Position numbers and translations under genes: made by a program
Notes under the pieces: generated by a model
The model's database searches: none
Told to the model about the DNA's origin: nothing
Seen by the model: only the letters and a program-made list of their open reading frames with translations
Assembly (NCBI GenBank): GCA_947626005.1
Contig: CANQQM010000001.1
Coordinates: 35,496-99,495, forward strand
Direction of reading: 5' to 3'
Length of the DNA: 64,000 nt
DNA from: an uncultured Clostridia bacterium
Lineage (GTDB): Bacteria; Bacillota; Clostridia; Christensenellales; Borkfalkiaceae
Shown: one piece after another, positions 1-64,000 of the stretch
Numbering within the stretch: position 1 is the first letter of the stretch
Layout: each line of letters begins with the position of its first letter

Positions 1-98
1 TCGGCGACTGCGCCCCGGATTACATTCTGACGACTTCCGACGTCTATAACACCTACCGCTATTCCTTCCCGTTCTCATCGTATGTAAGTATCGGATAA
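1..98 (+). CDS. possible 3' end of an upstream gene (open from window edge, ends ...SYVSIG*)
   Basis: Frame +3 is open from nt 3 to TAA at 96-98. Only ~31 codons are visible and no motif was recognised. Confidence 0.2.
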   Translation, partial: GDCAPDYILTTSDVYNTYRYSFPFSSYVSIG

Positions 99-121
99 TT
101 AAAAGGAGCCAATCGGGCAAT

Positions 122-2002
122 ATGATCTATACCTGTCAACACTGCGGCGCGCAGTTCTCGGTGGAGCACATCCGCGAGGCGCTCGGCAGAAAAGAAAACT
201 TCATCCAGTGCAGATATTGCAACCAGATCACCGACTTCGGCGAAGTGCGCAAATCCTCCATCGCCCGCGGGTACGATCATTTGAGCGAAGGGGACTTCAA
301 CCTCGCGATGCAGAGCTTTTCGAGGGCGATCGGGGAGGCCTCCCAGCGCAAGCGCAAGGCGTCGCCCGACGCATACCTCGGCTACGCCCTCGCCCAGTTC
401 CGCGTTCAGACGATCTTCCGCGACGACGACCCCAACCGCATCGAGGAGCCCCGCCTCATCTGCCACCAGTGCAACGAGGGGGACCTCATCGACAACCGCA
501 ACTTCCGCGACGCCCTTTCGGCGCTTGAGGAGGGGGCGGACGGCATGGTCGCCTCCGCCGAAACGCAGCGGCTCATGAAGTTCGCCGACACGGTCGACGG
601 CATCCGCGCCCGCTACAACGAGATCGCGGAGGAGAAGCCCCGCGGCTTCCGCTACGGCATGTTCATCGCCTACGAGGACGAACCCGAGGATCGGGAGTCG
701 GAAGAGGGGAGAACGTACGCCGACAAGGTGAACAACAACCGCCCCGACGGCGTTCGGAACGTGTTCCTTCCCGACATCGAGGATTACGACAACGACCCGC
801 TCTCCTATGAGGCGGCGATCCTGTACGCCATCGACAATTCCGCGTGCATGGTCGTCATCACCGACAACAACATCGACCACCGCCTCACCAACATCTACAC
901 CCGCTACTATCTGAAGCACAAGGACGGCGCTTCCCGCCTTGCCTTTGTCCGCTTCTGTGACAAGATCAACATCCCGCTTCCCGATCAGAGCCTTGCGGAG
1001 AACGTGTGGGATATCGACATCTTCGACGGCGACGCCTACGTCTCCTCCTCGAAGTGCGACGGGCGCAACCGCTTCAATAAGTTCGTCTGCGACTGCAACG
1101 GCGTCATCTACCGCTCCGTCTCCGCGCCGCCCGCCCCCGAAAAGCCGCGGGCGGAGACGCCCGAAGAGGACGAGTTCGTCTGGGCGGAGGAGCCCGCGGG
1201 CGAAAAGCAAGTTTACCGCCTTCTCCCCGGCCGCCAGTTCGAGTTCGGCAGCTATCCGCAGCGCCGCGAGGAGGATGAGCGGATCGTGGACTTCTTCCGC
1301 GAATTCGACCGCCCGAGTGCAGACGATCCCCGCGGGTGGACGGTCATGTTCCGCAACCGCACGGGGAAGGCGTACACCTGGTACCGCGACGAGACGGTCG
1401 GCGGAAAACGCTACCGCGCGGTGTACTTCACCAAGTTCCGCGACGTGTATTCGGTGCAGGATTCCGACGCCCGTGCGCACGAACAGCGGGTGCAGGGGTA
1501 CATGCCGGGGCGGGTCTACTGCTTCGCTTTCATGCCGCTTATCTGGAACGCGGTGGAAATGTCCCCCCGCAAGGCGACCCTCTGCACCGACCTCGGCATC
1601 GAAAGCAGGGAGTTCAACTGCAGCGACCTTGCGCACGACTGGGAGTATTCGACCATCCGCACATGGCTCAACGGGGAATTCTTGGAGACGGCCTTCACCG
1701 AAGAGGAACAGCAGGCGCTCTACTTCGACGACAGCGGAGAGGACCGCGTGTTCCTCATGGAGAAGGACTTCGACGAGCGCGGCTACGATAGCCGCCGCGC
1801 CATCCTCGGGAGCGACTACTTTAAGTGCATCGGCGGCATGTGCTCGACGCAGGGCATCAACAGCTATTGGATCAACTCGCACGACGTCGAATCGGCAGAG
1901 GAGGCGGCGGTCGTCTATCCCACCTCGGAGGGGCGGCTCGCAAGCTCGTTCGTCGACAGCACCCTCGTCGCCGTCATTCCGAAGATCGTCTTGAAACTGT
2001 AA
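122..2002 (+). CDS. multidomain hypothetical protein: N-terminal zinc ribbon, helical/TPR-like segment, TIR-like (flavodoxin-fold) middle, DUF6273-like C-terminus
   Basis: 626-aa ORF with non-repetitive composition. CxxC...CxxC at the N-terminus (CQHCG...CRYCN). Middle segment GMFIAYEDE...AILYAIDNSACMVVITDNNI resembles TIR beta-A to beta-D strands. C-terminus has FGSYPQ...STIRTWLNGEFLETAFTEEEQ, typical of a Clostridial repeat-domain family. A terminator follows. Confidence 0.8.
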   Translation: MIYTCQHCGAQFSVEHIREALGRKENFIQCRYCNQITDFGEVRKSSIARGYDHLSEGDFNLAMQSFSRAIGEASQRKRKASPDAYLGYALAQFRVQTIFRDDDPNRIEEPRLICHQCNEGDLIDNRNFRDALSALEEGADGMVASAETQRLMKFADTVDGIRARYNEIAEEKPRGFRYGMFIAYEDEPEDRESEEGRTYADKVNNNRPDGVRNVFLPDIEDYDNDPLSYEAAILYAIDNSACMVVITDNNIDHRLTNIYTRYYLKHKDGASRLAFVRFCDKINIPLPDQSLAENVWDIDIFDGDAYVSSSKCDGRNRFNKFVCDCNGVIYRSVSAPPAPEKPRAETPEEDEFVWAEEPAGEKQVYRLLPGRQFEFGSYPQRREEDERIVDFFREFDRPSADDPRGWTVMFRNRTGKAYTWYRDETVGGKRYRAVYFTKFRDVYSVQDSDARAHEQRVQGYMPGRVYCFAFMPLIWNAVEMSPRKATLCTDLGIESREFNCSDLAHDWEYSTIRTWLNGEFLETAFTEEEQQALYFDDSGEDRVFLMEKDFDERGYDSRRAILGSDYFKCIGGMCSTQGINSYWINSHDVESAEEAAVVYPTSEGRLASSFVDSTLVAVIPKIVLKL

Positions 2003-2015
2003 AAAACCTCAGCCG

Positions 2016-2042
2016 CGCCCTCCCTTCGGGGAGGGCGTTTTT
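2016..2042 (+). terminator. intrinsic terminator after 122-2002
   Basis: Stem CGCCCTCCC / GGGAGGGCG with TTCG loop, followed by TTTTT. Confidence 0.8.
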
Positions 2043-2137
2043 GTAAAATTTTTTCTTATAGAGGGGGGATTTTTTCGGAATTCCTGTCGAAAAAAGGGGA
2101 AATTCCGCTCAAAAAAGAAAATTTTCTTCATAACCGC

Positions 2138-2166
2138 TTGACAAACCGCACGGCCTCGTTTACAAT
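2138..2166 (+). promoter_or_regulatory. sigma-A-type promoter (TTGACA-17-TACAAT)
   Basis: TTGACA at 2138-2143, 17-nt spacer, TACAAT at 2161-2166, about 30 nt upstream of ATG 2196. Confidence 0.6.
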
Positions 2167-2195
2167 GAAGATAAGAAATGTATGGGAGAGGAAGT

Positions 2196-3383
2196 ATGAA
2201 ACGCAAACGCTTCTCGATAATCGCCCTTGTGCTTGCGGTGGGACTTGCGGCGCTTTCGGCCTGTGCGCCGACCCCCGAGCCCGAGCCTGCGCCGACCCCT
2301 ACGCCGAAACCCGAACCCACGCCCCTTCCGAGCGCGGGGTACGAGGGAACGGTCGACGGCGTCGCCTTCTCTCTTCCCGACCTCGGGAACGCCGTGGCGC
2401 TCCACACCGAGCTTCAGGAGCAGTACTTGAAGGAGCGTGCCCCGGGGTCTGTCAATAAATATGCGAACGGCGTCAACGCGGGCGACGGACAGGATCATCG
2501 GGAACTCAGCTATCCCGTCCCCGTCTCCTTCCGCTGGACGGCGGGAGAGGGGGAGAGCTACACCCTTACGGTGAGCGAAAAGGAGGACTTCTCGGACGCT
2601 CTCACCTTCGAAACGGAGGAGACGAGCTACGACGTCTACAACCTGAAGGCGGGGACGACCTACTACTGGACGGTCACCGCGGGCGAAGCCGTGAGCGGCG
2701 CGGCCGTCTTTTCGACGGCGACCCGTGCCCCGCGCAACCTCTATGTCGACGGGGTTGCCAACGTGCGCGACGTCGGCGGCTGGGCGACGGCGGACGGCGG
2801 GACGGTCAAACAGGGGCTCTTCTACCGCGGCGGGCGGCTGACGAAGGACTACTTCGGCGACGTGACCGCATCCGAGGCGGGCATCGCGACCCTTCGGGAC
2901 GTGCTTAAGATCAAGACGGAGCTCGACCTCCGCGGCGGCGTCAACGACCCGAGCGAGGCGGGGAATCTCACCTCGAGCGCCATCGGCGAAGGGGTCGCCT
3001 ACCGCCACATCGGCATGAACTGGGAGGGGAACCTTTTCGAGCTCAACCACGAGGAGCTCAAGGAGATCTTTGCCCTCCTCGCAGACGAAAACAACTACCC
3101 CGTGTACATGCATTGCAGCATCGGGACGGACCGCACGGGGATCGTTTCCTACCTTGTGAACGGCCTTCTCGGCGTCGCCGACTTCGACCTCTACCGCGAC
3201 TACCTCTTCTCCAATTTCGCCTACATACAGGGCGCGAGGGAGATCAACACGATCACCAAGGGGTACGGGGCGACCATCAGCGGCTACGGCGGCGACACGA
3301 CGGCGGAGAGCGTACGGCTTGCCCTCCTTGCGATCGGCGTCCCCGAGGCGCACCTCGACGCCGTGAAGCGCATTCTCGGCTGA
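2196..3383 (+). CDS. secreted lipoprotein tyrosine/dual-specificity phosphatase (Y_phosphatase3-like) with N-terminal Ig/FN3-like domain
   Basis: Signal peptide plus lipobox (MKRKRFSIIALVLAVGLAALSAC). Pro/Thr/Glu linker. CX5R P-loop HCSIGTDRTG. Start moved from ORF start 2178 to ATG 2196, preceded by GAGAGGAAG. Confidence 0.85.
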   Translation: MKRKRFSIIALVLAVGLAALSACAPTPEPEPAPTPTPKPEPTPLPSAGYEGTVDGVAFSLPDLGNAVALHTELQEQYLKERAPGSVNKYANGVNAGDGQDHRELSYPVPVSFRWTAGEGESYTLTVSEKEDFSDALTFETEETSYDVYNLKAGTTYYWTVTAGEAVSGAAVFSTATRAPRNLYVDGVANVRDVGGWATADGGTVKQGLFYRGGRLTKDYFGDVTASEAGIATLRDVLKIKTELDLRGGVNDPSEAGNLTSSAIGEGVAYRHIGMNWEGNLFELNHEELKEIFALLADENNYPVYMHCSIGTDRTGIVSYLVNGLLGVADFDLYRDYLFSNFAYIQGAREINTITKGYGATISGYGGDTTAESVRLALLAIGVPEAHLDAVKRILG

Positions 3384-3397
3384 GAAAATGAAGAAAT

Positions 3398-3422
3398 AAA
3401 GACGGCGCAAGCCGTCTTTTTT
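3398..3422 (+). terminator. intrinsic terminator after phosphatase gene
   Basis: GACGGC-GCAA-GCCGTC hairpin followed by TTTTTT; AAA on the 5' side. Confidence 0.8.
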
Positions 3423-3430
3423 CGATTTGC

Positions 3431-3459
3431 TTGACTTTTTTCGGGCACGGGGGTATAAT
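3431..3459 (+). promoter_or_regulatory. sigma-A-type promoter (TTGACT-17-TATAAT) ending 6 nt before ATG 3466
   Basis: TTGACT 3431-3436, TATAAT 3454-3459, ATG 3466. No Shine-Dalgarno in between. Confidence 0.6.
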
Positions 3460-3465
3460 CGAATC

Positions 3466-4557
3466 ATGAATGTCTATCTCGACTACGCGGCGACGTCGCC
3501 GCTCCTTCCCGAGGTGCTCGAAGAGATGCTTCCTCTCCTTAAAGAACACTTCGGGAACGCCGATTCCCTCCACGGCTACGGCCGTCGGGCAGCCGCCTAT
3601 CTGACGGACGCACGCGACCGCATTGCAAAGGCCGTCGGGGCGCTTCCCTCCGAGGTCTACTTCACTTCGGGCGGAACGGAGGCGGACAACTGGGCGATGC
3701 GCTGCCTCGGGGAGGGCGGAGTGCTCCTCTCCCCGATCGAGCATGCCGCCGTGCGCGCCTCGGCAAGCATGCGGACAGGGGGCGCGCGGGAGTGTCCCGT
3801 CGGCGAAAACGGCGTCGTGACGGCGGAAGGGGTAAGGAGCGCCCTCTATGAGGGGTGCGGCCTTGTTTCCGTCATGGCGGTCAACAACGAGACGGGGTGC
3901 ATCTCCGAGCTTGAAAAAATCTCCGTCCTTGCAAAAGAGCGGGGGACGGTGTTCTTTTCCGACTGTGTGCAGGCGGCATGCTCCCTCGACCTCAAGAAGA
4001 TCTGGGACCTTGTCGACGCGATGGCGCTCTCCGCCCATAAGCTCGGCGGGCCGAAGGGCGTCGGGGCGCTTCTCGTAAAGAAGGGGGTGCGGCTCTCGGC
4101 GTTTCTGCGCGGCGGGGAGCAGGAGCGCGGGCTCCGCGGCGGCACCGTGAACGTGGCGGGGGCGGTCGGCTTTGCCCGCGCCCTCGAGGAGAAACAGGCG
4201 GCCCGTGTGTCGTTTTGCGCCCATACGGGGGCCCTTCGGGACCTCTTCGAACGCATTCTTTCTAAGGCCCTCGGCGGGGGGATGAAGATCGACGGCGAAC
4301 ACCGTGCGCCCAACCTCTCCCACATCACCTTCGAAAAGGGGAACGAGGCGCTTTTGAACCTTCTCGACCTTAAGGGGGTCGCGGCGTCGGGCGGGGCGGC
4401 CTGTTCGGCGCATTCGGCGCTTCCATCCCACGTTCTCCTTGCGATGGGACGCACGGAGGGGGAGGCCAAGCGGGGGATCCGCTTCTCCTTCGGGGCGGAA
4501 ACGACGGAGGAAGAGGTGCGTTTCGCGGCGGAAACCGTCCTCTCCGCCCTCTCTTAA
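3466..4557 (+). CDS. cysteine desulfurase (NifS/IscS-like class V aminotransferase)
   Basis: N-terminus MNVYLDYAATSP, PLP-lysine motif SAHKLGGPKG, active-site Cys in SGGAACSA. Start set at the internal ATG of ORF 3427-4557. Confidence 0.9.
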   Translation: MNVYLDYAATSPLLPEVLEEMLPLLKEHFGNADSLHGYGRRAAAYLTDARDRIAKAVGALPSEVYFTSGGTEADNWAMRCLGEGGVLLSPIEHAAVRASASMRTGGARECPVGENGVVTAEGVRSALYEGCGLVSVMAVNNETGCISELEKISVLAKERGTVFFSDCVQAACSLDLKKIWDLVDAMALSAHKLGGPKGVGALLVKKGVRLSAFLRGGEQERGLRGGTVNVAGAVGFARALEEKQAARVSFCAHTGALRDLFERILSKALGGGMKIDGEHRAPNLSHITFEKGNEALLNLLDLKGVAASGGAACSAHSALPSHVLLAMGRTEGEAKRGIRFSFGAETTEEEVRFAAETVLSALS

Positions 4558-5075
4558 TCGGCGAAAAAGCGGCGCACGATCTCGGCGATCTTGCTCTTAT
4601 ACACGACGCTCGCGTTCCCGCCCGCAAAGCAGAGGGGCGGATAGACGACGCACCACCAGTTGTCGCCCTTGCCCGAGCCGAGCTCGAGGATGAGGGCGTC
4701 GTACACGCCCGCCTCGAGGGTCACATTCTCATAGACGCGGGTGGGGAAGGTCTCTCTTTTGAGGGAGGCGCGTGCCCCGTAGGAGAACCCCTTTTCTTCG
4801 AGAACCTCCTCCGCGACGGAGGAAATTTCGGGAAGAAGCCCTCCGATCTTCTCCATCGCCTCCTCCTTCGTCTCGCAAAATGCGACAATGGGGGTCAAAA
4901 ACGCAACGACGGCGTCTCGCACTTCGTATTTTACCGCCTGCGCTTCGGGCGCGTTGGAGTCGGCGCGGATATGTACGCGCAAGTAGCCGTTCTCCTCTCC
5001 CTTCGGCACCGCCGTAAAGAGGAGGATGAGAAGGACAGAACCAATCAGACAAAAAGCAACGAGAAATTTTTTCAT
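4554..5075 (-). CDS. spoIIR: stage II sporulation protein R
   Basis: N-terminal TM/signal segment, then YLRVHIRADSNAPEAQAVKYEVRDAV, characteristic of SpoIIR. GGAGG lies upstream of the ATG. Confidence 0.85.
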   Translation of the reverse strand: MKKFLVAFCLIGSVLLILLFTAVPKGEENGYLRVHIRADSNAPEAQAVKYEVRDAVVAFLTPIVAFCETKEEAMEKIGGLLPEISSVAEEVLEEKGFSYGARASLKRETFPTRVYENVTLEAGVYDALILELGSGKGDNWWCVVYPPLCFAGGNASVVYKSKIAEIVRRFFAD

Positions 5076-5094
5076 GACCGCCTCCGAGCACAGA

Positions 5095-5123
5095 GATTAT
5101 TGCCCCGTGAAAGAATTTTATAC
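5095..5123 (-). promoter_or_regulatory. sigma-F-type forespore promoter of spoIIR
   Basis: Minus strand reads GTATA-14 nt-GGCAATAATC. Recalled consensus is GYATA-N14/15-GGnnAnAHTR. spoIIR is a classic sigma-F regulon member. Confidence 0.55.
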
Positions 5124-5153
5124 GGGAAGTGTCGGAGCGGCCGAGGGGGACAA

Positions 5154-6557
5154 ATGAAGAAATTTGCGCTTTTTTCCGCTCTTTTTCTCCTATTCGGGCT
5201 GTGCGGCTGTGCGAAAAAGCCCGTCGAGAATGTGGACGAGTACCCTTCGGGCCCTACCGAAGAGGAGCCCGCGCCGCCCGCCGAGGACGGCCCCGAACTC
5301 GTCGACCCCGAACCCTCGGAGGGCCCTGCACCGCCCGCCCATATGCACGCGGCCGCGGGGGACCGCCTGTTCGACGCAGAGAAGCACTGGTACGTCTGTG
5401 CGGACTGCGGCGAGAAATTTTCGGTCTCCGACCACACAATGGAAGGGGGCATGTGCACGTTATGCGGCTATCGCGTCGCGGAGGCGTTCGAGACGGCGCC
5501 CGCCGCGGAGGGATGCACGGTCGTCGGCCTCGGGACGGTGACAAGCCCCGATCTTCTCCTTCCCGAAGAAGTGGACGGGAAGCCCGTCGTCGGGATCGCG
5601 GAACGTGCCTTCGCGGGGGAGAGCATCACCTCCGTCACCCTTCCCGCCTCCCTTCAAACGATCGGGGAGAGGGCGTTTGCGGGCTGTTCGGGGCTGGATG
5701 TTGTGCGTTTTTTATCGGCGCCGACCGTCGGCGCCGACGCCTTTTCGGGCTGCAAAGTCTCCCGCGTCGAGTGCGAAGGGCTCTCCGTCTGGCAGAAGAT
5801 TTGCTTTGCGGCGCCTACTTCGAACCCGCTCTTTTCGGGCGGCCGCCTCTTCTTCGGGGAGACGGAAGCGGAGGCGCTTTCCCTCTCGGGGGAGGTCTTA
5901 CCCTACGCCTTCTACGGCTGCATTTCGCCGAAACGGGCGGAGATGGTGCGCGGAACGCTCGGCGCGGAGTGCTTTGCGGACTGTACCTTTCTTTCGGATG
6001 TGACGCTCGGAACGGACGTCACGGTCGGCGAAAACGCCTTCGAGGGGACGGCGGCGCTCGAGGAGGGCGGCGCGGAGGTCTATTTCGGGGAGCACCTCAT
6101 CCGCTATCGCGGGGCCGCCAAGCGCTACGAGGTCAGAGCGGGCACGAAGAGCATCGCGGGAGGCGCATTCGAGGGGAACACCCTCCTGGAACGGGTCACC
6201 CTGCCCGAGGGGCTTCTTTTTCTTTCCGAACGCGCCTTCACGGGCTGTCTTGCCCTTCAAAGTATTTCCCTTCCCTCCTCCCTTCTCGAGATCGGCGCCG
6301 AGGCCTTTTCGGGGTGCGCGGCGCTCGAAGCGGTCTCCTTCCCCGCGTCCCTTGTTCGCATCGGGGAGCGGGCCTTCTCGGGAAGCGGACTTAAAAGCGC
6401 CTCTTTTTCCTTGGCGGAGGGCTGGACTTCGGCGGCGGGAACGGTCGTCCTTTCCGACCCTTTGGCTGCCGCAGAGCGCTTAAAAGCGGCGGACGCCGCG
6501 GCGATTTGGCTGGAAGCGGGGCGGAAATTGCCCGAAACAGATCGAAATGCCTTGTAA
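5154..6557 (+). CDS. BspA-type leucine-rich-repeat lipoprotein
   Basis: MKKFALFSALFLLFGLCGC lipobox. Repeated units of the form AF.GC..L..V.LP.SL..IG..AF. Start set at the internal ATG 5154 with GAGGGGGA upstream. Confidence 0.85.
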   Translation: MKKFALFSALFLLFGLCGCAKKPVENVDEYPSGPTEEEPAPPAEDGPELVDPEPSEGPAPPAHMHAAAGDRLFDAEKHWYVCADCGEKFSVSDHTMEGGMCTLCGYRVAEAFETAPAAEGCTVVGLGTVTSPDLLLPEEVDGKPVVGIAERAFAGESITSVTLPASLQTIGERAFAGCSGLDVVRFLSAPTVGADAFSGCKVSRVECEGLSVWQKICFAAPTSNPLFSGGRLFFGETEAEALSLSGEVLPYAFYGCISPKRAEMVRGTLGAECFADCTFLSDVTLGTDVTVGENAFEGTAALEEGGAEVYFGEHLIRYRGAAKRYEVRAGTKSIAGGAFEGNTLLERVTLPEGLLFLSERAFTGCLALQSISLPSSLLEIGAEAFSGCAALEAVSFPASLVRIGERAFSGSGLKSASFSLAEGWTSAAGTVVLSDPLAAAERLKAADAAAIWLEAGRKLPETDRNAL

Positions 6558-6580
6558 TTCTCTGAAATTTATGATAGAAT
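6552..6580 (+). promoter_or_regulatory. sigma-A-type promoter with extended -10 (TTGTAA-17-TGaTAGAAT) for tex
   Basis: TTGTAA 6552-6557 overlaps the stop of the LRR gene. TAGAAT 6575-6580 is preceded by TG. AAGGAG RBS before ATG 6602. Confidence 0.55.
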
Positions 6581-6601
6581 AGATGGGTATAAGGAGAAAC
6601 C

Positions 6602-8800
6602 ATGCAAACGATCGTACAAATTCTTGCTGCGGAACTCGGGAAGCGGGAGGACCACGTTCAGAACGTCGTCACCCTTCTCGACGAGGGAAACACCGTTCCC
6701 TTCATCGCGCGGTACAGAAAAGAGATGCACGGCACGATGGACGATCAGACCATCCGCACCCTTGCCGACCGTCTCACCTATCTTCGCAACCTCGACGCCC
6801 GCCGCACGGAGGTCAAAAACGCCATCCGTTCACAGGAGAAGCTCACGCCCGAACTCTCGGACGCGATCGACGCCGCCCTCACCCTTGCGGAAGTGGAGGA
6901 CCTCTACCGGCCGTATAAACTCAAGCGCCGCACCCGTGCGATCATCGCCAAGGAGAAGGGGCTCGAACCGCTTGCGGAGCTGCTCTTTGCGCAGCTTCCC
7001 GATTGCCCCCTTCCCGAAGAGGCGGCGAAGGACTATCTCGACCCCGAAAAGAAGGTGGAGACGGTTTCCGACGCCCTTGCGGGCGCAAACGACATCATCG
7101 CCGAGCGCATTTCGGACGATGCGGAGATCCGAAAGCGCCTCCGCAACCTCTTTATTCAGTGCGCCGACGTCGTCACCTCGGCGGCGAAGAAGGGGCAGGA
7201 AGATACCGTTTACCGCAACTACTACGCCTTCACCTCCCCCGTGTGCAAGGTGCAGGGGCATCAGGTGCTTGCCTTCAACCGCGGAGAGCGGGAGGAGGTG
7301 CTGAAGGTCTCCGTCGTCATGAACCGCGACGCCGCCCTTGCCGTCATCCGCCGCAACATCGTAAAGCGGCCCGCCTGCGCCTCGACCGCCTTTGTCGAGG
7401 CCGCCGCGGAGGACGCTTACGATCGGCTCATCTATCCCTCCGTCGAGCGGGAGATCCGCACCATGCTCACCGACGCCGCCTCCGAGGGGGCGATCGGGCA
7501 GTTCGCACTCAACTTAAAACCCCTCCTCATGCAGCCGCCCGTCAAGGGATTCGTGACGATGGGGCTCGACCCCGGCTACCGCATGGGCTGTAAGGTCGCC
7601 GTCGTCGACGGAACGGGGAAGGTGCTCGACACGGCTGTCGTCTATCCCACCTACGGGGAGCGGCAGAAGCGGGAGTGCATCGAAAAGCTCTCCGCCCTCA
7701 TTAAAAAACACCGTGTGAAGCATATCGCGATCGGAAACGGCACCGCAAGCCGCGAGACCGAGCAGATGACGGTGGAGCTCATCGCCTCCCTCCGCGGCAC
7801 GGAGGACGTCTCGTATATGATCGTCAACGAAGCGGGGGCCTCGGTGTATTCCGCCTCTCCGCTTGCGGCGAAGGAATTCCCCGAATACGACGTCAACCTC
7901 CGTTCGGCGGTCTCCATTGCCCGCCGCCTGCAGGACCCGCTTGCCGAACTCGTCAAGATCGATCCGAAGTCCATCGGCGTCGGACAGTACCAGCACGACA
8001 TGCCCGAAAAGCGGCTCGAGATGGCGCTCGGCGGCGTCGTCGAGGACTGCGTGAACGCGGTGGGGGTGGACGTCAATACGGCCTCCGCGCCCCTTCTTGC
8101 GCGGGTCGCGGGGCTCAACGCGGGGGTTGCGAACAACATCGTCAAATACCGCGAAGAGCACGGGCTCTTCACGTCGCGTTCGGAGATCCTCCGCGTCCCC
8201 AAACTCGGGGAGAAGGCCTTCGAGCAGTGCGCGGGCTTCTTGCGGGTGCCCGAGAGCAAGAACGTTCTCGACAACACCGCCGTGCACCCCGAATCGTATG
8301 CGGCGGCGGAAAAGATGTTGAAACTGTGCGGCTTTACGGCGGAGGACGTCCGTGCGGGGCGTCTCGGCGGGCTGCGCGCACGCATCAAGGAATACGGGGA
8401 GGGCAAACTTGCCGCCGAATGCGGCGTGGGCGTCCCGACCCTCAACGACGTCGCCGCCGAGCTCATGAAGCCGGGGAGGGACCCGCGCGACGAACTTCCC
8501 GCCCCTCTCCTTCGCCGCGACGTCCTCGAGATCAAGGACTTGAAGCCCGGGATGGAGCTTAAAGGCACGGTGCGCAACGTCATCGACTTCGGCGCCTTCG
8601 TCGACATCGGCGTCCATCAGGACGGGCTCGTGCACATCTCCGAGATCTGCGACCGCTTCATCCGTCATCCCTCCGAAGTGCTTTCGGTGGGGGACGTCGT
8701 GACGGTCTGGGTGAAGGACGTGGACGAAAAGAAAAACCGCATCTCCCTTACGATGCGAAAAGATAAGAGAAGACCCGCGCGTTCGGCGCAAACGGAGTAA
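6602..8800 (+). CDS. tex: Tex-like transcription accessory protein (S1 RNA-binding)
   Basis: VPFIARYRKEMHG, YqgF-like GLDPGYRMGCKVAVVD, C-terminal S1 domain GTVRNVIDFGAFVDIGVHQDGLVHISE. Confidence 0.95.
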   Translation: MQTIVQILAAELGKREDHVQNVVTLLDEGNTVPFIARYRKEMHGTMDDQTIRTLADRLTYLRNLDARRTEVKNAIRSQEKLTPELSDAIDAALTLAEVEDLYRPYKLKRRTRAIIAKEKGLEPLAELLFAQLPDCPLPEEAAKDYLDPEKKVETVSDALAGANDIIAERISDDAEIRKRLRNLFIQCADVVTSAAKKGQEDTVYRNYYAFTSPVCKVQGHQVLAFNRGEREEVLKVSVVMNRDAALAVIRRNIVKRPACASTAFVEAAAEDAYDRLIYPSVEREIRTMLTDAASEGAIGQFALNLKPLLMQPPVKGFVTMGLDPGYRMGCKVAVVDGTGKVLDTAVVYPTYGERQKRECIEKLSALIKKHRVKHIAIGNGTASRETEQMTVELIASLRGTEDVSYMIVNEAGASVYSASPLAAKEFPEYDVNLRSAVSIARRLQDPLAELVKIDPKSIGVGQYQHDMPEKRLEMALGGVVEDCVNAVGVDVNTASAPLLARVAGLNAGVANNIVKYREEHGLFTSRSEILRVPKLGEKAFEQCAGFLRVPESKNVLDNTAVHPESYAAAEKMLKLCGFTAEDVRAGRLGGLRARIKEYGEGKLAAECGVGVPTLNDVAAELMKPGRDPRDELPAPLLRRDVLEIKDLKPGMELKGTVRNVIDFGAFVDIGVHQDGLVHISEICDRFIRHPSEVLSVGDVVTVWVKDVDEKKNRISLTMRKDKRRPARSAQTE

Positions 8801-8803
8801 ACG

Positions 8804-9910
8804 GTGCGAGCGATCCGACTGAATACCGCACGGCAGCTCAAGAAGTTTGTCGGGATGGCGGATGCGATCTATAAGGACCTTCCGCTGTATGTGCCCTATA
8901 TGCGGCACGACCTCTACTCGACGCTCAAAAAGCTCGTGCTCGAACAAAAGACGTATGCGGCGATCGCCGTAGAGGAGGGCGGGGCGTATATCGCCCGTCT
9001 CCTCGTCACGGTGGCGCATTCCAAGCAGCTTCAAATCGACCGCTGCGGCTTTTTCTCTCACTTCGAATGTATCAACGACGCGGAGGCGGCGAAGTGCCTC
9101 TTTCGTGAAACGGCGGCGTATCTGAAGGAACAGGGCGCCGTGTACCTCGAAGGGACGTACTACGAGTACGACCGCGACAACCGCCGCGGGATCCTCGTCG
9201 AGGGTTTCGATTCGGAGCCCATGATCCTCACCTCCTACAATCCGCGCTACTATGGGGAGCTCCTCGAGGCGTGCGGATTCACCAAGGATTTCGACACCGT
9301 CTCCTACAAACTCGACTACGCCAAGTTCGACTTCGAGCGCATCTCCCGCCTTCGGAGCCGCATTCTCGAGCGGTACGGGCTGTACGTCTCGCATGCCGAC
9401 TTTTCCAAGCTCGACCGCGAGATCGACGACGTGCACCGCATCATCTCCGCGGCGACGACGGAGATCATCTTCGAGGACGCCCCCTCGAAGGAGGAGCTTG
9501 TCCGCATCGTCCACGGCTGGAAGAGCTTCCTTTGGGAGGACCTCATCCTCATCGTGCGGAGAAAGGAGGACAACGCCCCCGTCGGGATGATGATGTCTAT
9601 CCCCAACTACTACACGGTGTTCCGCAAGATGAAGGGGAAGCTCAACCCCGTCGCCCTCATTCACATGTTCCGCGAAAAGAAGCGCATCCGCTCGACGCGG
9701 GCCATCCTTCAATACGTCATTCCCGAATACCAAAATAAGGGCGTCAACTTCGTGCTCTACCACGAATTCTACCGTGCATGCAAGAACCGCGGCATCGAAA
9801 AGATGGAGGCGGGGACGATCATGGAGAACAACGTCGCCTCGCGGCGCAACGTCGAGAGCGCAAGCGGACAACTCGAAAAAATCTACAGGATCTACGGAAA
9901 GAAACTATGA
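8804..9910 (+). CDS. GNAT-family N-acyltransferase-like protein (function unknown)
   Basis: 368-aa ORF starting at GTG 8804, with GGAG 6 nt upstream. C-terminal QNKGVNFVLYHEFYRACKNRGIEKMEAGTIMENN looks like an acyl-CoA-binding GNAT core. Confidence 0.7.
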   Translation: MRAIRLNTARQLKKFVGMADAIYKDLPLYVPYMRHDLYSTLKKLVLEQKTYAAIAVEEGGAYIARLLVTVAHSKQLQIDRCGFFSHFECINDAEAAKCLFRETAAYLKEQGAVYLEGTYYEYDRDNRRGILVEGFDSEPMILTSYNPRYYGELLEACGFTKDFDTVSYKLDYAKFDFERISRLRSRILERYGLYVSHADFSKLDREIDDVHRIISAATTEIIFEDAPSKEELVRIVHGWKSFLWEDLILIVRRKEDNAPVGMMMSIPNYYTVFRKMKGKLNPVALIHMFREKKRIRSTRAILQYVIPEYQNKGVNFVLYHEFYRACKNRGIEKMEAGTIMENNVASRRNVESASGQLEKIYRIYGKKL

Positions 9911-11112
9911 ATACGGCACTCACGGTCATCGCACTCCTTGCGATCTTCCTTCTCCCTGCGGGGATCGTGTTTCTCGTGCGGCGGAATAAGATCCTCGGCG
10001 CGATCGGCGCGATCGCCTGCTGCTACCTCGTCGGATTTGCCTTTTCGACGATCGGGCTCTCGGGCGTCGGGTACGACAAGAATTTGACGACGACGGTCGC
10101 CTATGTGCTCGTCGCCCTCTCCATCCCCCTCATCCTCTTCAGCATCGACCTTCGGTCGGTGAAGAAGCTCACGAAGGGGACGGTCGTCGGCTTTTCCCTT
10201 GCGATCGTCTCGGCGATCGCCGTTGCCGTCGCGATGTTCTTCATCACCATAAACTTCTTCCCCTGCGCCGACCTCGCCGCGATGACGATCGGGCTGTACA
10301 CGGGCGGAACGCCCAACATGAACGCGATCGGCGCCGCCATGAACGCGGGAAGCGAAACGATCAGCGCCGCGAACGTCTCGGATACCCTTGTCGGAGGCAT
10401 CTACTTCCTCTTCCTCATCTCCGTCGCGCCGCGCGTGTATCGGTTCCTCCTGAGGCGCAGAAAGAAGAAACAGCAGCCCCTTCCCGACCTTACGGAGCCC
10501 CCTTCGGAGGAGAATAAGGAGGAAGAAGAAAAGAAGGACGACTTCACTTTCGGCTTTTCCATTCGCGATAAAAAGTGCGTTTTGAAACTTCTCGGCGCGT
10601 TCGGGCTCTCCGTTCTCTGCCTCGGCGTCGGGGCGCTTTTGGAGCTGCTTATCGAGGGGACGGTGGGGGAAAACCTCCTCTACATCCTCCTCTCCGTCTC
10701 GGTGGGCGGCGTCGCGATTTCCTTCATCCGTCCCGTGCGGGAAATCAAGGGGGAATACGCCCTCGGCATGTACTTCATCCTCATGTTCTCCCTTGCGCTG
10801 TCGATGAGCATCGATTGGTCGGTCTTTTTGAGCGACATCCTCCCGACGCTTGCCTTCTTCGCCTGTGCGCAGATGAGCGTCATCCTCGTCCACCTCATCC
10901 TCTGCAGGATCTTCGGCGTGGACGGCGACACCGCCATCATAACGTCGACGGCGGGAGTGTACGGCCCGCCCTTCATCGCACCCGTCGCGAAGGCGGCGGG
11001 AAGATCCGACCTCATCGCGCCCGGGGTCATCTGCGGGGCGCTCGGCCTCGCCGTGGGGACCGTCCTCGGCTACGGCGTGGGGATGCTTCTCCTCCTTGTT
11101 CCCGCTGCGTAA
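9907..11112 (+). CDS. DUF819-like polytopic membrane protein
   Basis: ATG 9907 overlaps the stop of the previous gene (ATGA). Roughly 10 hydrophobic helices with a charged central loop (RRRKKKQQ...EEEEKKDD). Confidence 0.8.
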   Translation: MNTALTVIALLAIFLLPAGIVFLVRRNKILGAIGAIACCYLVGFAFSTIGLSGVGYDKNLTTTVAYVLVALSIPLILFSIDLRSVKKLTKGTVVGFSLAIVSAIAVAVAMFFITINFFPCADLAAMTIGLYTGGTPNMNAIGAAMNAGSETISAANVSDTLVGGIYFLFLISVAPRVYRFLLRRRKKKQQPLPDLTEPPSEENKEEEEKKDDFTFGFSIRDKKCVLKLLGAFGLSVLCLGVGALLELLIEGTVGENLLYILLSVSVGGVAISFIRPVREIKGEYALGMYFILMFSLALSMSIDWSVFLSDILPTLAFFACAQMSVILVHLILCRIFGVDGDTAIITSTAGVYGPPFIAPVAKAAGRSDLIAPGVICGALGLAVGTVLGYGVGMLLLLVPAA

Positions 11113-11134
11113 GCGGGAAAATTTCCCTCGGGGG

Positions 11135-11163
11135 TTGACTTTTTCCGCGGGGGAATTTATACT
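11135..11163 (+). promoter_or_regulatory. sigma-A-type promoter (TTGACT-17-TATACT)
   Basis: TTGACT 11135-11140, TATACT 11158-11163. Confidence 0.55.
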
Positions 11164-11173
11164 TAGGTCGTCG

Positions 11174-11187
11174 GAGCCCGCGGGCTC
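11174..11187. promoter_or_regulatory. perfect 14-bp palindrome GAGCCCGCGGGCTC in the 5' leader (operator or RNA hairpin)
   Basis: Self-complementary sequence about 10 nt downstream of the -10 box. Confidence 0.3.
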
Positions 11188-11211
11188 AATGAGAAATACG
11201 AAAGAATCGAG

Positions 11212-12765
11212 GTGTTTGTTTTGAAAATCGCAATGACGGGGGTCAGCGGAAACATGGGGCGCGAAGCGCTTGCGCAATCGATGGAGCTTCCCTTCATCAC
11301 CCTCATCCGCGTCCTCCTTTCGAACAAAAAGAAGAACAACAAACTCGCCAAAACTCTTCAAAAGAAGTACGGAAAACGCATCGAGATCGTGCGGGGGAGC
11401 ATTGCCGACCGCAAGAACTGCGACGCGCTCGTCCGCGGCGCCGACGTTGTCGTGCACATGGCGGCGGTCATTCCGCCCGCCTCCGACGCAAGTCCCGCCG
11501 CAAGCGAAGAGTGCAACAAAAGGGGAGCGGTCGCCCTCGTCGACGCCGTCAAGGCATGCGATCCGCAGCCCAAATATATCCACGTCTCCACCGTCGCCCT
11601 CTACGGCAACCGCAACGAGAAGCACCCCTTCGGCAGGGTGGGCGATCCTCTCCTCGTGAGCCCCTTCGACCACTACGCCATGGATAAGCTCTACGGGGAG
11701 CGCTATTGCCTCGACGCCGCGCTCGACTGCTTTGTCGTCCTCCGTCAGACGGCGATGCTCAATCCCGACATGCTCAAGAACAACATTTCGGACGGGCTGA
11801 TGTTCCATACCGCTCTCAACGCCCCCCTCGAATGGGTGAGCGCGCGGGACAGCGGCTATCTCATAAAGCGCATCCTCGAGCGGGAGGAAGCGGGGGAGAT
11901 CGACGGCTTTTGGAAGAACATCTACAACATCGGCGCCGGCAAGAAGGGGATGGAGACGGGCTACGACACCTTCAACGACGGGTTCAAGATGATCGGCGGC
12001 TCGGCGGAGAAGTTTTTCAGACCCAACTGGCTTGCCTCGCGCAACTTCCACGGCCTGTGGTTTGCCGACGGCGACGAGCTCGAATCGCTCTTCGGCTTCC
12101 AGCGCGACGGTGTCGTCGACTACTGGAAGGAGATCGCACGGCATCATAAGATCTATGCTCTCGGCAAGCTCGTCCCCGCAAAACTCATCGACCTCTTCCT
12201 CTTCCGCAAGCTCTTAAAGCACCCCAATTCGCCCTACGAATGGGCAAAACGGGGGGACACGGCACGCGTCATTGCGACGTTCGGCGGCAAGGAGCAGTTC
12301 GAAGCGCTCTCCAAGGACTGGAAGGATTATCCCCTCATCGCGAAGGGGGACTTCGGCGACTACGACAAGCTCCGCGACGTCGAGTATATGAAGAAGGAGG
12401 GGCGGCTCCTCTCGCACGGGTACGAGGAAAAGCCCATCGACAAGTGGACGGCGGAGGATTGCCGCTCGGCGGCGCGTTTCCGCGGGGGAGAGTACCTCTC
12501 GGAGGACGTTCCGCCCTACGAAAAGGCGACGTGGAAGTGCGCGGAGGGCCATACCTTCAAGGCAAGCCCCTTTACCGTGCTCCGCGGCGGACACTGGTGC
12601 CCGCAGTGCTGTATGCCCCTCCCGTGGAACTTCGACCGCCTCGCCAAGCACAATCCCTTCTTCGCGCAGGTCTGGTACGATTCGCACGCGGAGGACGAAA
12701 ACTACGTCTATTCTTTTGCGCCCGACGGCACCGCCGTCGCCGAGCGGAATGAGGGGACCCGATGA
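11212..12765 (+). CDS. NAD(P)-dependent epimerase/dehydratase-family protein with C-terminal Cys-rich (zinc-ribbon-like) extension
   Basis: Rossmann motif KIAMTGVSGNMG. C-terminal WKCAEGH...HWCPQCC. The start may be GTG 11212 or TTG 11221, which is better spaced from GAGG. Confidence 0.8.
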   Translation: MFVLKIAMTGVSGNMGREALAQSMELPFITLIRVLLSNKKKNNKLAKTLQKKYGKRIEIVRGSIADRKNCDALVRGADVVVHMAAVIPPASDASPAASEECNKRGAVALVDAVKACDPQPKYIHVSTVALYGNRNEKHPFGRVGDPLLVSPFDHYAMDKLYGERYCLDAALDCFVVLRQTAMLNPDMLKNNISDGLMFHTALNAPLEWVSARDSGYLIKRILEREEAGEIDGFWKNIYNIGAGKKGMETGYDTFNDGFKMIGGSAEKFFRPNWLASRNFHGLWFADGDELESLFGFQRDGVVDYWKEIARHHKIYALGKLVPAKLIDLFLFRKLLKHPNSPYEWAKRGDTARVIATFGGKEQFEALSKDWKDYPLIAKGDFGDYDKLRDVEYMKKEGRLLSHGYEEKPIDKWTAEDCRSAARFRGGEYLSEDVPPYEKATWKCAEGHTFKASPFTVLRGGHWCPQCCMPLPWNFDRLAKHNPFFAQVWYDSHAEDENYVYSFAPDGTAVAERNEGTR

Positions 12766-13604
12766 ACGCCCTCTTTTGCGTCTTTTCCGGGACGGGGAAC
12801 ACCCTCCTCGTTTCGGAGCGCCTTCGGGAGGAGCTTACCCTTCTCGGGCACACCGTCACCCTCTTCCGCGTGAAGAAGGGGGAAACGCTTCCCGAGCTTA
12901 AAGAGTTCGACGTCCTCTTCGTCTCCTATCCCGTTCACGCCTTCAATGCGCCGACGGCGATCCTCTCCTTTTTGAAGAAATTGCCGAATGGGGGCGGAAA
13001 ATCCGTCTATCTCATCCGCAGCCAAGGGGAGCCCTCCAAGCTCAACGACGCCTCGGGGATCACCCCGCGCCGCATCCTTGTAAAGCGCGGGTACGTCCTT
13101 CGCGGCGAATATTCCTATGTGATGCCCTACAACATCATGTTCCGCCATTCAGACGGGATGGCGGCGCGCATGCGCCGTGCCCTCGATTTCCGCGTCAAGC
13201 GGGACGCCGCCGAAATTTCGGAGGGCGGGGGAGAGCGGCGGAGGGTCAACCTCATCCGCCGCATGGTCTCCTTCACCCTTCGCATCGAGCACGCCGCGAT
13301 GCCCGTTCTCGGGCGGACCTTCCGCGTCTCCAAGAAGAAGTGCGTCGGCTGCGGGCTGTGCGCGGAGGCGTGCCCGCGCGGGAACATCCGCATGGTCGAC
13401 GGAAAGCCGAAGTTCGGCGGACACTGCGTCGGCTGCATGGGCTGCGCCTTCCGCTGTCCGAAGGATGCGATCCGCATCTCCCTCCTCAACGCATGGCGGG
13501 TGAACGGCGCATACACCTACGACGCCGAGCCCGCCCGCGACGACGAGGTCTGCCGTTATTGCCGCAAGATGTACGTCCGCTATTTCCACGATTCGGAAGC
13601 GTAA
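12762..13604 (+). CDS. EFR1-family ferredoxin (flavodoxin-like N-domain plus 2x[4Fe-4S])
   Basis: FCVFSGTGNT N-terminus. CVGCGLCAEACP and CVGCMGCAFRCP cluster motifs. ATGA overlap with the previous gene. Confidence 0.85.
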   Translation: MNALFCVFSGTGNTLLVSERLREELTLLGHTVTLFRVKKGETLPELKEFDVLFVSYPVHAFNAPTAILSFLKKLPNGGGKSVYLIRSQGEPSKLNDASGITPRRILVKRGYVLRGEYSYVMPYNIMFRHSDGMAARMRRALDFRVKRDAAEISEGGGERRRVNLIRRMVSFTLRIEHAAMPVLGRTFRVSKKKCVGCGLCAEACPRGNIRMVDGKPKFGGHCVGCMGCAFRCPKDAIRISLLNAWRVNGAYTYDAEPARDDEVCRYCRKMYVRYFHDSEA

Positions 13605-13606
13605 AA

Positions 13607-13626
13607 CGCCCCTCGGGGCGTTTTTT
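13607..13626 (+). terminator. intrinsic terminator
   Basis: CGCCC-CTCG-GGGCG hairpin followed by TTTTTT. Confidence 0.75.
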
Positions 13627-13639
13627 ACGGCCGAGAGAC

Positions 13640-13668
13640 TTGCAATTTGCCTTCGGGTATGGTATAAT
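13640..13668 (+). promoter_or_regulatory. sigma-A-type promoter with extended -10 (TTGCAA-17-TGgTATAAT) ending 8 nt before ATG 13677
   Basis: TTGCAA 13640-13645, TATAAT 13663-13668. No SD before the ATG. Confidence 0.6.
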
Positions 13669-13676
13669 TTTCGCAT

Positions 13677-14369
13677 ATGAAGGTTTATGCGATCAGCGAT
13701 CTGCACCTTTCGGGGCTTGCCGACAAGCCGATGGACGTGTTCGGTCCGGGCTGGGAGGGGCATTTCGAAAAGATCAAGCGCGATTGGGCGGCAAAAGTCA
13801 GGGAGGACGACCTCGTCCTCCTCGGCGGAGATACCTCTTGGGGAATGCGCCTCGAGGAGGGGATGTTCGACGTCCGTTCCCTCGAAGAACTCCCCGGCAT
13901 CAAGATCTTTATCCGCGGCAATCACGACTACTGGTGGAGCGGGATCACCCGCGTGCGGCAGGCGGCGCCGCCCGACTTTTACTTTCTCCAGAACGACTGC
14001 ATCCGCTTCGGGAACGTCGTCGTCGCTGGGTCGCGCGGGTGGCTGTGCCCGGGCAGCGCCGACTTCACCGATCACGACCTCGTCCTCTACAAGCGGGAGG
14101 CGGAGCGCTTCCGCCTTGCCTTTTCCGAAGTGAAGAAGGTGCGCCGCGAAGGGGATATCCTCCTCGCCCTCATCCACTATCCGCCCTTTTCCTTAAAGAA
14201 GGAGGATACCCTCTTTACCGAACTCTTCGAGGAGAACGCCGTCGACAAAGTGATTTTCGGGCACCTCCACGGCGCGGGGTATTTCCCGCTCCGCTCGGAA
14301 AAGAACGGCATCGAATATCTTCTGACCTCCTGCGATAAGACGAAATTTTCTCTCACGGAGGTCCTCTAA
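13677..14369 (+). CDS. metallophosphoesterase
   Basis: Calcineurin-like motifs ISDLHL, GGDTSW, GNHDYWW, GHLHG. Confidence 0.9.
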   Translation: MKVYAISDLHLSGLADKPMDVFGPGWEGHFEKIKRDWAAKVREDDLVLLGGDTSWGMRLEEGMFDVRSLEELPGIKIFIRGNHDYWWSGITRVRQAAPPDFYFLQNDCIRFGNVVVAGSRGWLCPGSADFTDHDLVLYKREAERFRLAFSEVKKVRREGDILLALIHYPPFSLKKEDTLFTELFEENAVDKVIFGHLHGAGYFPLRSEKNGIEYLLTSCDKTKFSLTEVL

Positions 14370-14373
14370 ACTC

Positions 14374-14402
14374 TTTACATTTGCACGCATGCGTGCTATA
14401 AT
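14374..14402 (+). promoter_or_regulatory. sigma-A-type promoter of the pyr operon (TTTACA-17-TATAAT)
   Basis: TTTACA 14374-14379, TATAAT 14397-14402. Confidence 0.6.
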
Positions 14403-14408
14403 GCAGGA

Positions 14409-14504
14409 AAGCATCTCTTTAAGAGCGGTACCGTGATGCCGACAAGACGACGCGCTTTGTTTTCGGGACGGGGAAGTCTTGCGGTTTCGCGCAGGACTTT
14501 TTTC
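14409..14504 (+). promoter_or_regulatory. PyrR-type transcription attenuator (binding hairpin, antiterminator, terminator)
   Basis: Hairpin GCATC...GATGC (14411-14439) has a loop containing CUUUAAGAGCGG, which is partly like the recalled PyrR box. CCGACAAGAC (14439-14448) can pair with GTCTTGCGG. Terminator stem 14474-14483/14490-14499 is followed by TTTTTT (14498-14503). Confidence 0.55.
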
Positions 14505-14519
14505 ATGTCGGAGGCGAAC

Positions 14520-15062
14520 ATGGCGGAACACGAGATCATGGACGAAGCGGCGATCGGCCGCACCGTAAGGCGGCTGGCGCATGAGATCGAAGAGCGCTGC
14601 GAAGGGCTTCGAGACGTCGTCCTCGTCGGCGTCAAGCGGGGCGGGGAGGTCGTTGCGAACCGTCTTGCGGCGTACTTTGCGTCGGAGGGGGAGGAGGTCC
14701 CCTGTGCGGGGCTGGATATCGGCATGACGCGCGACGACCTCGTCTCGGCCTTCTTCGTACCCGATGCGGGGAGGAACGAGCTCGGCTTTTCCCTCGTCGG
14801 CAAGACGGTCGTCCTCTGCGACGACGTTCTGCACACGGGGCGGAGCGCGGCGGCGGGGGTGGAGGCCTTATTCCGTCTCGGACGGCCGCAGCGCATCCTC
14901 CTTCTCGTCCTCGTCGACCGCGGCGGGCGGGAACTTCCCATACGGGCAGACTTCGTGGGGAAGAACGTCCCCACGTCCAAATCGGAATATGTGAGCGTTC
15001 GTCTCACCGAACTCGGCTTCGAGAGGGATTCGCTTGCCATCACGGGGGGAAAGACGTGCTGA
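14520..15062 (+). CDS. pyrR: bifunctional pyr operon regulator / uracil phosphoribosyltransferase
   Basis: MAEHEIMDEAAIGRTVRRLAHEI, PRPP motif VVLCDDVLHTGRS. GGAGG lies 5 nt upstream of ATG 14520. ORF-track start 14433 was rejected because it would span the attenuator. Confidence 0.9.
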   Translation: MAEHEIMDEAAIGRTVRRLAHEIEERCEGLRDVVLVGVKRGGEVVANRLAAYFASEGEEVPCAGLDIGMTRDDLVSAFFVPDAGRNELGFSLVGKTVVLCDDVLHTGRSAAAGVEALFRLGRPQRILLLVLVDRGGRELPIRADFVGKNVPTSKSEYVSVRLTELGFERDSLAITGGKTC

Positions 15063-15976
15063 AACACAAGGACGTACTCGGGCTGCGCGCCCTCGACGCG
15101 GAGGAGATCGGAGAGATCCTCGAAGTGGGCCTCAACATGAAGCGTCTGCTCCGCCGAAACATAAAAAAACTGCCCCATCTCATGGGGAAATCGGTCATCA
15201 CCCTCTTCTATGAGAATTCGACGCGGACGCGCTGTTCGTTCGAACTTGCCGCAAAATACATGGGCGCGCACGTCGTCGGGATCGTCGCCGAGAGCTCGTC
15301 GGTGAGGAAGGGGGAGACGCTCATCGACACGGGCAAGACGCTCGACGCGATGCGGAGCGACGTCATGGTCATCCGCCATCCCGTCGGGGGCGCCCCCGAA
15401 CTTCTCGCAAAGACGGTGAAGGCGCACGTCGTCAACGCGGGGGACGGCATGAACGAACACCCCTCGCAGGCCCTTCTCGACATCCTCACGATGATCGAGG
15501 CGTTCGGCTCAGTGGAGGGGAAGAAGGTGGCGATCCTCGGGGATCTGAGCCATTCACGGGTCGCCAAGAGCAATCTTTTCGGCCTCACGAAACTGGGTGC
15601 GGAGGTCTCCGTCTTTGCCCCGTCCACCCTCCTTCCCGCAGGGCTCGACAGGATGGGCGCGAAGGTCTGCCGCTCCCGCGAGGAGGCGGTGGAGGGCGCG
15701 GACGTCGTCATGGGGCTGCGCATTCAGCTCGAGCGCCAGCACGCGGGGAATTTCCCCTCCCTCGGCGAATACGCGAAGTTCTACGGCGTCAACGACGAAG
15801 TCATGAAATACGCAAAGAAGGGGGCGCTCGTCATGCACCCCGGTCCCGTCAACCGCGGCGTGGAGCTCACCTCCGCCCTCATCGACGGCGACACGAGCAG
15901 GATCGAAGAACAGGTGCTCTCGGGCATCGCGGTCAGAATGGCGATCCTGTTCCTTCTCACAAAGGAGGAAATATGA
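15056..15976 (+). CDS. pyrB: aspartate carbamoyltransferase catalytic subunit
   Basis: STRTR, HPSQALLD, HPGP motifs. GTG start overlapping the pyrR stop. Confidence 0.95.
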   Translation: MLKHKDVLGLRALDAEEIGEILEVGLNMKRLLRRNIKKLPHLMGKSVITLFYENSTRTRCSFELAAKYMGAHVVGIVAESSSVRKGETLIDTGKTLDAMRSDVMVIRHPVGGAPELLAKTVKAHVVNAGDGMNEHPSQALLDILTMIEAFGSVEGKKVAILGDLSHSRVAKSNLFGLTKLGAEVSVFAPSTLLPAGLDRMGAKVCRSREEAVEGADVVMGLRIQLERQHAGNFPSLGEYAKFYGVNDEVMKYAKKGALVMHPGPVNRGVELTSALIDGDTSRIEEQVLSGIAVRMAILFLLTKEEI

Positions 15977-17244
15977 TCTTAAAGGGCGGGACCGTCGTTT
16001 TTCGGGACGGCGCAAAAGTATGCGACCTCCGCATTCGCGGGGAGACGGTCGAGAAAATCGGCATCTTGACGCCTGAAGCGGGGGAGGAGGTGCGCGATCT
16101 CACGGGGCTTACCGTATTCCCGGGGCTCATCGATATGCACGTCCATCTCCGCGAACCGGGGTTCGAGAAGAAGGAGGACATCGAGAGCGGCTCGAGGGCG
16201 GCGGTGCGGGGCGGATTCACGCAGATCTGCTGTATGCCGAACACCAAGCCCGTGACGGACAATAAGGTCGTCGTCACCTATATAAAGACCCGCGCCGGGG
16301 AGGTGGGGCTGTGCAAGGTCCACCCGATCGGCGCCATCACCGAGGGGCAGGAGGGGAAAAATCTTGCCGCGATCGGGGCGATGAAGCAAGCGGGCGCGGT
16401 GGCGATCTCCGAGGACGGGAAGAGCGTGCTTTCGTCGGGACTCATGGCGAATGCGATGAAGTACGCCTCCGACTTCGGGCTCAAGTGCCTCTGCCACTGC
16501 GAGGACCCCTCCCTCGTCGACGGGGGCGTCGTCCACGAGGGGTACTATGCGACGCTGACGGGGCTTAAAGGTTCCCTTCGTGCGGCGGAGGACATCATGA
16601 TCGCACGGGAGATCTGCCTTGCGGAGAGCCTCTCCCTTCCCGTGCACATCTGCCACGTCTCGACCTACAGCGGGGTGCAGCTCATCCGCGAAGCCAAGGC
16701 GCGCGGGGTGCGGGTGACGGCGGAGACCTGTCCGCACTACTTCACCCTCACCGACGCGGAGATCGCGTCTTTCGACACCAATACCAAGGTAAATCCTCCC
16801 CTTCGGGAGGAGAAGGACCGCCTTGCCGTCCTCGAAGGACTCTACGACGGGACGATCGACTGCATCGTCTCCGACCATGCGCCCCACCATGCGGACGATA
16901 AGAACGTCGAGTACGATTTCGCCGCCTTCGGCATCAGCGGCATCGAGACTTCCTTTTCGCTTTCCTATACCGTGCTCGTCAAAAACGGCAGACTTTCGCT
17001 CGAGGGCCTTGCCGAAAAGATGAGCTTAGCCCCCGCGAGGATCCTCTCCTTGGCGGGAGGAACGATCGAGGAGGGCGGCGTTGCCGACCTCACGGTCGCA
17101 GACCTCGGCCGCTCTTATACGGTCGATCCCGCGGAGTTCGCCTCCAAGGGCAAAAATACCCCGTTTGCGGGCAGAGAAGTCTGGGGGAAGGTCGTCCTCC
17201 TTCTCGTCGACGGGGAAATCAAATACGAGGAGAAACGCGCATGA
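15973..17244 (+). CDS. pyrC: dihydroorotase
   Basis: DMHVHLREPG and DHAPH metal-binding motifs. ATGA overlap with pyrB. Confidence 0.95.
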   Translation: MILKGGTVVFRDGAKVCDLRIRGETVEKIGILTPEAGEEVRDLTGLTVFPGLIDMHVHLREPGFEKKEDIESGSRAAVRGGFTQICCMPNTKPVTDNKVVVTYIKTRAGEVGLCKVHPIGAITEGQEGKNLAAIGAMKQAGAVAISEDGKSVLSSGLMANAMKYASDFGLKCLCHCEDPSLVDGGVVHEGYYATLTGLKGSLRAAEDIMIAREICLAESLSLPVHICHVSTYSGVQLIREAKARGVRVTAETCPHYFTLTDAEIASFDTNTKVNPPLREEKDRLAVLEGLYDGTIDCIVSDHAPHHADDKNVEYDFAAFGISGIETSFSLSYTVLVKNGRLSLEGLAEKMSLAPARILSLAGGTIEEGGVADLTVADLGRSYTVDPAEFASKGKNTPFAGREVWGKVVLLLVDGEIKYEEKRA

Positions 17245-18146
17245 TCGTCGACCGTCTCATTCAAGCCATCATCGAAAAGCAAAATCCCTCCTGCGTGGGG
17301 CTCGACACCGCGCTCGAGTATCTGCCCGATTCCCTTTTGAAGGGAGCGGGGACGCCCAAGCGGGCGGCGGAGGCCGTGTTTGCCTTCAACCAAGCGGTCA
17401 TCGACGCCGTGGAGGACGTTGTCCCCGCCGTCAAGATCCAGATCGCCTACTACGAGGAGCTCGGCTACTACGGCCTCAAGGCGTTTGCGGACACCGCCCG
17501 CTACGCCAAGAAGAAGGGGCTCTTCGTCATCGCGGACGCCAAGCGCAACGACATCGGCGCGACCGCTTCGCGCTATGCCCGCGCCTTCCTCTCCCGCACC
17601 GCTATCGGCGGGGTCAAGAAAGCCGCCTTTCCCGCCGATTTTCTCACCGTCAACGGGTATTTGGGCTCGGACGGCGTGCGGTCCTTCCTCGACGAGTGCG
17701 AGGGGCGCGACAGGGGCATTTTCGTCCTCGTCAAGACGAGCAATCCCTCCTCGGGGGAACTGCAGGACCTCCGCCTTGCGGACGGCAGGACGGTCTGCGA
17801 GGCGATGGGGGACATGGTCTCCTCCTGGGGCGGAAGAAGGGGGAAATTCGGCTACACGCGGGTGGGGGCCGTCGTCGGCGCGACCTATCCCGAGGAAGCG
17901 AAAGTTCTCCGCGGCCGCATGAAGAGCGTCTTTTTCCTCGTCCCCGGTTACGGGGCGCAAGGGGGGAGCGCGGAGACCCTGAAGAGCTGTTTCGACCGCC
18001 GCGGGCTCGGCGCGATCGTCAACAGTTCCCGCGGCATCCTCTGCGCCTATCGAAAGACGGGGGGCGCCTTCGACGAGGCCGCCCGCCGCGCCGCGCTCGA
18101 GATGAAGGAGGACCTTCTCTCGGCGGTGGGAGTTCCCCATGCGTGA
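17241..18146 (+). CDS. pyrF: orotidine-5'-phosphate decarboxylase (long, type 2)
   Basis: DAKRNDIG motif; 301 aa; ATGA overlap with pyrC. Confidence 0.9.
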   Translation: MIVDRLIQAIIEKQNPSCVGLDTALEYLPDSLLKGAGTPKRAAEAVFAFNQAVIDAVEDVVPAVKIQIAYYEELGYYGLKAFADTARYAKKKGLFVIADAKRNDIGATASRYARAFLSRTAIGGVKKAAFPADFLTVNGYLGSDGVRSFLDECEGRDRGIFVLVKTSNPSSGELQDLRLADGRTVCEAMGDMVSSWGGRRGKFGYTRVGAVVGATYPEEAKVLRGRMKSVFFLVPGYGAQGGSAETLKSCFDRRGLGAIVNSSRGILCAYRKTGGAFDEAARRAALEMKEDLLSAVGVPHA

Positions 18147-18891
18147 GGTGCTTGCGACCGTCCTCGAGAATATCCGCATCGCCGAGGACGTCTTCGGGCT
18201 CACCTTTGCGACCGAGGAGCGCATTCCCGTGCGCGCGGGGCAGTTCTGCATGATCGGAACGGGAGACCTCCCGCTCCGCCGTCCCTTCGCCATCTGTAAG
18301 GCGGAGGGGGAACGCTACACCGTGTGCTACCGCCTCAAGGGGGCGGGGACGCGGTCGCTGGCGGAAAATTATCGGCAGGGTGAAAAGCTCTCCGTCCTCC
18401 TTCCGCTCGGGAACGGGTTCTCCCTTTCGGAAAAAGAGAAAAAGATCGCCGTTGTCGGCGGGGGCGTGGGCGTCTTTCCGCTCATTTCCGCCATCCGCGC
18501 CTTCGCGCAGGAGAAGGAGATCTACGCCTTCATGGGCTTCCGCAACCGCGCCGCCGTCTGTATGCAGTACGAGATGCAGCGGGGAAGGGAGCTCGTCCTT
18601 GCGACGGACGACGGGTCCCTCGGCTACCGCGGAACGGCGGTGCAGGCGTTTATGGAAAACTTCAACCGCATTTCCCCCGACGCCGTGCTCGCCTGCGGTC
18701 CCGTGCCTATGCTCCGCGCCTTAAAGAGCGCGACGGAGGGGCGGGGCGTGCCCGTGTATGCCTCCCTCGAGGAGCGCATGGGCTGCGGCATCGGCGCGTG
18801 CCTTGTCTGCGTCTGCGAAAAGGAGGACGGCTCCCGCGCAAGGGTGTGTAAAGACGGCCCCGTGTTCGAGCTCGGGAGCGTGCGTCTTTAA
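18139..18891 (+). CDS. pyrK: dihydroorotate dehydrogenase B electron-transfer subunit
   Basis: FAD/NAD-binding fold and C-terminal 2Fe-2S cysteines CGIGACLVCVC...C. Confidence 0.9.
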   Translation: MREVLATVLENIRIAEDVFGLTFATEERIPVRAGQFCMIGTGDLPLRRPFAICKAEGERYTVCYRLKGAGTRSLAENYRQGEKLSVLLPLGNGFSLSEKEKKIAVVGGGVGVFPLISAIRAFAQEKEIYAFMGFRNRAAVCMQYEMQRGRELVLATDDGSLGYRGTAVQAFMENFNRISPDAVLACGPVPMLRALKSATEGRGVPVYASLEERMGCGIGACLVCVCEKEDGSRARVCKDGPVFELGSVRL

Positions 18892-18932
18892 GAGTTTTTG
18901 CACACCGTCTACGGCTTATTGAAGGAGGACGC

Positions 18933-19841
18933 ATGGTCGACCTTACAGTGAATTTGTGCGGGGTGGAACTCAAAAACCCCGTGATCCCCGCCTCGGGGAC
19001 GTTCGGATTCGGCAGAGAATTCGACGAGATCTACGATATTTCGGTGCTCGGCGCGGTCGCGACCAAGGGGCTGACGCTCGAGCCGCGGGTCGGCAACCCC
19101 GTCCCCCGCATCGCCGAGAGCCGCGGGGTCATCCTCAACGCCGTCGGGCTGCAAAATCCCGGGGTGAAGCACTTCATCGAGCACGACCTTAATTGGCTCC
19201 GCGCAAAGACGCGGGTCATCGCCAACGTCGCGGGGGCGACGCTCGAGGACTATTCCGAGGTCTGCCGCCTCCTCGACGGGAAGGTGGACTTCGTGGAGCT
19301 CAACATTTCCTGTCCCAACGTAAAATGCGGGGGGATGGCATTCGGGATCCGCCCCGAATCGGTGGAGGAGGCGACAAGAGCCGCCCGCGCGGCGCTTGAA
19401 AAAACCCCCCTCATCGTCAAACTTTCGCCCAACGTCGAGAGCATTCCCGCCAACGCACAGGCGGCGGAGCGGGGCGGGGCGGACGCCCTTTCCCTCGTCA
19501 ACACCTTTACGGGGCTTGCGATCGACATCGAACGCCGCCGTCCCATCCTCGCAAACGGAACGGGCGGGGTGTCGGGCGCGGGGATAAAACCCATCGCCGT
19601 CCGCATGGTGTACGAGGCAAGCCGCTCCGTCCGCATCCCCGTCATCGGCATGGGCGGGATCGGCTGCGCGGAGGACGCGGTGGAATTCCTCATGGCGGGC
19701 GCTTCCGCCGTACAGGTGGGGACGCGCAACTTCACCGATTCCCTTGCCTGCCCGAAGATCATTTCGGGGCTCAAGACATGGTGCGAAAACCACGGCGTAA
19801 AGCGGGTTTCCGAACTCACGGGTGCCCTCAAACTCAAATGA
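18933..19841 (+). CDS. pyrD: dihydroorotate dehydrogenase B catalytic subunit
   Basis: GLQNPG, NISCPNV, GGI motifs. Confidence 0.95.
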   Translation: MVDLTVNLCGVELKNPVIPASGTFGFGREFDEIYDISVLGAVATKGLTLEPRVGNPVPRIAESRGVILNAVGLQNPGVKHFIEHDLNWLRAKTRVIANVAGATLEDYSEVCRLLDGKVDFVELNISCPNVKCGGMAFGIRPESVEEATRAARAALEKTPLIVKLSPNVESIPANAQAAERGGADALSLVNTFTGLAIDIERRRPILANGTGGVSGAGIKPIAVRMVYEASRSVRIPVIGMGGIGCAEDAVEFLMAGASAVQVGTRNFTDSLACPKIISGLKTWCENHGVKRVSELTGALKLK

Positions 19842-19851
19842 AGGAGGAAGT

Positions 19852-20505
19852 ATGTTAGAATACAAGAGAGAGTTCATCAAGTTCATGGTGGAGAGCGAAG
19901 TCCTCCTCTTCGGGGAGTTCACCTTAAAGAGCGGCCGCAAGGCTCCCTACTTTATCAATACGGGCAAGTACCGCACGGGGGCGCAGATCGCAAAGCTCGG
20001 CGGCTTTTACGCCGATTGCTATATGGAAAAGGGCATCGAGGCGGAGACCCTCCTCGGCCCCGCCTACAAGGGCATTCCGCTTGCGGTGTCGACGGCGGTC
20101 GCCCTCTTTCAAAAGTACGGCGTCGACGTCGGATTCTGCTTCGACCGCAAGGAGGAAAAGGACCACGGCGAGGGCGGACGCTTTGTCGGAAAACAGCTGA
20201 AAAGCGGCGACAGGGTGTGCCTTATCGAGGACGTCATGACGTCGGGCAAGGCCCTCCGCGAGATTTTGCCCAAGATCGCGGCGGAGGCGGATGTGCGCAT
20301 CGCGGGCATGATCCTCTCCGTCGACCGTCAGGAGCGGGGCACGGGGGAAAAGTCGGCGGCGGAGGAGGCGTTCGAAACGTACGGCATCCCCGTTCACGCC
20401 ATCGTGACCATGGAGGATATCCTCGAGGCGATCCAAACGGGCGTCATCGGGGGGAAGGAACATCTTCCCGCCATGCTCGCCTACCGCGCCGAGTACGGCG
20501 TATAA
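19852..20505 (+). CDS. pyrE: orotate phosphoribosyltransferase
   Basis: MLEYKREFIKFM N-terminus, PRPP motif CLIEDVMTSGKA. AAGGAGGAAG RBS before the internal ATG 19852. Confidence 0.95.
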   Translation: MLEYKREFIKFMVESEVLLFGEFTLKSGRKAPYFINTGKYRTGAQIAKLGGFYADCYMEKGIEAETLLGPAYKGIPLAVSTAVALFQKYGVDVGFCFDRKEEKDHGEGGRFVGKQLKSGDRVCLIEDVMTSGKALREILPKIAAEADVRIAGMILSVDRQERGTGEKSAAEEAFETYGIPVHAIVTMEDILEAIQTGVIGGKEHLPAMLAYRAEYGV

Positions 20506-20510
20506 AGAGA

Positions 20511-20532
20511 GCGCCGCCTCAAAGGGCGGCGC
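20511..20532 (+). terminator. GC-rich hairpin after pyrE without U-tract (weak or partial terminator)
   Basis: GCGCCGCC-TCAAAG-GGCGGCGC; no T-run follows. Confidence 0.3.
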
Positions 20533-20570
20533 GATTCATATCGGGAAGGGCGTTTGCATACCTTAGACGT

Positions 20571-23135
20571 ATGGAAGCGTATTCGAAACCCATCTCCGTC
20601 GTCTTTGCGGAAACGGGGAGCTCCGAGGCGGGACTTACCGCCCCCGAGGCCGCCTCGCGCCTTCAAAGAGAGGGGAAAAACGCCCTGACGGGCGGCAGGA
20701 AAAGGAGCGCATGGGTGCTCTTTTTTTCTCAGTTCCGCGACCTCATGACCCTCATCCTCATCGCCGCGGCCTTCCTTTCGGGGGTGCTTGCCTTCGTCAC
20801 GGGGGAGAGGGGGGAGCTCACCGACACCTTCATCCTCCTCTTCGTCATCCTCCTCAACGCCGTCGTCGGATTTTTGCAGCAATACCGCGCAGATCGGGCG
20901 ATCGACGCCCTCAAGCAGCTCTCGAAGGGGACGGCGAAGGTCGTTCGGGACGGAAAAGTGCTCGAGATCGACGCGGAGGAACTCGTCGTCGGCGACGTCG
21001 TCGAGCTCGAAGAGGGGGACGCCGTTCCCGCCGACTGCCGCATCCTCTCAAGCGAAGGGCTGAAAACGGACGAATCGGCGCTCACGGGGGAAAGCAAGCC
21101 CGTCAAAAAGTACGACTGCATTGTCACGCGGAGCGCCGTCGCCGAGCGCCCGAATACCGTCTTTGCCTCCACCTACTGCGTAAAGGGGACGGCAAGATGC
21201 CTCGTCACGGCCACGGGAATGGAGACGGAGATGGGGAAGATCGCCGCCCTCCTCAAGGAGGAAAAACGCACCCCGTCCCCCCTCGATTCGATGATCGCAA
21301 AACTCGGGAAGATCATAACGTTCGCCGTCTTTGCGGTCGCCGCCGTCCTCTTCCTCGGCGGAATGCTCGCGAGAAGGGTGGGGCTTCTCGAAAACCTCAT
21401 GTCGGCGGTCGCCGTCGCCGTGGCGGCGATCCCCGAGGGGATGGGGGCGGTCGTCACCGTCATCCTCGCGATGGGGGTGAAGCGGATGGCAAAAAGCCGC
21501 GCCGTCATGCGAAAACTCTCCTCCGTCGAGGCCCTCGGCAGCTGTACCGTCATCTGTTCGGACAAGACGGGCACGCTCACAAAAAACAAAATGTGCGTCG
21601 AAACGGTGCTTCCCGAGGGGGACGAGCGGGCGCTCTTTGCCTGTATCCGCGCCTGTCATTCGGTGAAGGGGGAGGCGGGCTCTTACCTTGGCGATCCCAC
21701 CGAGATCGCCCTTCTCGAATACGTCGACCGCAGGGGATTTTCCTACCCGTGCACCCGTCTCGGCGGCACGCCCTTCTCCTCCGAGCGCAAGATGATGAGC
21801 GTGCTTGTTCGGGAGAGGGCGGGGGAGGTGCTCTTTGCGAAGGGAGGCGCGGAGGTCATTCTCCGCCGCTGCAGCCGCATCCTCACCCCGCGGGGAATCG
21901 TGCCTCTCTCCGAAAAAGAGCGGGGGACGGTGCTAAAAAACGCCTCTTCCCTCTCGGCGCAGGCGATGCGCGTCCTCGGCTTTTCGTTCGGGGAGCGCGA
22001 AGAGGAGATGGTGTTCCTCGGGCTCGTTGCCCTCTCCGACCCGCCGCGGGAGGGGGTAAAGGAGGCGATCGCGACCTGCCGCCGCGCGGGGATCAAGACG
22101 GTGATGATCACGGGCGACAGCCCCGAGACCGCCTTCGCCGTCGCCGAAAAACTCGGCATCGCCTCCTCGCGTACGCAAGTGGTCACGGGGGAGGAAATTG
22201 ACGGAATGGGGGAGGATTTTGCCCGCCGCGTCCATGAGTTTTGCGTCTATGCGCGCGTCTCCCCCAAGCACAAGTCGGAGATCGTCGCCGCCCTTCAGGG
22301 GCGGGGCGAAGTCGTCGCGATGACGGGGGACGGCGTCAACGACGCACCCGCGCTCAAGGCGGCGGACATCGGGGTCGCGATGGGTTCGGGGACGGACGTC
22401 ACGAAGGGAGCGGCGGACGTCGTCCTCTCGGACGACGATTTCACGACGATGGTGCGCGCCGTCGAGGAGGGCCGCAACGTCTTTTTCAACATCAAGCGGA
22501 CGATCTCCTTCTTCCTTGCGACCAACCTCGCCGAAGTTTTATGCGTACTATGTATCGCTCTTTTCTTCCCGAAGTACGCCTTTCTCACCTCGACGCAGCT
22601 CCTCTGGGTCAACCTCATCACCGACTCGCTGCCCGTTTTGGCGCTCGGCGTGGAGAGGACGCAGGGCGCGATGGAGCGGCCGCCCGTTACGGACAGGGAG
22701 ATCTTCTCTTTCCGCGCCCTCGGGAAAGTCGCCCTTGCGGGAGGGGTGCAGGCGGCCCTTCTCATCCTCATGTTCGCCCTTTCCCTCAAACCGTGGGGGA
22801 ATGCCGCCGCGGCGACGATGGCGTTCGTCGGGCTCTCCCTCGTCGAACTCTTCCACGCTTTCAACGTGCGGCGGGAGGACGGGACCTCCTCCTTCTTTTC
22901 CAATCGGGTGCTGCTTGCGACGGTCGCCGCGGGGATCCTCTTAAGCGTTCTTCTCGTCGCCGTGCCGCCCCTTTGCGCCCTCTTCGACCTCACCCCGCTC
23001 ACATGGCCCCAGTGGGGCGTGACGGCGGCCGTCTCCCTCCTCTCCGTTCCTATAGTCGCCCTTTGCGGGAAGCTCTTTTCCCTCCCTCTCAAAAGGCGCA
23101 AAAGACGTATCCCGCTTGCCGGAACCGCTCGATGA
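20571..23135 (+). CDS. P2-type cation-transporting ATPase (Ca2+-ATPase-like)
   Basis: CSDKTGTLT phosphorylation site, MITGDSPETA, GDGVNDAPALK. Start at the internal ATG 20571 (MEAYSKPISVVFAE...). Confidence 0.93.
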   Translation: MEAYSKPISVVFAETGSSEAGLTAPEAASRLQREGKNALTGGRKRSAWVLFFSQFRDLMTLILIAAAFLSGVLAFVTGERGELTDTFILLFVILLNAVVGFLQQYRADRAIDALKQLSKGTAKVVRDGKVLEIDAEELVVGDVVELEEGDAVPADCRILSSEGLKTDESALTGESKPVKKYDCIVTRSAVAERPNTVFASTYCVKGTARCLVTATGMETEMGKIAALLKEEKRTPSPLDSMIAKLGKIITFAVFAVAAVLFLGGMLARRVGLLENLMSAVAVAVAAIPEGMGAVVTVILAMGVKRMAKSRAVMRKLSSVEALGSCTVICSDKTGTLTKNKMCVETVLPEGDERALFACIRACHSVKGEAGSYLGDPTEIALLEYVDRRGFSYPCTRLGGTPFSSERKMMSVLVRERAGEVLFAKGGAEVILRRCSRILTPRGIVPLSEKERGTVLKNASSLSAQAMRVLGFSFGEREEEMVFLGLVALSDPPREGVKEAIATCRRAGIKTVMITGDSPETAFAVAEKLGIASSRTQVVTGEEIDGMGEDFARRVHEFCVYARVSPKHKSEIVAALQGRGEVVAMTGDGVNDAPALKAADIGVAMGSGTDVTKGAADVVLSDDDFTTMVRAVEEGRNVFFNIKRTISFFLATNLAEVLCVLCIALFFPKYAFLTSTQLLWVNLITDSLPVLALGVERTQGAMERPPVTDREIFSFRALGKVALAGGVQAALLILMFALSLKPWGNAAAATMAFVGLSLVELFHAFNVRREDGTSSFFSNRVLLATVAAGILLSVLLVAVPPLCALFDLTPLTWPQWGVTAAVSLLSVPIVALCGKLFSLPLKRRKRRIPLAGTAR

Positions 23136-23769
23136 TGGCGGGGAGGGCCGCCGCGGTCGCACGGTGGGGCGCGGAGTCGTGGAGAAGAAGGACGACGGGC
23201 TCCTTGCCCTTGGCCGTTTGAAGGGCGGTTTGAAGGAGGGTCGCCGCGTCGGCGTTTTTGATCTCCTCATCGCCGCAGACGGCATTCCACAGGACGATGC
23301 GGTATCCCTTTTGGCGGAGGAGGGCGGCGGCCGAGGGGTGCTCGCCTCCCCCCGGGAAACGGTAGACGGCGGGGACGACGCCCGTCGTCTTTCGGATGAG
23401 CTTCGCGCACGCCTCCGCGTCGGCAAGGAGGGCCTCGTCCGAGGCGTAGATCTCCCGATAGCGATGGGTATAGGAGTGCACGCCGACCGTGTGCCCCTCT
23501 TTTACGATGCGGCGGAGGGTCTCCTCCCGCCCGAAGATGCGCTCTCCGACGACGAAGAAGGTCGCCTTGATCTGTTCTTTTGCCAAGGTGTCGAGGATGC
23601 TCTCCGTGACGACGGTGCTCGGGCCGTCGTCGAAGGTGAGGTAGATGCGCTTTTCCTCCGCCAAAGAGAAGACGGGCGCCGATGCGGTCAGCCTTGCGCC
23701 GAGGTGGGCAAAGAGGACGAGAAGCACCGCAAAGAGCGCTACGGCGAAGGAGAGAAACTTTTTTTGCAT
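23089..23769 (-). CDS. polysaccharide deacetylase family protein (PdaB-like)
   Basis: N-terminal TM, NodB motifs YLTFDDGP and HSYTH. Confidence 0.9.
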   Translation of the reverse strand: MQKKFLSFAVALFAVLLVLFAHLGARLTASAPVFSLAEEKRIYLTFDDGPSTVVTESILDTLAKEQIKATFFVVGERIFGREETLRRIVKEGHTVGVHSYTHRYREIYASDEALLADAEACAKLIRKTTGVVPAVYRFPGGGEHPSAAALLRQKGYRIVLWNAVCGDEEIKNADAATLLQTALQTAKGKEPVVLLLHDSAPHRATAAALPAIIERFRQAGYVFCAF

Positions 23770-23800
23770 ACCCCGAGTTTGGGTAAATTTTGCAAATTTA

Positions 23801-23829
23801 TTTACAACGCCCGCCGTGTGTGGTATAAT
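23801..23829 (+). promoter_or_regulatory. sigma-A-type promoter with extended -10 (TTTACA-17-TGgTATAAT) for galM
   Basis: TTTACA 23801-23806, TATAAT 23824-23829, then AGGAGG RBS. Confidence 0.6.
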
Positions 23830-23849
23830 GGGGGAAAGAGGAGGAAATT

Positions 23850-24887
23850 ATGATAACAACACGCGTTTTCGGAAAAACTTCGGCGGGCGAAGAGGTGCTC
23901 GCCTTCACCCTTTCGGACGGGGAGAGCTCCGTCACCGTCTTGAATTTCGGCGGCATCGTCCAAAGTCTTTTTGTTCCCGACCGCACGGGCGCCCTCGTCG
24001 ACGTCGTCCTCGGCTATCCCGATGTAGCGGGCTATGAGAAAAACGGCGGCTATCTCGGGGCGCTCATCGGCCGCTTCGGCAACCGCATCGGGGAGGGCAA
24101 GCTCACCGTCGACGGGAAGAATTATCAGCTGTACTGCAACGACCGCGGGAATCATCTTCACGGCGGGAAGAACGGCTTCAACAAGAAGATCTGGGCGCAT
24201 CGGGTGGAGGGCGACGCCCTCGTCCTTTCCATCCTCTCCCCCGACGGAGAGGAGAACTACCCCGGCAATTTGAAGGTCGAGGTGCGCTACACCTTCGAAA
24301 ATCGCACCCTCGGCATTGCCTACCGCGCCGAGACGGACAAAAAGACGGTCGTGAACCTCACGAACCACGCCTATTTCAACTTGGGCGGGGAGGGGAGCGG
24401 GCCCGTGCTCGACCATCTTCTTTTCATCGACTGCGACGAGATCACCCCTACAAACGACACGATGATCCCCGTCGGCGGCTACCGTGCCGTCAAGGGGACG
24501 CCCTTCGACTTCAATACGCCCAAGCCCATCGGGCGGGACATCGGGGCGGACGATCCCGACCTTAAGCGCGGCAACGGGTACGACCACTGCCACGTCCTCA
24601 AAAACGGGGCGGGGAACTTTGCAAAATACGCCCGTGCCGTGTGCCCCGCGACAGGGATCGCGATGACATGTTTTACCGACATGCCCGCCGTCCAGTTCTA
24701 TTCGGGGAACGGGCTCCATCAGGAGGGCAAGAGCGGATTTTACGGAATGCGGTCGGGCTTCTGCCTCGAGACGCAGGCGATCCCTAACAACCCCAACGTC
24801 CCCGAATACAGGGAGAAGGGGAGCTCCTATCTCGACGCGGGAGAGGTGTATTCCTACCGCGCGGCGTATCGGTTCTCCGTCGAATAA
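23850..24887 (+). CDS. galM: aldose 1-epimerase (galactose mutarotase)
   Basis: NLTNHAYFNL, FCLETQ and overall mutarotase pattern. Confidence 0.9.
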   Translation: MITTRVFGKTSAGEEVLAFTLSDGESSVTVLNFGGIVQSLFVPDRTGALVDVVLGYPDVAGYEKNGGYLGALIGRFGNRIGEGKLTVDGKNYQLYCNDRGNHLHGGKNGFNKKIWAHRVEGDALVLSILSPDGEENYPGNLKVEVRYTFENRTLGIAYRAETDKKTVVNLTNHAYFNLGGEGSGPVLDHLLFIDCDEITPTNDTMIPVGGYRAVKGTPFDFNTPKPIGRDIGADDPDLKRGNGYDHCHVLKNGAGNFAKYARAVCPATGIAMTCFTDMPAVQFYSGNGLHQEGKSGFYGMRSGFCLETQAIPNNPNVPEYREKGSSYLDAGEVYSYRAAYRFSVE

Positions 24888-24893
24888 GTGCAC

Positions 24894-24940
24894 AAAAAGA
24901 GGCCCGCTGCATGCCTTTGCAGCGGGCCTCTTTTTGTTTT
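24894..24940. terminator. bidirectional intrinsic terminator between convergent galM and SBP gene
   Basis: 13-bp stem GAGGCCCGCTGCA / TGCAGCGGGCCTC flanked by AAAAA and TTTTTGTTTT. Confidence 0.85.
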
Positions 24941-24953
24941 TAACGGGTACCTG

Positions 24954-26225
24954 TTATGCTTTATTGACGGAATCGGAGAACTGCTTTACGGCCTCCGCGG
25001 GGCTCGTTCCGTCCCCGACCGCCTGCAGCATGTTCCACCATGCGGTCCGCGCCTCCGCCCAACCGGGGGTGACCTGATAATAATCGTCGAAATAGTCGCT
25101 GAAGATGCCGTATTCGCTCATGAGCTTGTCGTTCTCGTAGAGACCGTCGATCTTGCGCACGGGCCAGTAGGTGGAGGCGATCACCGCTTGATTGTAGCAC
25201 TCCTCCGTGATGTAGCGGATGAAGGTCTTGGCGGCCTCGACGCGGGCGCTGTCCTCCTGCTTGAAGATGCCGAATCCCCAGATCCCGCCCTGAAGCGCGG
25301 GGGTCTCCCGATTGGTGGGGAAGGCCATCGGGAACACGTCGAAGTCGAGAGTACCGTTGATCGTTTGGGTGATCTCCTGCGAGACGTTCCAGCAGAACGC
25401 CATCGCGAGCTCTCCCGCCGCGAACTCGGCGATCTCCTCCGCCCCCGCGATCGTCTTGTCGAACACGATGCCGTCGAGCCCGTATAAAAGCTCGAGCGCG
25501 TCGATGTTCTCCTTGCTGTCGACGGTGTAGCGGGTGTGCGCCCTGTCGGTGTACGTCCCGCCGTAGAGGTTGTTGACAAGGGCACGCGTGCCCTGATCGC
25601 CGCCCTGCCCCGCGCAGTAGACGGCGGCGACCTTTTCGACGCCGCCCGTATGGAGGGCATTCACGGCGGAGACGAATTCATCCGTCGACCAGGTGTGCGT
25701 ATCTTCGTGGATATATTGCCATGCGCCCTTTTCCTCGAAGAGGTCGCGGTTGATCGCCATGCAGTGCGTCGTCATGCAGACGGGGTAGATGTAGTAGCTC
25801 CCCGCGCCGTCTCCGCAGGCGACTTCGACGTTCTCGGCGATCTCCGCCGCCTGTTCCCGCTTCCAGAGGTCGGAAAGGTCCTCCATCTGTCCGTTTGCGC
25901 CCCATTTGGCGACGAGCCGTTCGGGACCTTCGAAGATGAGGTCGGGCCCCTTGCCCTCCGCGAGCGCCGCGTCCACTTCGCTGTCGCCCGAGGTGTAGTC
26001 GACCGTCTTCATGGTGACGGTGATATCGGGATGATCGCGGTGAAAGGCCGCAAGGAGGGGGGAGACCGTCCCGAGCGTGCCCCAACCGCCCACGGGATAG
26101 GTCCAGAGGGAGAGCTCGATGGGATCGGAGGCGTCGTTCGGCCCCGACGGACGGGGTTCGACGGGCGCACACGCCGAGAGGAAGAGAAGGGGCAGGGCTG
26201 CAAACAGAGGCAAAATGCGTTTCAT
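24954..26225 (-). CDS. family-1 extracellular solute-binding lipoprotein (sugar-type), no adjacent permease
   Basis: Lipobox LLFLSAC and typical SBP_bac_1-like length and pattern. It lies 14 nt downstream of the kinase gene. Confidence 0.85.
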   Translation of the reverse strand: MKRILPLFAALPLLFLSACAPVEPRPSGPNDASDPIELSLWTYPVGGWGTLGTVSPLLAAFHRDHPDITVTMKTVDYTSGDSEVDAALAEGKGPDLIFEGPERLVAKWGANGQMEDLSDLWKREQAAEIAENVEVACGDGAGSYYIYPVCMTTHCMAINRDLFEEKGAWQYIHEDTHTWSTDEFVSAVNALHTGGVEKVAAVYCAGQGGDQGTRALVNNLYGGTYTDRAHTRYTVDSKENIDALELLYGLDGIVFDKTIAGAEEIAEFAAGELAMAFCWNVSQEITQTINGTLDFDVFPMAFPTNRETPALQGGIWGFGIFKQEDSARVEAAKTFIRYITEECYNQAVIASTYWPVRKIDGLYENDKLMSEYGIFSDYFDDYYQVTPGWAEARTAWWNMLQAVGDGTSPAEAVKQFSDSVNKA

Positions 26226-26239
26226 GGGGCAGTCTTTCC

Positions 26240-28774
26240 TTATTGGTTATGGGGCGCGAGGTATCCCGAGAGGACCCGCGCGACGAGATCCATATCGATG
26301 GGTTTTGCGACATGGGCGTTCATGCCGCAGGCGAGGCAGCGGGCGACGTCGTCGGAGAAGGCGTCGGCGCTCATCGCGATGATGGGGACGGTGACCGCGT
26401 CCGGGCGGTCCATTCCGCGGATGGCCTCCGTCGCCTCGTAGCCCGACATTTCGGGCATGCGGATATCCATGAGGACGGCCTCGTAGTAGCCGACGGGGGA
26501 GGCGGCGAATTTCTCCGCACAGATCTTCCCGTTTTCGGCGCTCTCGATGGTGAGCCCCGCCTCGGAGAGGAGCTCTTCGGCGATCTCGCGGTTGAGGTCG
26601 TTGTCCTCCGCAAGGAGGATGCGGTTGCCTTGGAACCGCCGCACGGGAGAGGCCGCCTTTTCGGGAAGGGGAAGGGAGGGATCGCAGGCGCTCTTGAGGC
26701 CGCAATAGATGTTGGAGCGGAAGAGGGGAGCGGATATCACCCCCGCACACCCCGCTTCCTCCGCCTCCGCGGGCGCCGACCACTCGGAGGAGGTGAGAAG
26801 GACGACGGCGCATTCTCCGTCCGCCTCCTTCAGGGCCTTTATCGCCGTGCGCGGATCTTCGGAAGTCTTTCCGAGGAGGACGGCGCGGAACTTCTCCTTC
26901 GAGAGGGCCTCCTTCGCGGCGGAAAGATCGGGCGCCCATTCCGCGCGGCAGCCGATGGAGCGAAGGGTCGCGGCGGTGCTCTCCGAGAAGAGCTCGTCGC
27001 CGTCCAAAACGAGGACGCGCCACCCGTCGAGGGTCATTTCGCCCCCCTCCGTCGCCGCCTTCTCGAGGTCGAGCGCGATGTGGAATTCGGTGCCGCAGCC
27101 GGGGGCGCTCTCCACGTCGATGGTGCCGTGCATCGCGTCGATGATGTACTTCGCGATGGTCATGCCGAGCCCCGAGCCCTCCGTCTTTTGCACGCGGGCC
27201 TTGTCCTCACGGGCGAAGGCGTCGAAGATCTTCTTGCGGAATTCCTCGGTCATGCCGATCCCGTCGTCCTTGACGCGGAGGTGGAGGCGGACAAACCCGT
27301 CGCCCTTCAAGGAGGCCTCCTCGTAGCAGGCGACCGAGATGTTCCCGCCCTCGGGGGTGAACTTGACCGCATTGCCGAGGAGATTCAAAAGGATCTGGCT
27401 GAAGCGCACGCTGTCGCACCAGACGTTCTCCTCAGGGATATCGTAGATGTAGACGGAGAAGCGCTGATTCTTCGCCGCGGCCTGCGGCTGGGCGATGTTG
27501 ATGACGCTCTGCATCGTCTCCTGAAGGGACATTTTGGAGGGGTGCAGTTCGAGCTTCCCGCTCTCGATCTTGGACATATCGAGGATATCGTTGATGAGGT
27601 TGAGAAGATGGCGGCTCGAGAGGTCGATCTTTTTGAGACAGCTCTGCACCTGTGGGATATTGTCGAGGTTGGCGCTTGCGATCGCCGTCATGCCGACGAT
27701 TCCGTTCATGGGCGTTCGGATATCGTGGGACATGTTGGAGAGGAATTCGCTCTTGGCGCGGCTTGCGTGCTCCGCCGTCCGCTTGGCCTCTTCGAGTTCG
27801 TGCACCTGCCGCCTTGTGAGGCGGAAGTAGAGGGCAAAGACGACGAGGAGGGCAAGGAGGATGATGAGGGCGCACGCGACGGCCGTCCAGCCCCATGCGT
27901 TGCCGAGGATGTTGACCGTGCGGTTGATCTCGCCGTAGGGCATGAAGAGGAGAAGATACCACTCCGAGAAGGGCATCCCCGTCCCGTAGAGGTAGCGCTG
28001 TTCGCCGTCGATGACGAAGTCGCTCGTGTAGTCCTCGTTGGCTTCCATCGCCGCCGTCAGGGAGGAGATGTACGCCTCCTTACCGTGGTCGCCGACGCTC
28101 TCGTATTGGTCGCGCACGCGGGAGAAGTAGGTCTCGTCGGGCACTTCGGGCTCGGCGATAATGAAGTTGCCCTCGTGGTCGATGACGAAGTAGTAGATGA
28201 GCCCGTCCTCGACGTTCAAAGAGAGGGTGTCGCTGATATAGGAGAGGGGAAGGGCGGCGATGAGCGCAACGCTTGCGCCTTCGCCCGTCATCGGATATTC
28301 GGCGGGGACGCCCATGAGGACGAGGCGGTTGCCCGCGGCGTCGCTCCCGACGCACATGAGCTCTTCGCCGCTCTCGATCGCGGAGAGGAAGGCGGCGGGG
28401 TCGTCGATGGAGACTTGGCTCCCGTAGAGCATCTCGACGGCGCCGCCCTTGTCGCAGAGGGCAAGGTGGTCGAACCCGCGCAGACGGGCATTGTGGCTTA
28501 AGGTGATGCGCATCGCGTCGGGATCTTTGTTCGCGACGGTCTCGGGAACGGAATCGGTGAGCGCACTCACCTGGGAGAGACGGAGCTCGATGGTCGTGCC
28601 GAAGTGGGTCGCGACCTGTTCGCTCATGCCCGACATGTACAGTTCGCCGAGTTCGCCGACGGCGGTCGCGCCGCGGCGGTTCATCAGGACCGCCATGATC
28701 GAAAAGACGCAGATGCACAGCGCAAACACACAGGCGATGCTGATGAGAAGAAAGTGCGTGATCTTGTTCTTCAT
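26240..28774 (-). CDS. hybrid sensor histidine kinase (Cache-like periplasmic domain, HisKA/HATPase, degenerate receiver plus canonical receiver)
   Basis: Two TM helices flank a ~270-aa sensor domain. H-box [10 protein letters not shown]; G-boxes DDGIGM and GSGLGM. REC1 lacks the acceptor Asp (AVLLGKTS). REC2 is canonical ([10 protein letters not shown]...[12 protein letters not shown]...AKP). Confidence 0.92.
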
Positions 28775-28814
28775 TTGCGGTCCTCCTTTCTATATTTCGG
28801 AACGTTCGACTGTT

Positions 28815-28843
28815 ATTATATAATAAACAAACAAAAATGTAAA
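28815..28843 (-). promoter_or_regulatory. sigma-A-type promoter (TTTACA-17-TATAAT on minus strand) for kinase-SBP operon
   Basis: Plus-strand TGTAAA 28838-28843 and ATTATA 28815-28820. GGAGGA RBS before start 28774. Confidence 0.55.
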
Positions 28844-28876
28844 TAGTTCACGCGCGCTTTTCAAAAAAATTTCGGT

Positions 28877-28909
28877 AAAAAAATGCCCGCCGCGCGGCGC
28901 GCGGCGGGC
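28877..28909 (-). terminator. intrinsic terminator of the 5-TM protein gene (minus strand)
   Basis: GCCCGCCGCGC-GGC-GCGCGGCGGGC hairpin (28885-28909), with an A-run 28877-28883 that is a U-tract on the minus strand. Confidence 0.8.
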
Positions 28910-28922
28910 GAAGAAGGTTGTG

Positions 28923-29384
28923 TTACAGGACAAGCCCGAGGATGGCCATCACGATGACGAACCAAGCGAAAAGCCCCCACATTGCCATTCTGCCGCAGAA
29001 GAGCGCTTCGTCCGACTTCGTTCTGTACCACACGAAGTAGAGCACCATGCCCGCGGGGAAGAGGATGAAGGAGAGGAGCTGAAGCCCGATGTGCGCCGTG
29101 TCGGTGACGGTATTCACGACCCACGGCCCGATCGACTTATAGAACGCGATCGAATCCTTCACGCTGACTGCCCAACCGAGTGCGATGAATACGATCGCGG
29201 TGATGAAGTACAGCCATGCAAGCCCGTAGAGCTTACCCGCATTCGTGCAGAGATTCATGAAAAGGAAGATGATCTCGACACTCAAGAAGAACGAGACGTC
29301 GCGCTCGCAATGCCGATGAAGATAGGCATAGTAGATGAGCGCATACACCGTCAGAACCAACGAAATGATTCCCACTGCTGCCAT
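28923..29384 (-). CDS. small polytopic (about 5 TM) membrane protein, function unknown
   Basis: 153-aa hydrophobic ORF with its own consensus promoter and terminator. It looks less GC-rich than its neighbours. Confidence 0.75.
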   Translation of the reverse strand: MAAVGIISLVLTVYALIYYAYLHRHCERDVSFFLSVEIIFLFMNLCTNAGKLYGLAWLYFITAIVFIALGWAVSVKDSIAFYKSIGPWVVNTVTDTAHIGLQLLSFILFPAGMVLYFVWYRTKSDEALFCGRMAMWGLFAWFVIVMAILGLVL

Positions 29385-29416
29385 AATTTTCTATCCCCCA
29401 AAGAAAAGTTTTCTCT

Positions 29417-29445
29417 ATTATAGTACGAAAAAAATCAAATGTCAA
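29417..29445 (-). promoter_or_regulatory. perfect-consensus sigma-A promoter (TTGACA-17-TATAAT on minus strand)
   Basis: Plus-strand TGTCAA 29440-29445 and ATTATA 29417-29422. Confidence 0.65.
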
Positions 29446-29453
29446 TATTCGGA

Positions 29454-29470
29454 ATGAAATTTTCATGAAA
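29454..29470. promoter_or_regulatory. overlapping palindromes / 11-bp-phased ATGAAA repeats in divergent intergenic region (candidate operator)
   Basis: ATGAAATTTTCAT (29454-29466) and TTTCATGAAA (29461-29470). Located just upstream of the minus-strand -35 and about 100 nt upstream of the ZIP gene. Confidence 0.25.
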
Positions 29471-29567
29471 AAATCGACGGAAATTTGCGCGGCTTTTCAA
29501 GGGGAACGGGGAAGGGGGAGGGCCGCATAGGATGAAGTGACTGCTGTTTTTTGCGGGGGAAGTACAA

Positions 29568-30332
29568 ATGCAATGGTTTTTGTCGCTGGAGGCGTGGCAG
29601 CAGGCGCTCCTCGCCTCCCTCTTCATGTATGCCTCGACGGCGCTCGGCGCTTCGCTCGTTCTCTTCTTCGGAAATTTCCGCACGGAGGCGCTTGCCCTCC
29701 TCACGGGCGGGGCGGCGGGGGTGATGATCGCCGCAAGTTTCTTTTCCCTCCTCCTTCCCGCCCTCGAAACGGAGGGAAGGGTGCCCGCCCTCCTCTCGGT
29801 GACGGTCGGCTTTCTCCTCGGCGGCGCCTTTCTTGCGGGAAGCGACCTTGTCCTCACCAAGGGGCGGGTGCGCCTTCGCGGGATGGGGAGGAAGAACGCC
29901 CTCACCTTCTTTGCGGTCACCCTGCACAACATTCCCGAGGGGATGGCGGTGGGCGTCGCCTTCGCGGCGGCGGGAGGGGGAGGGGCCGCCGCGGCTCTCG
30001 TCTTTGCCGTCGGGATCGCCGTTCAGAACTTTCCGGAGGGGGCATGTGTCGCTTTTCCGCTCAAACAGGAGGGAATGACGCGCGGAAGGAGCTTCCTTTT
30101 CGCACAGGGGTCGGGGCTCGTCGAGATCCCTTCCTGCGTCGTCGGGGCGCTTGCGGCCTCCACGGCGGCGGGGCTTCTTCCGTGGGCACTTGCCTTCTCG
30201 GCGGGGGCGATGATCGCCGTCGTCTGTTCGGAGCTCCTCCCCGAGTGCTTTTCGGAGGGGAAGACGTGCGCCCTCTGCGGGGTCATTTTTGGATTTACCC
30301 TCATGATGGTACTCGATATCGCCTTCGGCTGA
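29568..30332 (+). CDS. ZIP-family divalent metal transporter (ZupT-like)
   Basis: About 8 TM helices and the signature HNIPEGMAVG. Confidence 0.9.
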   Translation: MQWFLSLEAWQQALLASLFMYASTALGASLVLFFGNFRTEALALLTGGAAGVMIAASFFSLLLPALETEGRVPALLSVTVGFLLGGAFLAGSDLVLTKGRVRLRGMGRKNALTFFAVTLHNIPEGMAVGVAFAAAGGGGAAAALVFAVGIAVQNFPEGACVAFPLKQEGMTRGRSFLFAQGSGLVEIPSCVVGALAASTAAGLLPWALAFSAGAMIAVVCSELLPECFSEGKTCALCGVIFGFTLMMVLDIAFG

Positions 30333-30368
30333 GCGAATAATCTTCTTGCGTTCGCCCATACTCCCGAT

Positions 30369-31220
30369 ATGGAAAAGCAAACCGAACGTCAGGAAACACC
30401 CAAAAAGGAGCCCCGCGAGGCCCCGCCGAGAAAGACGGCGATCGTCGTCGGAGGGTCGTCGGGGATCGGCAGGGAGACGGTGCTCCGCCTCCTCGCACGG
30501 GGGTACCGTGTATTCAATATTTCCCGTACGCCCTTCAAAGGGGACAGGGTGCGCTCCCTCTCCGCCGACGCCGCGCAGGAGGGGGAGGTGGGGAAGGCCG
30601 TGCGCGCCGCGGGGGAGGAAGTCGAGGCGGTCGACCTCCTCGTCTACTCGGCGGGTTTTTCGATGGCCGCCCCCTTCGAATACGCGAAGAGCAAGGATTA
30701 TCGATACCTGTTCGAGGTCAATTACTTCGGCGCGGTGGAGGCGCTGCGCGCCGCGGTGCCCTTCTTGCGGAGGCGGGGCGGGAGGGCGATCTTCGTCGGT
30801 TCCCTCGGCGGGGACCTCCCCATCCCCTACGACGGATTTTATTCCTCGTCGAAGGCGGCCCTCCTCATGCTCGCAAGGGAGGCGGACTTGGAGCTGAGAA
30901 AAAGCGGGGTGCGCGTCTCCGTCCTCCTCCCCGGCGGGACGGCGACCGACTTCACCTACAACCGCCGCGTGTACGGGAGCGAAGAGAGCCTCTCCTACAC
31001 TCCCTCCCTAAAGCGTGCCTCGGCGGCGCTTGCCAACATGGAGCAGGGCGGCATGGAGCCCTCCCTCGTCGCCGAAGCCATTCTCTCCCTTGCGGGGAAG
31101 AAAAATCCGCCCACCGTCGCCGTCGCGGGAGGCAAAAACGCCGCGGCGCGGTTTGCGGTCCGCCTCTTCCCCGAACGGGTCACCGACTGGATGGTGCGGA
31201 AAAAGTTCAATCAGCGGTGA
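30369..31220 (+). CDS. SDR-family oxidoreductase
   Basis: TGxxxGIG-type motif VVGGSSGIG, catalytic YSSSK. Basic/Pro-rich 22-aa N-terminal extension. Confidence 0.88.
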   Translation: MEKQTERQETPKKEPREAPPRKTAIVVGGSSGIGRETVLRLLARGYRVFNISRTPFKGDRVRSLSADAAQEGEVGKAVRAAGEEVEAVDLLVYSAGFSMAAPFEYAKSKDYRYLFEVNYFGAVEALRAAVPFLRRRGGRAIFVGSLGGDLPIPYDGFYSSSKAALLMLAREADLELRKSGVRVSVLLPGGTATDFTYNRRVYGSEESLSYTPSLKRASAALANMEQGGMEPSLVAEAILSLAGKKNPPTVAVAGGKNAAARFAVRLFPERVTDWMVRKKFNQR

Positions 31221-31303
31221 ATTCCGCCCGCTTTGTTCGAAAAAATCAGAATTTCGCCGCTTTTTCACACGGGAAAGTTTCCGCGGAAATCCTCCTCATT
31301 CGC

Positions 31304-31333
31304 TTGACGGAAGGGGAGGGTTTTTGTTATAAT
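31304..31333 (+). promoter_or_regulatory. sigma-A-type promoter with extended -10 (TTGACG-18-TGtTATAAT) of the pur operon
   Basis: TTGACG 31304-31309, TATAAT 31328-31333. Confidence 0.6.
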
Positions 31334-31405
31334 AAGGACATGAACGGAGCAAAGAGATCGCCGCGGGCCGCGGTCGGGGATTCAGGGAAATTTGTTCGCT
31401 TGATC

Positions 31406-31448
31406 GGCAGGTTTTTTCGCATAGAAAAATCCTGCCCTCTTTTGTTTT
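31406..31448 (+). terminator. leader terminator (attenuator) upstream of purE
   Basis: GGCAGG(t)TTTTT-CGCATAG-AAAAA(t)CCTGCC hairpin followed by CTCTTTTGTTTT. GGAGG RBS and ATG 31460 follow immediately. Confidence 0.65.
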
Positions 31449-31459
31449 GGAGGTGAAGG

Positions 31460-31975
31460 ATGAAGAAAGTTGCACTCGTCATGGGGAGCGATTCCGACCT
31501 CCCCGTCGCGGAAAAAGCGGCGGAGGTACTCGAAAAGCTCGGGATCCCCTTCGAGGTCCACGTCTATTCGGCACACAGGACGCCGGAGGAAGCGAAGGCG
31601 TTTTCCTCGTCGGCGCAGCGGAAGGGCTTCGGCGCGATCATCGCCGCGGCGGGCATGGCCGCCCACCTTGCGGGGGCGATCGCCGCGAATACCTGCCTCC
31701 CCGTCATCGGGATCCCGATCGCAAGCGGCAAACTCGGCGGAATGGACGCCCTCCTTTCCACCGTGCAGATGCCCTCGGGCATTCCCGTCGCGACGGTCGC
31801 CGTCGACGGGGCGAAGAACGCGGCCTTCCTCGCGGCGGAAATTTTGGCGGTGTCCGACCGCGAACTCTACAAACGTCTTACCGCCATGCGGAAGGAGGGC
31901 GCGGAGGCCGTCCTCGAAAAGGACCGCGCCCTATCCGCCCGTTTTGCGAGATCGGGCGATCCCGATTCGAAATAA
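31460..31975 (+). CDS. purE: N5-carboxyaminoimidazole ribonucleotide mutase (class I PurE signature)
   Basis: GSDSDLPV and SAHRTP motifs. Confidence 0.95.
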   Translation: MKKVALVMGSDSDLPVAEKAAEVLEKLGIPFEVHVYSAHRTPEEAKAFSSSAQRKGFGAIIAAAGMAAHLAGAIAANTCLPVIGIPIASGKLGGMDALLSTVQMPSGIPVATVAVDGAKNAAFLAAEILAVSDRELYKRLTAMRKEGAEAVLEKDRALSARFARSGDPDSK

Positions 31976-31999
31976 TGCAGGAATAAGGAGATAAACACC

Positions 32000-32713
32000 A
32001 TGGAAAAGAAGGAACAGCTCTACGAAGGCAAGGCGAAAAAAGTCTTTGCGACAAGCGATCCCGCACTCGTCATCGTCTCCTATAAAGACGACGCGACCGC
32101 GTTCGACGGGCTCAAAAAGGGCACCATCGCGGGGAAGGGGGTTGTCAACAACCGCATGACCAACATGATGATGCGCCTCCTCGAAAAGAGCGGCGTGCCC
32201 ACCCACTTCGTCGAGGAACTCTCCGACCGAGAAACGGTCGTAAAGAAGGTCTCGATCGTCCCCCTCGAAGTCATCGTCCGCAACGTCTCCGCGGGGAGCT
32301 TTGCAAAGCGCTACGGCGTGGAGGAGGGCATTCCCTTCGACGAACCCACCGTCGAATTCTCCTATAAAAACGACGACCTCCACGACCCTCTCCTCAACGA
32401 TTCCCATGCGCTCGCCCTGCATCTTGCGACGAAGGAGGAAATTGCCCTCATCAAATCGTACGCCCTCCGCGTCAACGAAGTGCTTGAGGGGTACTTCCTC
32501 TCCCTCGGGGTGCGGCTCATCGACTTCAAACTCGAATTCGGGCGGCTCCAAGACGGAACGATCGTCCTTGCCGACGAGATCTCCCCCGACACTTGCCGCT
32601 TCTGGGATGCGGCGACGGGGGAAAAGCTCGACAAAGACCGCTTCCGCCGCGACCTCGGCGGCGTCGAAGAGGCGTACAGGGAGATCTTCAAACGGGTCAC
32701 GGAGAAGGACTGA
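32000..32713 (+). CDS. purC: SAICAR synthetase
   Basis: [10 protein letters not shown]-terminus and family-wide pattern. Confidence 0.95.
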
Positions 32714-32747
32714 CAACTCAAAGAGAAATTCTTTCACGGAGCTTTTT

Positions 32748-34202
32748 ATGTCTCAGATCCATGAGGAATGCGGCGTGTTCGGCATCTTTGCCCCCGAAAA
32801 GCAGGACGTCGCCTCGACCGCATACTATGCGCTGTTCGCGCTCCAGCATCGGGGGCAGGAATCGGCGGGGATCGTCGTCAACGACGACGGCGTCTTTACC
32901 GCCTACAAGGATGCGGGGCTCGTCAACGACGTGTTCACCGCGGACAACCTCCTCCGCCTCGGACAGGGGAACATGGCGATCGGGCATGTCCGCTACTCGA
33001 CGACGGGAAGCGGCGGCAGAGAGAACGCCCAGCCCCTCGTCGTCAACCACTTAAAGGGGAACATGGCCCTTGCGCACAACGGGAACCTCGTCAACTCCTA
33101 CGAGCTGAGGAGCGAACTCGAGAGCGAAGGGAGCATCTTCCATACGACGACGGACACCGAGGTCATCTCCTACGTCATCACCAAGGAGCGGGTGCATTCT
33201 TCCTCCATCGAGGAGGCGGTGCTTGCCGCGATGGGCAAGATCCGCGGGGCGTACTCCCTCGTCGTCATGTCGCCCTCCAAACTCATCGCCGCCCGCGACC
33301 CGCACGGCTTTCGGCCGCTTGCCTTCGGAAGAAGGGAGGACGGGGCGTACGTCGTCGCCTCCGAGACGTGTGCGCTCGACGCGATCGGCGTCAAGCCCAT
33401 CCGCGAAGTGGAACCGGGGGAGATGATCGTCTTTACGAAGGACGGCATGAAGAGCTACCGCGACCGCTGCGGAGGGGAAAGGCACCTCTGCGTGTTCGAA
33501 TTCCTCTACATCGCCCGTCCCGACTCCGTCATCGACGGCTTCTCGGTGCACGAGGCGAGAAAGCAGGCGGGGCGCTTCCTTGCAGAGCAGTACAAGATCG
33601 ACGCGGATATCGTCGTCGGCGTGCCCGATTCGGGGCTCGACGCGGCGTTCGGCTATGCGGAGGCTTCGGGCATTCCCTACGGGATCGGCTTCATCAAGAA
33701 CAAATACATCGGGCGGACCTTTATCGCCCCCGGTCAGAAGGCGCGGGAGGACCGCGTGCGCATCAAGCTCAACGTCCTCACGTCCGCGATCGCGGGGAAG
33801 CGGGTCGTCCTCGTCGACGACAGCATCGTGCGCGGCACGACGTGCGGCAGGATCGTAAAACTCCTGCGCGACGCGGGGGCAAGGGAGGTGCACATGCTCT
33901 CCTCGGCGCCCGCCTTCCTCAACCCTTGCTACTACGGCACGGATATCGATTCGAGGGACAACCTCATCGCCTGCCATCATACCGTTCCCGAGATCGCACG
34001 CATCATCGGGGCGGATTCGCTCGGATACCTCGACCTCTCCAAGGTCGCCTACCTCACGGGCGGGGACGGCACGGGATTCTGCACCGCCTGCTTCGACGGG
34101 AACTATCCGACGGATACCCCCTCCGAGGCGGACAAGAACCGCTTCGAGCGCCTCGAACGCCCGATCAGCGAAAATCCCAAATACAAGAGAGAAGAAAAAT
34201 GA
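32748..34202 (+). CDS. purF: amidophosphoribosyltransferase
   Basis: MSQIHEECGVFGI (Ntn Cys), PRPP loop VLVDDSIVRGTT, C-terminal Fe-S cysteines. Start at the internal ATG of ORF 32301-34202. Confidence 0.95.
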   Translation: MSQIHEECGVFGIFAPEKQDVASTAYYALFALQHRGQESAGIVVNDDGVFTAYKDAGLVNDVFTADNLLRLGQGNMAIGHVRYSTTGSGGRENAQPLVVNHLKGNMALAHNGNLVNSYELRSELESEGSIFHTTTDTEVISYVITKERVHSSSIEEAVLAAMGKIRGAYSLVVMSPSKLIAARDPHGFRPLAFGRREDGAYVVASETCALDAIGVKPIREVEPGEMIVFTKDGMKSYRDRCGGERHLCVFEFLYIARPDSVIDGFSVHEARKQAGRFLAEQYKIDADIVVGVPDSGLDAAFGYAEASGIPYGIGFIKNKYIGRTFIAPGQKAREDRVRIKLNVLTSAIAGKRVVLVDDSIVRGTTCGRIVKLLRDAGAREVHMLSSAPAFLNPCYYGTDIDSRDNLIACHHTVPEIARIIGADSLGYLDLSKVAYLTGGDGTGFCTACFDGNYPTDTPSEADKNRFERLERPISENPKYKREEK

Positions 34203-35233
34203 AGAAGAGCTATTCGGAAAGCTATAAGGAGGCGGGGGTCGACATCACGGCGGGCTACCGTGCGGTCGAGCTCATGAAGGCGCATGTGGCGCGGACGAAC
34301 CCCGCGGGGGAAAACGCGATCGGCGGCTTCGGGGGGCTCTTCCGCCCCGATCTTCGCGGCATGAAGGAGCCCGTCCTCGTCTCGGGGACGGACGGCGTCG
34401 GCACCAAACTCCGCATCGCGCAGCGCATGGACCGCCACGACACGATCGGCATCGACTGCGTCGCCATGTGCGTCAACGACGTCCTCTGCTGCGGCGCAAA
34501 GCCTCTCTTCTTCCTCGACTATATCGCCTGCGGGAAGAACGTCCCCGAAAAGATCGCCGCCATCGTGGGCGGGGTCGCGGAGGGGTGCGTGCGCGCGGGC
34601 TGTGCGCTCATCGGCGGCGAAACGGCAGAGCACCCCGGCGTCATGGCCGAGGACGACTACGACATCGCGGGCTTCACCGTGGGGATCGTCGACCGCGGGT
34701 CGCTCATCGACAATACGAGCATGAAGGAGGGGGACGTAATGCTGGCCCTTCCCTCGACGGGGGTGCACTCGAACGGCTTTTCTCTCGTGAGGAAGGTATT
34801 CGACATCGAACACCGCGACCTCGACGAGCCTGTAAAAGAGCTCGGCGGGAGCTCCCTCGGAGAGACCCTCTTAACGCCCACGGCGATCTATGTTAAGCCC
34901 ATGCTTTCCCTCTTCGAAAAAGTCAAAGTAAAGGGCGTTTCGCACATCACGGGCGGCGGCTTCTACGAAAATATCCCCCGCTCCCTTCCCGAAGGGCTCG
35001 GCGTCGGCATCCGCCTTGCGGACGTGCGCACCCTGCCCGTTTTCCCCCTCATCCAAAGGGAGGGGAACATCTCCGAACACGACATGTACAACACCTTCAA
35101 CATGGGCGTCGGCATGACCGCCGTCGTCGCGAAGGAGGACGAGGAGAGGGCGATCTCGGTGCTGAAAGAAAGCGGCGTCGAAGCGTACCGCCTCGGTACG
35201 ATCGAGAGGGGAGAGGGCGTCTCCCTCCTCTGA
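34199..35233 (+). CDS. purM: AIR synthetase
   Basis: YKEAGVDI and SGTDGVGTK. ATGA overlap with purF. Confidence 0.95.
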   Translation: MKKSYSESYKEAGVDITAGYRAVELMKAHVARTNPAGENAIGGFGGLFRPDLRGMKEPVLVSGTDGVGTKLRIAQRMDRHDTIGIDCVAMCVNDVLCCGAKPLFFLDYIACGKNVPEKIAAIVGGVAEGCVRAGCALIGGETAEHPGVMAEDDYDIAGFTVGIVDRGSLIDNTSMKEGDVMLALPSTGVHSNGFSLVRKVFDIEHRDLDEPVKELGGSSLGETLLTPTAIYVKPMLSLFEKVKVKGVSHITGGGFYENIPRSLPEGLGVGIRLADVRTLPVFPLIQREGNISEHDMYNTFNMGVGMTAVVAKEDEERAISVLKESGVEAYRLGTIERGEGVSLL

Positions 35234-35236
35234 AAA

Positions 35237-35860
35237 GTGTATATGGGTACGGAAAATATCAAAATCGCCGTCCTCTGTTCGGGCGGCGGGACAAACTTGC
35301 AGGCGATCTTAAACGCGCGAGAGGCGGGGCTCATCCCCGACGGGGAAATCGTCCTTGTCATCTGCGACCGCCGCGGCGCCTATGCGGCGGAACGGGCAAG
35401 ACGGTATGCTGTTCCCGTCACCTTTGTCGACCGCGAAGAGTACAGCCGCAAGGAGCGGGAGGAACGCATCCTTGACGCCCTCTCCGAATGCGGGGCGGAA
35501 CTCGTCGTCTTTGCGGGCTTCCTCACCATTCTCTCCGAAAAATTCACGGAGAAGTACAAGGGGCGGGCGATCAACGTCCATCCCGCCCTCCTTCCGAGCT
35601 TCGGCGGAGAGGGCATGTACGGACTTCACGTCCACGAGGCCGTCTTAAAGAGAGGGGTCAAGGTGACGGGCGCGACCGTCCACTATGTGACGGAGGAGTG
35701 CGACGGCGGCCCCATCATCGCCCAGCGCGCCGTGTGCGTCGAGGAAGGGGATACCCCCGAGACGCTGCAAAAGCGGGTCATGCGGGAGGCGGAATGGGTG
35801 ATCCTCCCCGAAGCCGTCGAGACGGTATGCAAAAAACTCAAAGGAGAAAGGATAGAATGA
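35237..35860 (+). CDS. purN: phosphoribosylglycinamide formyltransferase
   Basis: VLCSGGGTNLQAIL and INVHPALLP. The start is GTG 35237 or ATG 35243. Confidence 0.93.
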   Translation: MYMGTENIKIAVLCSGGGTNLQAILNAREAGLIPDGEIVLVICDRRGAYAAERARRYAVPVTFVDREEYSRKEREERILDALSECGAELVVFAGFLTILSEKFTEKYKGRAINVHPALLPSFGGEGMYGLHVHEAVLKRGVKVTGATVHYVTEECDGGPIIAQRAVCVEEGDTPETLQKRVMREAEWVILPEAVETVCKKLKGERIE

Positions 35861-36582
35861 CTTACACGAAGAGAAACCTCGGAAAGATCCTCCGCGGCAA
35901 CCGTTACCCCGGGCGGGGCATCGTCGTCGGAAAGACGTCGAACGGAAAATGCGCCGTCTTTGCCTATTTCATCATGGGCAGGAGCGAAAACAGCCGCAAC
36001 CGCGTGTTCGAGGCGTGCGGCGACGAACTCAAGACGCTTCCCTTCGACGGGAGCAAGGTCGCCGACCCTTCCCTCATTCTCTATTCCCCCGTCAAGGCCG
36101 TCGGAAGGGAGGTCATCGTGACCAACGGCGACCAGACGGATTCGATCGAAGAGGCGCTCAAGGCGGGGAAATGCTTCCGTCATGCCCTCATGGGCCGCAC
36201 GTTCGAGCCCGACGCCCCCCTCTACACGCCGCGCATCAGCGCCCTCATGCACCTCGGCGGGAAGCCCTCCGCCTTCTCCTACGAGATGTCTATCCTCAAA
36301 TGCGGGGACGGGAAGGGGAAGAAGTGCAACCGCTTCTTCTATAGCTACGAGGCGGAAAACGGCGCGGGGCACTTCCTCCACACCTACGAAAAGGACGGAA
36401 ACCCGCCTCCCGTCTTTACGGGAGAGCCGCGCAAGGTGCGCATCGGGAACGACTTGAAGGCCTTTGCGGAGGAGATCTGGAACAGCCTCGACGAGGACAA
36501 TAAAATTTCGCTCTGCTGCCGCTTCTACGACTTAAAGTCGGGCGCGTTCGAGCAGATCGTTCTCAACAAGTATACGAAGTGA
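35857..36582 (+). CDS. IMP cyclohydrolase, PurO-like (archaeal-type) family
   Basis: YPGRGIVVGK...AYFIMGRSENSRNRVF, characteristic of stand-alone IMP cyclohydrolase. ATGA overlap with purN. Confidence 0.85.
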   Translation: MTYTKRNLGKILRGNRYPGRGIVVGKTSNGKCAVFAYFIMGRSENSRNRVFEACGDELKTLPFDGSKVADPSLILYSPVKAVGREVIVTNGDQTDSIEEALKAGKCFRHALMGRTFEPDAPLYTPRISALMHLGGKPSAFSYEMSILKCGDGKGKKCNRFFYSYEAENGAGHFLHTYEKDGNPPPVFTGEPRKVRIGNDLKAFAEEIWNSLDEDNKISLCCRFYDLKSGAFEQIVLNKYTK

Positions 36583-36590
36583 GGCGGGGC

Positions 36591-37775
36591 ATGAACGAAT
36601 TTTCTCTCAAATACGGCTGCAATCCCAACCAAACGCCCGCCCGCATCTTCATGGCAAACGGGAAGGAACTTCCCGTCGAAATCGTGAACGGCAGACCGGG
36701 GTACATCAACTTCCTCGACGCCCTCAATTCATGGCAGCTCGTGAAGGAGATCAAAGAGAGCACGGGCATGTGTGCGGCAACGAGCTTCAAGCACGTCTCG
36801 CCGACCTCCGCCGCCGTCGGGAAAAAGCTCGACGAAAAACTCAAGCGCTCCTGCTTTGTCGACGATATCGAGGGCCTCGACGATTCCCCGCTCGCATGCG
36901 CCTACGCACGGGCAAGGGGGACCGACCGCATGTCCTCCTTCGGCGACTGGATCGCCCTCTCCGACGAATGCGACGAAGTGACGGCCCGCGTCATCGCGAG
37001 GGAGGTCTCCGACGGGATCATCGCCCCCGCCTATTCTCCCCGCGCCCTCGAAATTTTGAAAACAAAGCGCAAGGGGGGGTACAACATCGTGCGGATCGAC
37101 CCTTCCTACCTTCCCGAAGATACCGAAAGAAAACAAGTTTACGGCGTCACCTTCGAGCAGGGACGCAACAATTTCCGCATCGACAGGGCCCTCCTTCAAA
37201 ACATCGTGACGAAGAACAAGGCCCTTCCCGAAGAGAAAGCGGTCGATCTTCTCATCTCCCTCATCACCCTCAAATACACCCAGTCCAACTCGGTGTGCTT
37301 TGCGGCGGACGGGCAGGCGATCGGCGTCGGCGCGGGGCAGCAGTCCCGCATCCACTGCACCCGTCTTGCGGCGCAGAAGGCGGACCTTTGGCACCTTCGG
37401 ATGCACGAAAAGGTGCTCTCCCTTCAATTTGCGGAGGGGGTGGGGCGGCCCGAAAAGAACAACATCATCGACCTCTACCTCTCCAACGAGGCGGAGGAAG
37501 TGCTCGGCGACGGGGTATGGTATAAGAATTTCGCCGTACGTCCCCAACCTTTTACCCGTGAGGAGAAGGCGGAATACCTCTCTTCCGTTCGCGGGGTCTC
37601 CCTCGGGAGCGACGCCTTCTTTCCCTTCTCCGACAACATCGACCGCGCGGCAAAGAGCGGCGTAGAGTATGTTGCCGAGCCCGGCGGCTCGGTGCGGGAC
37701 GACCTCGTCATCGAGGCGGCGGACCGCCACAACATGGTGATGGCGTTCACGGGCATGCGCCTCTTCCATCACTGA
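36591..37775 (+). CDS. purH: AICAR formyltransferase (PurH transformylase domain only)
   Basis: LKYGCNPNQ and GAGQQSRI. No MGS-like cyclohydrolase domain. ATG 36591; alternative GTG 36579. Confidence 0.9.
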   Translation: MNEFSLKYGCNPNQTPARIFMANGKELPVEIVNGRPGYINFLDALNSWQLVKEIKESTGMCAATSFKHVSPTSAAVGKKLDEKLKRSCFVDDIEGLDDSPLACAYARARGTDRMSSFGDWIALSDECDEVTARVIAREVSDGIIAPAYSPRALEILKTKRKGGYNIVRIDPSYLPEDTERKQVYGVTFEQGRNNFRIDRALLQNIVTKNKALPEEKAVDLLISLITLKYTQSNSVCFAADGQAIGVGAGQQSRIHCTRLAAQKADLWHLRMHEKVLSLQFAEGVGRPEKNNIIDLYLSNEAEEVLGDGVWYKNFAVRPQPFTREEKAEYLSSVRGVSLGSDAFFPFSDNIDRAAKSGVEYVAEPGGSVRDDLVIEAADRHNMVMAFTGMRLFHH

Positions 37776-37785
37776 GGAGGACGCC

Positions 37786-39060
37786 ATGAACATTCTGGTC
37801 ATCGGGGGCGGCGGCAGAGAACACGCCGTCGTCAAAGCCCTCAAAAAGAGCAAGCGCTGCGGGAAGATCTGGTGTCTCCCCGGGAACGGCGGCATCGCGC
37901 GGGACGCGGAGTGTTTTCCCGTCAAGGCGACGGACCTTGAGGGCATTCTCGGATTTGCAAAGACGCACCCCGTCGATTTTGCCGTCGTCACGCCCGACGA
38001 CCCGCTCGTCCTCGGCCTCGTCGACGAACTGGAGAAGCTCGGGATCCCCTGTTTCGGGCCCGAAAAACGCGCCGCCATCCTCGAGGGGAGCAAGGTGTTC
38101 TCCAAAAACCTCATGCAAAAGTACGGCATCCCGACGGCGGAGAGCCGCATCTTTTCCGACCCGAAAGAGGCGCTTTCCTATCTTGAAACGTGCGAATACC
38201 CCACGGTCGTCAAGGCGGACGGGCTGGCGCTCGGGAAGGGGGCGGTCATCGTCAACAACTTTCGGGAGGCGGAAGAGGCGGTCCGCGGGCTCATGATCGA
38301 CAAGATCTTCGGCGAGAGCGGAAGCCGTGTACTCGTCGAGGAGTTTTTGACGGGGCCCGAAGTCTCCGTTCTCTCCTTCACCGACGGCAAGACGGTCGTC
38401 CCGATGGTCTCTTCGATGGATCATAAACGCGCCCGCGACGGCGACACGGGGCTGAACACGGGGGGCATGGGCACGATCGCGCCCAATCCCTACTACACCC
38501 CCGAGATCGCCGAGCGCTGCATGCGGGAGATCTTCCTCCCGACGATCCGAGCGATGAACACGGAGGGGCGGACCTTCCGCGGCTGCCTGTATTTCGGGCT
38601 CATGCTCACCCCGAAGGGGCCCAAAGTCATCGAATACAATTGCCGCTTCGGCGACCCCGAAACGCAGGTCGTATTGCCTCTTCTTAAAAGCGACCTCCTC
38701 GAAGTCATGCTCGCCGTGCGGGAGGGGAGACTGAAAGAGGAGGAAGTCCGCTTTTTGGAGGGCGCGGCGTGCTGCGTCGTGCTTGCCTCGGCGGGCTATC
38801 CCGAAAAATACAAGACGGGGTACGAAATTTCCCTCCCCATTCCCCAAAAAGACGAGGAGATCTACCTCGCGGGCGTAAGGGCGGAAGGGGAAAAACTTTT
38901 AACAAGCGGGGGAAGGGTGCTCGGCGCCGTCGGGTGGGCGGAGACCCTTCGGGGCGCCGTCGACAAGGCGTACGCCCTCGCAAACAAAATCAAGTTCGAA
39001 AACGCCTACATGCGAAGCGATATCGGCGCCCGTGCCCTTGCGGCGCTCAAGGAGGAATAA
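37786..39060 (+). CDS. purD: phosphoribosylamine-glycine ligase
   Basis: ILVIGGGGREHA; ATP-grasp pattern. Confidence 0.95.
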   Translation: MNILVIGGGGREHAVVKALKKSKRCGKIWCLPGNGGIARDAECFPVKATDLEGILGFAKTHPVDFAVVTPDDPLVLGLVDELEKLGIPCFGPEKRAAILEGSKVFSKNLMQKYGIPTAESRIFSDPKEALSYLETCEYPTVVKADGLALGKGAVIVNNFREAEEAVRGLMIDKIFGESGSRVLVEEFLTGPEVSVLSFTDGKTVVPMVSSMDHKRARDGDTGLNTGGMGTIAPNPYYTPEIAERCMREIFLPTIRAMNTEGRTFRGCLYFGLMLTPKGPKVIEYNCRFGDPETQVVLPLLKSDLLEVMLAVREGRLKEEEVRFLEGAACCVVLASAGYPEKYKTGYEISLPIPQKDEEIYLAGVRAEGEKLLTSGGRVLGAVGWAETLRGAVDKAYALANKIKFENAYMRSDIGARALAALKEE

Positions 39061-39061
39061 G

Positions 39062-42000
39062 ATGGTTTACAGAGTTTACGTCGAAAAGAAGGCGGGCTTC
39101 GACCTCGAAGCAAGAACGCTCCTTGCCGATTGCAGGGAGCTGCTCGAGCTGAAAAACGTCGAGCGCATCCGCATCGTCAACCGCTACGACGCGGAGGAGA
39201 TCGAAAAGGAACTCTTCGACCGCGCGGTGAAGGATGTCTTTTCCGAGCCGCAGACGGACAGGGCAAGAGAATTCGCCGATTTTTCGGGGGCGAGAGTGTT
39301 TGCCGTCCAATCCCTCCCCGGGCAGTTCGATCAGCGTGCCGATTCGGCGGCGCAGTGCATCCAGCTTCTCTCGATGGGGAAGCGCCCCATCGTCCGCGCC
39401 GCCAAGGTGTACGCCGTCTACGGAAACGTGACGGAGGCCGATCTCGACGCGATCAAAAAATACGTCATCAACCCCGTGGAGAGCCGTGAGGCGGGGCTTG
39501 CGCTTCCCGAAACGCTCAAGACTTCCCACCCCGTTCCCTCCGAAGTTCCCACGCTCGACGGGTTTTTGAAGCTCGGCGAGGAGGAACTTCCCGCCTTCAT
39601 TGCCCGCTACGGCCTCGCGATGGACGAGGACGACCTCTACTTCTGCCAGCGCTACTTCCGTTCGGAGTACCGCGATCCCACCCTCACGGAGCTCCGCATG
39701 ATCGACACCTACTGGTCCGATCATTGCCGCCACACGACCTTCCTCACGACGGTAGACGGCGCGACCTTCGAGGATGAACTTTTGCAGCGCGCCTACGAGA
39801 GCTACCTCTCCGCAAGGGGGGAGCTCGGCGGCAAGAAGCCCGTGAGCCTCATGGACCTTGCGACGGTCGCCTGCCGTCTCCTCAAAAAGAGGGGACAGCT
39901 TCAAAAGCTCGATGAGAGCCCCGAGATCAACGCCTGCACGGTGAAGATCAAGGTGAACGTCGGCGGGAAGGAGGAGGACTGGCTGCTCCTCTTCAAGAAC
40001 GAAACGCACAACCATCCCACGGAGATCGAGCCCTTCGGCGGCGCGGCGACCTGCATCGGCGGGGCCATCCGCGATCCGCTCTCGGGGCGGAGCTACGTCT
40101 ATGCCGCCATGCGCGTCACGGGCGCGGGCGACCCGCTCGTCCCCGTAAAGGACACCCTAAAGGGCAAGCTCCCGCAGCGCAAGATCGTGACGACCGCGGC
40201 GGCGGGGTATTCCTCCTACGGCAACCAAATCGGACTTGCGACGGGGCAGGTCGACGAAATTTACCACCCCGGCTATCTTGCAAAGCGGCTCGAGATCGGC
40301 GCCGTCATCGCGGCGGCCCCCGCTTCCTATGTGAGAAGGGAAGTCCCCGCCCCCGGCGACAAGGTCATCCTCGTCGGCGGAAGAACGGGGCGGGACGGCT
40401 GCGGCGGCGCGACGGGATCGTCGAAATCGCATACCATGCAGTCCCTTTCCGCATGCGGCGCGGAGGTCCAGAAGGGCAACGCGCCGGAGGAGAGGAAACT
40501 TCAGCGCCTCTTCCGCAATCCCGAGGCGACACGGCTTATTAAGCGCTGCAACGACTTCGGCGCGGGCGGGGTCTCCGTCGCGATCGGGGAGCTCGCAGAC
40601 GGGCTCACCGTCGACCTCGACCTCGTCCCCAAAAAATACGACGGCCTCGACGGCACCGAACTTGCCATCTCCGAATCGCAGGAGCGCATGGCGGTCGTCG
40701 TTTCGAAGGAGGACGCCGAAACCTTCCTCCGTCTTGCGGAGGAGGAGAACCTCGAGGCGACCGTCGTCGCCGTCGTCACGGCCGAACCCCGCCTTAAAAT
40801 GAAGTGGAACGGCAAGACGATCGTCGACGTCTCCCGCGAATTTTTGAACTCGAACGGGGCGGAAAAGCATATCACCGTCGCCGCCGAAAAAGCAGCTTCT
40901 TGCGAAAAGGCGATCCCCGCCGCCTTTGCGGAGGGGTACCGCGCCCTCGCGGGGGACCTCAACGTCTGCTCCAAGCGGGGACTTTCGGAGCGCTTCGATT
41001 CGACGATCGGCGCGGGGACGGTGCTCATGCCCTTCGGCGGCAAATACCAGATGACCCCGCCGCAGGCGATGGTGCACCTCATCTCCGTCGAAAAGGCGCA
41101 CACGGATACCGTTTCCTATATGGCGTGGGGCGGGAATCCCTATGTCGCCGAAAAGAGCCCCTTCCACGGGGCATACCTTGCGGTCGTCGAGAGCGTCGCA
41201 AAGCTCATCGCAACGGGTGCGACCTTCGACGACGTTTATCTCTCCTTCCAGGAATACTTCGAAAAACCGGGCAAAGACGGGAAGCGTTGGGGGAAGCCGT
41301 TTGCCGCCCTCCTCGGCGCCTTCCGCGCCCAGCTCGACCTCGGCGTCGCGGCGATCGGCGGGAAGGACAGCATGAGCGGCACCTTCGAGAAGATCGACGT
41401 CCCGCCCACCCTCATTTCCTTTGCGGTGACGACGGGGAAGGCGGCGGAGGCCGTCTCTCCCGAATTCAAGGCGGGGGGACACAAAGTCGTGCTCCTTTCG
41501 CCCATCTACGACGGGGACGGCCTCCCCGTGCCGCAGTCACTCCTTGCGAATTTCCGCACCGTTACGGCACTTCTTCGTTCGGGGAAGGCGGTCTCCGCCT
41601 ATGCGGCGGGCTTCGGCGGCGTTGCGGAGGCGGTGCTCAAAATGGCGCTCGGAAACAGGGTCGGTTTCCGCTACCGGGAGGGCATTTCCCTCGAGACGGT
41701 ATTCGGATACCGCTACGGCTCCTTCCTCCTCGAACTCTCCGAAGAGGCGGAGATCGGCGAGGCGATCGGGCGGACTTCGGAATCGGAGACCCTCTCCCTC
41801 GGCGCCGACGTCCTCTCCCTCGAAGAGCTGCAAACAATCTACGAGGGCAAGCTCGAGCCCGTCTATCCCTGCAACATTCCCGCCCCCGAGAGGAAGGCGG
41901 AAAACACGACCTATCCCGAGCACAGCACCCTTGCGCCCGCAATTAAGACGGCGCGGCCCGTCGTCCTTCTTCCCGTGTTCCCGGGCACCAACTGCGAGTA

Positions 42001-42751
42001 CGACACCGCAAAGGCCTTCGAGGATGCGGGGGCGAAGGCGGAAGTGTTCGTCATCCGCAACCGCACGGCGGAGGAAGTCGCCCGTTCGGCGGAGCGGTTC
42101 GCGGCACGCATGCGGGAGAGCAACATCGTATTCCTCCCCGGCGGATTTTCGGGCGGGGACGAACCCGACGGCTCGGGAAAATTCATCACGGCGTTCTTCC
42201 GCAACGAGGGGATAAAGCGGGAGGTCGAGGACCTTTTATATGCGCGGGACGGGCTCATGGGGGGCATCTGCAACGGATTTCAGGCGCTCATCAAGCTCGG
42301 CCTCGTGCCCTACGGCAAGATCGTCGAAACGGACGCTTCCTTCCCGACGCTCACCTATAACGACATCGGCCGCCATCAGTCCCGCATCGTGCGGGTGCGC
42401 GTCGCCTCGGTGAAGTCGCCGTGGCTCTCCCTCGTGGAGCCCGGGGAGATCTTCTCCGTTCCCGTCTCGCACGGGGAGGGAAAATTCGTCGCCTCGGAAG
42501 AGCTTATAAAGGAGCTCTCGGAGAGGGGGCAGATCATGACGCAGTACGTCGACCTCAAGGGCAACGCCTCGATGGAGGTCTGCTTCAACCCCAACGGCAG
42601 CGCCGCCGCGATCGAGGGCATTCTCTCCCCCGACGGCAGAGTGTTCGGCAAGATGGGACACGCCGAACGCAGGGGCGCAGGCCTCTATAAGAACATCCCC
42701 GGCGAATACGACATGAAGCTCTTCGAGAGCGCAGTCAAATACTTCGGATAA
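39062..42751 (+). CDS. purL: phosphoribosylformylglycinamidine synthase, large single-chain type
   Basis: ETHNHPT and duplicated AIRS-like domains. C-terminal glutaminase [10 protein letters not shown]...SHGEG. Start at the internal ATG 39062. Confidence 0.95.
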
Positions 42752-42791
42752 GCCCGTCCTCGGGCGCTCCCGCAAGGGGAAAGGAGAAGGG

Positions 42792-44456
42792 ATGAAAACA
42801 GACATCGAGATCGCACAAGAGGCGAAAAAACAGCCCATCCTCGAGATCGCAAAAAAGCTCGGCCTTTCGGAGGACGACCTCGAGTACTACGGAAAGTACA
42901 AGGCGAAGGTCGACCCCGCCGCCCTCAAAGGGCGGGAAAAGGAGGGGAAGCTCATCCTCGTGACGGCGATCACGCCCACCCCCGCGGGGGAGGGCAAGAC
43001 GACGACGACCATCGGGCTCGCCGACGGGCTTTCCCGCCTCGGGAAGAAGGTCGTCGTGGCCCTCCGCGAACCCTCCCTCGGACCCGTGTTCGGCATCAAG
43101 GGGGGCGCGGCGGGCGGCGGCTATGCGCAGGTCGTCCCGATGGAGGACATCAACCTCCACTTCACGGGGGACTTCCACGCGATCGGCGCGGCGAATAATC
43201 TGCTTGCGGCGATGCTCGACAATCATATCTTTCAGGGCAACGCGCTCGACATTGACATCGGGCGCATCCCGTGGAAGCGGTGCGTCGACATGAACGACCG
43301 CCAGCTCCGCTACATCGAGGACGGCTTCGGCGGCCCCAAGTCGGGCGTTCCGAGAAAGGACGGCTTCGACATCACGGTCGCAAGCGAAGTGATGGCGGTT
43401 TTGTGTCTTGCGACCTCTCTTCAAGACCTTAAAGCGCGGCTCGGGCGCATCGTCGTCGCCTATACCCATGCGGGGAAGCCCGTCACGGCAAACGACCTCA
43501 AGGCGGCGGGTGCGATGACGGCGCTTCTCAAAGACGCGATGAAGCCCAACCTCGTGCAGACCCTTGAGGGGACTCCCGCCTTCGTGCACGGCGGGCCCTT
43601 CGCGAATATCGCCCACGGCTGCAACTCGGTCGTGGCGACGAAAACGGCGCTTGCCCTCGGCGACTACGTCGTGACGGAGGCGGGCTTCGGCGCAGACCTC
43701 GGCGCGGAGAAGTTCCTCGACATCAAGTGCCGCTTTGCGGGCCTTAAACCCGCGGCGGTCGTCGTCGTTGCGACGGTGCGCGCCCTCAAGATGCACGGCG
43801 GGCTCGACAAAACGCAGCTCGAAAAGGAGGACCTTGCCGCCCTCGAGAAGGGGCTTCCCAATCTCCTCCGCCATGTGTCGAATATAAAGAACGTGTTCGG
43901 GCTTCCCGCCGTCGTCGCCGTCAACCGCTTCCCGACGGACACCGACGCGGAAATTGCCCTCGTCATCGAAAAGTGCCGCGGCCTCGGCGTCAACGTGCGT
44001 CTTTCCACCGTCTGGGCGGAAGGGGGCAAGGGCGGCGAAGCGCTGGCGGAGGAAGTCGTCCGCCTCACCGAGGAGGAAAACAACTTCCGCTTCGCCTACG
44101 ACGCGGCCCTTCCCATAAAAGAGAAGATCGAGGCGATCGTCACGAAAATTTACGGCGGCGACGGCGTCTCTTACACCCCCGAGGCGGAGGCGGAGATCGC
44201 ACGGCTCGAGGGGCTCGGATTCGGAAATACCCCCGTCTGTATGGCGAAAACGCAATATTCCTTCTCGGACGACGCCGCAAAGCTCGGCGCGCCCGAACAC
44301 TTCACCGTGACCGTGCGGAGCGTCCGCATTTCGGCGGGGGCGGGATTCGTCGTCGCGCTGACGGGGAACATCATGACGATGCCGGGGCTTCCCAAAGTCC
44401 CCGCGGCGGAGAAGATCGACGTCGACGAACAGGGCAACATCGTCGGGCTCTTCTGA
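42792..44456 (+). CDS. fhs: formate-tetrahydrofolate ligase
   Basis: [16 protein letters not shown]-loop and full-length family pattern. Confidence 0.95.
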
Positions 44457-45463
44457 TGGAGACAGGGCTCAAAGAGGCGGTGCCTCTTCTCCTTGGCTGG
44501 TACAAGGACGCCCGCCGCGACCTTCCGTGGCGAAGGGGGGAGCGCACGCCCTACTCCGTCCTCGTCTCCGAGCTCATGCTGCAGCAGACCCGCGTCGAGG
44601 CGGTGAAGGAACGCTACGGGCGCTTTCTTGCCCGCTTCCCGACCGCCGAGGCGCTCGCCGCGGCAAGCGTCGAAGAAGTTTTGAAGGAATGGGAGGGACT
44701 CGGCTACTACAGCCGTGCCCGCAGTCTGCACCGCGCCGCCAAGGAGATCGCCGCGAAGGGCTTCCCTCGGACATGGGAGGGGGTAAAGGCGCTCCCGGGC
44801 GTCGGGGAATACACGGCGGGGGCGATCTCGTCCATCGCCTTGGGCCTCCCCGTGCCCGCCGTGGACGGCAACGTTCTCCGCATTCTGTCCCGATTTTTTG
44901 CAGATCCTTCCCCCGTCGACGATGCGGAAGTCCTCCGCCGCGACAGGGCGCTTTTGAAGGAGGTCTACCCGCCCCAAACGGGGGACTTTGCCGAGGCGCT
45001 CATGGACCTCGGCGCGACCGTATGCGTACCGAACGGAGCTCCTCTGTGCGGAGCATGTCCGTGGGCGGGGCTCTGCGAAGCGCATCGAAGAGGGGAGGAA
45101 GGGCGCTATCCCGTGCGCTCGGAAAAGAAGAAACGAAAGACGGTGACGGCCGACGTCCTCGTCCTCGTCTCGAACGGGAAATACGCCATCGAAAAGCGGG
45201 ACGAGCACGGCCTCCTTGCGGGCATGTACGGCTTCCCCTTCTTCGAGGGAGGGCGGGTGCCCGAATCCCTCGGCGCCGTCCGCGCCGTAAAGAGCGCGCG
45301 GCACATCTTCACCCATATCGAATGGCGGATGACGGGGTATCTCGTCGACGTTCCGCCCGAGGTCGCGGGGGCGCTCCGCTACATTTGGGCGACGCCCGAA
45401 GAGATCCGCACCCGCTATGCGATCCCCTCCGCCTTCAAGGCGTTTGCGGAGTGGGTCGAATGA
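44456..45463 (+). CDS. mutY: A/G-specific adenine DNA glycosylase
   Basis: LMLQQTRV, GVGEYTAGAI HhH-GPD, Fe-S cysteines CVPNGAPLCGACPWAGLC. TGATG overlap with fhs. Confidence 0.9.
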   Translation: METGLKEAVPLLLGWYKDARRDLPWRRGERTPYSVLVSELMLQQTRVEAVKERYGRFLARFPTAEALAAASVEEVLKEWEGLGYYSRARSLHRAAKEIAAKGFPRTWEGVKALPGVGEYTAGAISSIALGLPVPAVDGNVLRILSRFFADPSPVDDAEVLRRDRALLKEVYPPQTGDFAEALMDLGATVCVPNGAPLCGACPWAGLCEAHRRGEEGRYPVRSEKKKRKTVTADVLVLVSNGKYAIEKRDEHGLLAGMYGFPFFEGGRVPESLGAVRAVKSARHIFTHIEWRMTGYLVDVPPEVAGALRYIWATPEEIRTRYAIPSAFKAFAEWVE

Positions 45464-45494
45464 AATCACGAATTCCTTTAAGCAGGGGGACGGT

Positions 45495-46124
45495 ATGAAA
45501 AAAGGTAAATTTATCGTATTCGAGGGCACCGACGGAAGCGGCAAGACGACGCAGATGCGCATGCTCGGAAAATATCTCGAGGAGCGCGGCATTCCCACCT
45601 TCCTCACCCATGAACCGACGGATTCCCCGTTCGGATCCCTTCTTCGCGCCTGCCTTTCGGGCAGGACGGACACGGACGAGTACACGATCGCCCTCATGTT
45701 CGCCGCCGACCGCACCGACCATGTGCGCAATCGGGAAAACGGCATCCTCTCCCGCCTCGAAGCGGGGGTGACCGTCCTCTGCGACCGCTACTATTTTTCC
45801 TCCTACGCCTATAACGGCGGGTTTGTTCCGCTCGAATACGTCATCGAGCTCAACCGCCCCGTGCGGGAGCTCCTCCGCCCCGACCTCGTGCTCTTCCTCG
45901 ATACGCCCGTCGAGGAGGCGATGAAGCGGGTGTCGAGCCGCGGCGAGACGGAGCGCTACGAGACGCTCGAAAAGCAGCGCCGCATCCGCGACAACTACTT
46001 TGCGGCCTTCGAGCGTTTCAAGGAAGAGGAGAATATCGTCGTCGTCCCCTGCGAAGAGGAAAGGGCGGCGACGCAGGAGAAGATCCGCCGCCTTGCGGAC
46101 GACCTCTTCGGAGGCAAAGCATGA
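45495..46124 (+). CDS. tmk: thymidylate kinase
   Basis: FIVFEGTDGSGKTTQ P-loop and DRY motif. Confidence 0.93.
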   Translation: MKKGKFIVFEGTDGSGKTTQMRMLGKYLEERGIPTFLTHEPTDSPFGSLLRACLSGRTDTDEYTIALMFAADRTDHVRNRENGILSRLEAGVTVLCDRYYFSSYAYNGGFVPLEYVIELNRPVRELLRPDLVLFLDTPVEEAMKRVSSRGETERYETLEKQRRIRDNYFAAFERFKEEENIVVVPCEEERAATQEKIRRLADDLFGGKA

Positions 46125-46621
46125 AGGAACTTCTCATCGGCACCGTCCTAAAGCCGCAGGGCATCCGCGGCGAAGTCAAAATTCTTCCCTATACCGATTC
46201 CCCCGAGGACTTTTCCTCCTTCCGCCGCGTCTTTCTCGACGGCACGGAGTACAAAGTGCTCTCGGCACGGTTCGGCGACGGGTGCGTGTTTCTGAATCTG
46301 CGCGGCGTGCCCGACCGCAATGCGGCGGAACTTCTCCGCGGCAAGAAGGTCACCGTCCCCCGCGACGAGGCCCCCGCCCCGCCCGAGGGAAGATATTATA
46401 TCGCAGACCTCCTCGGCTGCACCGTTTCGGACGAAGAGGGGAATGTGCTCGGAACGCTCACCGACGTAAGGCAGGCGGCGACGGACATCTACACCCTTAA
46501 GGGGGAGGACGGGAAAGAGATCCTGTTCCCCGCGGCAAGGGGCGTCGTCCTCTCCGTCGATATAGAAGGGGGCCGCATCACCGTCTCGAGAAAGCGTTTC
46601 GAAGAGGTCGCCGTTCTCTGA
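46121..46621 (+). CDS. rimM: 16S rRNA processing protein RimM
   Basis: GTVLKPQGIRGEVK; PRC-barrel C-terminus. Confidence 0.9.
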   Translation: MKELLIGTVLKPQGIRGEVKILPYTDSPEDFSSFRRVFLDGTEYKVLSARFGDGCVFLNLRGVPDRNAAELLRGKKVTVPRDEAPAPPEGRYYIADLLGCTVSDEEGNVLGTLTDVRQAATDIYTLKGEDGKEILFPAARGVVLSVDIEGGRITVSRKRFEEVAVL

Positions 46622-46667
46622 AACGGGTAAACGGGGTAGGATTTTTTAGGCAAAAGGGGAAAATCGC

Positions 46668-47354
46668 ATGAAGATCACCATTCTCACACTCTTTCCCGAA
46701 ATGTTCTCGGCGCTCGGGGCAAGCATCCTCGGAAGGGCGCAGCGGGAGGGAAAGCTCGACGTCGAAGTCGTCGACCTCCGCGACTACACCGAGGACAAAC
46801 ATCAAAAATGCGACGACTATCCCTTCGGCGGCGGCGCGGGGATGGTCATGATGGCACAGCCCGTCGGGAGCGCCGTCGAGGCGGTGGATCCCGCACATAC
46901 GGCCCGCCGCATCTATCTCTCCCCCAAGGGGAGGCCCTTAACGCAGGAGCGCGTCGTCTCCTTGGCGGAAGGAGGGGATATGGTGCTTCTTTGCGGCCAT
47001 TACGAGGGGGTGGATCAGCGGGCGATCGACCTCTTTATCGACGAGGAGATCTCCATCGGCGACTACGTTTTGACGGGGGGAGAACTCCCCGCGATGGTGC
47101 TCGTCGACTGCGTGGCGCGCTACATCGACGGCGTCCTCTCCCCCGAGTCCCTCGTGCAGGAGAGCTTTTCGGACGGCCTCCTCGAATATCCGCACTATAC
47201 CCGCCCCGTCGAGTACAGGGGGCTGCGCGTTCCCGAAGTGCTCCGAAGCGGCAATCACGCCGAGATCGACCGCTGGCGGCACGAACGCGCCCTCGAAATT
47301 ACCGAAAAGGCGCGTCCCGACCTTCTCAAGGGACGGGAGGAGGACAAACGGTGA
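46668..47354 (+). CDS. trmD: tRNA (guanine37-N1)-methyltransferase
   Basis: LTLFPEMF and GHYEGVDQR. Confidence 0.95.
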   Translation: MKITILTLFPEMFSALGASILGRAQREGKLDVEVVDLRDYTEDKHQKCDDYPFGGGAGMVMMAQPVGSAVEAVDPAHTARRIYLSPKGRPLTQERVVSLAEGGDMVLLCGHYEGVDQRAIDLFIDEEISIGDYVLTGGELPAMVLVDCVARYIDGVLSPESLVQESFSDGLLEYPHYTRPVEYRGLRVPEVLRSGNHAEIDRWRHERALEITEKARPDLLKGREEDKR

Positions 47355-48205
47355 AGACCATCCAATGGTTCCCGGGGCACATGGCGAAGGCGATGCGCGC
47401 GATGGAGGAGAGCATGGGGCTCGTCGACGCCGTCGTGTTCGTCCTCGACGCCCGCTGTCCCGCCTCGAGCTACAATCCCCGTCTTCGGGCGCTTGCGGGG
47501 GAGAAGCCCGTCCTCTATCTTCTTAATAAAGGGGACCTTGCCGACCGCGCGTCGGAGAGCTTTCTCTCCCTCTTTCCGAAGGGACGGGCCCTCCGCCTCT
47601 CCGCTTCGAGCCCCGCTTCCGCGCGCCCCCTTCAGGCCGCAATGGAGGAACTGGTGCACGAAAAAGCCGAACGTCTGCGCGCCAAAGGCTCCCAAAAACC
47701 CCTCCGATTTATGGTCGCGGGCATCCCGAATACGGGGAAGAGCACGGTCATCAACCTCCTCTCGGGGGCGAAAAAGGCGGTGACGGGGGACAGGGCGGGG
47801 GTGACGCGGGCCAAACAGTGGGTGCACTGCGGCTCCTTCGACCTCCTCGACACCCCGGGCACGATGCCCCCCTCCTGCGCAGATCAGAGATTGGCGCGGC
47901 GGCTTGCCTACGTCGGGTGCATCAACGACGACATCCTCGCCCTCGACGAAATTGCCCTCTCCCTCCTCGAAGAGCTGTACGAAAAAGCCCCCGCGGCGCT
48001 TTCCGCACGCTACGCGATCTCGGGCGGCACCCCCCTCGAAATGTTGGACACGGTATGCAAAAACCGCGGATTTCTCCTCCGCGGCGGGGAGTATGACTAC
48101 GAGCGCGGCGAAAGGGCGGTCCTCGACGATTTGCGGAAAGGGAAACTCGGCCGCGTCTGCTTCGACAGCGCGGAGGATCTTTCCGCCGTCGGGCTCATTT
48201 CATAG
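47351..48205 (+). CDS. rbgA: ribosome biogenesis GTPase A (YlqF)
   Basis: IQWFPGHMAKA, circularly permuted G-motifs LLNKGDLA and GIPNTGKST. GTG start overlapping the trmD stop. Confidence 0.92.
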   Translation: MKTIQWFPGHMAKAMRAMEESMGLVDAVVFVLDARCPASSYNPRLRALAGEKPVLYLLNKGDLADRASESFLSLFPKGRALRLSASSPASARPLQAAMEELVHEKAERLRAKGSQKPLRFMVAGIPNTGKSTVINLLSGAKKAVTGDRAGVTRAKQWVHCGSFDLLDTPGTMPPSCADQRLARRLAYVGCINDDILALDEIALSLLEELYEKAPAALSARYAISGGTPLEMLDTVCKNRGFLLRGGEYDYERGERAVLDDLRKGKLGRVCFDSAEDLSAVGLIS

Positions 48206-48214
48206 GGGGACGGT

Positions 48215-48850
48215 ATGGACGAACTCACTTTGGAGCGCGAATATTTCTCCCGGGGCTTCGCTGCGGTCTGCGGCGTGGACGAGGTGGGAAGGGGCCCCTT
48301 GGCGGGACCCGTCGTCTGCGCGGCGGTCATTCTCCCCCTCGGGGAGGAACAGCGCATCCGCGGCATCGACGACAGCAAGAAGCTCTCCGCCGCCAAGCGG
48401 GAAAGACTTGCCGAAGAGATCAAAAAGGCCGCCCGTGCCTATGCGATCGCGGAGGTCGACGAGCGCACGATCGACGAGATCAACATCTTGCAAGCGACCC
48501 GTCTCGGCATGAAACGGGCGGTCGAGGCGCTTTCCCCCGCACCCGACTTCGTCCTCACCGACGGGAACATGACCCTCGAGCTCTCCTTGCCGCAGAGGAG
48601 CATCGTGAAGGGGGACGCCCTCGTCGCATCGATCGGCGCGGCGAGCATCCTCGCAAAGGTGTATCGGGACGGGCTCATGCGCCGCTATGCGGAGGAGTTC
48701 CCCGAATACGGGTTCGAACGCAACGTCGGCTACGGGACGAGGGAACACCTCGAAGCGATAAAAGAGGTAGGCATATGCAGAATTCACCGAAGGACTTTCG
48801 TAAAAAAGTATTGGGACGGAAGGGAGAGACCGTCGCCTGCAAATACCTGA
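48215..48850 (+). CDS. rnhB: ribonuclease HII
   Basis: GVDEVGRGPLAGPV and DSKKLS. Confidence 0.93.
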   Translation: MDELTLEREYFSRGFAAVCGVDEVGRGPLAGPVVCAAVILPLGEEQRIRGIDDSKKLSAAKRERLAEEIKKAARAYAIAEVDERTIDEINILQATRLGMKRAVEALSPAPDFVLTDGNMTLELSLPQRSIVKGDALVASIGAASILAKVYRDGLMRRYAEEFPEYGFERNVGYGTREHLEAIKEVGICRIHRRTFVKKYWDGRERPSPANT

Positions 48851-49134
48851 AAAAGCACGGCTACAAGATCCTCGAACGCAACTACAGGACCCCCTTCGGC
48901 GAGGCGGACATCGTCGCCCTCAAAGACGGCTACACCTGCTTTGTCGAAGTCAAGACGAGGGAGAGCGACGTGTTCGGGCTCCCGACGGAGGCCGTCACGC
49001 GCGAAAAACAGCGCCGCTACCGCATGATCGCGGGCTTCTACTGTACGACGATCGGCCGCGAGGTGCCCATCCGCTTCGACGTCGCCGCCATCTTCGAGGG
49101 CGGGCTCGAATACTTCGAGAACGCTTTCATCTGA
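48775..49134 (+). CDS. YraN-family (UPF0102) endonuclease-like protein
   Basis: GETVACKYLKKHGYKILERNYR...GEADIVAL...FVEVKTR. The start is uncertain: ATG 48775 or TTG 48811. Either one overlaps the rnhB 3' end. Confidence 0.85.
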   Translation: MQNSPKDFRKKVLGRKGETVACKYLKKHGYKILERNYRTPFGEADIVALKDGYTCFVEVKTRESDVFGLPTEAVTREKQRRYRMIAGFYCTTIGREVPIRFDVAAIFEGGLEYFENAFI

Positions 49135-49149
49135 GGATAGGGCACGATT

Positions 49150-49172
49150 CGTCCCTTCGGGGGCGGTTTTTT
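49150..49172 (+). terminator. intrinsic terminator after yraN
   Basis: CGTCCC-TTCG-GGGGCG hairpin followed by GTTTTTT. Confidence 0.7.
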
Positions 49173-49235
49173 GTTGCCCGAAATCGGTTATTTGCGGAAA
49201 AAGAGGGAAAAATATCCGAAAAGCGTCGAGAGACC

Positions 49236-49264
49236 TTGCATTTCGCGCGAAAATATGATATACT
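49236..49264 (+). promoter_or_regulatory. sigma-A-type promoter with extended -10 (TTGCAT-17-TGaTATACT) of the giant helicase gene
   Basis: TTGCAT 49236-49241, TATACT 49259-49264. Confidence 0.6.
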
Positions 49265-49314
49265 TTTTCGGAAACAATGTTGAGCCCGTGCGTATGTACG
49301 GGCGCGGGAGTCGT

Positions 49315-52300
49315 ATGGCGGGCAAAAAACGGAACACACTCAACGAAAAAATCGCACTCGAGCTGCGTTTCCCCAAGTATGTGGGATACGCCGATCATTT
49401 CCTCTCCACCCCGGCGCGGGTGCAGATCAAGAGCGGCTTCGAGGAGGCGGCGGCGCTCAAGCTCGTCCTCACCTCCCCCGAGGGGCTTCTCACCGCCTTC
49501 GAAGAGACGGTGGAGGTCCCCTTCGAGAGCACCGTCGAAGTGGTCGCAAAGAACATCTTCTCTCCCGTCTATTTGGCGGAGGCGGAGGAGGTAAAGACGG
49601 CCGAGGTTCGTGCCGCCGTCTATTCCGAGGGCAAGGAGATCGCCTCCGCGTCGGCGGAGATCACCGTGCTCCCCTTCGACTGGTGGGAGGGCCTTTCGGG
49701 CAATGCCGAGCGCATCGCTTCGTTCGTCCGTCCCCGTCTCAGCGACTGCGCCCCCGTCCTCTCGGAGGCGGGAAAGCGCCTTCGGAAGTGGGAAGCCGAC
49801 TCCGAGTTCTGCGGCTACCTCGACGCCGACAAAGACACGGTGCGCCGTGCCGCCGCGGCGATCTATGCGGCGATCCGCTCCTTCGGGTTTTCCCGCGAGG
49901 AGTGCGACCTTTCGGGCCCCGTTCCCGCTTCGGCGGAGGGCTCTCTTCTCAAGGATAAGACGGCGGACGAGTTCCGCCTTGCGGTCTTTGCCTGCGCCTC
50001 CCTCGAGGCGGCGCAGCTGCACCCCGTCCTCGCGGTGGGGAAGAATACCGTCGCCGTGGGGGTTTGGCTGTATAACAGCTGCTTCCTCGACAGCGTGACG
50101 GACGACGCGGAGATCGTCGAAAAGTACACGTCGGAGGGGATCAACAACCTTGCCTTCTTCGACGCCGCCGACCTCTTTGCGGGGAAGAACGTCGCATTCG
50201 GCACGTCGGAAGGGCACTTCCGCGAAAAACTCAAGAGCGGGCTCTACGAGTGCTTCGTCGATATCCGCCGCTGCCGCATCGGCGGGGTTCTTCCGTGCCC
50301 CGTCCGCGGGAAGGGGCTCCGCGGGTACGAAGTGCTCCGCGAAGAGGAGATGTCCGACTCCGCGGCGCCCGCCCCGCTCCCCGTCGTGCGCGATCTTCGC
50401 CTCGACGGCAAACAGCCCAAAAACAAGCAGTGGGAGCGCCGCCTTCTCGACCTCAGCGCCAAGAACGCCCTCCTCAACTTTTCGGGGAAGAACGCGCTCC
50501 ATCTCGCCTCCTCCTCGCCCGACGAGTTCGTCGCCCGTCTCACGGCGCAGGGGAGCGTAAAACTCAAGGAGGGGGAGGAACTTACTCCCTTCGGCGGAAC
50601 GCTCACCCCGCAGCGCCGCGAACTCATCGCCATCGAACAGGAGAAGGGGGTGTTCCGCGTCTCGGGCGACCGCGCCTCCCTCTCGGAGACGGCGGGCAAG
50701 CTCATCCGCAGGATGCGGGAATCGGTCGAAGAGACGGGGGCGCGCATCCTCTACCTTGCCGTCGGATTTTTGCGCTACGTCTCCAAGGAGGACGGCGCTC
50801 CCAAGTTTGCGCCGCTCGTCCTCATGCCCGTCGGGCTCGGCCGCGCCAAGGGGAACGAGGATTTCTCCCTTGCGGCGACGGAGGAGGGGTACTTCGTCAA
50901 CTCCACCCTCCTCGAGTTTTTGAAACAGGAATTCAACATCGACATCCGCGGGCTCGGGGAGGACGTCTCGGCGCTCAAAATTTCCGAGATCCTCGCCATG
51001 GTGCGCGTGGAGACGGCTTCGATGAAGGGCTGGAGCGTGTTCGACGACGTGTACGCCTCCGCCTTCTCCTTCCAGCGCTACCTCATGTGGAACGATCTGA
51101 GGACGCACTTCGACGCCTTCAAAAAGAATGCGAACATCGCGGCGCTCGTCGGCGGAAAACCCGTGCGGGAGGGGGCGGCCGCCGATCCCGACGAGGACGA
51201 GAGCGACCCCGCGGAAGTGCTCCTTCCCCTTCCCTCCGACAGTTCGCAGTACGCCGCCGTCGCCCTCTCGGGGACGGGGACGAGCTTTGTCCTCCACGGC
51301 CCCCCGGGAACGGGCAAGAGCCAGACGATCACCAACATCATCGCAAACGCCCTGCATAAGAACAAGCGGGTGCTCTTCGTCGCGGAGAAGAAGGCGGCGC
51401 TCGACGTCGTCAAAAAGCGGCTCGACGCGGTCGGCATCGGCGAATTCTGCCTCGAGCTCCACTCCAACAAGACGGACAAGGCCGACGTCCTCCGCCGCAT
51501 GGAGGCGACCCTCGCCCTCGCGGGGAGCGCCGAAGCCGCTCCGATCGACGACCGTGCCGAAGAGCTTGCCTCCCTCAGGGAGGAGCTCCGCGAACCCATG
51601 ACGGCTCTGCACAAGAAGCGCCGCCTCGGCGTCTCGGTGTACGAGGCCATTCTCGGCTACCTCAAAAACAAGAACGCGCCCGACATCCTCGACATCGAGA
51701 GCGCCTTCTACGACACCCTCACCGAAAAGAAACTCTCCGAATGCCGCAACATGATCCTCGTCGCGGCGGCGGCGGCGAAGGAGTGCGGAGGGGTATTCAA
51801 CTCTCCCTTCGAGAACGTCAACCTCAACGAATATACGCAGGAACTCCGCGACCGCGTGTTCTGCGCAAGCGAAGTCATCGTCACCGAGATCAAGCACCTC
51901 AAGTCCTTTCTGGCGCTCTTCCTCGAATTTTACCGTCAGCGCATTTCGACGATCACGCGGCGCAAGCTGCTCTCCCTCTGCGACATCGCCCGCGACTTCG
52001 CCGACGGGGTGTACGACAAGTACTATCACGGGGTGGGGGAAGAGGACTTCTACGTATTCTATAATGCGAACAGACGGCTCGATTCCTGCCTCAACTACTA
52101 CTTCAAGCACTTCAAGACGCTCGTGGATCCCGACGGGGCGGAGGAGATCGGCGCCTACCTCGAAAAGGGCGGGGACTGGAAGCTCTCTAAAAGCGCAAGG
52201 GCGGCCGCGAAGCAGCTCTCCCGCGCCGCCGTCCGTCCCATCGCCGACGAGGACATGCCCAAGTTCCTCCAGACGGTGGTCGAGATCGACGCCGCGATGA

Positions 52301-54912
52301 AGCGCATCACGGGCATCTCCCTTTCCAAGAATTTCACCGACCGTGCGGGGCGCATCGTGTTCCGCCGCCGCAACGAATATCTCTCCGAGCTCTACGCGCT
52401 GCACACCAAGTGCGCCGCGACCTTCCTCGACTACAACCCCGACTCCTTCAACGGCATGTGCATCCGTGCGGCAAACGGGTACACCCTTCCCGTCCTCGAG
52501 GGATTTCTGAAGGCCGCCGATTCCTACTTCCACGCCGAGGAGAGCTTCCTCGCGGTGACGAAGGGGGAGCGCGGCAAGATCCGCGGGGAGGACGTCCTCG
52601 ACTACTTCTCCGCGAAGGCGTCGGCGCTCATCGACAACGTCGACCTCCTTCCCAACTGGTGCATGTACCGCGCAACGGCCAAAAAGCTCTCCGCGCTCGG
52701 GCTCAACTTCATCGCCGACGCCTTGGAGAGCGGCCGCCTCAAGGTGGAGAACGTCCTTGCGGGGTTCGAAAAGAACGTCTACAAGAACTTCCTCGAGATC
52801 AACATCCCCGCCGACCCCGCTCTTTCGCGCATGACGGTCGGGACGCTCGAGGACACCGTCGAAAAATTCCGCCTCGCGTGGGAGGAGTACACCAAACTCA
52901 CCCGCGCCCACCTCCGCGCCGAGCTCATCTCGCGGCTCCCGGGGAGCGATGCGGAAGGGGATATCGGGCTCGAGCTTGCGAGCTTCACCCGCTTTTCGAG
53001 GAGCAACCTCCGCGGGACGGGCATCCGCGCCATGTTCGCCGAGATCGGGACGCTCTCCGCTTCCCTCTGCCCCTGCCTTCTCATGAGCCCGACGACGGTG
53101 GCGCAATATCTTCAGCCCGAGGCAGACCTCTTCGACCTCGTCATTTTCGACGAGGCCTCCCAGATGACGACGGCGGAGGCGGTCGGGTCGATCGCAAGGG
53201 CCAAGGCGGCGGTCGTCGTCGGCGATCCCCGCCAACTCCCGCCGACCTCCTTCTTCCGTACGAGCGCCGTCGACGAGGACGACCTCGAAAACGAGGACCT
53301 CGAGAGCGTGCTCGACGACTGCCTCGCCCTCGGAATGCCCGAGCGGCACCTCATCTGGCACTACCGCAGCAAGCATGAAAGCCTCATCGCATTCTCCAAC
53401 GGAATGTACTACGACAACCGCCTTTGCACCTTCCCTTCGCCCGACGCGCTCGAGAGCAAGGTCCGCCTCGTGCAGGTGGACGGCACTTACGACCGCGGCT
53501 TCACCAAGCGCAACCGCCGCGAGGCGGAGGAGCTCGTGAAGGAGGTCGTGCGCCGTCTCTCCGACCCCGTCCTCTCCCGTTCGAGCATCGGGATCGTCAC
53601 CTTCTCGGGGGCGCAGCAGGAGGACATCGAACGGCTCCTTTCCAAGGAACTTGTCCGCCTCAAGCTCGACGGCGTCGCCTACGAGCGCGAGGAGCCCCTC
53701 TTCGTCAAGAACCTCGAGAACGTGCAGGGGGACGAGCGGGACGTCATTCTCTTCTCCGTCTGCTACGGCCCCGACAAGACGGGGCGGGTCTCCCTCAACT
53801 TCGGGCCCCTCAACCAAGCGGGCGGCTGGCGGCGGCTCAACGTCGCCGTCTCCCGTGCAAGGGAGGAGATGGTGGTATTCTCGACGATGACCGCCGCGAT
53901 GATCGACCTCGCCAAGACCTCCTCGAAGGGGGTCGCGGGGCTCAAGGCCTTCCTCGAATTTGCCGAAAAGGGGAGAACGACGCTTGCCGTGCGGTCGGAT
54001 TCGGTGCGCGGCGGCGCGGGGATCGGAAGGTACATCGCCGCCGAGCTCTCCTCCTACGGCTACGACTGCCGCGCCGACGTCGGGGCCTCCGACTTCAAGG
54101 TGGACGTCGCCGTCGTCGATCCCGACGACAAGCGCCGCTTTGTCCTCGGTATCCTCTGCGACGGGACGGAGCGCTTCTCGGTAAAGGACCGCAACCTCCT
54201 TCAGGTCCAGACCCTGAAGCGGGGGAATTGGAACGTCGTGCGCGTCAACAGCGTCAACTACTACAACAACCCCAAACGGGAAATCAAGCGGATAAAAGAC
54301 CTTCTCGACCGTCTGACGGGGGCGGGCCGCAAGACCGATTCGCACCTTTCGAAGAGCGCCAAGGCCTACCGCTATGTGAAGGCGACGGCGGCGGAGACGG
54401 CGGCGTTTATTACTTGCGGCGACAACGACACGGACATCATGGCGCGGCTTAAAGAGATCGTCGCCGCCGAGGAGCCCATCTCCCGCGCCTTCCTCAAAAA
54501 GAGGTGCCTTGCAAGTTTCGGGATCTTAAAGAGCGGGACGAAGGTGGACGGGCGGCTCGACGCGCTCATCGACGCCTGCGCCTTCAACCGCGACCGCGTG
54601 GCGGGCGTCGACTACTTCTACAAAAATCTGCGCGCCCTCCAGCTCGGCAGATACCGCACCGATCCCGAGGACGGCGCCGTCAAGCGCTCGGATGACGACT
54701 ACACGGTGTACGAATTCGTCTCTCTCATCCGCGCCGCGCTCGAGGACCGCGTCGCGCTCTATATGGACGAACTGCTCTCCGTCGCCGCGGGGGCGCTCGG
54801 CGTCGTGCGGCCGAGTGAGAAGTTCGTCTCCTTCCTTCGCACCTGCGTCGGGTACGGCGAGGAGAAGGGCATCTTCGTCCGCTCCGTCTCCGACCGCATC
54901 TCTCTCGCCTAA
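49315..54912 (+). CDS. giant SF1 (Upf1/Dna2-like) helicase with DUF4011-like region, Vsr/DUF559-like endonuclease fold and DUF3320-like C-terminus
   Basis: DUF4011-like segment WERRLLDLSAKNALLNF. Helicase motifs LHGPPGTGKSQT, VIFDEASQM, VVVGDPRQLPPT, YRSKHESLI, VQGDERDVILFS, LNVAVSRAREE. PD-(D/E)xK-like segment GYDCRADVGASDFKVDVAVVD...ILCDG. Start ATG 49315 (GGGAG upstream); alternative ATG 49294. Confidence 0.9.
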   Translation: MAGKKRNTLNEKIALELRFPKYVGYADHFLSTPARVQIKSGFEEAAALKLVLTSPEGLLTAFEETVEVPFESTVEVVAKNIFSPVYLAEAEEVKTAEVRAAVYSEGKEIASASAEITVLPFDWWEGLSGNAERIASFVRPRLSDCAPVLSEAGKRLRKWEADSEFCGYLDADKDTVRRAAAAIYAAIRSFGFSREECDLSGPVPASAEGSLLKDKTADEFRLAVFACASLEAAQLHPVLAVGKNTVAVGVWLYNSCFLDSVTDDAEIVEKYTSEGINNLAFFDAADLFAGKNVAFGTSEGHFREKLKSGLYECFVDIRRCRIGGVLPCPVRGKGLRGYEVLREEEMSDSAAPAPLPVVRDLRLDGKQPKNKQWERRLLDLSAKNALLNFSGKNALHLASSSPDEFVARLTAQGSVKLKEGEELTPFGGTLTPQRRELIAIEQEKGVFRVSGDRASLSETAGKLIRRMRESVEETGARILYLAVGFLRYVSKEDGAPKFAPLVLMPVGLGRAKGNEDFSLAATEEGYFVNSTLLEFLKQEFNIDIRGLGEDVSALKISEILAMVRVETASMKGWSVFDDVYASAFSFQRYLMWNDLRTHFDAFKKNANIAALVGGKPVREGAAADPDEDESDPAEVLLPLPSDSSQYAAVALSGTGTSFVLHGPPGTGKSQTITNIIANALHKNKRVLFVAEKKAALDVVKKRLDAVGIGEFCLELHSNKTDKADVLRRMEATLALAGSAEAAPIDDRAEELASLREELREPMTALHKKRRLGVSVYEAILGYLKNKNAPDILDIESAFYDTLTEKKLSECRNMILVAAAAAKECGGVFNSPFENVNLNEYTQELRDRVFCASEVIVTEIKHLKSFLALFLEFYRQRISTITRRKLLSLCDIARDFADGVYDKYYHGVGEEDFYVFYNANRRLDSCLNYYFKHFKTLVDPDGAEEIGAYLEKGGDWKLSKSARAAAKQLSRAAVRPIADEDMPKFLQTVVEIDAAMKRITGISLSKNFTDRAGRIVFRRRNEYLSELYALHTKCAATFLDYNPDSFNGMCIRAANGYTLPVLEGFLKAADSYFHAEESFLAVTKGERGKIRGEDVLDYFSAKASALIDNVDLLPNWCMYRATAKKLSALGLNFIADALESGRLKVENVLAGFEKNVYKNFLEINIPADPALSRMTVGTLEDTVEKFRLAWEEYTKLTRAHLRAELISRLPGSDAEGDIGLELASFTRFSRSNLRGTGIRAMFAEIGTLSASLCPCLLMSPTTVAQYLQPEADLFDLVIFDEASQMTTAEAVGSIARAKAAVVVGDPRQLPPTSFFRTSAVDEDDLENEDLESVLDDCLALGMPERHLIWHYRSKHESLIAFSNGMYYDNRLCTFPSPDALESKVRLVQVDGTYDRGFTKRNRREAEELVKEVVRRLSDPVLSRSSIGIVTFSGAQQEDIERLLSKELVRLKLDGVAYEREEPLFVKNLENVQGDERDVILFSVCYGPDKTGRVSLNFGPLNQAGGWRRLNVAVSRAREEMVVFSTMTAAMIDLAKTSSKGVAGLKAFLEFAEKGRTTLAVRSDSVRGGAGIGRYIAAELSSYGYDCRADVGASDFKVDVAVVDPDDKRRFVLGILCDGTERFSVKDRNLLQVQTLKRGNWNVVRVNSVNYYNNPKREIKRIKDLLDRLTGAGRKTDSHLSKSAKAYRYVKATAAETAAFITCGDNDTDIMARLKEIVAAEEPISRAFLKKRCLASFGILKSGTKVDGRLDALIDACAFNRDRVAGVDYFYKNLRALQLGRYRTDPEDGAVKRSDDDYTVYEFVSLIRAALEDRVALYMDELLSVAAGALGVVRPSEKFVSFLRTCVGYGEEKGIFVRSVSDRISLA

Positions 54913-54917
54913 AACAT

Positions 54918-54946
54918 TTGACAAATCCGCGCGGATGTGATAGAAT
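54918..54946 (+). promoter_or_regulatory. sigma-A-type promoter with extended -10 (TTGACA-17-TGaTAGAAT) for trkH
   Basis: TTGACA 54918-54923, TAGAAT 54941-54946. The spacer contains the palindrome ATCCGCGCGGAT (54925-54936). Confidence 0.6.
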
Positions 54947-54967
54947 CACGCGGAACGGAGGGCGGAT

Positions 54968-56326
54968 ATGAAATTTCCCAAAATCAGAAGGAGACTCAAC
55001 GTATGGCAGTATCTTGCCATCGGATATCTTGTAGTCATCCTCACGGGCAGCATCCTCCTGACGTTGCCGTTTGCCTCCAAAGAGGGCCTCACGAGCTATA
55101 TCGACGCCCTCTTCACCTCCGTCTCCGCGACCTGCGTCACGGGGCTCACCCCCTTTGAGACCAACGTCCACTGGACGGTGTTCGGGCAGGTCGTCATCCT
55201 CCTTCTCATCCAGACGGGCGGGCTCGGCTTCATGACGATCGTCTCCGTCCTTCTCCTCCTTGTGAAGCGCGGGCTCGGACAGTACGAACGCCGCGCCGTC
55301 ATCCAGTCGGTGGGGGGCGGACAGCTTGCGGGGGTCAAGCGCCTCACCCGCCGCATCCTCATCGGAACGGCCATCTTCGAATTTTTGGGAGCGGTCTTTC
55401 TCAGCATCCGCTTCATTCCCGACCTCGGCACGGGAAGGGGGATCTATTACGCCCTGTTCCACTCCGTCTCCGCCTTCTGCAATGCGGGCTTCGACCTCTT
55501 CGGCGGAACGGGCCTCGGCGCGGGGTCGCTCTCCTACTATGCGACCGACCCCCTCGTCGTCCTCCCCGTCGTCGTGCTCATCCTTGTCGGCGGCTTCGGC
55601 TTCTGCGTGTGGGGGGACGTCGTCGATTGCCGCTTCAACCCCAAGAAATTCCAGTTCTATACGAAGGCCATTCTCGCCGTCAACTTCGGGCTTCTTCTCT
55701 TTTCGACGGCGTGCTTCCTCGGCTTCGAATGGCATAATCCGACGTACACGGGGTATAATTTCGGACAGAAGCTCCTCCTCTCCCTCTTCAATTCGACGAC
55801 GGCGCGGACGGCGGGATTCTGGACGACCGACCCCTCGTCGCTCTCGGCGGGCGGGTACTTCCTCACCGTCATCCTGATGTTCATCGGCGGCTGTTCGGGC
55901 TCGACGGCGGGCGGCGTCAAGGTGGGCACGGTGACCGTCATCGTCATGGGTATGGTCGCCGCCTTCCGCGGGAAGAAGGATATCACGATCGGCAAACGCC
56001 GCGTCGACAGCACCTTGCTCGGACAGGCGCTTGCGATCTTCGTTTCCTACCTCACCCTCGTCATTTTGGCGACGCTCATGATCTGCGCCATCGAACCGGG
56101 CGACGCCGAGACCTTCCGCTGCGCCCTCTTCGAGACGGTCTCCGCCCTCGGGACGGTCGGACTTTCGATGTCGTATACGGCGACGCTCACCGTCGCCTCC
56201 AAGCTCATCCTCATCTTCCTCATGTATGCGGGGAGGGTGGGCGTTCTGACCCTTGCCTTTGCGCTCTCGCGCAAGCGTGACACGGCGGAAGTCCGCCGCC
56301 CTGTCGACAACTTCTTTATCGGATAA
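54968..56326 (+). CDS. trkH: TrkH/KtrB-family potassium uptake membrane subunit
   Basis: Four pore-loop glycine motifs (CVTGLT, NAGFDL, RTAGFW, TVGLS) in a polytopic protein. Confidence 0.92.
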   Translation: MKFPKIRRRLNVWQYLAIGYLVVILTGSILLTLPFASKEGLTSYIDALFTSVSATCVTGLTPFETNVHWTVFGQVVILLLIQTGGLGFMTIVSVLLLLVKRGLGQYERRAVIQSVGGGQLAGVKRLTRRILIGTAIFEFLGAVFLSIRFIPDLGTGRGIYYALFHSVSAFCNAGFDLFGGTGLGAGSLSYYATDPLVVLPVVVLILVGGFGFCVWGDVVDCRFNPKKFQFYTKAILAVNFGLLLFSTACFLGFEWHNPTYTGYNFGQKLLLSLFNSTTARTAGFWTTDPSSLSAGGYFLTVILMFIGGCSGSTAGGVKVGTVTVIVMGMVAAFRGKKDITIGKRRVDSTLLGQALAIFVSYLTLVILATLMICAIEPGDAETFRCALFETVSALGTVGLSMSYTATLTVASKLILIFLMYAGRVGVLTLAFALSRKRDTAEVRRPVDNFFIG

Positions 56327-56342
56327 TCGGGAGGAAAAAGTT

Positions 56343-56996
56343 ATGAAATCCGTTTTGCTCATCGGGATGGGAAAGTTCGGGCGCACGCTCGGGCAGAAAC
56401 TCCTCAACATGGGGAATGAGGTGATGATCGTCGACAAGGACGAGAGCGTCATCAACGCGCTTGCGCCCCGCTACACGAACGCCCTCATCGCCAACTGCAT
56501 GAACGAGGACAGCTTGCGCGCGATGGATATTCCCTCCTTCGACGTCTGCATCGTCGCCATGGGCGACGAGTTCCAGTCCTCGCTCGAGATCACGGCCAAC
56601 CTTAAGGACCTCGGCGCGAAGCGGGTCATTTCCAAGGCGGAGACGGAGATCCAGAAGAAATTTTTGATGCGTGTCGGCGCGGACGAGGTCATCTATCCCG
56701 ACGTCGATATCGCCGAGAAGCTGGCCGTCCGTCTCAACTCGTCCAACGTCATCAACTTCATCGACCTCGACGCGGAGTACTCCATCTTCGAAATCGCACT
56801 TCCCGAAAAGTGGCGGGGGCGCAAGCTCATCGACATCAATCCCCGCTCCAAGTACGGCATGAACATCCTCACCGTCAAGAAGGGGACGAACATCATCTCC
56901 TCCCTCGACGGGAATTACGTCTTCGAGGAAGGGGACCAGCTCGTCGTGTTCGGCAACACCGAGCAGATCCTCAAATTCACCAACCGCCAGAAGTAA
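56343..56996 (+). CDS. trkA: TrkA/KtrA-family RCK potassium uptake regulatory subunit
   Basis: LLIGMGKFGRTLG Rossmann motif plus TrkA_C-like C-terminus. Start at the internal ATG 56343 with GGGAGGAAAAAG upstream. Confidence 0.92.
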   Translation: MKSVLLIGMGKFGRTLGQKLLNMGNEVMIVDKDESVINALAPRYTNALIANCMNEDSLRAMDIPSFDVCIVAMGDEFQSSLEITANLKDLGAKRVISKAETEIQKKFLMRVGADEVIYPDVDIAEKLAVRLNSSNVINFIDLDAEYSIFEIALPEKWRGRKLIDINPRSKYGMNILTVKKGTNIISSLDGNYVFEEGDQLVVFGNTEQILKFTNRQK

Positions 56997-57029
56997 GGTC
57001 TGCGGCCAAGGACCGCGGGAGGGGATATT

Positions 57030-58013
57030 ATGTGCACGGCGATCTCGTTTCGAACAAAAGACGCCTATTTCGGGCGCAATCTCGACCTCGAGGGCTCCTT
57101 CGGGGAGGGCGTGTGCATCGCGCCGAGAAATCTTGCCTTCGAATTCCGGAAAGAGGGGACGCTTTCCCGCCACTTCGCCCTCATCGGCACGGCGATCGTT
57201 CGGGGGAACACCCCCCTTTGGTTCGACGCCGTCAACGAAAAGGGGCTCGGCATGGCGGGGCTCAACTTCCCCAAAAACGCCCGCTACTTTCCCCCGAAGG
57301 AGGGGAAGAAGAACGTCGCTCCCTTCGAGCTCATCTCCTTCGTCCTCTCTAAGTGTTCGACGGTGAAGGAGGCAAGGGCCCTCCTTTCCGAAGTCAACGT
57401 CGTCTCCATTCCCTTCGATGAGACCCTGCCCCTGACGCCCCTCCACTGGATGATCGCCGACGGGGAGGAATGCCTCGTCGCAGAGCCGACGGAGGCGGGG
57501 CTTCTCCTCTACGACGACCCCGCGTTCGTCCTCACGAACAATCCGCCCTTCCCCGAGCAGCTCACCCGCCTTCGCGACTATCTGAGCCTCACCGTGGACG
57601 AGCCGAAAAGCCGCTTCTCGGAGCGCCTCCCGCTCGAGCCGTACAGCCGCGGCATGGGCGCCATCGGCCTCCCCGGCGACTGGTCGTCCGCTTCCCGCTT
57701 TGTAAAGGCGGCCTTTCTTCGGGCGAACATCGTCGCGGGAGAGGGAGAAGAGGGGGGCGTGTGTGCGTTTTTCCACATGCTCGAGGCGGTCGCGATGCCG
57801 CGCGGGCTCGTCCGCTTGAAGCCCGAAGTCTATGAGGAGACGGTGTACTCCGTCTGCTGCAACACCCGCACGGGGCGGTACTACTACACCACCTACGGGG
57901 AGAGGTCCCTCCACGCCGTTTCCCTTGAAAATGAGGACATGGAGGGCGGAAAACCCGTCTTTTACGCCTTTGCGCATACGCTCGGCGTGCGCGAGGACAA
58001 CGCTCGCAGCTAA
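57030..58013 (+). CDS. choloylglycine (bile salt) hydrolase / linear amide C-N hydrolase, Ntn family
   Basis: MCTAIS (Cys2 nucleophile), FGRNLD, GLNF, TNNPPF, SASRF positions. Confidence 0.88.
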   Translation: MCTAISFRTKDAYFGRNLDLEGSFGEGVCIAPRNLAFEFRKEGTLSRHFALIGTAIVRGNTPLWFDAVNEKGLGMAGLNFPKNARYFPPKEGKKNVAPFELISFVLSKCSTVKEARALLSEVNVVSIPFDETLPLTPLHWMIADGEECLVAEPTEAGLLLYDDPAFVLTNNPPFPEQLTRLRDYLSLTVDEPKSRFSERLPLEPYSRGMGAIGLPGDWSSASRFVKAAFLRANIVAGEGEEGGVCAFFHMLEAVAMPRGLVRLKPEVYEETVYSVCCNTRTGRYYYTTYGERSLHAVSLENEDMEGGKPVFYAFAHTLGVREDNARS

Positions 58014-58038
58014 AAAGAAGCGTTCGAGGGGCCCCGGT

Positions 58039-59994
58039 ATGCGGAAGATCGGTACGGTCGTCAATTTTCGTCCCATTCTTTTCTGCGCGCTCGGGCTCGT
58101 GTACGGGATCGCGCTGTATTTTCGCATTCGGTTCGGGGGATTTGCGCCCTCGGACCTTCTCTTTTTGGCCCTCTTCCCGATGGCGGCGTTTCCCTTCGGC
58201 AAGAAGCGCGTTCTCGCCGTTCTTCTCTCCTTCCTCCTCTTTTCGGGTGCGGGAGCGGGCTTTGCCCATGCGGGGGCGGAACGGTTTTTAAGCGGCCCGA
58301 AGGAAGGGGAATACCACATCAACGGAACGGTGTACGAATTGATCGAAGAGGACGACATCACCTTCGCCGTTCTCGGCCGTCTCTCCTTCGACAAGAAGCG
58401 CTGCGGCGGGAAGATGCAGATCGATTTGGAGACGTACGGCATACGGGAGGGGGACGTCATCGCCTTCGACGCCGAAGTGCTTCGCAATCCGATTTCGGGG
58501 AAGGAGGGGGAATACTGCTTTTCCGCCGACCTCCGCTACGTCGCCGCGGCAAGGGAGGTACAGCTCATCGGAAAGACGCGCGACCCGATGCTCCTCCTCC
58601 GCGCCGCCCTCCATAGGACGCTCGACCGCCACCTCGATCCGACGCGGGCGGAGGTCGCCTACGCCCTCCTCACGGGCAACTCGCACGGCATGGACGAAGG
58701 CCTTTTGGAGGAGGTGAGAAGGGGCGGGATCGCGCACATCTTCGCCGTTTCGGGACTGCATATCGGCATTTTGTACGGGGCGGTCGTCTTTCTCTTCCGT
58801 CGGCTCGAACGCTTTTCGACCATCCCCGCCTCCCTGTTCGCCTTCCTCTATACCGCCTTTTGCGGATTCACCGTCTCCGCCGTCCGCGCCTTCGTCATGT
58901 GCACGGCGCTCGGCCTTCTCCGCGTCATCGGCAAAAAGCACGACTTTCTGACCTCCCTCTCCCTCTCCGCCCTCTGCATCTTGCCCTTCCTGCCGAGCGA
59001 ATTCCTCTCGGCGGGCTTCCGCCTCTCCTTCGGCGCCTGCCTCGGGCTCGGGTTGTTTTCGGGTACCGTATCCCGCCTTTTGGGGCGGATCCCGCACTTT
59101 CCCGCCTTTCTCCGAGACTACCTCTCGGCGAATTTCTCCGTCCAGATCGTCACCTTTCCCATCCTCCTCGAGACCTTCGGCTACTTCTCGGTGTGGGGGA
59201 GCCTTCTCAACCTCTTCCTCATTCCGCTCCTTCCCGCCTTTTTCCTCTCCATTCTGCTCTTTTCGCTGCTTGCGCTCATCATTCCGCCCGCCGCGGGTTT
59301 CTTCCTTGCCGTCCCGAACGGCCTCCTCGGCGTGTTTACGGCGATTTTCTCCTTCGCCGACTTTTCGGCGGTGCTCGCGGGGTTTTCGCTCGGCGCGGGC
59401 GGGACGATCTGGCTTGTCGGCTGTATCCTCCTTTCCGAGCGGGTGCGGCTTGCCCCGCTTGTCCGCGGGATCGCGGCGGGCGTGCTCGTTCTTCTCTTCA
59501 CGGCGGCGGTCGTGATGCAGAACGTCGTATTCACGGGGACGCGCATCGACGTCTCCACGACGGGTTCGGGCACCGCCGCCCTCGTCCGCACGCCGCATGC
59601 CGCCGTCCTCGTCATCGACGAACTCTCCCTCGGCGACGCGGAGGACTTCCTCCTCCGCCGCTACGGCAAAACGCTCGACGGGATCATCGTTCTCGGGGAG
59701 GACGAACTCGTCCCGATCAACCGCGCCGCCTTCCTCCCTGCGGAGGCGGTGTATGCGAAGGACGAAATCAGTACGGGCCTGAGGGAAACGGCCGTCGTGT
59801 TCGGCGATCGGGTGACGGTCGGCGGGCTCGAATTTGTGTTTGAGAGCCGCGAAAAGCTCACCCTCGTCACCGAAGGGCTCGTCGTGGAGTTCGATTTCGA
59901 CGGAGAAGGGGCATTCGGCGCCGATTTATTTGTTCATCCCGTCGAAGGGGACTTGATATTTTCGCTCAGACATGGTATAATCAAATCGCTATGA
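58039..59994 (+). CDS. comEC: ComEC/Rec2 DNA internalisation channel protein with degenerate, shortened C-terminal metallo-beta-lactamase region
   Basis: N-terminal TM/OB region and competence-domain pattern (LLTGNSHGMDE...GIAHIFAVSGLHIGIL). The C-terminus lacks the HxHxDH motif. Start at the internal ATG 58039. Confidence 0.88.
   Translation: MRKIGTVVNFRPILFCALGLVYGIALYFRIRFGGFAPSDLLFLALFPMAAFPFGKKRVLAVLLSFLLFSGAGAGFAHAGAERFLSGPKEGEYHINGTVYELIEEDDITFAVLGRLSFDKKRCGGKMQIDLETYGIREGDVIAFDAEVLRNPISGKEGEYCFSADLRYVAAAREVQLIGKTRDPMLLLRAALHRTLDRHLDPTRAEVAYALLTGNSHGMDEGLLEEVRRGGIAHIFAVSGLHIGILYGAVVFLFRRLERFSTIPASLFAFLYTAFCGFTVSAVRAFVMCTALGLLRVIGKKHDFLTSLSLSALCILPFLPSEFLSAGFRLSFGACLGLGLFSGTVSRLLGRIPHFPAFLRDYLSANFSVQIVTFPILLETFGYFSVWGSLLNLFLIPLLPAFFLSILLFSLLALIIPPAAGFFLAVPNGLLGVFTAIFSFADFSAVLAGFSLGAGGTIWLVGCILLSERVRLAPLVRGIAAGVLVLLFTAAVVMQNVVFTGTRIDVSTTGSGTAALVRTPHAAVLVIDELSLGDAEDFLLRRYGKTLDGIIVLGEDELVPINRAAFLPAEAVYAKDEISTGLRETAVVFGDRVTVGGLEFVFESREKLTLVTEGLVVEFDFDGEGAFGADLFVHPVEGDLIFSLRHGIIKSL
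59953..59981 (+). promoter_or_regulatory. internal sigma-A-type promoter with extended -10 (TTGATA-17-TGgTATAAT) inside the comEC 3' end, 9 nt before the holA ATG
   Basis: TTGATA 59953-59958, TATAAT 59976-59981, holA ATG 59991. No SD in between. Confidence 0.55.
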
Positions 59995-60965
59995 AATTCG
60001 TACAGCTTGCGAAAAGTCTCAAAGAGGGGCTCTCTCCCGTCTATCTTGTCGACGGCGACGAGGCCTATTTCCGCGACCACGCCGTCAAGGCGATCCGCGA
60101 GGCGTGCGCCCTCTCTCTTCCCGACCTCAACGACGTCCGTCTCGAGGGGGAGGCGGTGAAGGGGGAACGGCTCTCCCGCCTCCTCGGGGAACTTAAGACT
60201 TCGCCCATGCTCGACAACTACCGCCTCGTCCGCCTGTATGAGTACTATCCCTCCGAACGGGAATGGGAAAACGGGCTGGGACGGTATGCGGCATCGCCCA
60301 CCGAGACGACGGTGCTCGTCATCGTCAACACGATGCGGAAGGGGTGCGACCTCCGCAAGAAGCAGCTTGTCTATGTCGACTGCTCTCGGGAGACGGAGGA
60401 AATGCTTGCCCGCTGGGTGTACGGGGTGGCGCGCCGCGCCGAGCTCAACTTCGACGCCGACGCCGCGGGGCTCTTTGTCCGCTATTGCAATTCGGACGCC
60501 GCCCGCATGAAGCTCGAGATCGAAAAGCTCTCCCTCCTCCTCGGGAAGGGGGGGAAGGTCTCGAGGAGCACGGTGGAGGAATACGTCGCAAAGGACGTCG
60601 AATACAAGATCTACGAACTCACGCAGGCGGCGTCGCGGGGCAACCGCTCGGCCTTTTCCGAGATCCTTCACGACCTCATGGAGAAGGGCTTCGACGAGAG
60701 CGCCGCACTCTCCGCCCTCGTCTCCCACTACCGCACCCTCACCGAGATCGGTTCGATGCGGGGCACGGACGCGGAGATCGGCTCCGCCCTCGGCATCAAA
60801 CCCTATGCGGTGCAGAAAAACCGTGAGACGGCCTCCCGCCTCGGGAAGGAGCGGGTGCGGGAAGTCTACCTTGCCCTCTACGGGCTCTCCGCGGGCATGC
60901 GGAGCGGCCTGTACACGAAATCGGGGGCGCTTTCGGCGGCGATCGCAAAAATATTTTTCGGATAA
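59991..60965 (+). CDS. holA: DNA polymerase III delta subunit
   Basis: N-terminal LSPVYLVDGDEAYF and the C-terminal helical domain pattern. Conserved comEC-holA synteny. Confidence 0.88.
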   Translation: MKFVQLAKSLKEGLSPVYLVDGDEAYFRDHAVKAIREACALSLPDLNDVRLEGEAVKGERLSRLLGELKTSPMLDNYRLVRLYEYYPSEREWENGLGRYAASPTETTVLVIVNTMRKGCDLRKKQLVYVDCSRETEEMLARWVYGVARRAELNFDADAAGLFVRYCNSDAARMKLEIEKLSLLLGKGGKVSRSTVEEYVAKDVEYKIYELTQAASRGNRSAFSEILHDLMEKGFDESAALSALVSHYRTLTEIGSMRGTDAEIGSALGIKPYAVQKNRETASRLGKERVREVYLALYGLSAGMRSGLYTKSGALSAAIAKIFFG

Positions 60966-60988
60966 CGCGTTTTCCCGAACAAAAGACT

Positions 60989-61017
60989 TTGCATTTTTCG
61001 TGCAAAATCGCTATAAT
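60989..61017 (+). promoter_or_regulatory. sigma-A-type promoter (TTGCAT-17-TATAAT) of cdaA, with inverted repeat TTGCA-N7-TGCAA over the -35
   Basis: TTGCAT 60989-60994, TATAAT 61012-61017. GAAGGAGGAG RBS before ATG 61055. Confidence 0.6.
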
Positions 61018-61054
61018 ACTATTGAAAGCGCCTGCGGGCGCGAAGGAGGAGACA

Positions 61055-61885
61055 ATGCGCACACCCGCAGAAGTGTGGAACGGGATCACCGCGGTCTTTA
61101 CGAACTTCCGGTGGATCATCATACCGGAGATGCTGTTCCTCTGCATCATCATCTACTTTGTCCTCAAGACGCTGTACGAGAACAACGCGAAGCGGCTCAT
61201 CTTCGTCTACGTGTTTTTGCTGCTTCTCACGGGGACGATGACCGTTTTCTCGAACGCAAACGACGTCACGGCGTTCTATATGTTCTTCATGATCCTGTCG
61301 CTCTTCTTCCTCTTCCTCTTCAATGTGGAGATAAAGCGCAGCATCTGGAACTCCGTCAAGCGGGCGCCGGGCACGGCGAATACCGCCACGACCCGCACGA
61401 CCGCCGTCACCGCCCGCGCTGACGAATACGTCTCGGGCATCGTCAAGGCGGTGCAGGCGCTCTCGAAGAGCAACACGGGTGCGCTCATCGTCCTCTCGAA
61501 CGGCAATCTTCCCAAGACCATTCTCGAGAGCGGCGTCACCCTGAACGCAAACATCTCCAATCAGCTCATCGAGGGCATTTTCATTCCCAAGGCGCCCCTT
61601 CACGACGGCGCGATGATCATCTACGGCGACACCATTCAGGCGGCGGGGTGCTTCCTCCCGCTCACGCAGAAGGACTTCCCGAAGGACTACGGCACCCGTC
61701 ACCGTGCGGGGATCGGCGTCACCGAGGTCGCCGACGTGTCGACGATCATCGTCTCCGAAGAGACAGGTATCGTCTCCGTCGTCAAGCGGGGGGAGATCAC
61801 CCGCTATGTCGACTCGGAGAGCTTGAAGCGCTTCCTTAAAGACTACTACTGGAAAGAATTCAACGGGGAGGGTAAGAAGGCATGA
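61055..61885 (+). CDS. cdaA: diadenylate cyclase CdaA (membrane-anchored DAC domain)
   Basis: Three N-terminal TM helices. DAC motifs HDGAMII, GTRHRAG, SEETG. Confidence 0.93.
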   Translation: MRTPAEVWNGITAVFTNFRWIIIPEMLFLCIIIYFVLKTLYENNAKRLIFVYVFLLLLTGTMTVFSNANDVTAFYMFFMILSLFFLFLFNVEIKRSIWNSVKRAPGTANTATTRTTAVTARADEYVSGIVKAVQALSKSNTGALIVLSNGNLPKTILESGVTLNANISNQLIEGIFIPKAPLHDGAMIIYGDTIQAAGCFLPLTQKDFPKDYGTRHRAGIGVTEVADVSTIIVSEETGIVSVVKRGEITRYVDSESLKRFLKDYYWKEFNGEGKKA

Positions 61886-61992
61886 AATTCGGCGAATGGC
61901 TCAAAAAGGTATTTACGCGCAACATCCCCTTGAAACTCCTTGCCGTGGTGCTTGCGGTCGTCTGCGCCGTCATCATCAATTCGGTAAAATAA
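61882..61992 (+). CDS. 36-codon micro-ORF resembling only the N-terminal TM anchor of CdaR/YbbR
   Basis: ATGA overlap with the cdaA stop. MKFGEWLKKVFTRNIPLKLLAVVLAVVCAVIINSVK* matches the usual CdaR N-terminus pattern (basic stretch, N.xLK(L/I)LA(L/V)xLA). No YbbR domains follow. Below the ORF-track size cut-off. Confidence 0.5.
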   Translation: MKFGEWLKKVFTRNIPLKLLAVVLAVVCAVIINSVK

Positions 61993-61994
61993 GC

Positions 61995-63098
61995 ATGAAG
62001 AGCTGTATCAAGATGCCCCGCCTCCTCCTCCCGCGGGAGGACTTCGAGGGGTGGGTGTGCCCGCCTTCGGAGGCGGAGGAGCTCGGCGCGGGGCGCGCAT
62101 CGCGCTTTTACTTCCCCCGCGGGCTCGACGCCGAAGAGGCGGAAAAAAAGATCGCCGCGATCCGCAGCGAAATGTACCGTGCGCTCGAGGAGGACGTCGT
62201 CTCCAAGCTCGAGCGCGGTTTCGTTTACGTCGAACGGCAGACGGCGCGGGGAGTGCGCCGCGGCGTCGTCGGAACGATCGACTTGGAGCGCTATTCCTTC
62301 GCCAAGGGGGAAGAGAGCCTCGTTCGGGCGGGGGAGGCAATTTCCGTTCCGCGGGCGAAGGCGCTTGCCGCCGTCCGCCGAAAGGTGCCGCTCGAGTGCA
62401 CCTCCGCCGTCGTTTTGTACCGCGATAAGCGCAGAAAAGCGCTCAAATGGGTGCGGCCCGACGAGCTCGAACTCTTATACGAGACCCCCGACCTCAAGGG
62501 GTATTTTATCGAAGCCGAACGGGCGGCCGTTCTCGCCGAGGAGATGCACGGACGGGGCGAACCCGCCTTCCTTGTCGCCGAGGGGAACGACGAGGTCGCG
62601 GCCGCCAAACTCCACTGGGATACGGTCAAGAAGGGGCTCCGCCCCGGACGGACGATGCATCCCGCACGCTTCGTCCTCGTCGAGTTCGTCAACCTCTTCG
62701 ACGACGAAGTCGAGCTCGAGCCCGTCCATCGCCTCGTCAAAACGGAGGACGACGCCGCTGCCCTCCTCGACTATTTGGGGCGCAACGTGAAGTGCAGAAG
62801 GGAGGGCAACCTCGTCCTTCCCGACCGCCCCGCCGATCCCGCCACGATCGCGCGGGTGGACGAACTCCTTGCGACTTATTGCGGTTCGAACGGCGGAAAG
62901 CGGGAGTATGTCGTGGGCGAAGAGCGCCTGCGGGAAAAACTCTCCGCGCCCGAATGCGTCGGCGTACGGCTCGGCTGCTTCGACAAGGGGGATCTCTTCC
63001 CCTATTTCAAGGGGGGAAAGACCCTCCCGCGCAGGGCGTTCTCCCTCGGCGCCGAGGAGCGATACTATTGCGAATGCAGGGAAGTCGGCTATGATTAA
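61995..63098 (+). CDS. DUF1015-family protein
   Basis: GVVGTIDLERY...AGEAISVPRAKALAAVRRKVPLECTSAVVLY and C-terminal GKTLPRRAFSLG fit the DUF1015 pattern from memory. Start at the internal ATG 61995, 2 nt after the micro-ORF stop. Confidence 0.75.
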   Translation: MKSCIKMPRLLLPREDFEGWVCPPSEAEELGAGRASRFYFPRGLDAEEAEKKIAAIRSEMYRALEEDVVSKLERGFVYVERQTARGVRRGVVGTIDLERYSFAKGEESLVRAGEAISVPRAKALAAVRRKVPLECTSAVVLYRDKRRKALKWVRPDELELLYETPDLKGYFIEAERAAVLAEEMHGRGEPAFLVAEGNDEVAAAKLHWDTVKKGLRPGRTMHPARFVLVEFVNLFDDEVELEPVHRLVKTEDDAAALLDYLGRNVKCRREGNLVLPDRPADPATIARVDELLATYCGSNGGKREYVVGEERLREKLSAPECVGVRLGCFDKGDLFPYFKGGKTLPRRAFSLGAEERYYCECREVGYD

Positions 63099-64000
63099 GG
63101 TTTGCAAATTCGGCGGAACGTCCATGGCGGACGGGACGACCATGCTGCGCGTCAAGGCCATCCTCGAGAGCGACCCTTCGCGGCGGTACATCGTCGTCTC
63201 CGCCCCCGGGAAGCGCTACGGCGGGGACAGCAAGATCACCGACCTCCTCTATGAGACGACGCGCGACGTCGAAGAGACGGGAAAGGTGGGGGAGGCGTTC
63301 AAAAAGGCGGAGAGCCGCTTTTCCGGCATCGTGCACGAACTCGGCCTCTCCTTCGATATCGCCTCCCTCCTTCGGGAGGCGGAGGAGAGCATCGGACGGG
63401 AGAGCTACGGCGACTTCATCGTCTCCCGCGGCGAATACATCACGGGGCGCATCATGGCGGCGCTCCTTCAAATTCCCTTCATCGACGCGCGCGAAACGGT
63501 CAAATTCGGCGCGGACGGCCGCCTCGACGGGGAGCGCACCTACGCCCTTCTCCGTGCGGCGCTTGCGGGAAAGAAACGGGCGGTCGTTGCGGGATTTTAC
63601 GGGGAGGACGAAGAGGGCCGCGTCAAGACCTTTACCCGTGGGGGAAGCGACGTCTCGGGCGCCGTCGTTGCGCGTGCGGTCGGGGCGGATCTCTATGAAA
63701 ACTGGACGGACGTGAGCGGATTTCTTGCCTGCGATCCGCACATCGTGCCCTCTCCCGCACCCATTTCCGCCCTTTCCTACAAGGAGCTCCGCGAGCTCTC
63801 CTACATGGGCGCAAACGTGCTGCACAGCGAGTGCATCTTCCCCGTGCGGGAGGCGGATATCCCCATCTGCATCCGCAATACCTTCCGCCCCGAGGACGAG
63901 GGGACGATGATCGTTCCCACCTCCAAATATTCCTTTAACGACCGCATCGTCACCGGGATCGCGGGGAAGAAGAACTTCACCGTCATCTTCCTCGAAAAAT
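63091..64000 (+). CDS. aspartate kinase (5' part, runs off window)
   Basis: MIKVCKFGGTSMADG...YIVVSAPGK. The ATG overlaps the DUF1015 gene's 3' end by 8 nt. Frame is open to nt 64000. Confidence 0.88.
   Translation, partial: MIKVCKFGGTSMADGTTMLRVKAILESDPSRRYIVVSAPGKRYGGDSKITDLLYETTRDVEETGKVGEAFKKAESRFSGIVHELGLSFDIASLLREAEESIGRESYGDFIVSRGEYITGRIMAALLQIPFIDARETVKFGADGRLDGERTYALLRAALAGKKRAVVAGFYGEDEEGRVKTFTRGGSDVSGAVVARAVGADLYENWTDVSGFLACDPHIVPSPAPISALSYKELRELSYMGANVLHSECIFPVREADIPICIRNTFRPEDEGTMIVPTSKYSFNDRIVTGIAGKKNFTVIFLEK

Follow-up and report, generated by a model that had tools for sequence, protein, structure and literature searches.

DUF4011 helicase-nucleases, among them Hhe, ProA and PDC-S37, are large, widespread single-gene systems. 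The Hhe system is said to go back to Gao et al. in 2020. ProA is represented by the NCBIfam equivalog model NF058533 'anti-phage protein ProA' (release 20.0, June 2026), and PDC-S37 is listed in PADLOC-DB v2 as a single-gene 'phage defence candidate'. In the literature searched no mechanism was reported for these enzymes; no primary paper was found under the NCBIfam name 'ProA' and none that mentions PDC-S37. A PDB sequence search found no solved structure of a DUF4011 helicase-nuclease (Hhe, ProA or PDC-S37). MTES_1575 combines an SF1 helicase, a Vsr-fold REase that defines PF18741 and two wHTH domains overlapping DUF3320 (Anantharaman et al. 2013, PMC3710099). In P. aeruginosa the DUF4011 gene PA14_RS11765 was found to be a core gene in every isolate examined, where it flanks cDHS1 (Johnson et al. 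2023, PMC10250203).

Here we describe a gene of this kind in a stretch of 64,000 nucleotides from an uncultured Clostridia bacterium, referred to below as the window. It encodes a new member of the already known helicase-nuclease family and probably an anti-invader enzyme.

Gene, expression signals and domains

The gene of 5.6 kb has an intact ORF. Upstream of it lie rimM, trmD, a GTPase gene, rnhB and yraN, and downstream trkH and trkA; all of these neighbours are housekeeping genes. The features of the locus are the following.

49149..49172, + strand: intrinsic terminator, UUCG-loop hairpin (49149-49166) and T-run, from a scan and RNA folding
49236..49264, + strand: the gene's own predicted promoter, -35 TTGCAT, 17-nt spacer, extended -10 TGaTATACT, read from the sequence
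49306..49310, + strand: ribosome-binding site GGGAG, 4 nt before the ATG, from the sequence
49315..54912, + strand: CDS of 1,865 aa, ATG at 49315 and stop at 54912, ProA-like / PDC-S37-like DUF4011 helicase-nuclease
49315..50424, + strand: N-terminal module, aa 1-370, from the AF2 model; no Pfam family
50440..50922, + strand: DUF4011 domain, aa 376-536, Pfam PF13195, 101.7 bits against a cut-off of 22.2
51235..51504, + strand: N-terminal part of helicase domain 1A, Pfam AAA_11, with Walker A GPPGTGKSQT at aa 662-671
51505..53079, + strand: all-alpha insertion of ~520 aa, aa 731-1255, inside helicase domain 1A (AF2)
53080..53904, + strand: C-terminal part of helicase domain 1A and domain 2A, Pfam AAA_11/AAA_12, with motifs II, III, QGDERD and VI
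54034..54300, + strand: Vsr-fold PD-(D/E)xK nuclease REase_MTES_1575, aa 1574-1662, Pfam PF18741, 61.7 bits against a cut-off of 38.2
54310..54909, + strand: C-terminal tail, aa 1666-1865, winged-helix-like repeats, weakly DUF3320-like

The terminator is strong and, with a fold of -20.2 kcal/mol (z = -3.0 against shuffles), ends the rimM-trmD-GTPase-rnhB-yraN unit and insulates the helicase-nuclease gene from it. Several related loci carried a GC-rich hairpin and T-run at the equivalent position. The promoter fell below the generic scan threshold, because its -35 matches only 3/6. In 28/42 related loci the element TTGnnn-N17-TGnTAnnnT was found no more than 250 nt upstream of the gene, as compared to 1.3% of the shuffled controls, and it was also kept in 4/4 inverted copies. 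The gene is thus predicted to be transcribed autonomously from its own conserved promoter. The start at ATG 49315 is backed by the 'MA..KK' N-termini common to 18 aligned loci and by the GGGAG site; GGAG-like motifs align 5' of the ATG across related loci.

In the AF2 model the N-terminal module comprises an Ig-like beta-sandwich (aa 13-118), matching the folds of C3 MG, CARDB and TG2 domains, and an alpha/beta domain (aa 131-340), with a pLDDT of about 85-90 across most of the region. A Pfam scan of residues 1-375 gave no match at E <= 5 and neither a HEPN nor a transglutaminase signal. The conserved residues C256, H301 and D316 are placed in the model unlike a transglutaminase core. The module was detected in 971 representative clusters, and among full-length proteins it lies mostly at the N-terminus of proteins of ~1,800-2,000 aa (hundreds of clusters). 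We concluded that it is family-specific. The DUF4011 domain passes the gathering threshold and covers model positions 1-158 of 158.

Both halves of the helicase scored above threshold (AAA_11 and AAA_12, 67.2 and 57.1 bits against 27). The motifs GPPGTGKSQT (aa 662), DEASQM (aa 1279), GDPRQLPPT (aa 1303), QGDERD (aa 1471) and VAVSRARE (aa 1510) are present. Motifs I, II, III, V and VI are intact and invariant or nearly so across 40 homologues, with the Walker A motif invariant in 40/40. By PDB sequence search the N-terminal part of domain 1A matched IGHMBP2, and the motor IGHMBP2, Sen1 and Upf1; fold matches were Aquarius, SETX, IGHMBP2, Dna2 and Upf1, with weak scores (TM about 0.1, whole model). 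The insertion at aa 731-1255 was modelled as long helices (pLDDT 85-93), has no Pfam family and gave only weak coiled-coil-type matches in the fold search. In the nuclease D1597 is D in 38/40 and E in 2/40 homologues, D1602 is D in 39/40 and D1616 is D in 40/40; AF2 confidence is low for helicase domain 2A and the nuclease. The tail, predicted to bind DNA, has a wHTH-like helix-helix-helix-strand-strand topology (pLDDT 82-91). DUF3320 (Pfam PF11784) scored 17.9 bits (E = 0.0031) on the tail alone, under the cut-off of 25, and had no match at E <= 0.01 in the scan of the full protein. Identity across the 40 homologues was 85% in the helicase core, 80% in the nuclease and 58-66% in the accessory modules. 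The protein is best read from its sequence as an Upf1-like SF1B motor fused to a Vsr-fold endonuclease, and with the helicase and nuclease motifs all intact and conserved an active enzyme is predicted.

The features described in the original prediction agreed with these results. It had described a stand-alone helicase-nuclease gene of ~1,865 aa between rimM-trmD-rbgA-rnhB-yraN (rbgA being the GTPase gene) and trkHA, an intrinsic terminator upstream and an extended -10 promoter at 49236-49264 of its own, and we recovered each of these. The DUF4011-like segment, the complete Upf1/Dna2-like SF1 helicase core with all motifs that had been quoted and the Vsr-like PD-(D/E)xK fold were likewise verified. 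For the DUF3320-like tail the wHTH-like topology gave support, but the DUF3320 match itself stayed below the cut-off.

Family placement

ProA was the top-scoring model in every library tried. It matched at 1408.8 bits, missing its cut-off of 1500 by 91 bits (94% of the cut-off), in one colinear stretch from residue 47 to 1832 (model positions 27-1903 of 1903). PDC-S37, compared at the level of its model, scored 943.6 bits (E = 6.6e-284) over residues 371-1848 (model positions 11-1533 of 1550). The NCBIfam model for Hhe, NF042953, reached 669.6 bits against an equivalog cut-off of 2000, its best stretch covering residues 1092-1715 only, and the PADLOC model for Hhe, PDLC02194, reached 466.9 bits (model positions 1208-1781 of 1911) and was outscored by PDC-S37. 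Neither of the two NCBIfam equivalog cut-offs was reached. ProA also ranked above Hhe for five highly divergent alleles from the same site. By its model scores the protein resembles ProA and PDC-S37 most, and Hhe less. Within the DUF4011 helicase-nuclease superfamily we would place it in the branch of ProA and PDC-S37, to which the Hhe branch is sister. A role in defence is suggested by the labels that these databases carry.

The search for homologues of the protein gave 522 sequences, the nearest in the protein database at 73% identity; no near-identical copy (>90%) was found in unrelated genomes or mobile elements. Distant relatives occurred in plasmid-labelled records and a few viral contigs, and the best identity among viral contigs and plasmids was at most 45%.

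The yraN site in related genomes

In an RnhB-anchored, unbiased set of species representatives, the gene was found next to yraN in 37/42 informative species of the Gallimonas-like clade and was absent in 5, while in the sister clade it was present at the yraN site in 0/25 species. The gene is therefore dispensable, at least at this site. Loci found via the protein showed equal synteny. The commoner gene order is yraN-gene-comEC-holA; the variable insert is trkH-trkA, together with a bile-salt hydrolase gene in this window, and not the helicase-nuclease gene. Sites without the gene held upp and a lipoprotein gene, or galT and phoH, and no other defence systems. In some species unrelated small genes lie between yraN and the helicase-nuclease gene, and four copies (L007, L008, L009 and L011) are inverted, the promoter along with the gene. 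In more distant genomes the gene is still found among housekeeping genes, the L004 copy adjoining comEC-holA; in L006 the adjacency to yraN or comEC is lost. The ORF was intact in 42/42 copies, copies cut by a contig end being left out.

No defence or mobility genes were seen around the gene, no recombinase was present among the Pfam-annotated neighbours, and no tRNA, integrase or meaningful flanking repeats were found at the locus. The GC content was 0.634 in the gene and 0.622 in the flanks, and across related loci gene GC tracked host GC from 0.52 to 0.68.

Apart from some exceptions, the tree of the gene agrees with that of the housekeeping genes rimM, trmD, rnhB, yraN and fhs, and the clades are congruent. 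Gene identity plotted against housekeeping identity gave a slope of 0.94 (r = 0.69). At least four allele lineages, ~50% divergent, occupy the same site: the alleles L013, L016, L049 and L028/L037 show 42-50% identity to all others, and the housekeeping genes of their hosts 72-80%. Such deep turnover is expected of a conflict gene. The turnover is concentrated outside the catalytic cores, which suggests that specificity is determined by the helical insertion and the tail together with DUF4011 and the N-terminal module.

We concluded that the gene has long resided in the chromosome and has mostly been inherited vertically, and that it is not a mobile defence island. In its lineage, Gallimonas-like Clostridia of animal guts, the allele has occasionally been lost, inverted, replaced or become hyper-divergent.

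Proposed function and known systems

The original prediction had read the gene as a candidate Hhe-like single-gene defence island, and this reading was supported only in part. That it is a bona fide Hhe member is very improbable, even though both Hhe models match significantly and the domain order is shared: the match spans only the C-terminal third to half of the protein, far under the NCBIfam cut-off, ProA and PDC-S37 align over the full length with about twice the score, and the 370-aa N-terminal module, which belongs to the N-terminus of ~1,800-2,000-aa proteins, lies inside the ProA match and outside the Hhe-matched region. Hhe membership is thus largely refuted by the model ranking. From the proposed anti-phage architecture we retain the single gene, the superfamily that contains Hhe and the strong matches to anti-phage models. 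A recently acquired single-gene island, carried as mobile cargo between yraN and trkH, we hold to be extremely improbable. The own promoter behind a terminated upstream unit, the mildly plastic junction with its small inserted genes and the four inversions of gene plus promoter would suit such cargo, but housekeeping neighbours, GC equal to that of the flanks, 37/42 occupancy of one site throughout a genus-to-family-level clade and a congruent phylogeny argue against it. The same holds for the lack of a tRNA, meaningful repeats or a Pfam-annotated recombinase at the locus, for gene-free sites filled by genes other than defence genes, and for trkH-trkA being the variable insert. Mobile cargo was accordingly rejected on defence or mobility genes, tRNA or repeats, GC anomaly and patchy presence. 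As its refutation the original prediction had given a lack of defence HMM matches together with core-gene behaviour, and of this pair one half was found: the gene is near-core in its clade, but the defence HMM matches are strong.

A domesticated Dna2/Sen1-like housekeeping helicase-nuclease for genome maintenance, rather than an immune gene, is unlikely. Its substrates would be R-loops, flaps, stalled forks or incoming transforming DNA, in functional alliance with the conserved neighbours rnhB, yraN, comEC and holA. It is favoured by 88% occupancy at one site, congruence with the five housekeeping genes, catalytic motifs under strong purifying selection, fully ameliorated GC, a conserved promoter that looks vegetative and sigma-70-type, and the absence of defence neighbours. 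Housekeeping surroundings that persist in distant genomes, with one copy beside comEC-holA, the core DUF4011 gene of P. aeruginosa (PMC10250203) and the eukaryotic genome/RNA-maintenance helicases Sen1/SETX, Dna2 and IGHMBP2 as nearest solved relatives point the same way. The 0/25 occupancy in the sister clade and the 5/42 absences in the close clade speak against it, as do the loss of both adjacencies in L006 and the fact that the top-scoring curated models are both defence models. Moreover, alleles ~50% divergent and inversions in hosts that are 72-80% identical are unlike the evolution of a housekeeping gene.

We consider it probable that this member of the ProA / PDC-S37 branch, fixed in the chromosome, works as a single polypeptide in nucleic-acid surveillance. 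The winged helices and the N-terminal and DUF4011 modules would sense something that marks DNA as invading or aberrant; candidates are free ends, 5' tails, or phage or plasmid replication intermediates. The motor, judged by its family membership, would then translocate 5'->3' on one strand with ATP and bring a duplex or flap within reach of the Vsr-like nuclease, and nicking or cleavage there would block replication of the invader. Substrate, polarity and trigger are proposed here by homology. Near-core conservation, surroundings of housekeeping genes only and the lack of a defence neighbour are atypical for defence genes, and a genome-maintenance role fits them equally.

A more speculative reading, to which we give a small chance, is that a ProA-like protein was domesticated here, with a possible parallel case in P. 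aeruginosa, as a near-core guardian acting on endogenous or incoming DNA intermediates, e.g. R-loops, flaps or the transforming DNA imported through ComEC. If so, the 'defence' proteins of the DUF4011 superfamily would link immunity to genome maintenance, and selection on the sensing modules, balancing or diversifying, would lie behind the deep allele lineages.

Whatever its function, the locus shows that one branch of the family can persist long-term in a housekeeping neighbourhood, fixed and under a promoter of its own; island-based discovery pipelines would therefore miss or misjudge such copies. With about 40 alleles at a single site, some orthologous and some replaced, the locus is a natural experiment for the mapping of specificity determinants.

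Compared with known systems, the protein is closest to ProA, whose colinear match takes in the N-terminal module, DUF4011, split helicase, nuclease and tail; it differs in its score under 1500 and in being a vertically inherited resident, not defence-island cargo. PDC-S37 gives a significant single-gene match with near-complete model coverage, but its model has no 370-aa N-terminal module and it is a candidate system only. Hhe (HheA) is single-gene, of the same superfamily and of the same order, DUF4011, Upf1-like SF1 helicase, Vsr-like nuclease; only the C-terminal helicase-nuclease part (1092-1715) aligns, at about half the ProA / PDC-S37 scores. With MTES_1575-type proteins it shares an SF1 helicase followed by a REase that passes the PF18741 cut-off (Anantharaman et al. 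2013, PMC3710099), whereas the HEPN and transglutaminase domains of MTES_1575 gave no Pfam signal in residues 1-375 here. IGHMBP2, Sen1/SETX, Upf1, Aquarius and Dna2 resemble the motor by sequence and fold, and Dna2 is also a helicase-nuclease fusion, but these eukaryotic RNA/DNA maintenance factors have neither a DUF4011 domain nor a Vsr-fold nuclease, and they lack the wHTH tail and the helical insertion of 520 aa. The core status described for PA14_RS11765 parallels the near-core behaviour seen here, although that gene flanks a hotspot rich in defence systems and the yraN site holds no other defence genes.

Domain architecture and family placement

A Pfam scan of the helicase-nuclease returned four families above threshold, and these account for the DUF4011, SF1 helicase and Vsr-like nuclease parts named in the original prediction. 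AlphaFold models were built on 51-sequence alignments.

Features of the helicase-nuclease protein (residue numbers)
13-118: Ig-like beta-sandwich (AlphaFold)
131-340: alpha/beta domain (AlphaFold)
376-536: DUF4011 (Pfam, above threshold)
642-727 and a second stretch near 1258-1311: AAA_11, split (Pfam, above threshold)
662, 1279, 1303, 1471, 1510: helicase motifs GPPGTGKSQT, DEASQM, GDPRQLPPT, QGDERD, VAVSRARE (sequence)
731-1255: all-alpha insertion of ~520 residues inside helicase domain 1A (AlphaFold, confident, pLDDT 85-93)
1341-1523: AAA_12 (Pfam, above threshold)
1574-1662: REase_MTES_1575, Vsr-fold (Pfam, above threshold)

All helicase motifs claimed originally were located, and they were invariant or nearly so in 40 homologues, the most divergent alleles included; the same was found for D1597, D1602 and D1616 of the nuclease. 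At the level of sequence, the SF1B motor motifs and the acidic residues of the predicted Vsr fold are intact and the domain order is established. The fold of the motor matched Aquarius, SETX, IGHMBP2, Dna2 and Upf1, in agreement with the PDB sequence matches. The DUF4011 region was modelled as folded; helicase domain 2A and the nuclease were modelled poorly. The proposed DUF3320-like tail held in part: its Pfam score of 17.9 bits was below the 25-bit threshold, but the C-terminal tail has a winged-helix topology in the model. Anantharaman et al. (2013, PMC3710099) describe the DUF3320 of the MTES_1575 architecture as a pair of wHTH domains.

The identification with Hhe was not upheld. Among NCBIfam models, ProA (NF058533) scored 1408.8 bits in one colinear stretch (protein 47-1832, model 27-1903; cut-off 1500) versus 669.6 bits for Hhe (NF042953; best stretch residues 1092-1715, cut-off 2000). 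PADLOC gave 943.6 bits for PDC-S37 (E = 6.6e-284, model positions 11-1533 of 1550) versus 466.9 bits for Hhe, and its weaker matches, Mokosh MkoA, MkoC and DpdJ, covered the helicase part only. From this score ranking we place the protein in the ProA / PDC-S37 branch and not in Hhe, narrowly under the ProA equivalog cut-off. ProA also ranked over Hhe for all five divergent alleles found at the same site in related loci (L013, L016, L049, L028, L037). Our literature search found no papers describing ProA or PDC-S37, and the relevant literature returned consisted of DUF4011 mentions alone (PMC10250203, PMC11232893, PMC3710099); the anti-phage label of ProA / PDC-S37 is a database assertion.

The N-terminal module is characteristic of this superfamily branch. 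At E ≤ 1e-3 it was found in 971 representative clusters; among the matches listed, short fragments set aside, it mostly forms the N-terminus of ~1,800-2,000-aa proteins, in some follows an extra N-terminal extension of 200-340 aa (proteins of 2,100-2,400 aa), and in a few lies further inside mid-length proteins. Its unannotated alpha/beta domain contains a nearly invariant C256 and invariant H301 and D316 (nt about 50080-50262 for these residues), a trio suggestive of a hydrolase or a transglutaminase-like site. A transglutaminase/papain-like domain, an idea taken from the MTES_1575 architecture and these residues, was not supported: the first 370 residues gave no Pfam match at E ≤ 5, and a fold search with the N-terminal model gave generic Ig-like beta-sandwich matches only. 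In the model H301 lies within a helix and C256 adjoins a low-confidence loop.

Transcription unit and neighbourhood

Features around the gene (window coordinates; strand where assigned)
48784-54345, - strand: antisense ORF, 1,853 aa (ORF listing)
49149-49172, after yraN: intrinsic terminator, UUCG-loop hairpin and T-run (scan, RNA fold)
49236-49264: proposed helicase-nuclease promoter, TTGCAT, 17 nt, TGaTATACT (sequence, footprinting)
49315-54912, + strand: helicase-nuclease CDS, ATG to stop, 1,865 aa
54918-54946: trkH promoter, near-consensus extended -10, TTGACA-17-TAGAAT, 11 of 12, TG present (sequence scan)
57030-58013: choloylglycine (bile-salt) hydrolase gene, between trkA and comEC

The helicase-nuclease gene is an autonomous transcription unit, and both upstream signals claimed for it were recovered. 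After the end of yraN at 49134 the terminator was detected by the scan, and its hairpin has a folding energy of -20.2 kcal/mol (z = -3.0 relative to shuffled sequences). The promoter fell below the generic scan threshold because its -35 element agrees at just 3/6 positions, but it was footprinted phylogenetically: TTGnnn-N17-TGnTAnnnT occurred no further than 250 nt from the start codon in 28/42 related loci versus 1.3% of shuffled controls. The element is mostly TTGC...ATGGTATAAT, and the intergenic DNA around it is otherwise unalignable among these loci. A longer TTG-initiated ORF is possible from 49171; the ATG at 49315 is favoured, and the longer ORF not needed, because GGGAG precedes the ATG (49306-49310) and 18 aligned related loci share an 'MA..KK' N-terminus.

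No terminator was found 3' of the gene, and the trkH promoter begins 6 nt past its stop codon. As no terminator lies between the genes, transcription could read through into trkHA. The palindrome TCCGCGCGGA in the spacer of the trkH promoter may be an operator. A search for regulatory RNA in the leader and the flanks (46000-58000) gave no Rfam match with E ≤ 0.1. The antisense ORF was rejected as a real gene, as homology lies entirely on the + strand and such ORFs are a typical high-GC artefact; this mirror ORF could mislead ORF-based annotation, and the same effect was seen in the related locus L039.

The neighbours claimed originally were confirmed. Upstream lie purine-biosynthesis genes, fhs, a mutY-like gene, tmk, rimM, trmD, a ribosome-biogenesis GTPase gene, rnhB and yraN, and downstream trkH, trkA, the choloylglycine hydrolase gene, comEC, holA and a DUF1015 gene. 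The locus is not a defence island, contrary to the original proposal: its neighbours are housekeeping genes whose matches to defence models go no further than trivial kinase/GTPase similarity, 35000-64000 contains no tRNA, no meaningful repeats flank the gene, and its GC content is 0.634 versus 0.622 for the surroundings. None of the 86 related loci used for comparison carries the hydrolase gene; it looks like an insertion specific to this lineage and fits a gut habitat. As listed, the comEC ORF (57832-59994) overlaps its end by ~180 nt (57832-58013), and the real comEC start probably lies further downstream than 57832.

Occupancy, descent and allele divergence

The protein database held 522 homologues, none above 73% identity, and those of ~1,860 aa formed a smooth series down to 57% in Clostridia MAGs such as Gallimonas and Borkfalkiaceae. 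Contigs with the 71%, 68% and 64% homologues keep the order fhs-...-rimM-trmD-GTPase-rnhB-yraN-gene; the 57% and 62% homologues lie in different housekeeping contexts, one still adjoining comEC-holA. As an unbiased presence test, 80 species-representative loci were fetched with RNase HII as anchor. The gene directly follows yraN in 37/42 informative species of the close clade (RnhB at least 68% identical) versus 0/25 in the sister Scatosoma-like clade. Within the close clade the gene is near-core. Because comEC-holA was its commonest downstream partner among related loci, trkH-trkA-cbah is an extra segment in the window.

Features in related loci (locus coordinates)
L007:2047-2757, L001:6852-7511, L044:10932-11828, L037:10981-12528: insertions between yraN and the gene (AlkZ-related glycosylase, HTH_3-SdpI, alpha/beta hydrolase, zinc-ribbon-LRR protein)
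L010:7602-10881, - strand: TIR_2-domain protein, 423 aa, between SAM-dependent methyltransferases, of which one has a PUA-like domain
L016:10924-15360: divergent allele without the ~330-aa N-terminal module

In species without the gene, the site is taken by upp and a large lipoprotein gene (L039, L048, probably L029), galT and phoH (L024), or methyltransferases and one TIR-domain protein (L010), which could be a defence gene. Small unrelated genes sometimes separate yraN from the gene (HTH-SdpI, alpha/beta hydrolase, AlkZ-related glycosylase, LRR protein, Fe-ADH). We concluded that this short interval is a small integration-tolerant spot and not a defence hotspot; among the replacing or accompanying genes the L010 TIR-domain protein is the sole defence-like item.

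The gene has descended vertically, with exceptions. Within the main class its pairwise identity rises with that of the housekeeping set rimM, trmD, rnhB, yraN and fhs, taken as a concatenate (slope 0.94, Pearson 0.69). Its neighbour-joining tree gives the same clades as the housekeeping genes, and its GC content changes in step with that of the host over the range 0.52 to 0.68. An intact ORF was found in all 42 copies uncut by a contig end. The exceptions include alleles L013, L016, L049 and L028/L037, which share only 42-50% identity with the main class and with one another (71% for the L028-L037 pair) and whose hosts nest within main-class clades. L016, the genome nearest the window by housekeeping genes (80%), carries an allele of 48% identity, in effect a naturally occurring N-terminal deletion. 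This allele probably shares a transcript with yraN, because its frame opens 3 nt past the end of the yraN match and its own promoter motif is absent. Horizontal replacement and in-situ hyper-divergence are indistinguishable, because a scan of metagenome contigs for a donor of the L013 allele gave nothing above 50%. Four species (L007, L008, L009, L011; 54-62% identity) carry the gene and promoter inverted. Divergence is concentrated in the accessory modules: main-class identity was 58% in the N-terminal module, 59% in DUF4011, 66% in the insertion and 63% in the tail versus 85% in the helicase core and 80% in the nuclease.

Relatives of 32-37% identity, annotated 'DUF3320 domain-containing protein', occurred in 515 plasmid records. 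The best (L119, NZ_OY725931.1, Bacteroides finegoldii 'plasmid 29', 7734-14823; 32% identity, 91% coverage) has rpsA on one side and a 'reverse transcriptase family protein' on the other, with glutamine synthetase III (glnA) close by; rpsA and glnA give the record the look of a piece of chromosome. The adjoining reverse transcriptase may belong to the defence RTs. Among viral sequences, relatives were found in one unannotated faecal 'Bacteriophage sp.' contig (37% identity) and in about ten IMG/VR contigs (34-45%). Phage carriage of the gene was rejected, as its viral relatives are this distant and none of its close ones is viral. Members of the superfamily are sometimes mobile; no close relative of the window gene is.

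Proposed function

Upf1-like SF1B helicases translocate 5'->3' along single strands, Vsr-fold endonucleases nick duplex DNA, and Dna2 is a precedent for a helicase-nuclease. Because of this knowledge of the two enzyme classes, we propose that the wHTH tail and the variable N-terminal, DUF4011 and insertion modules would select a DNA feature, that the SF1B motor would then translocate along the selected DNA, and that the Vsr-fold nuclease would then cut it.

We consider it reasonably probable that the enzyme is used against invading DNA, mainly because the gene is dispensable, occurs inverted and has deep allele lineages. The same three observations speak against a domesticated housekeeping role, which near-core conservation and the housekeeping neighbourhood favour and which we regard as rather unlikely; should that role or a dual one prove true, the finding would gain interest. 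What is noteworthy is the long chromosomal residency of a defence-type giant enzyme, with allele turnover at one fixed locus, mostly in accessory modules. No paper was found on the mechanism of the known ProA / PDC-S37 family, of which the gene product is a new, sub-threshold member.
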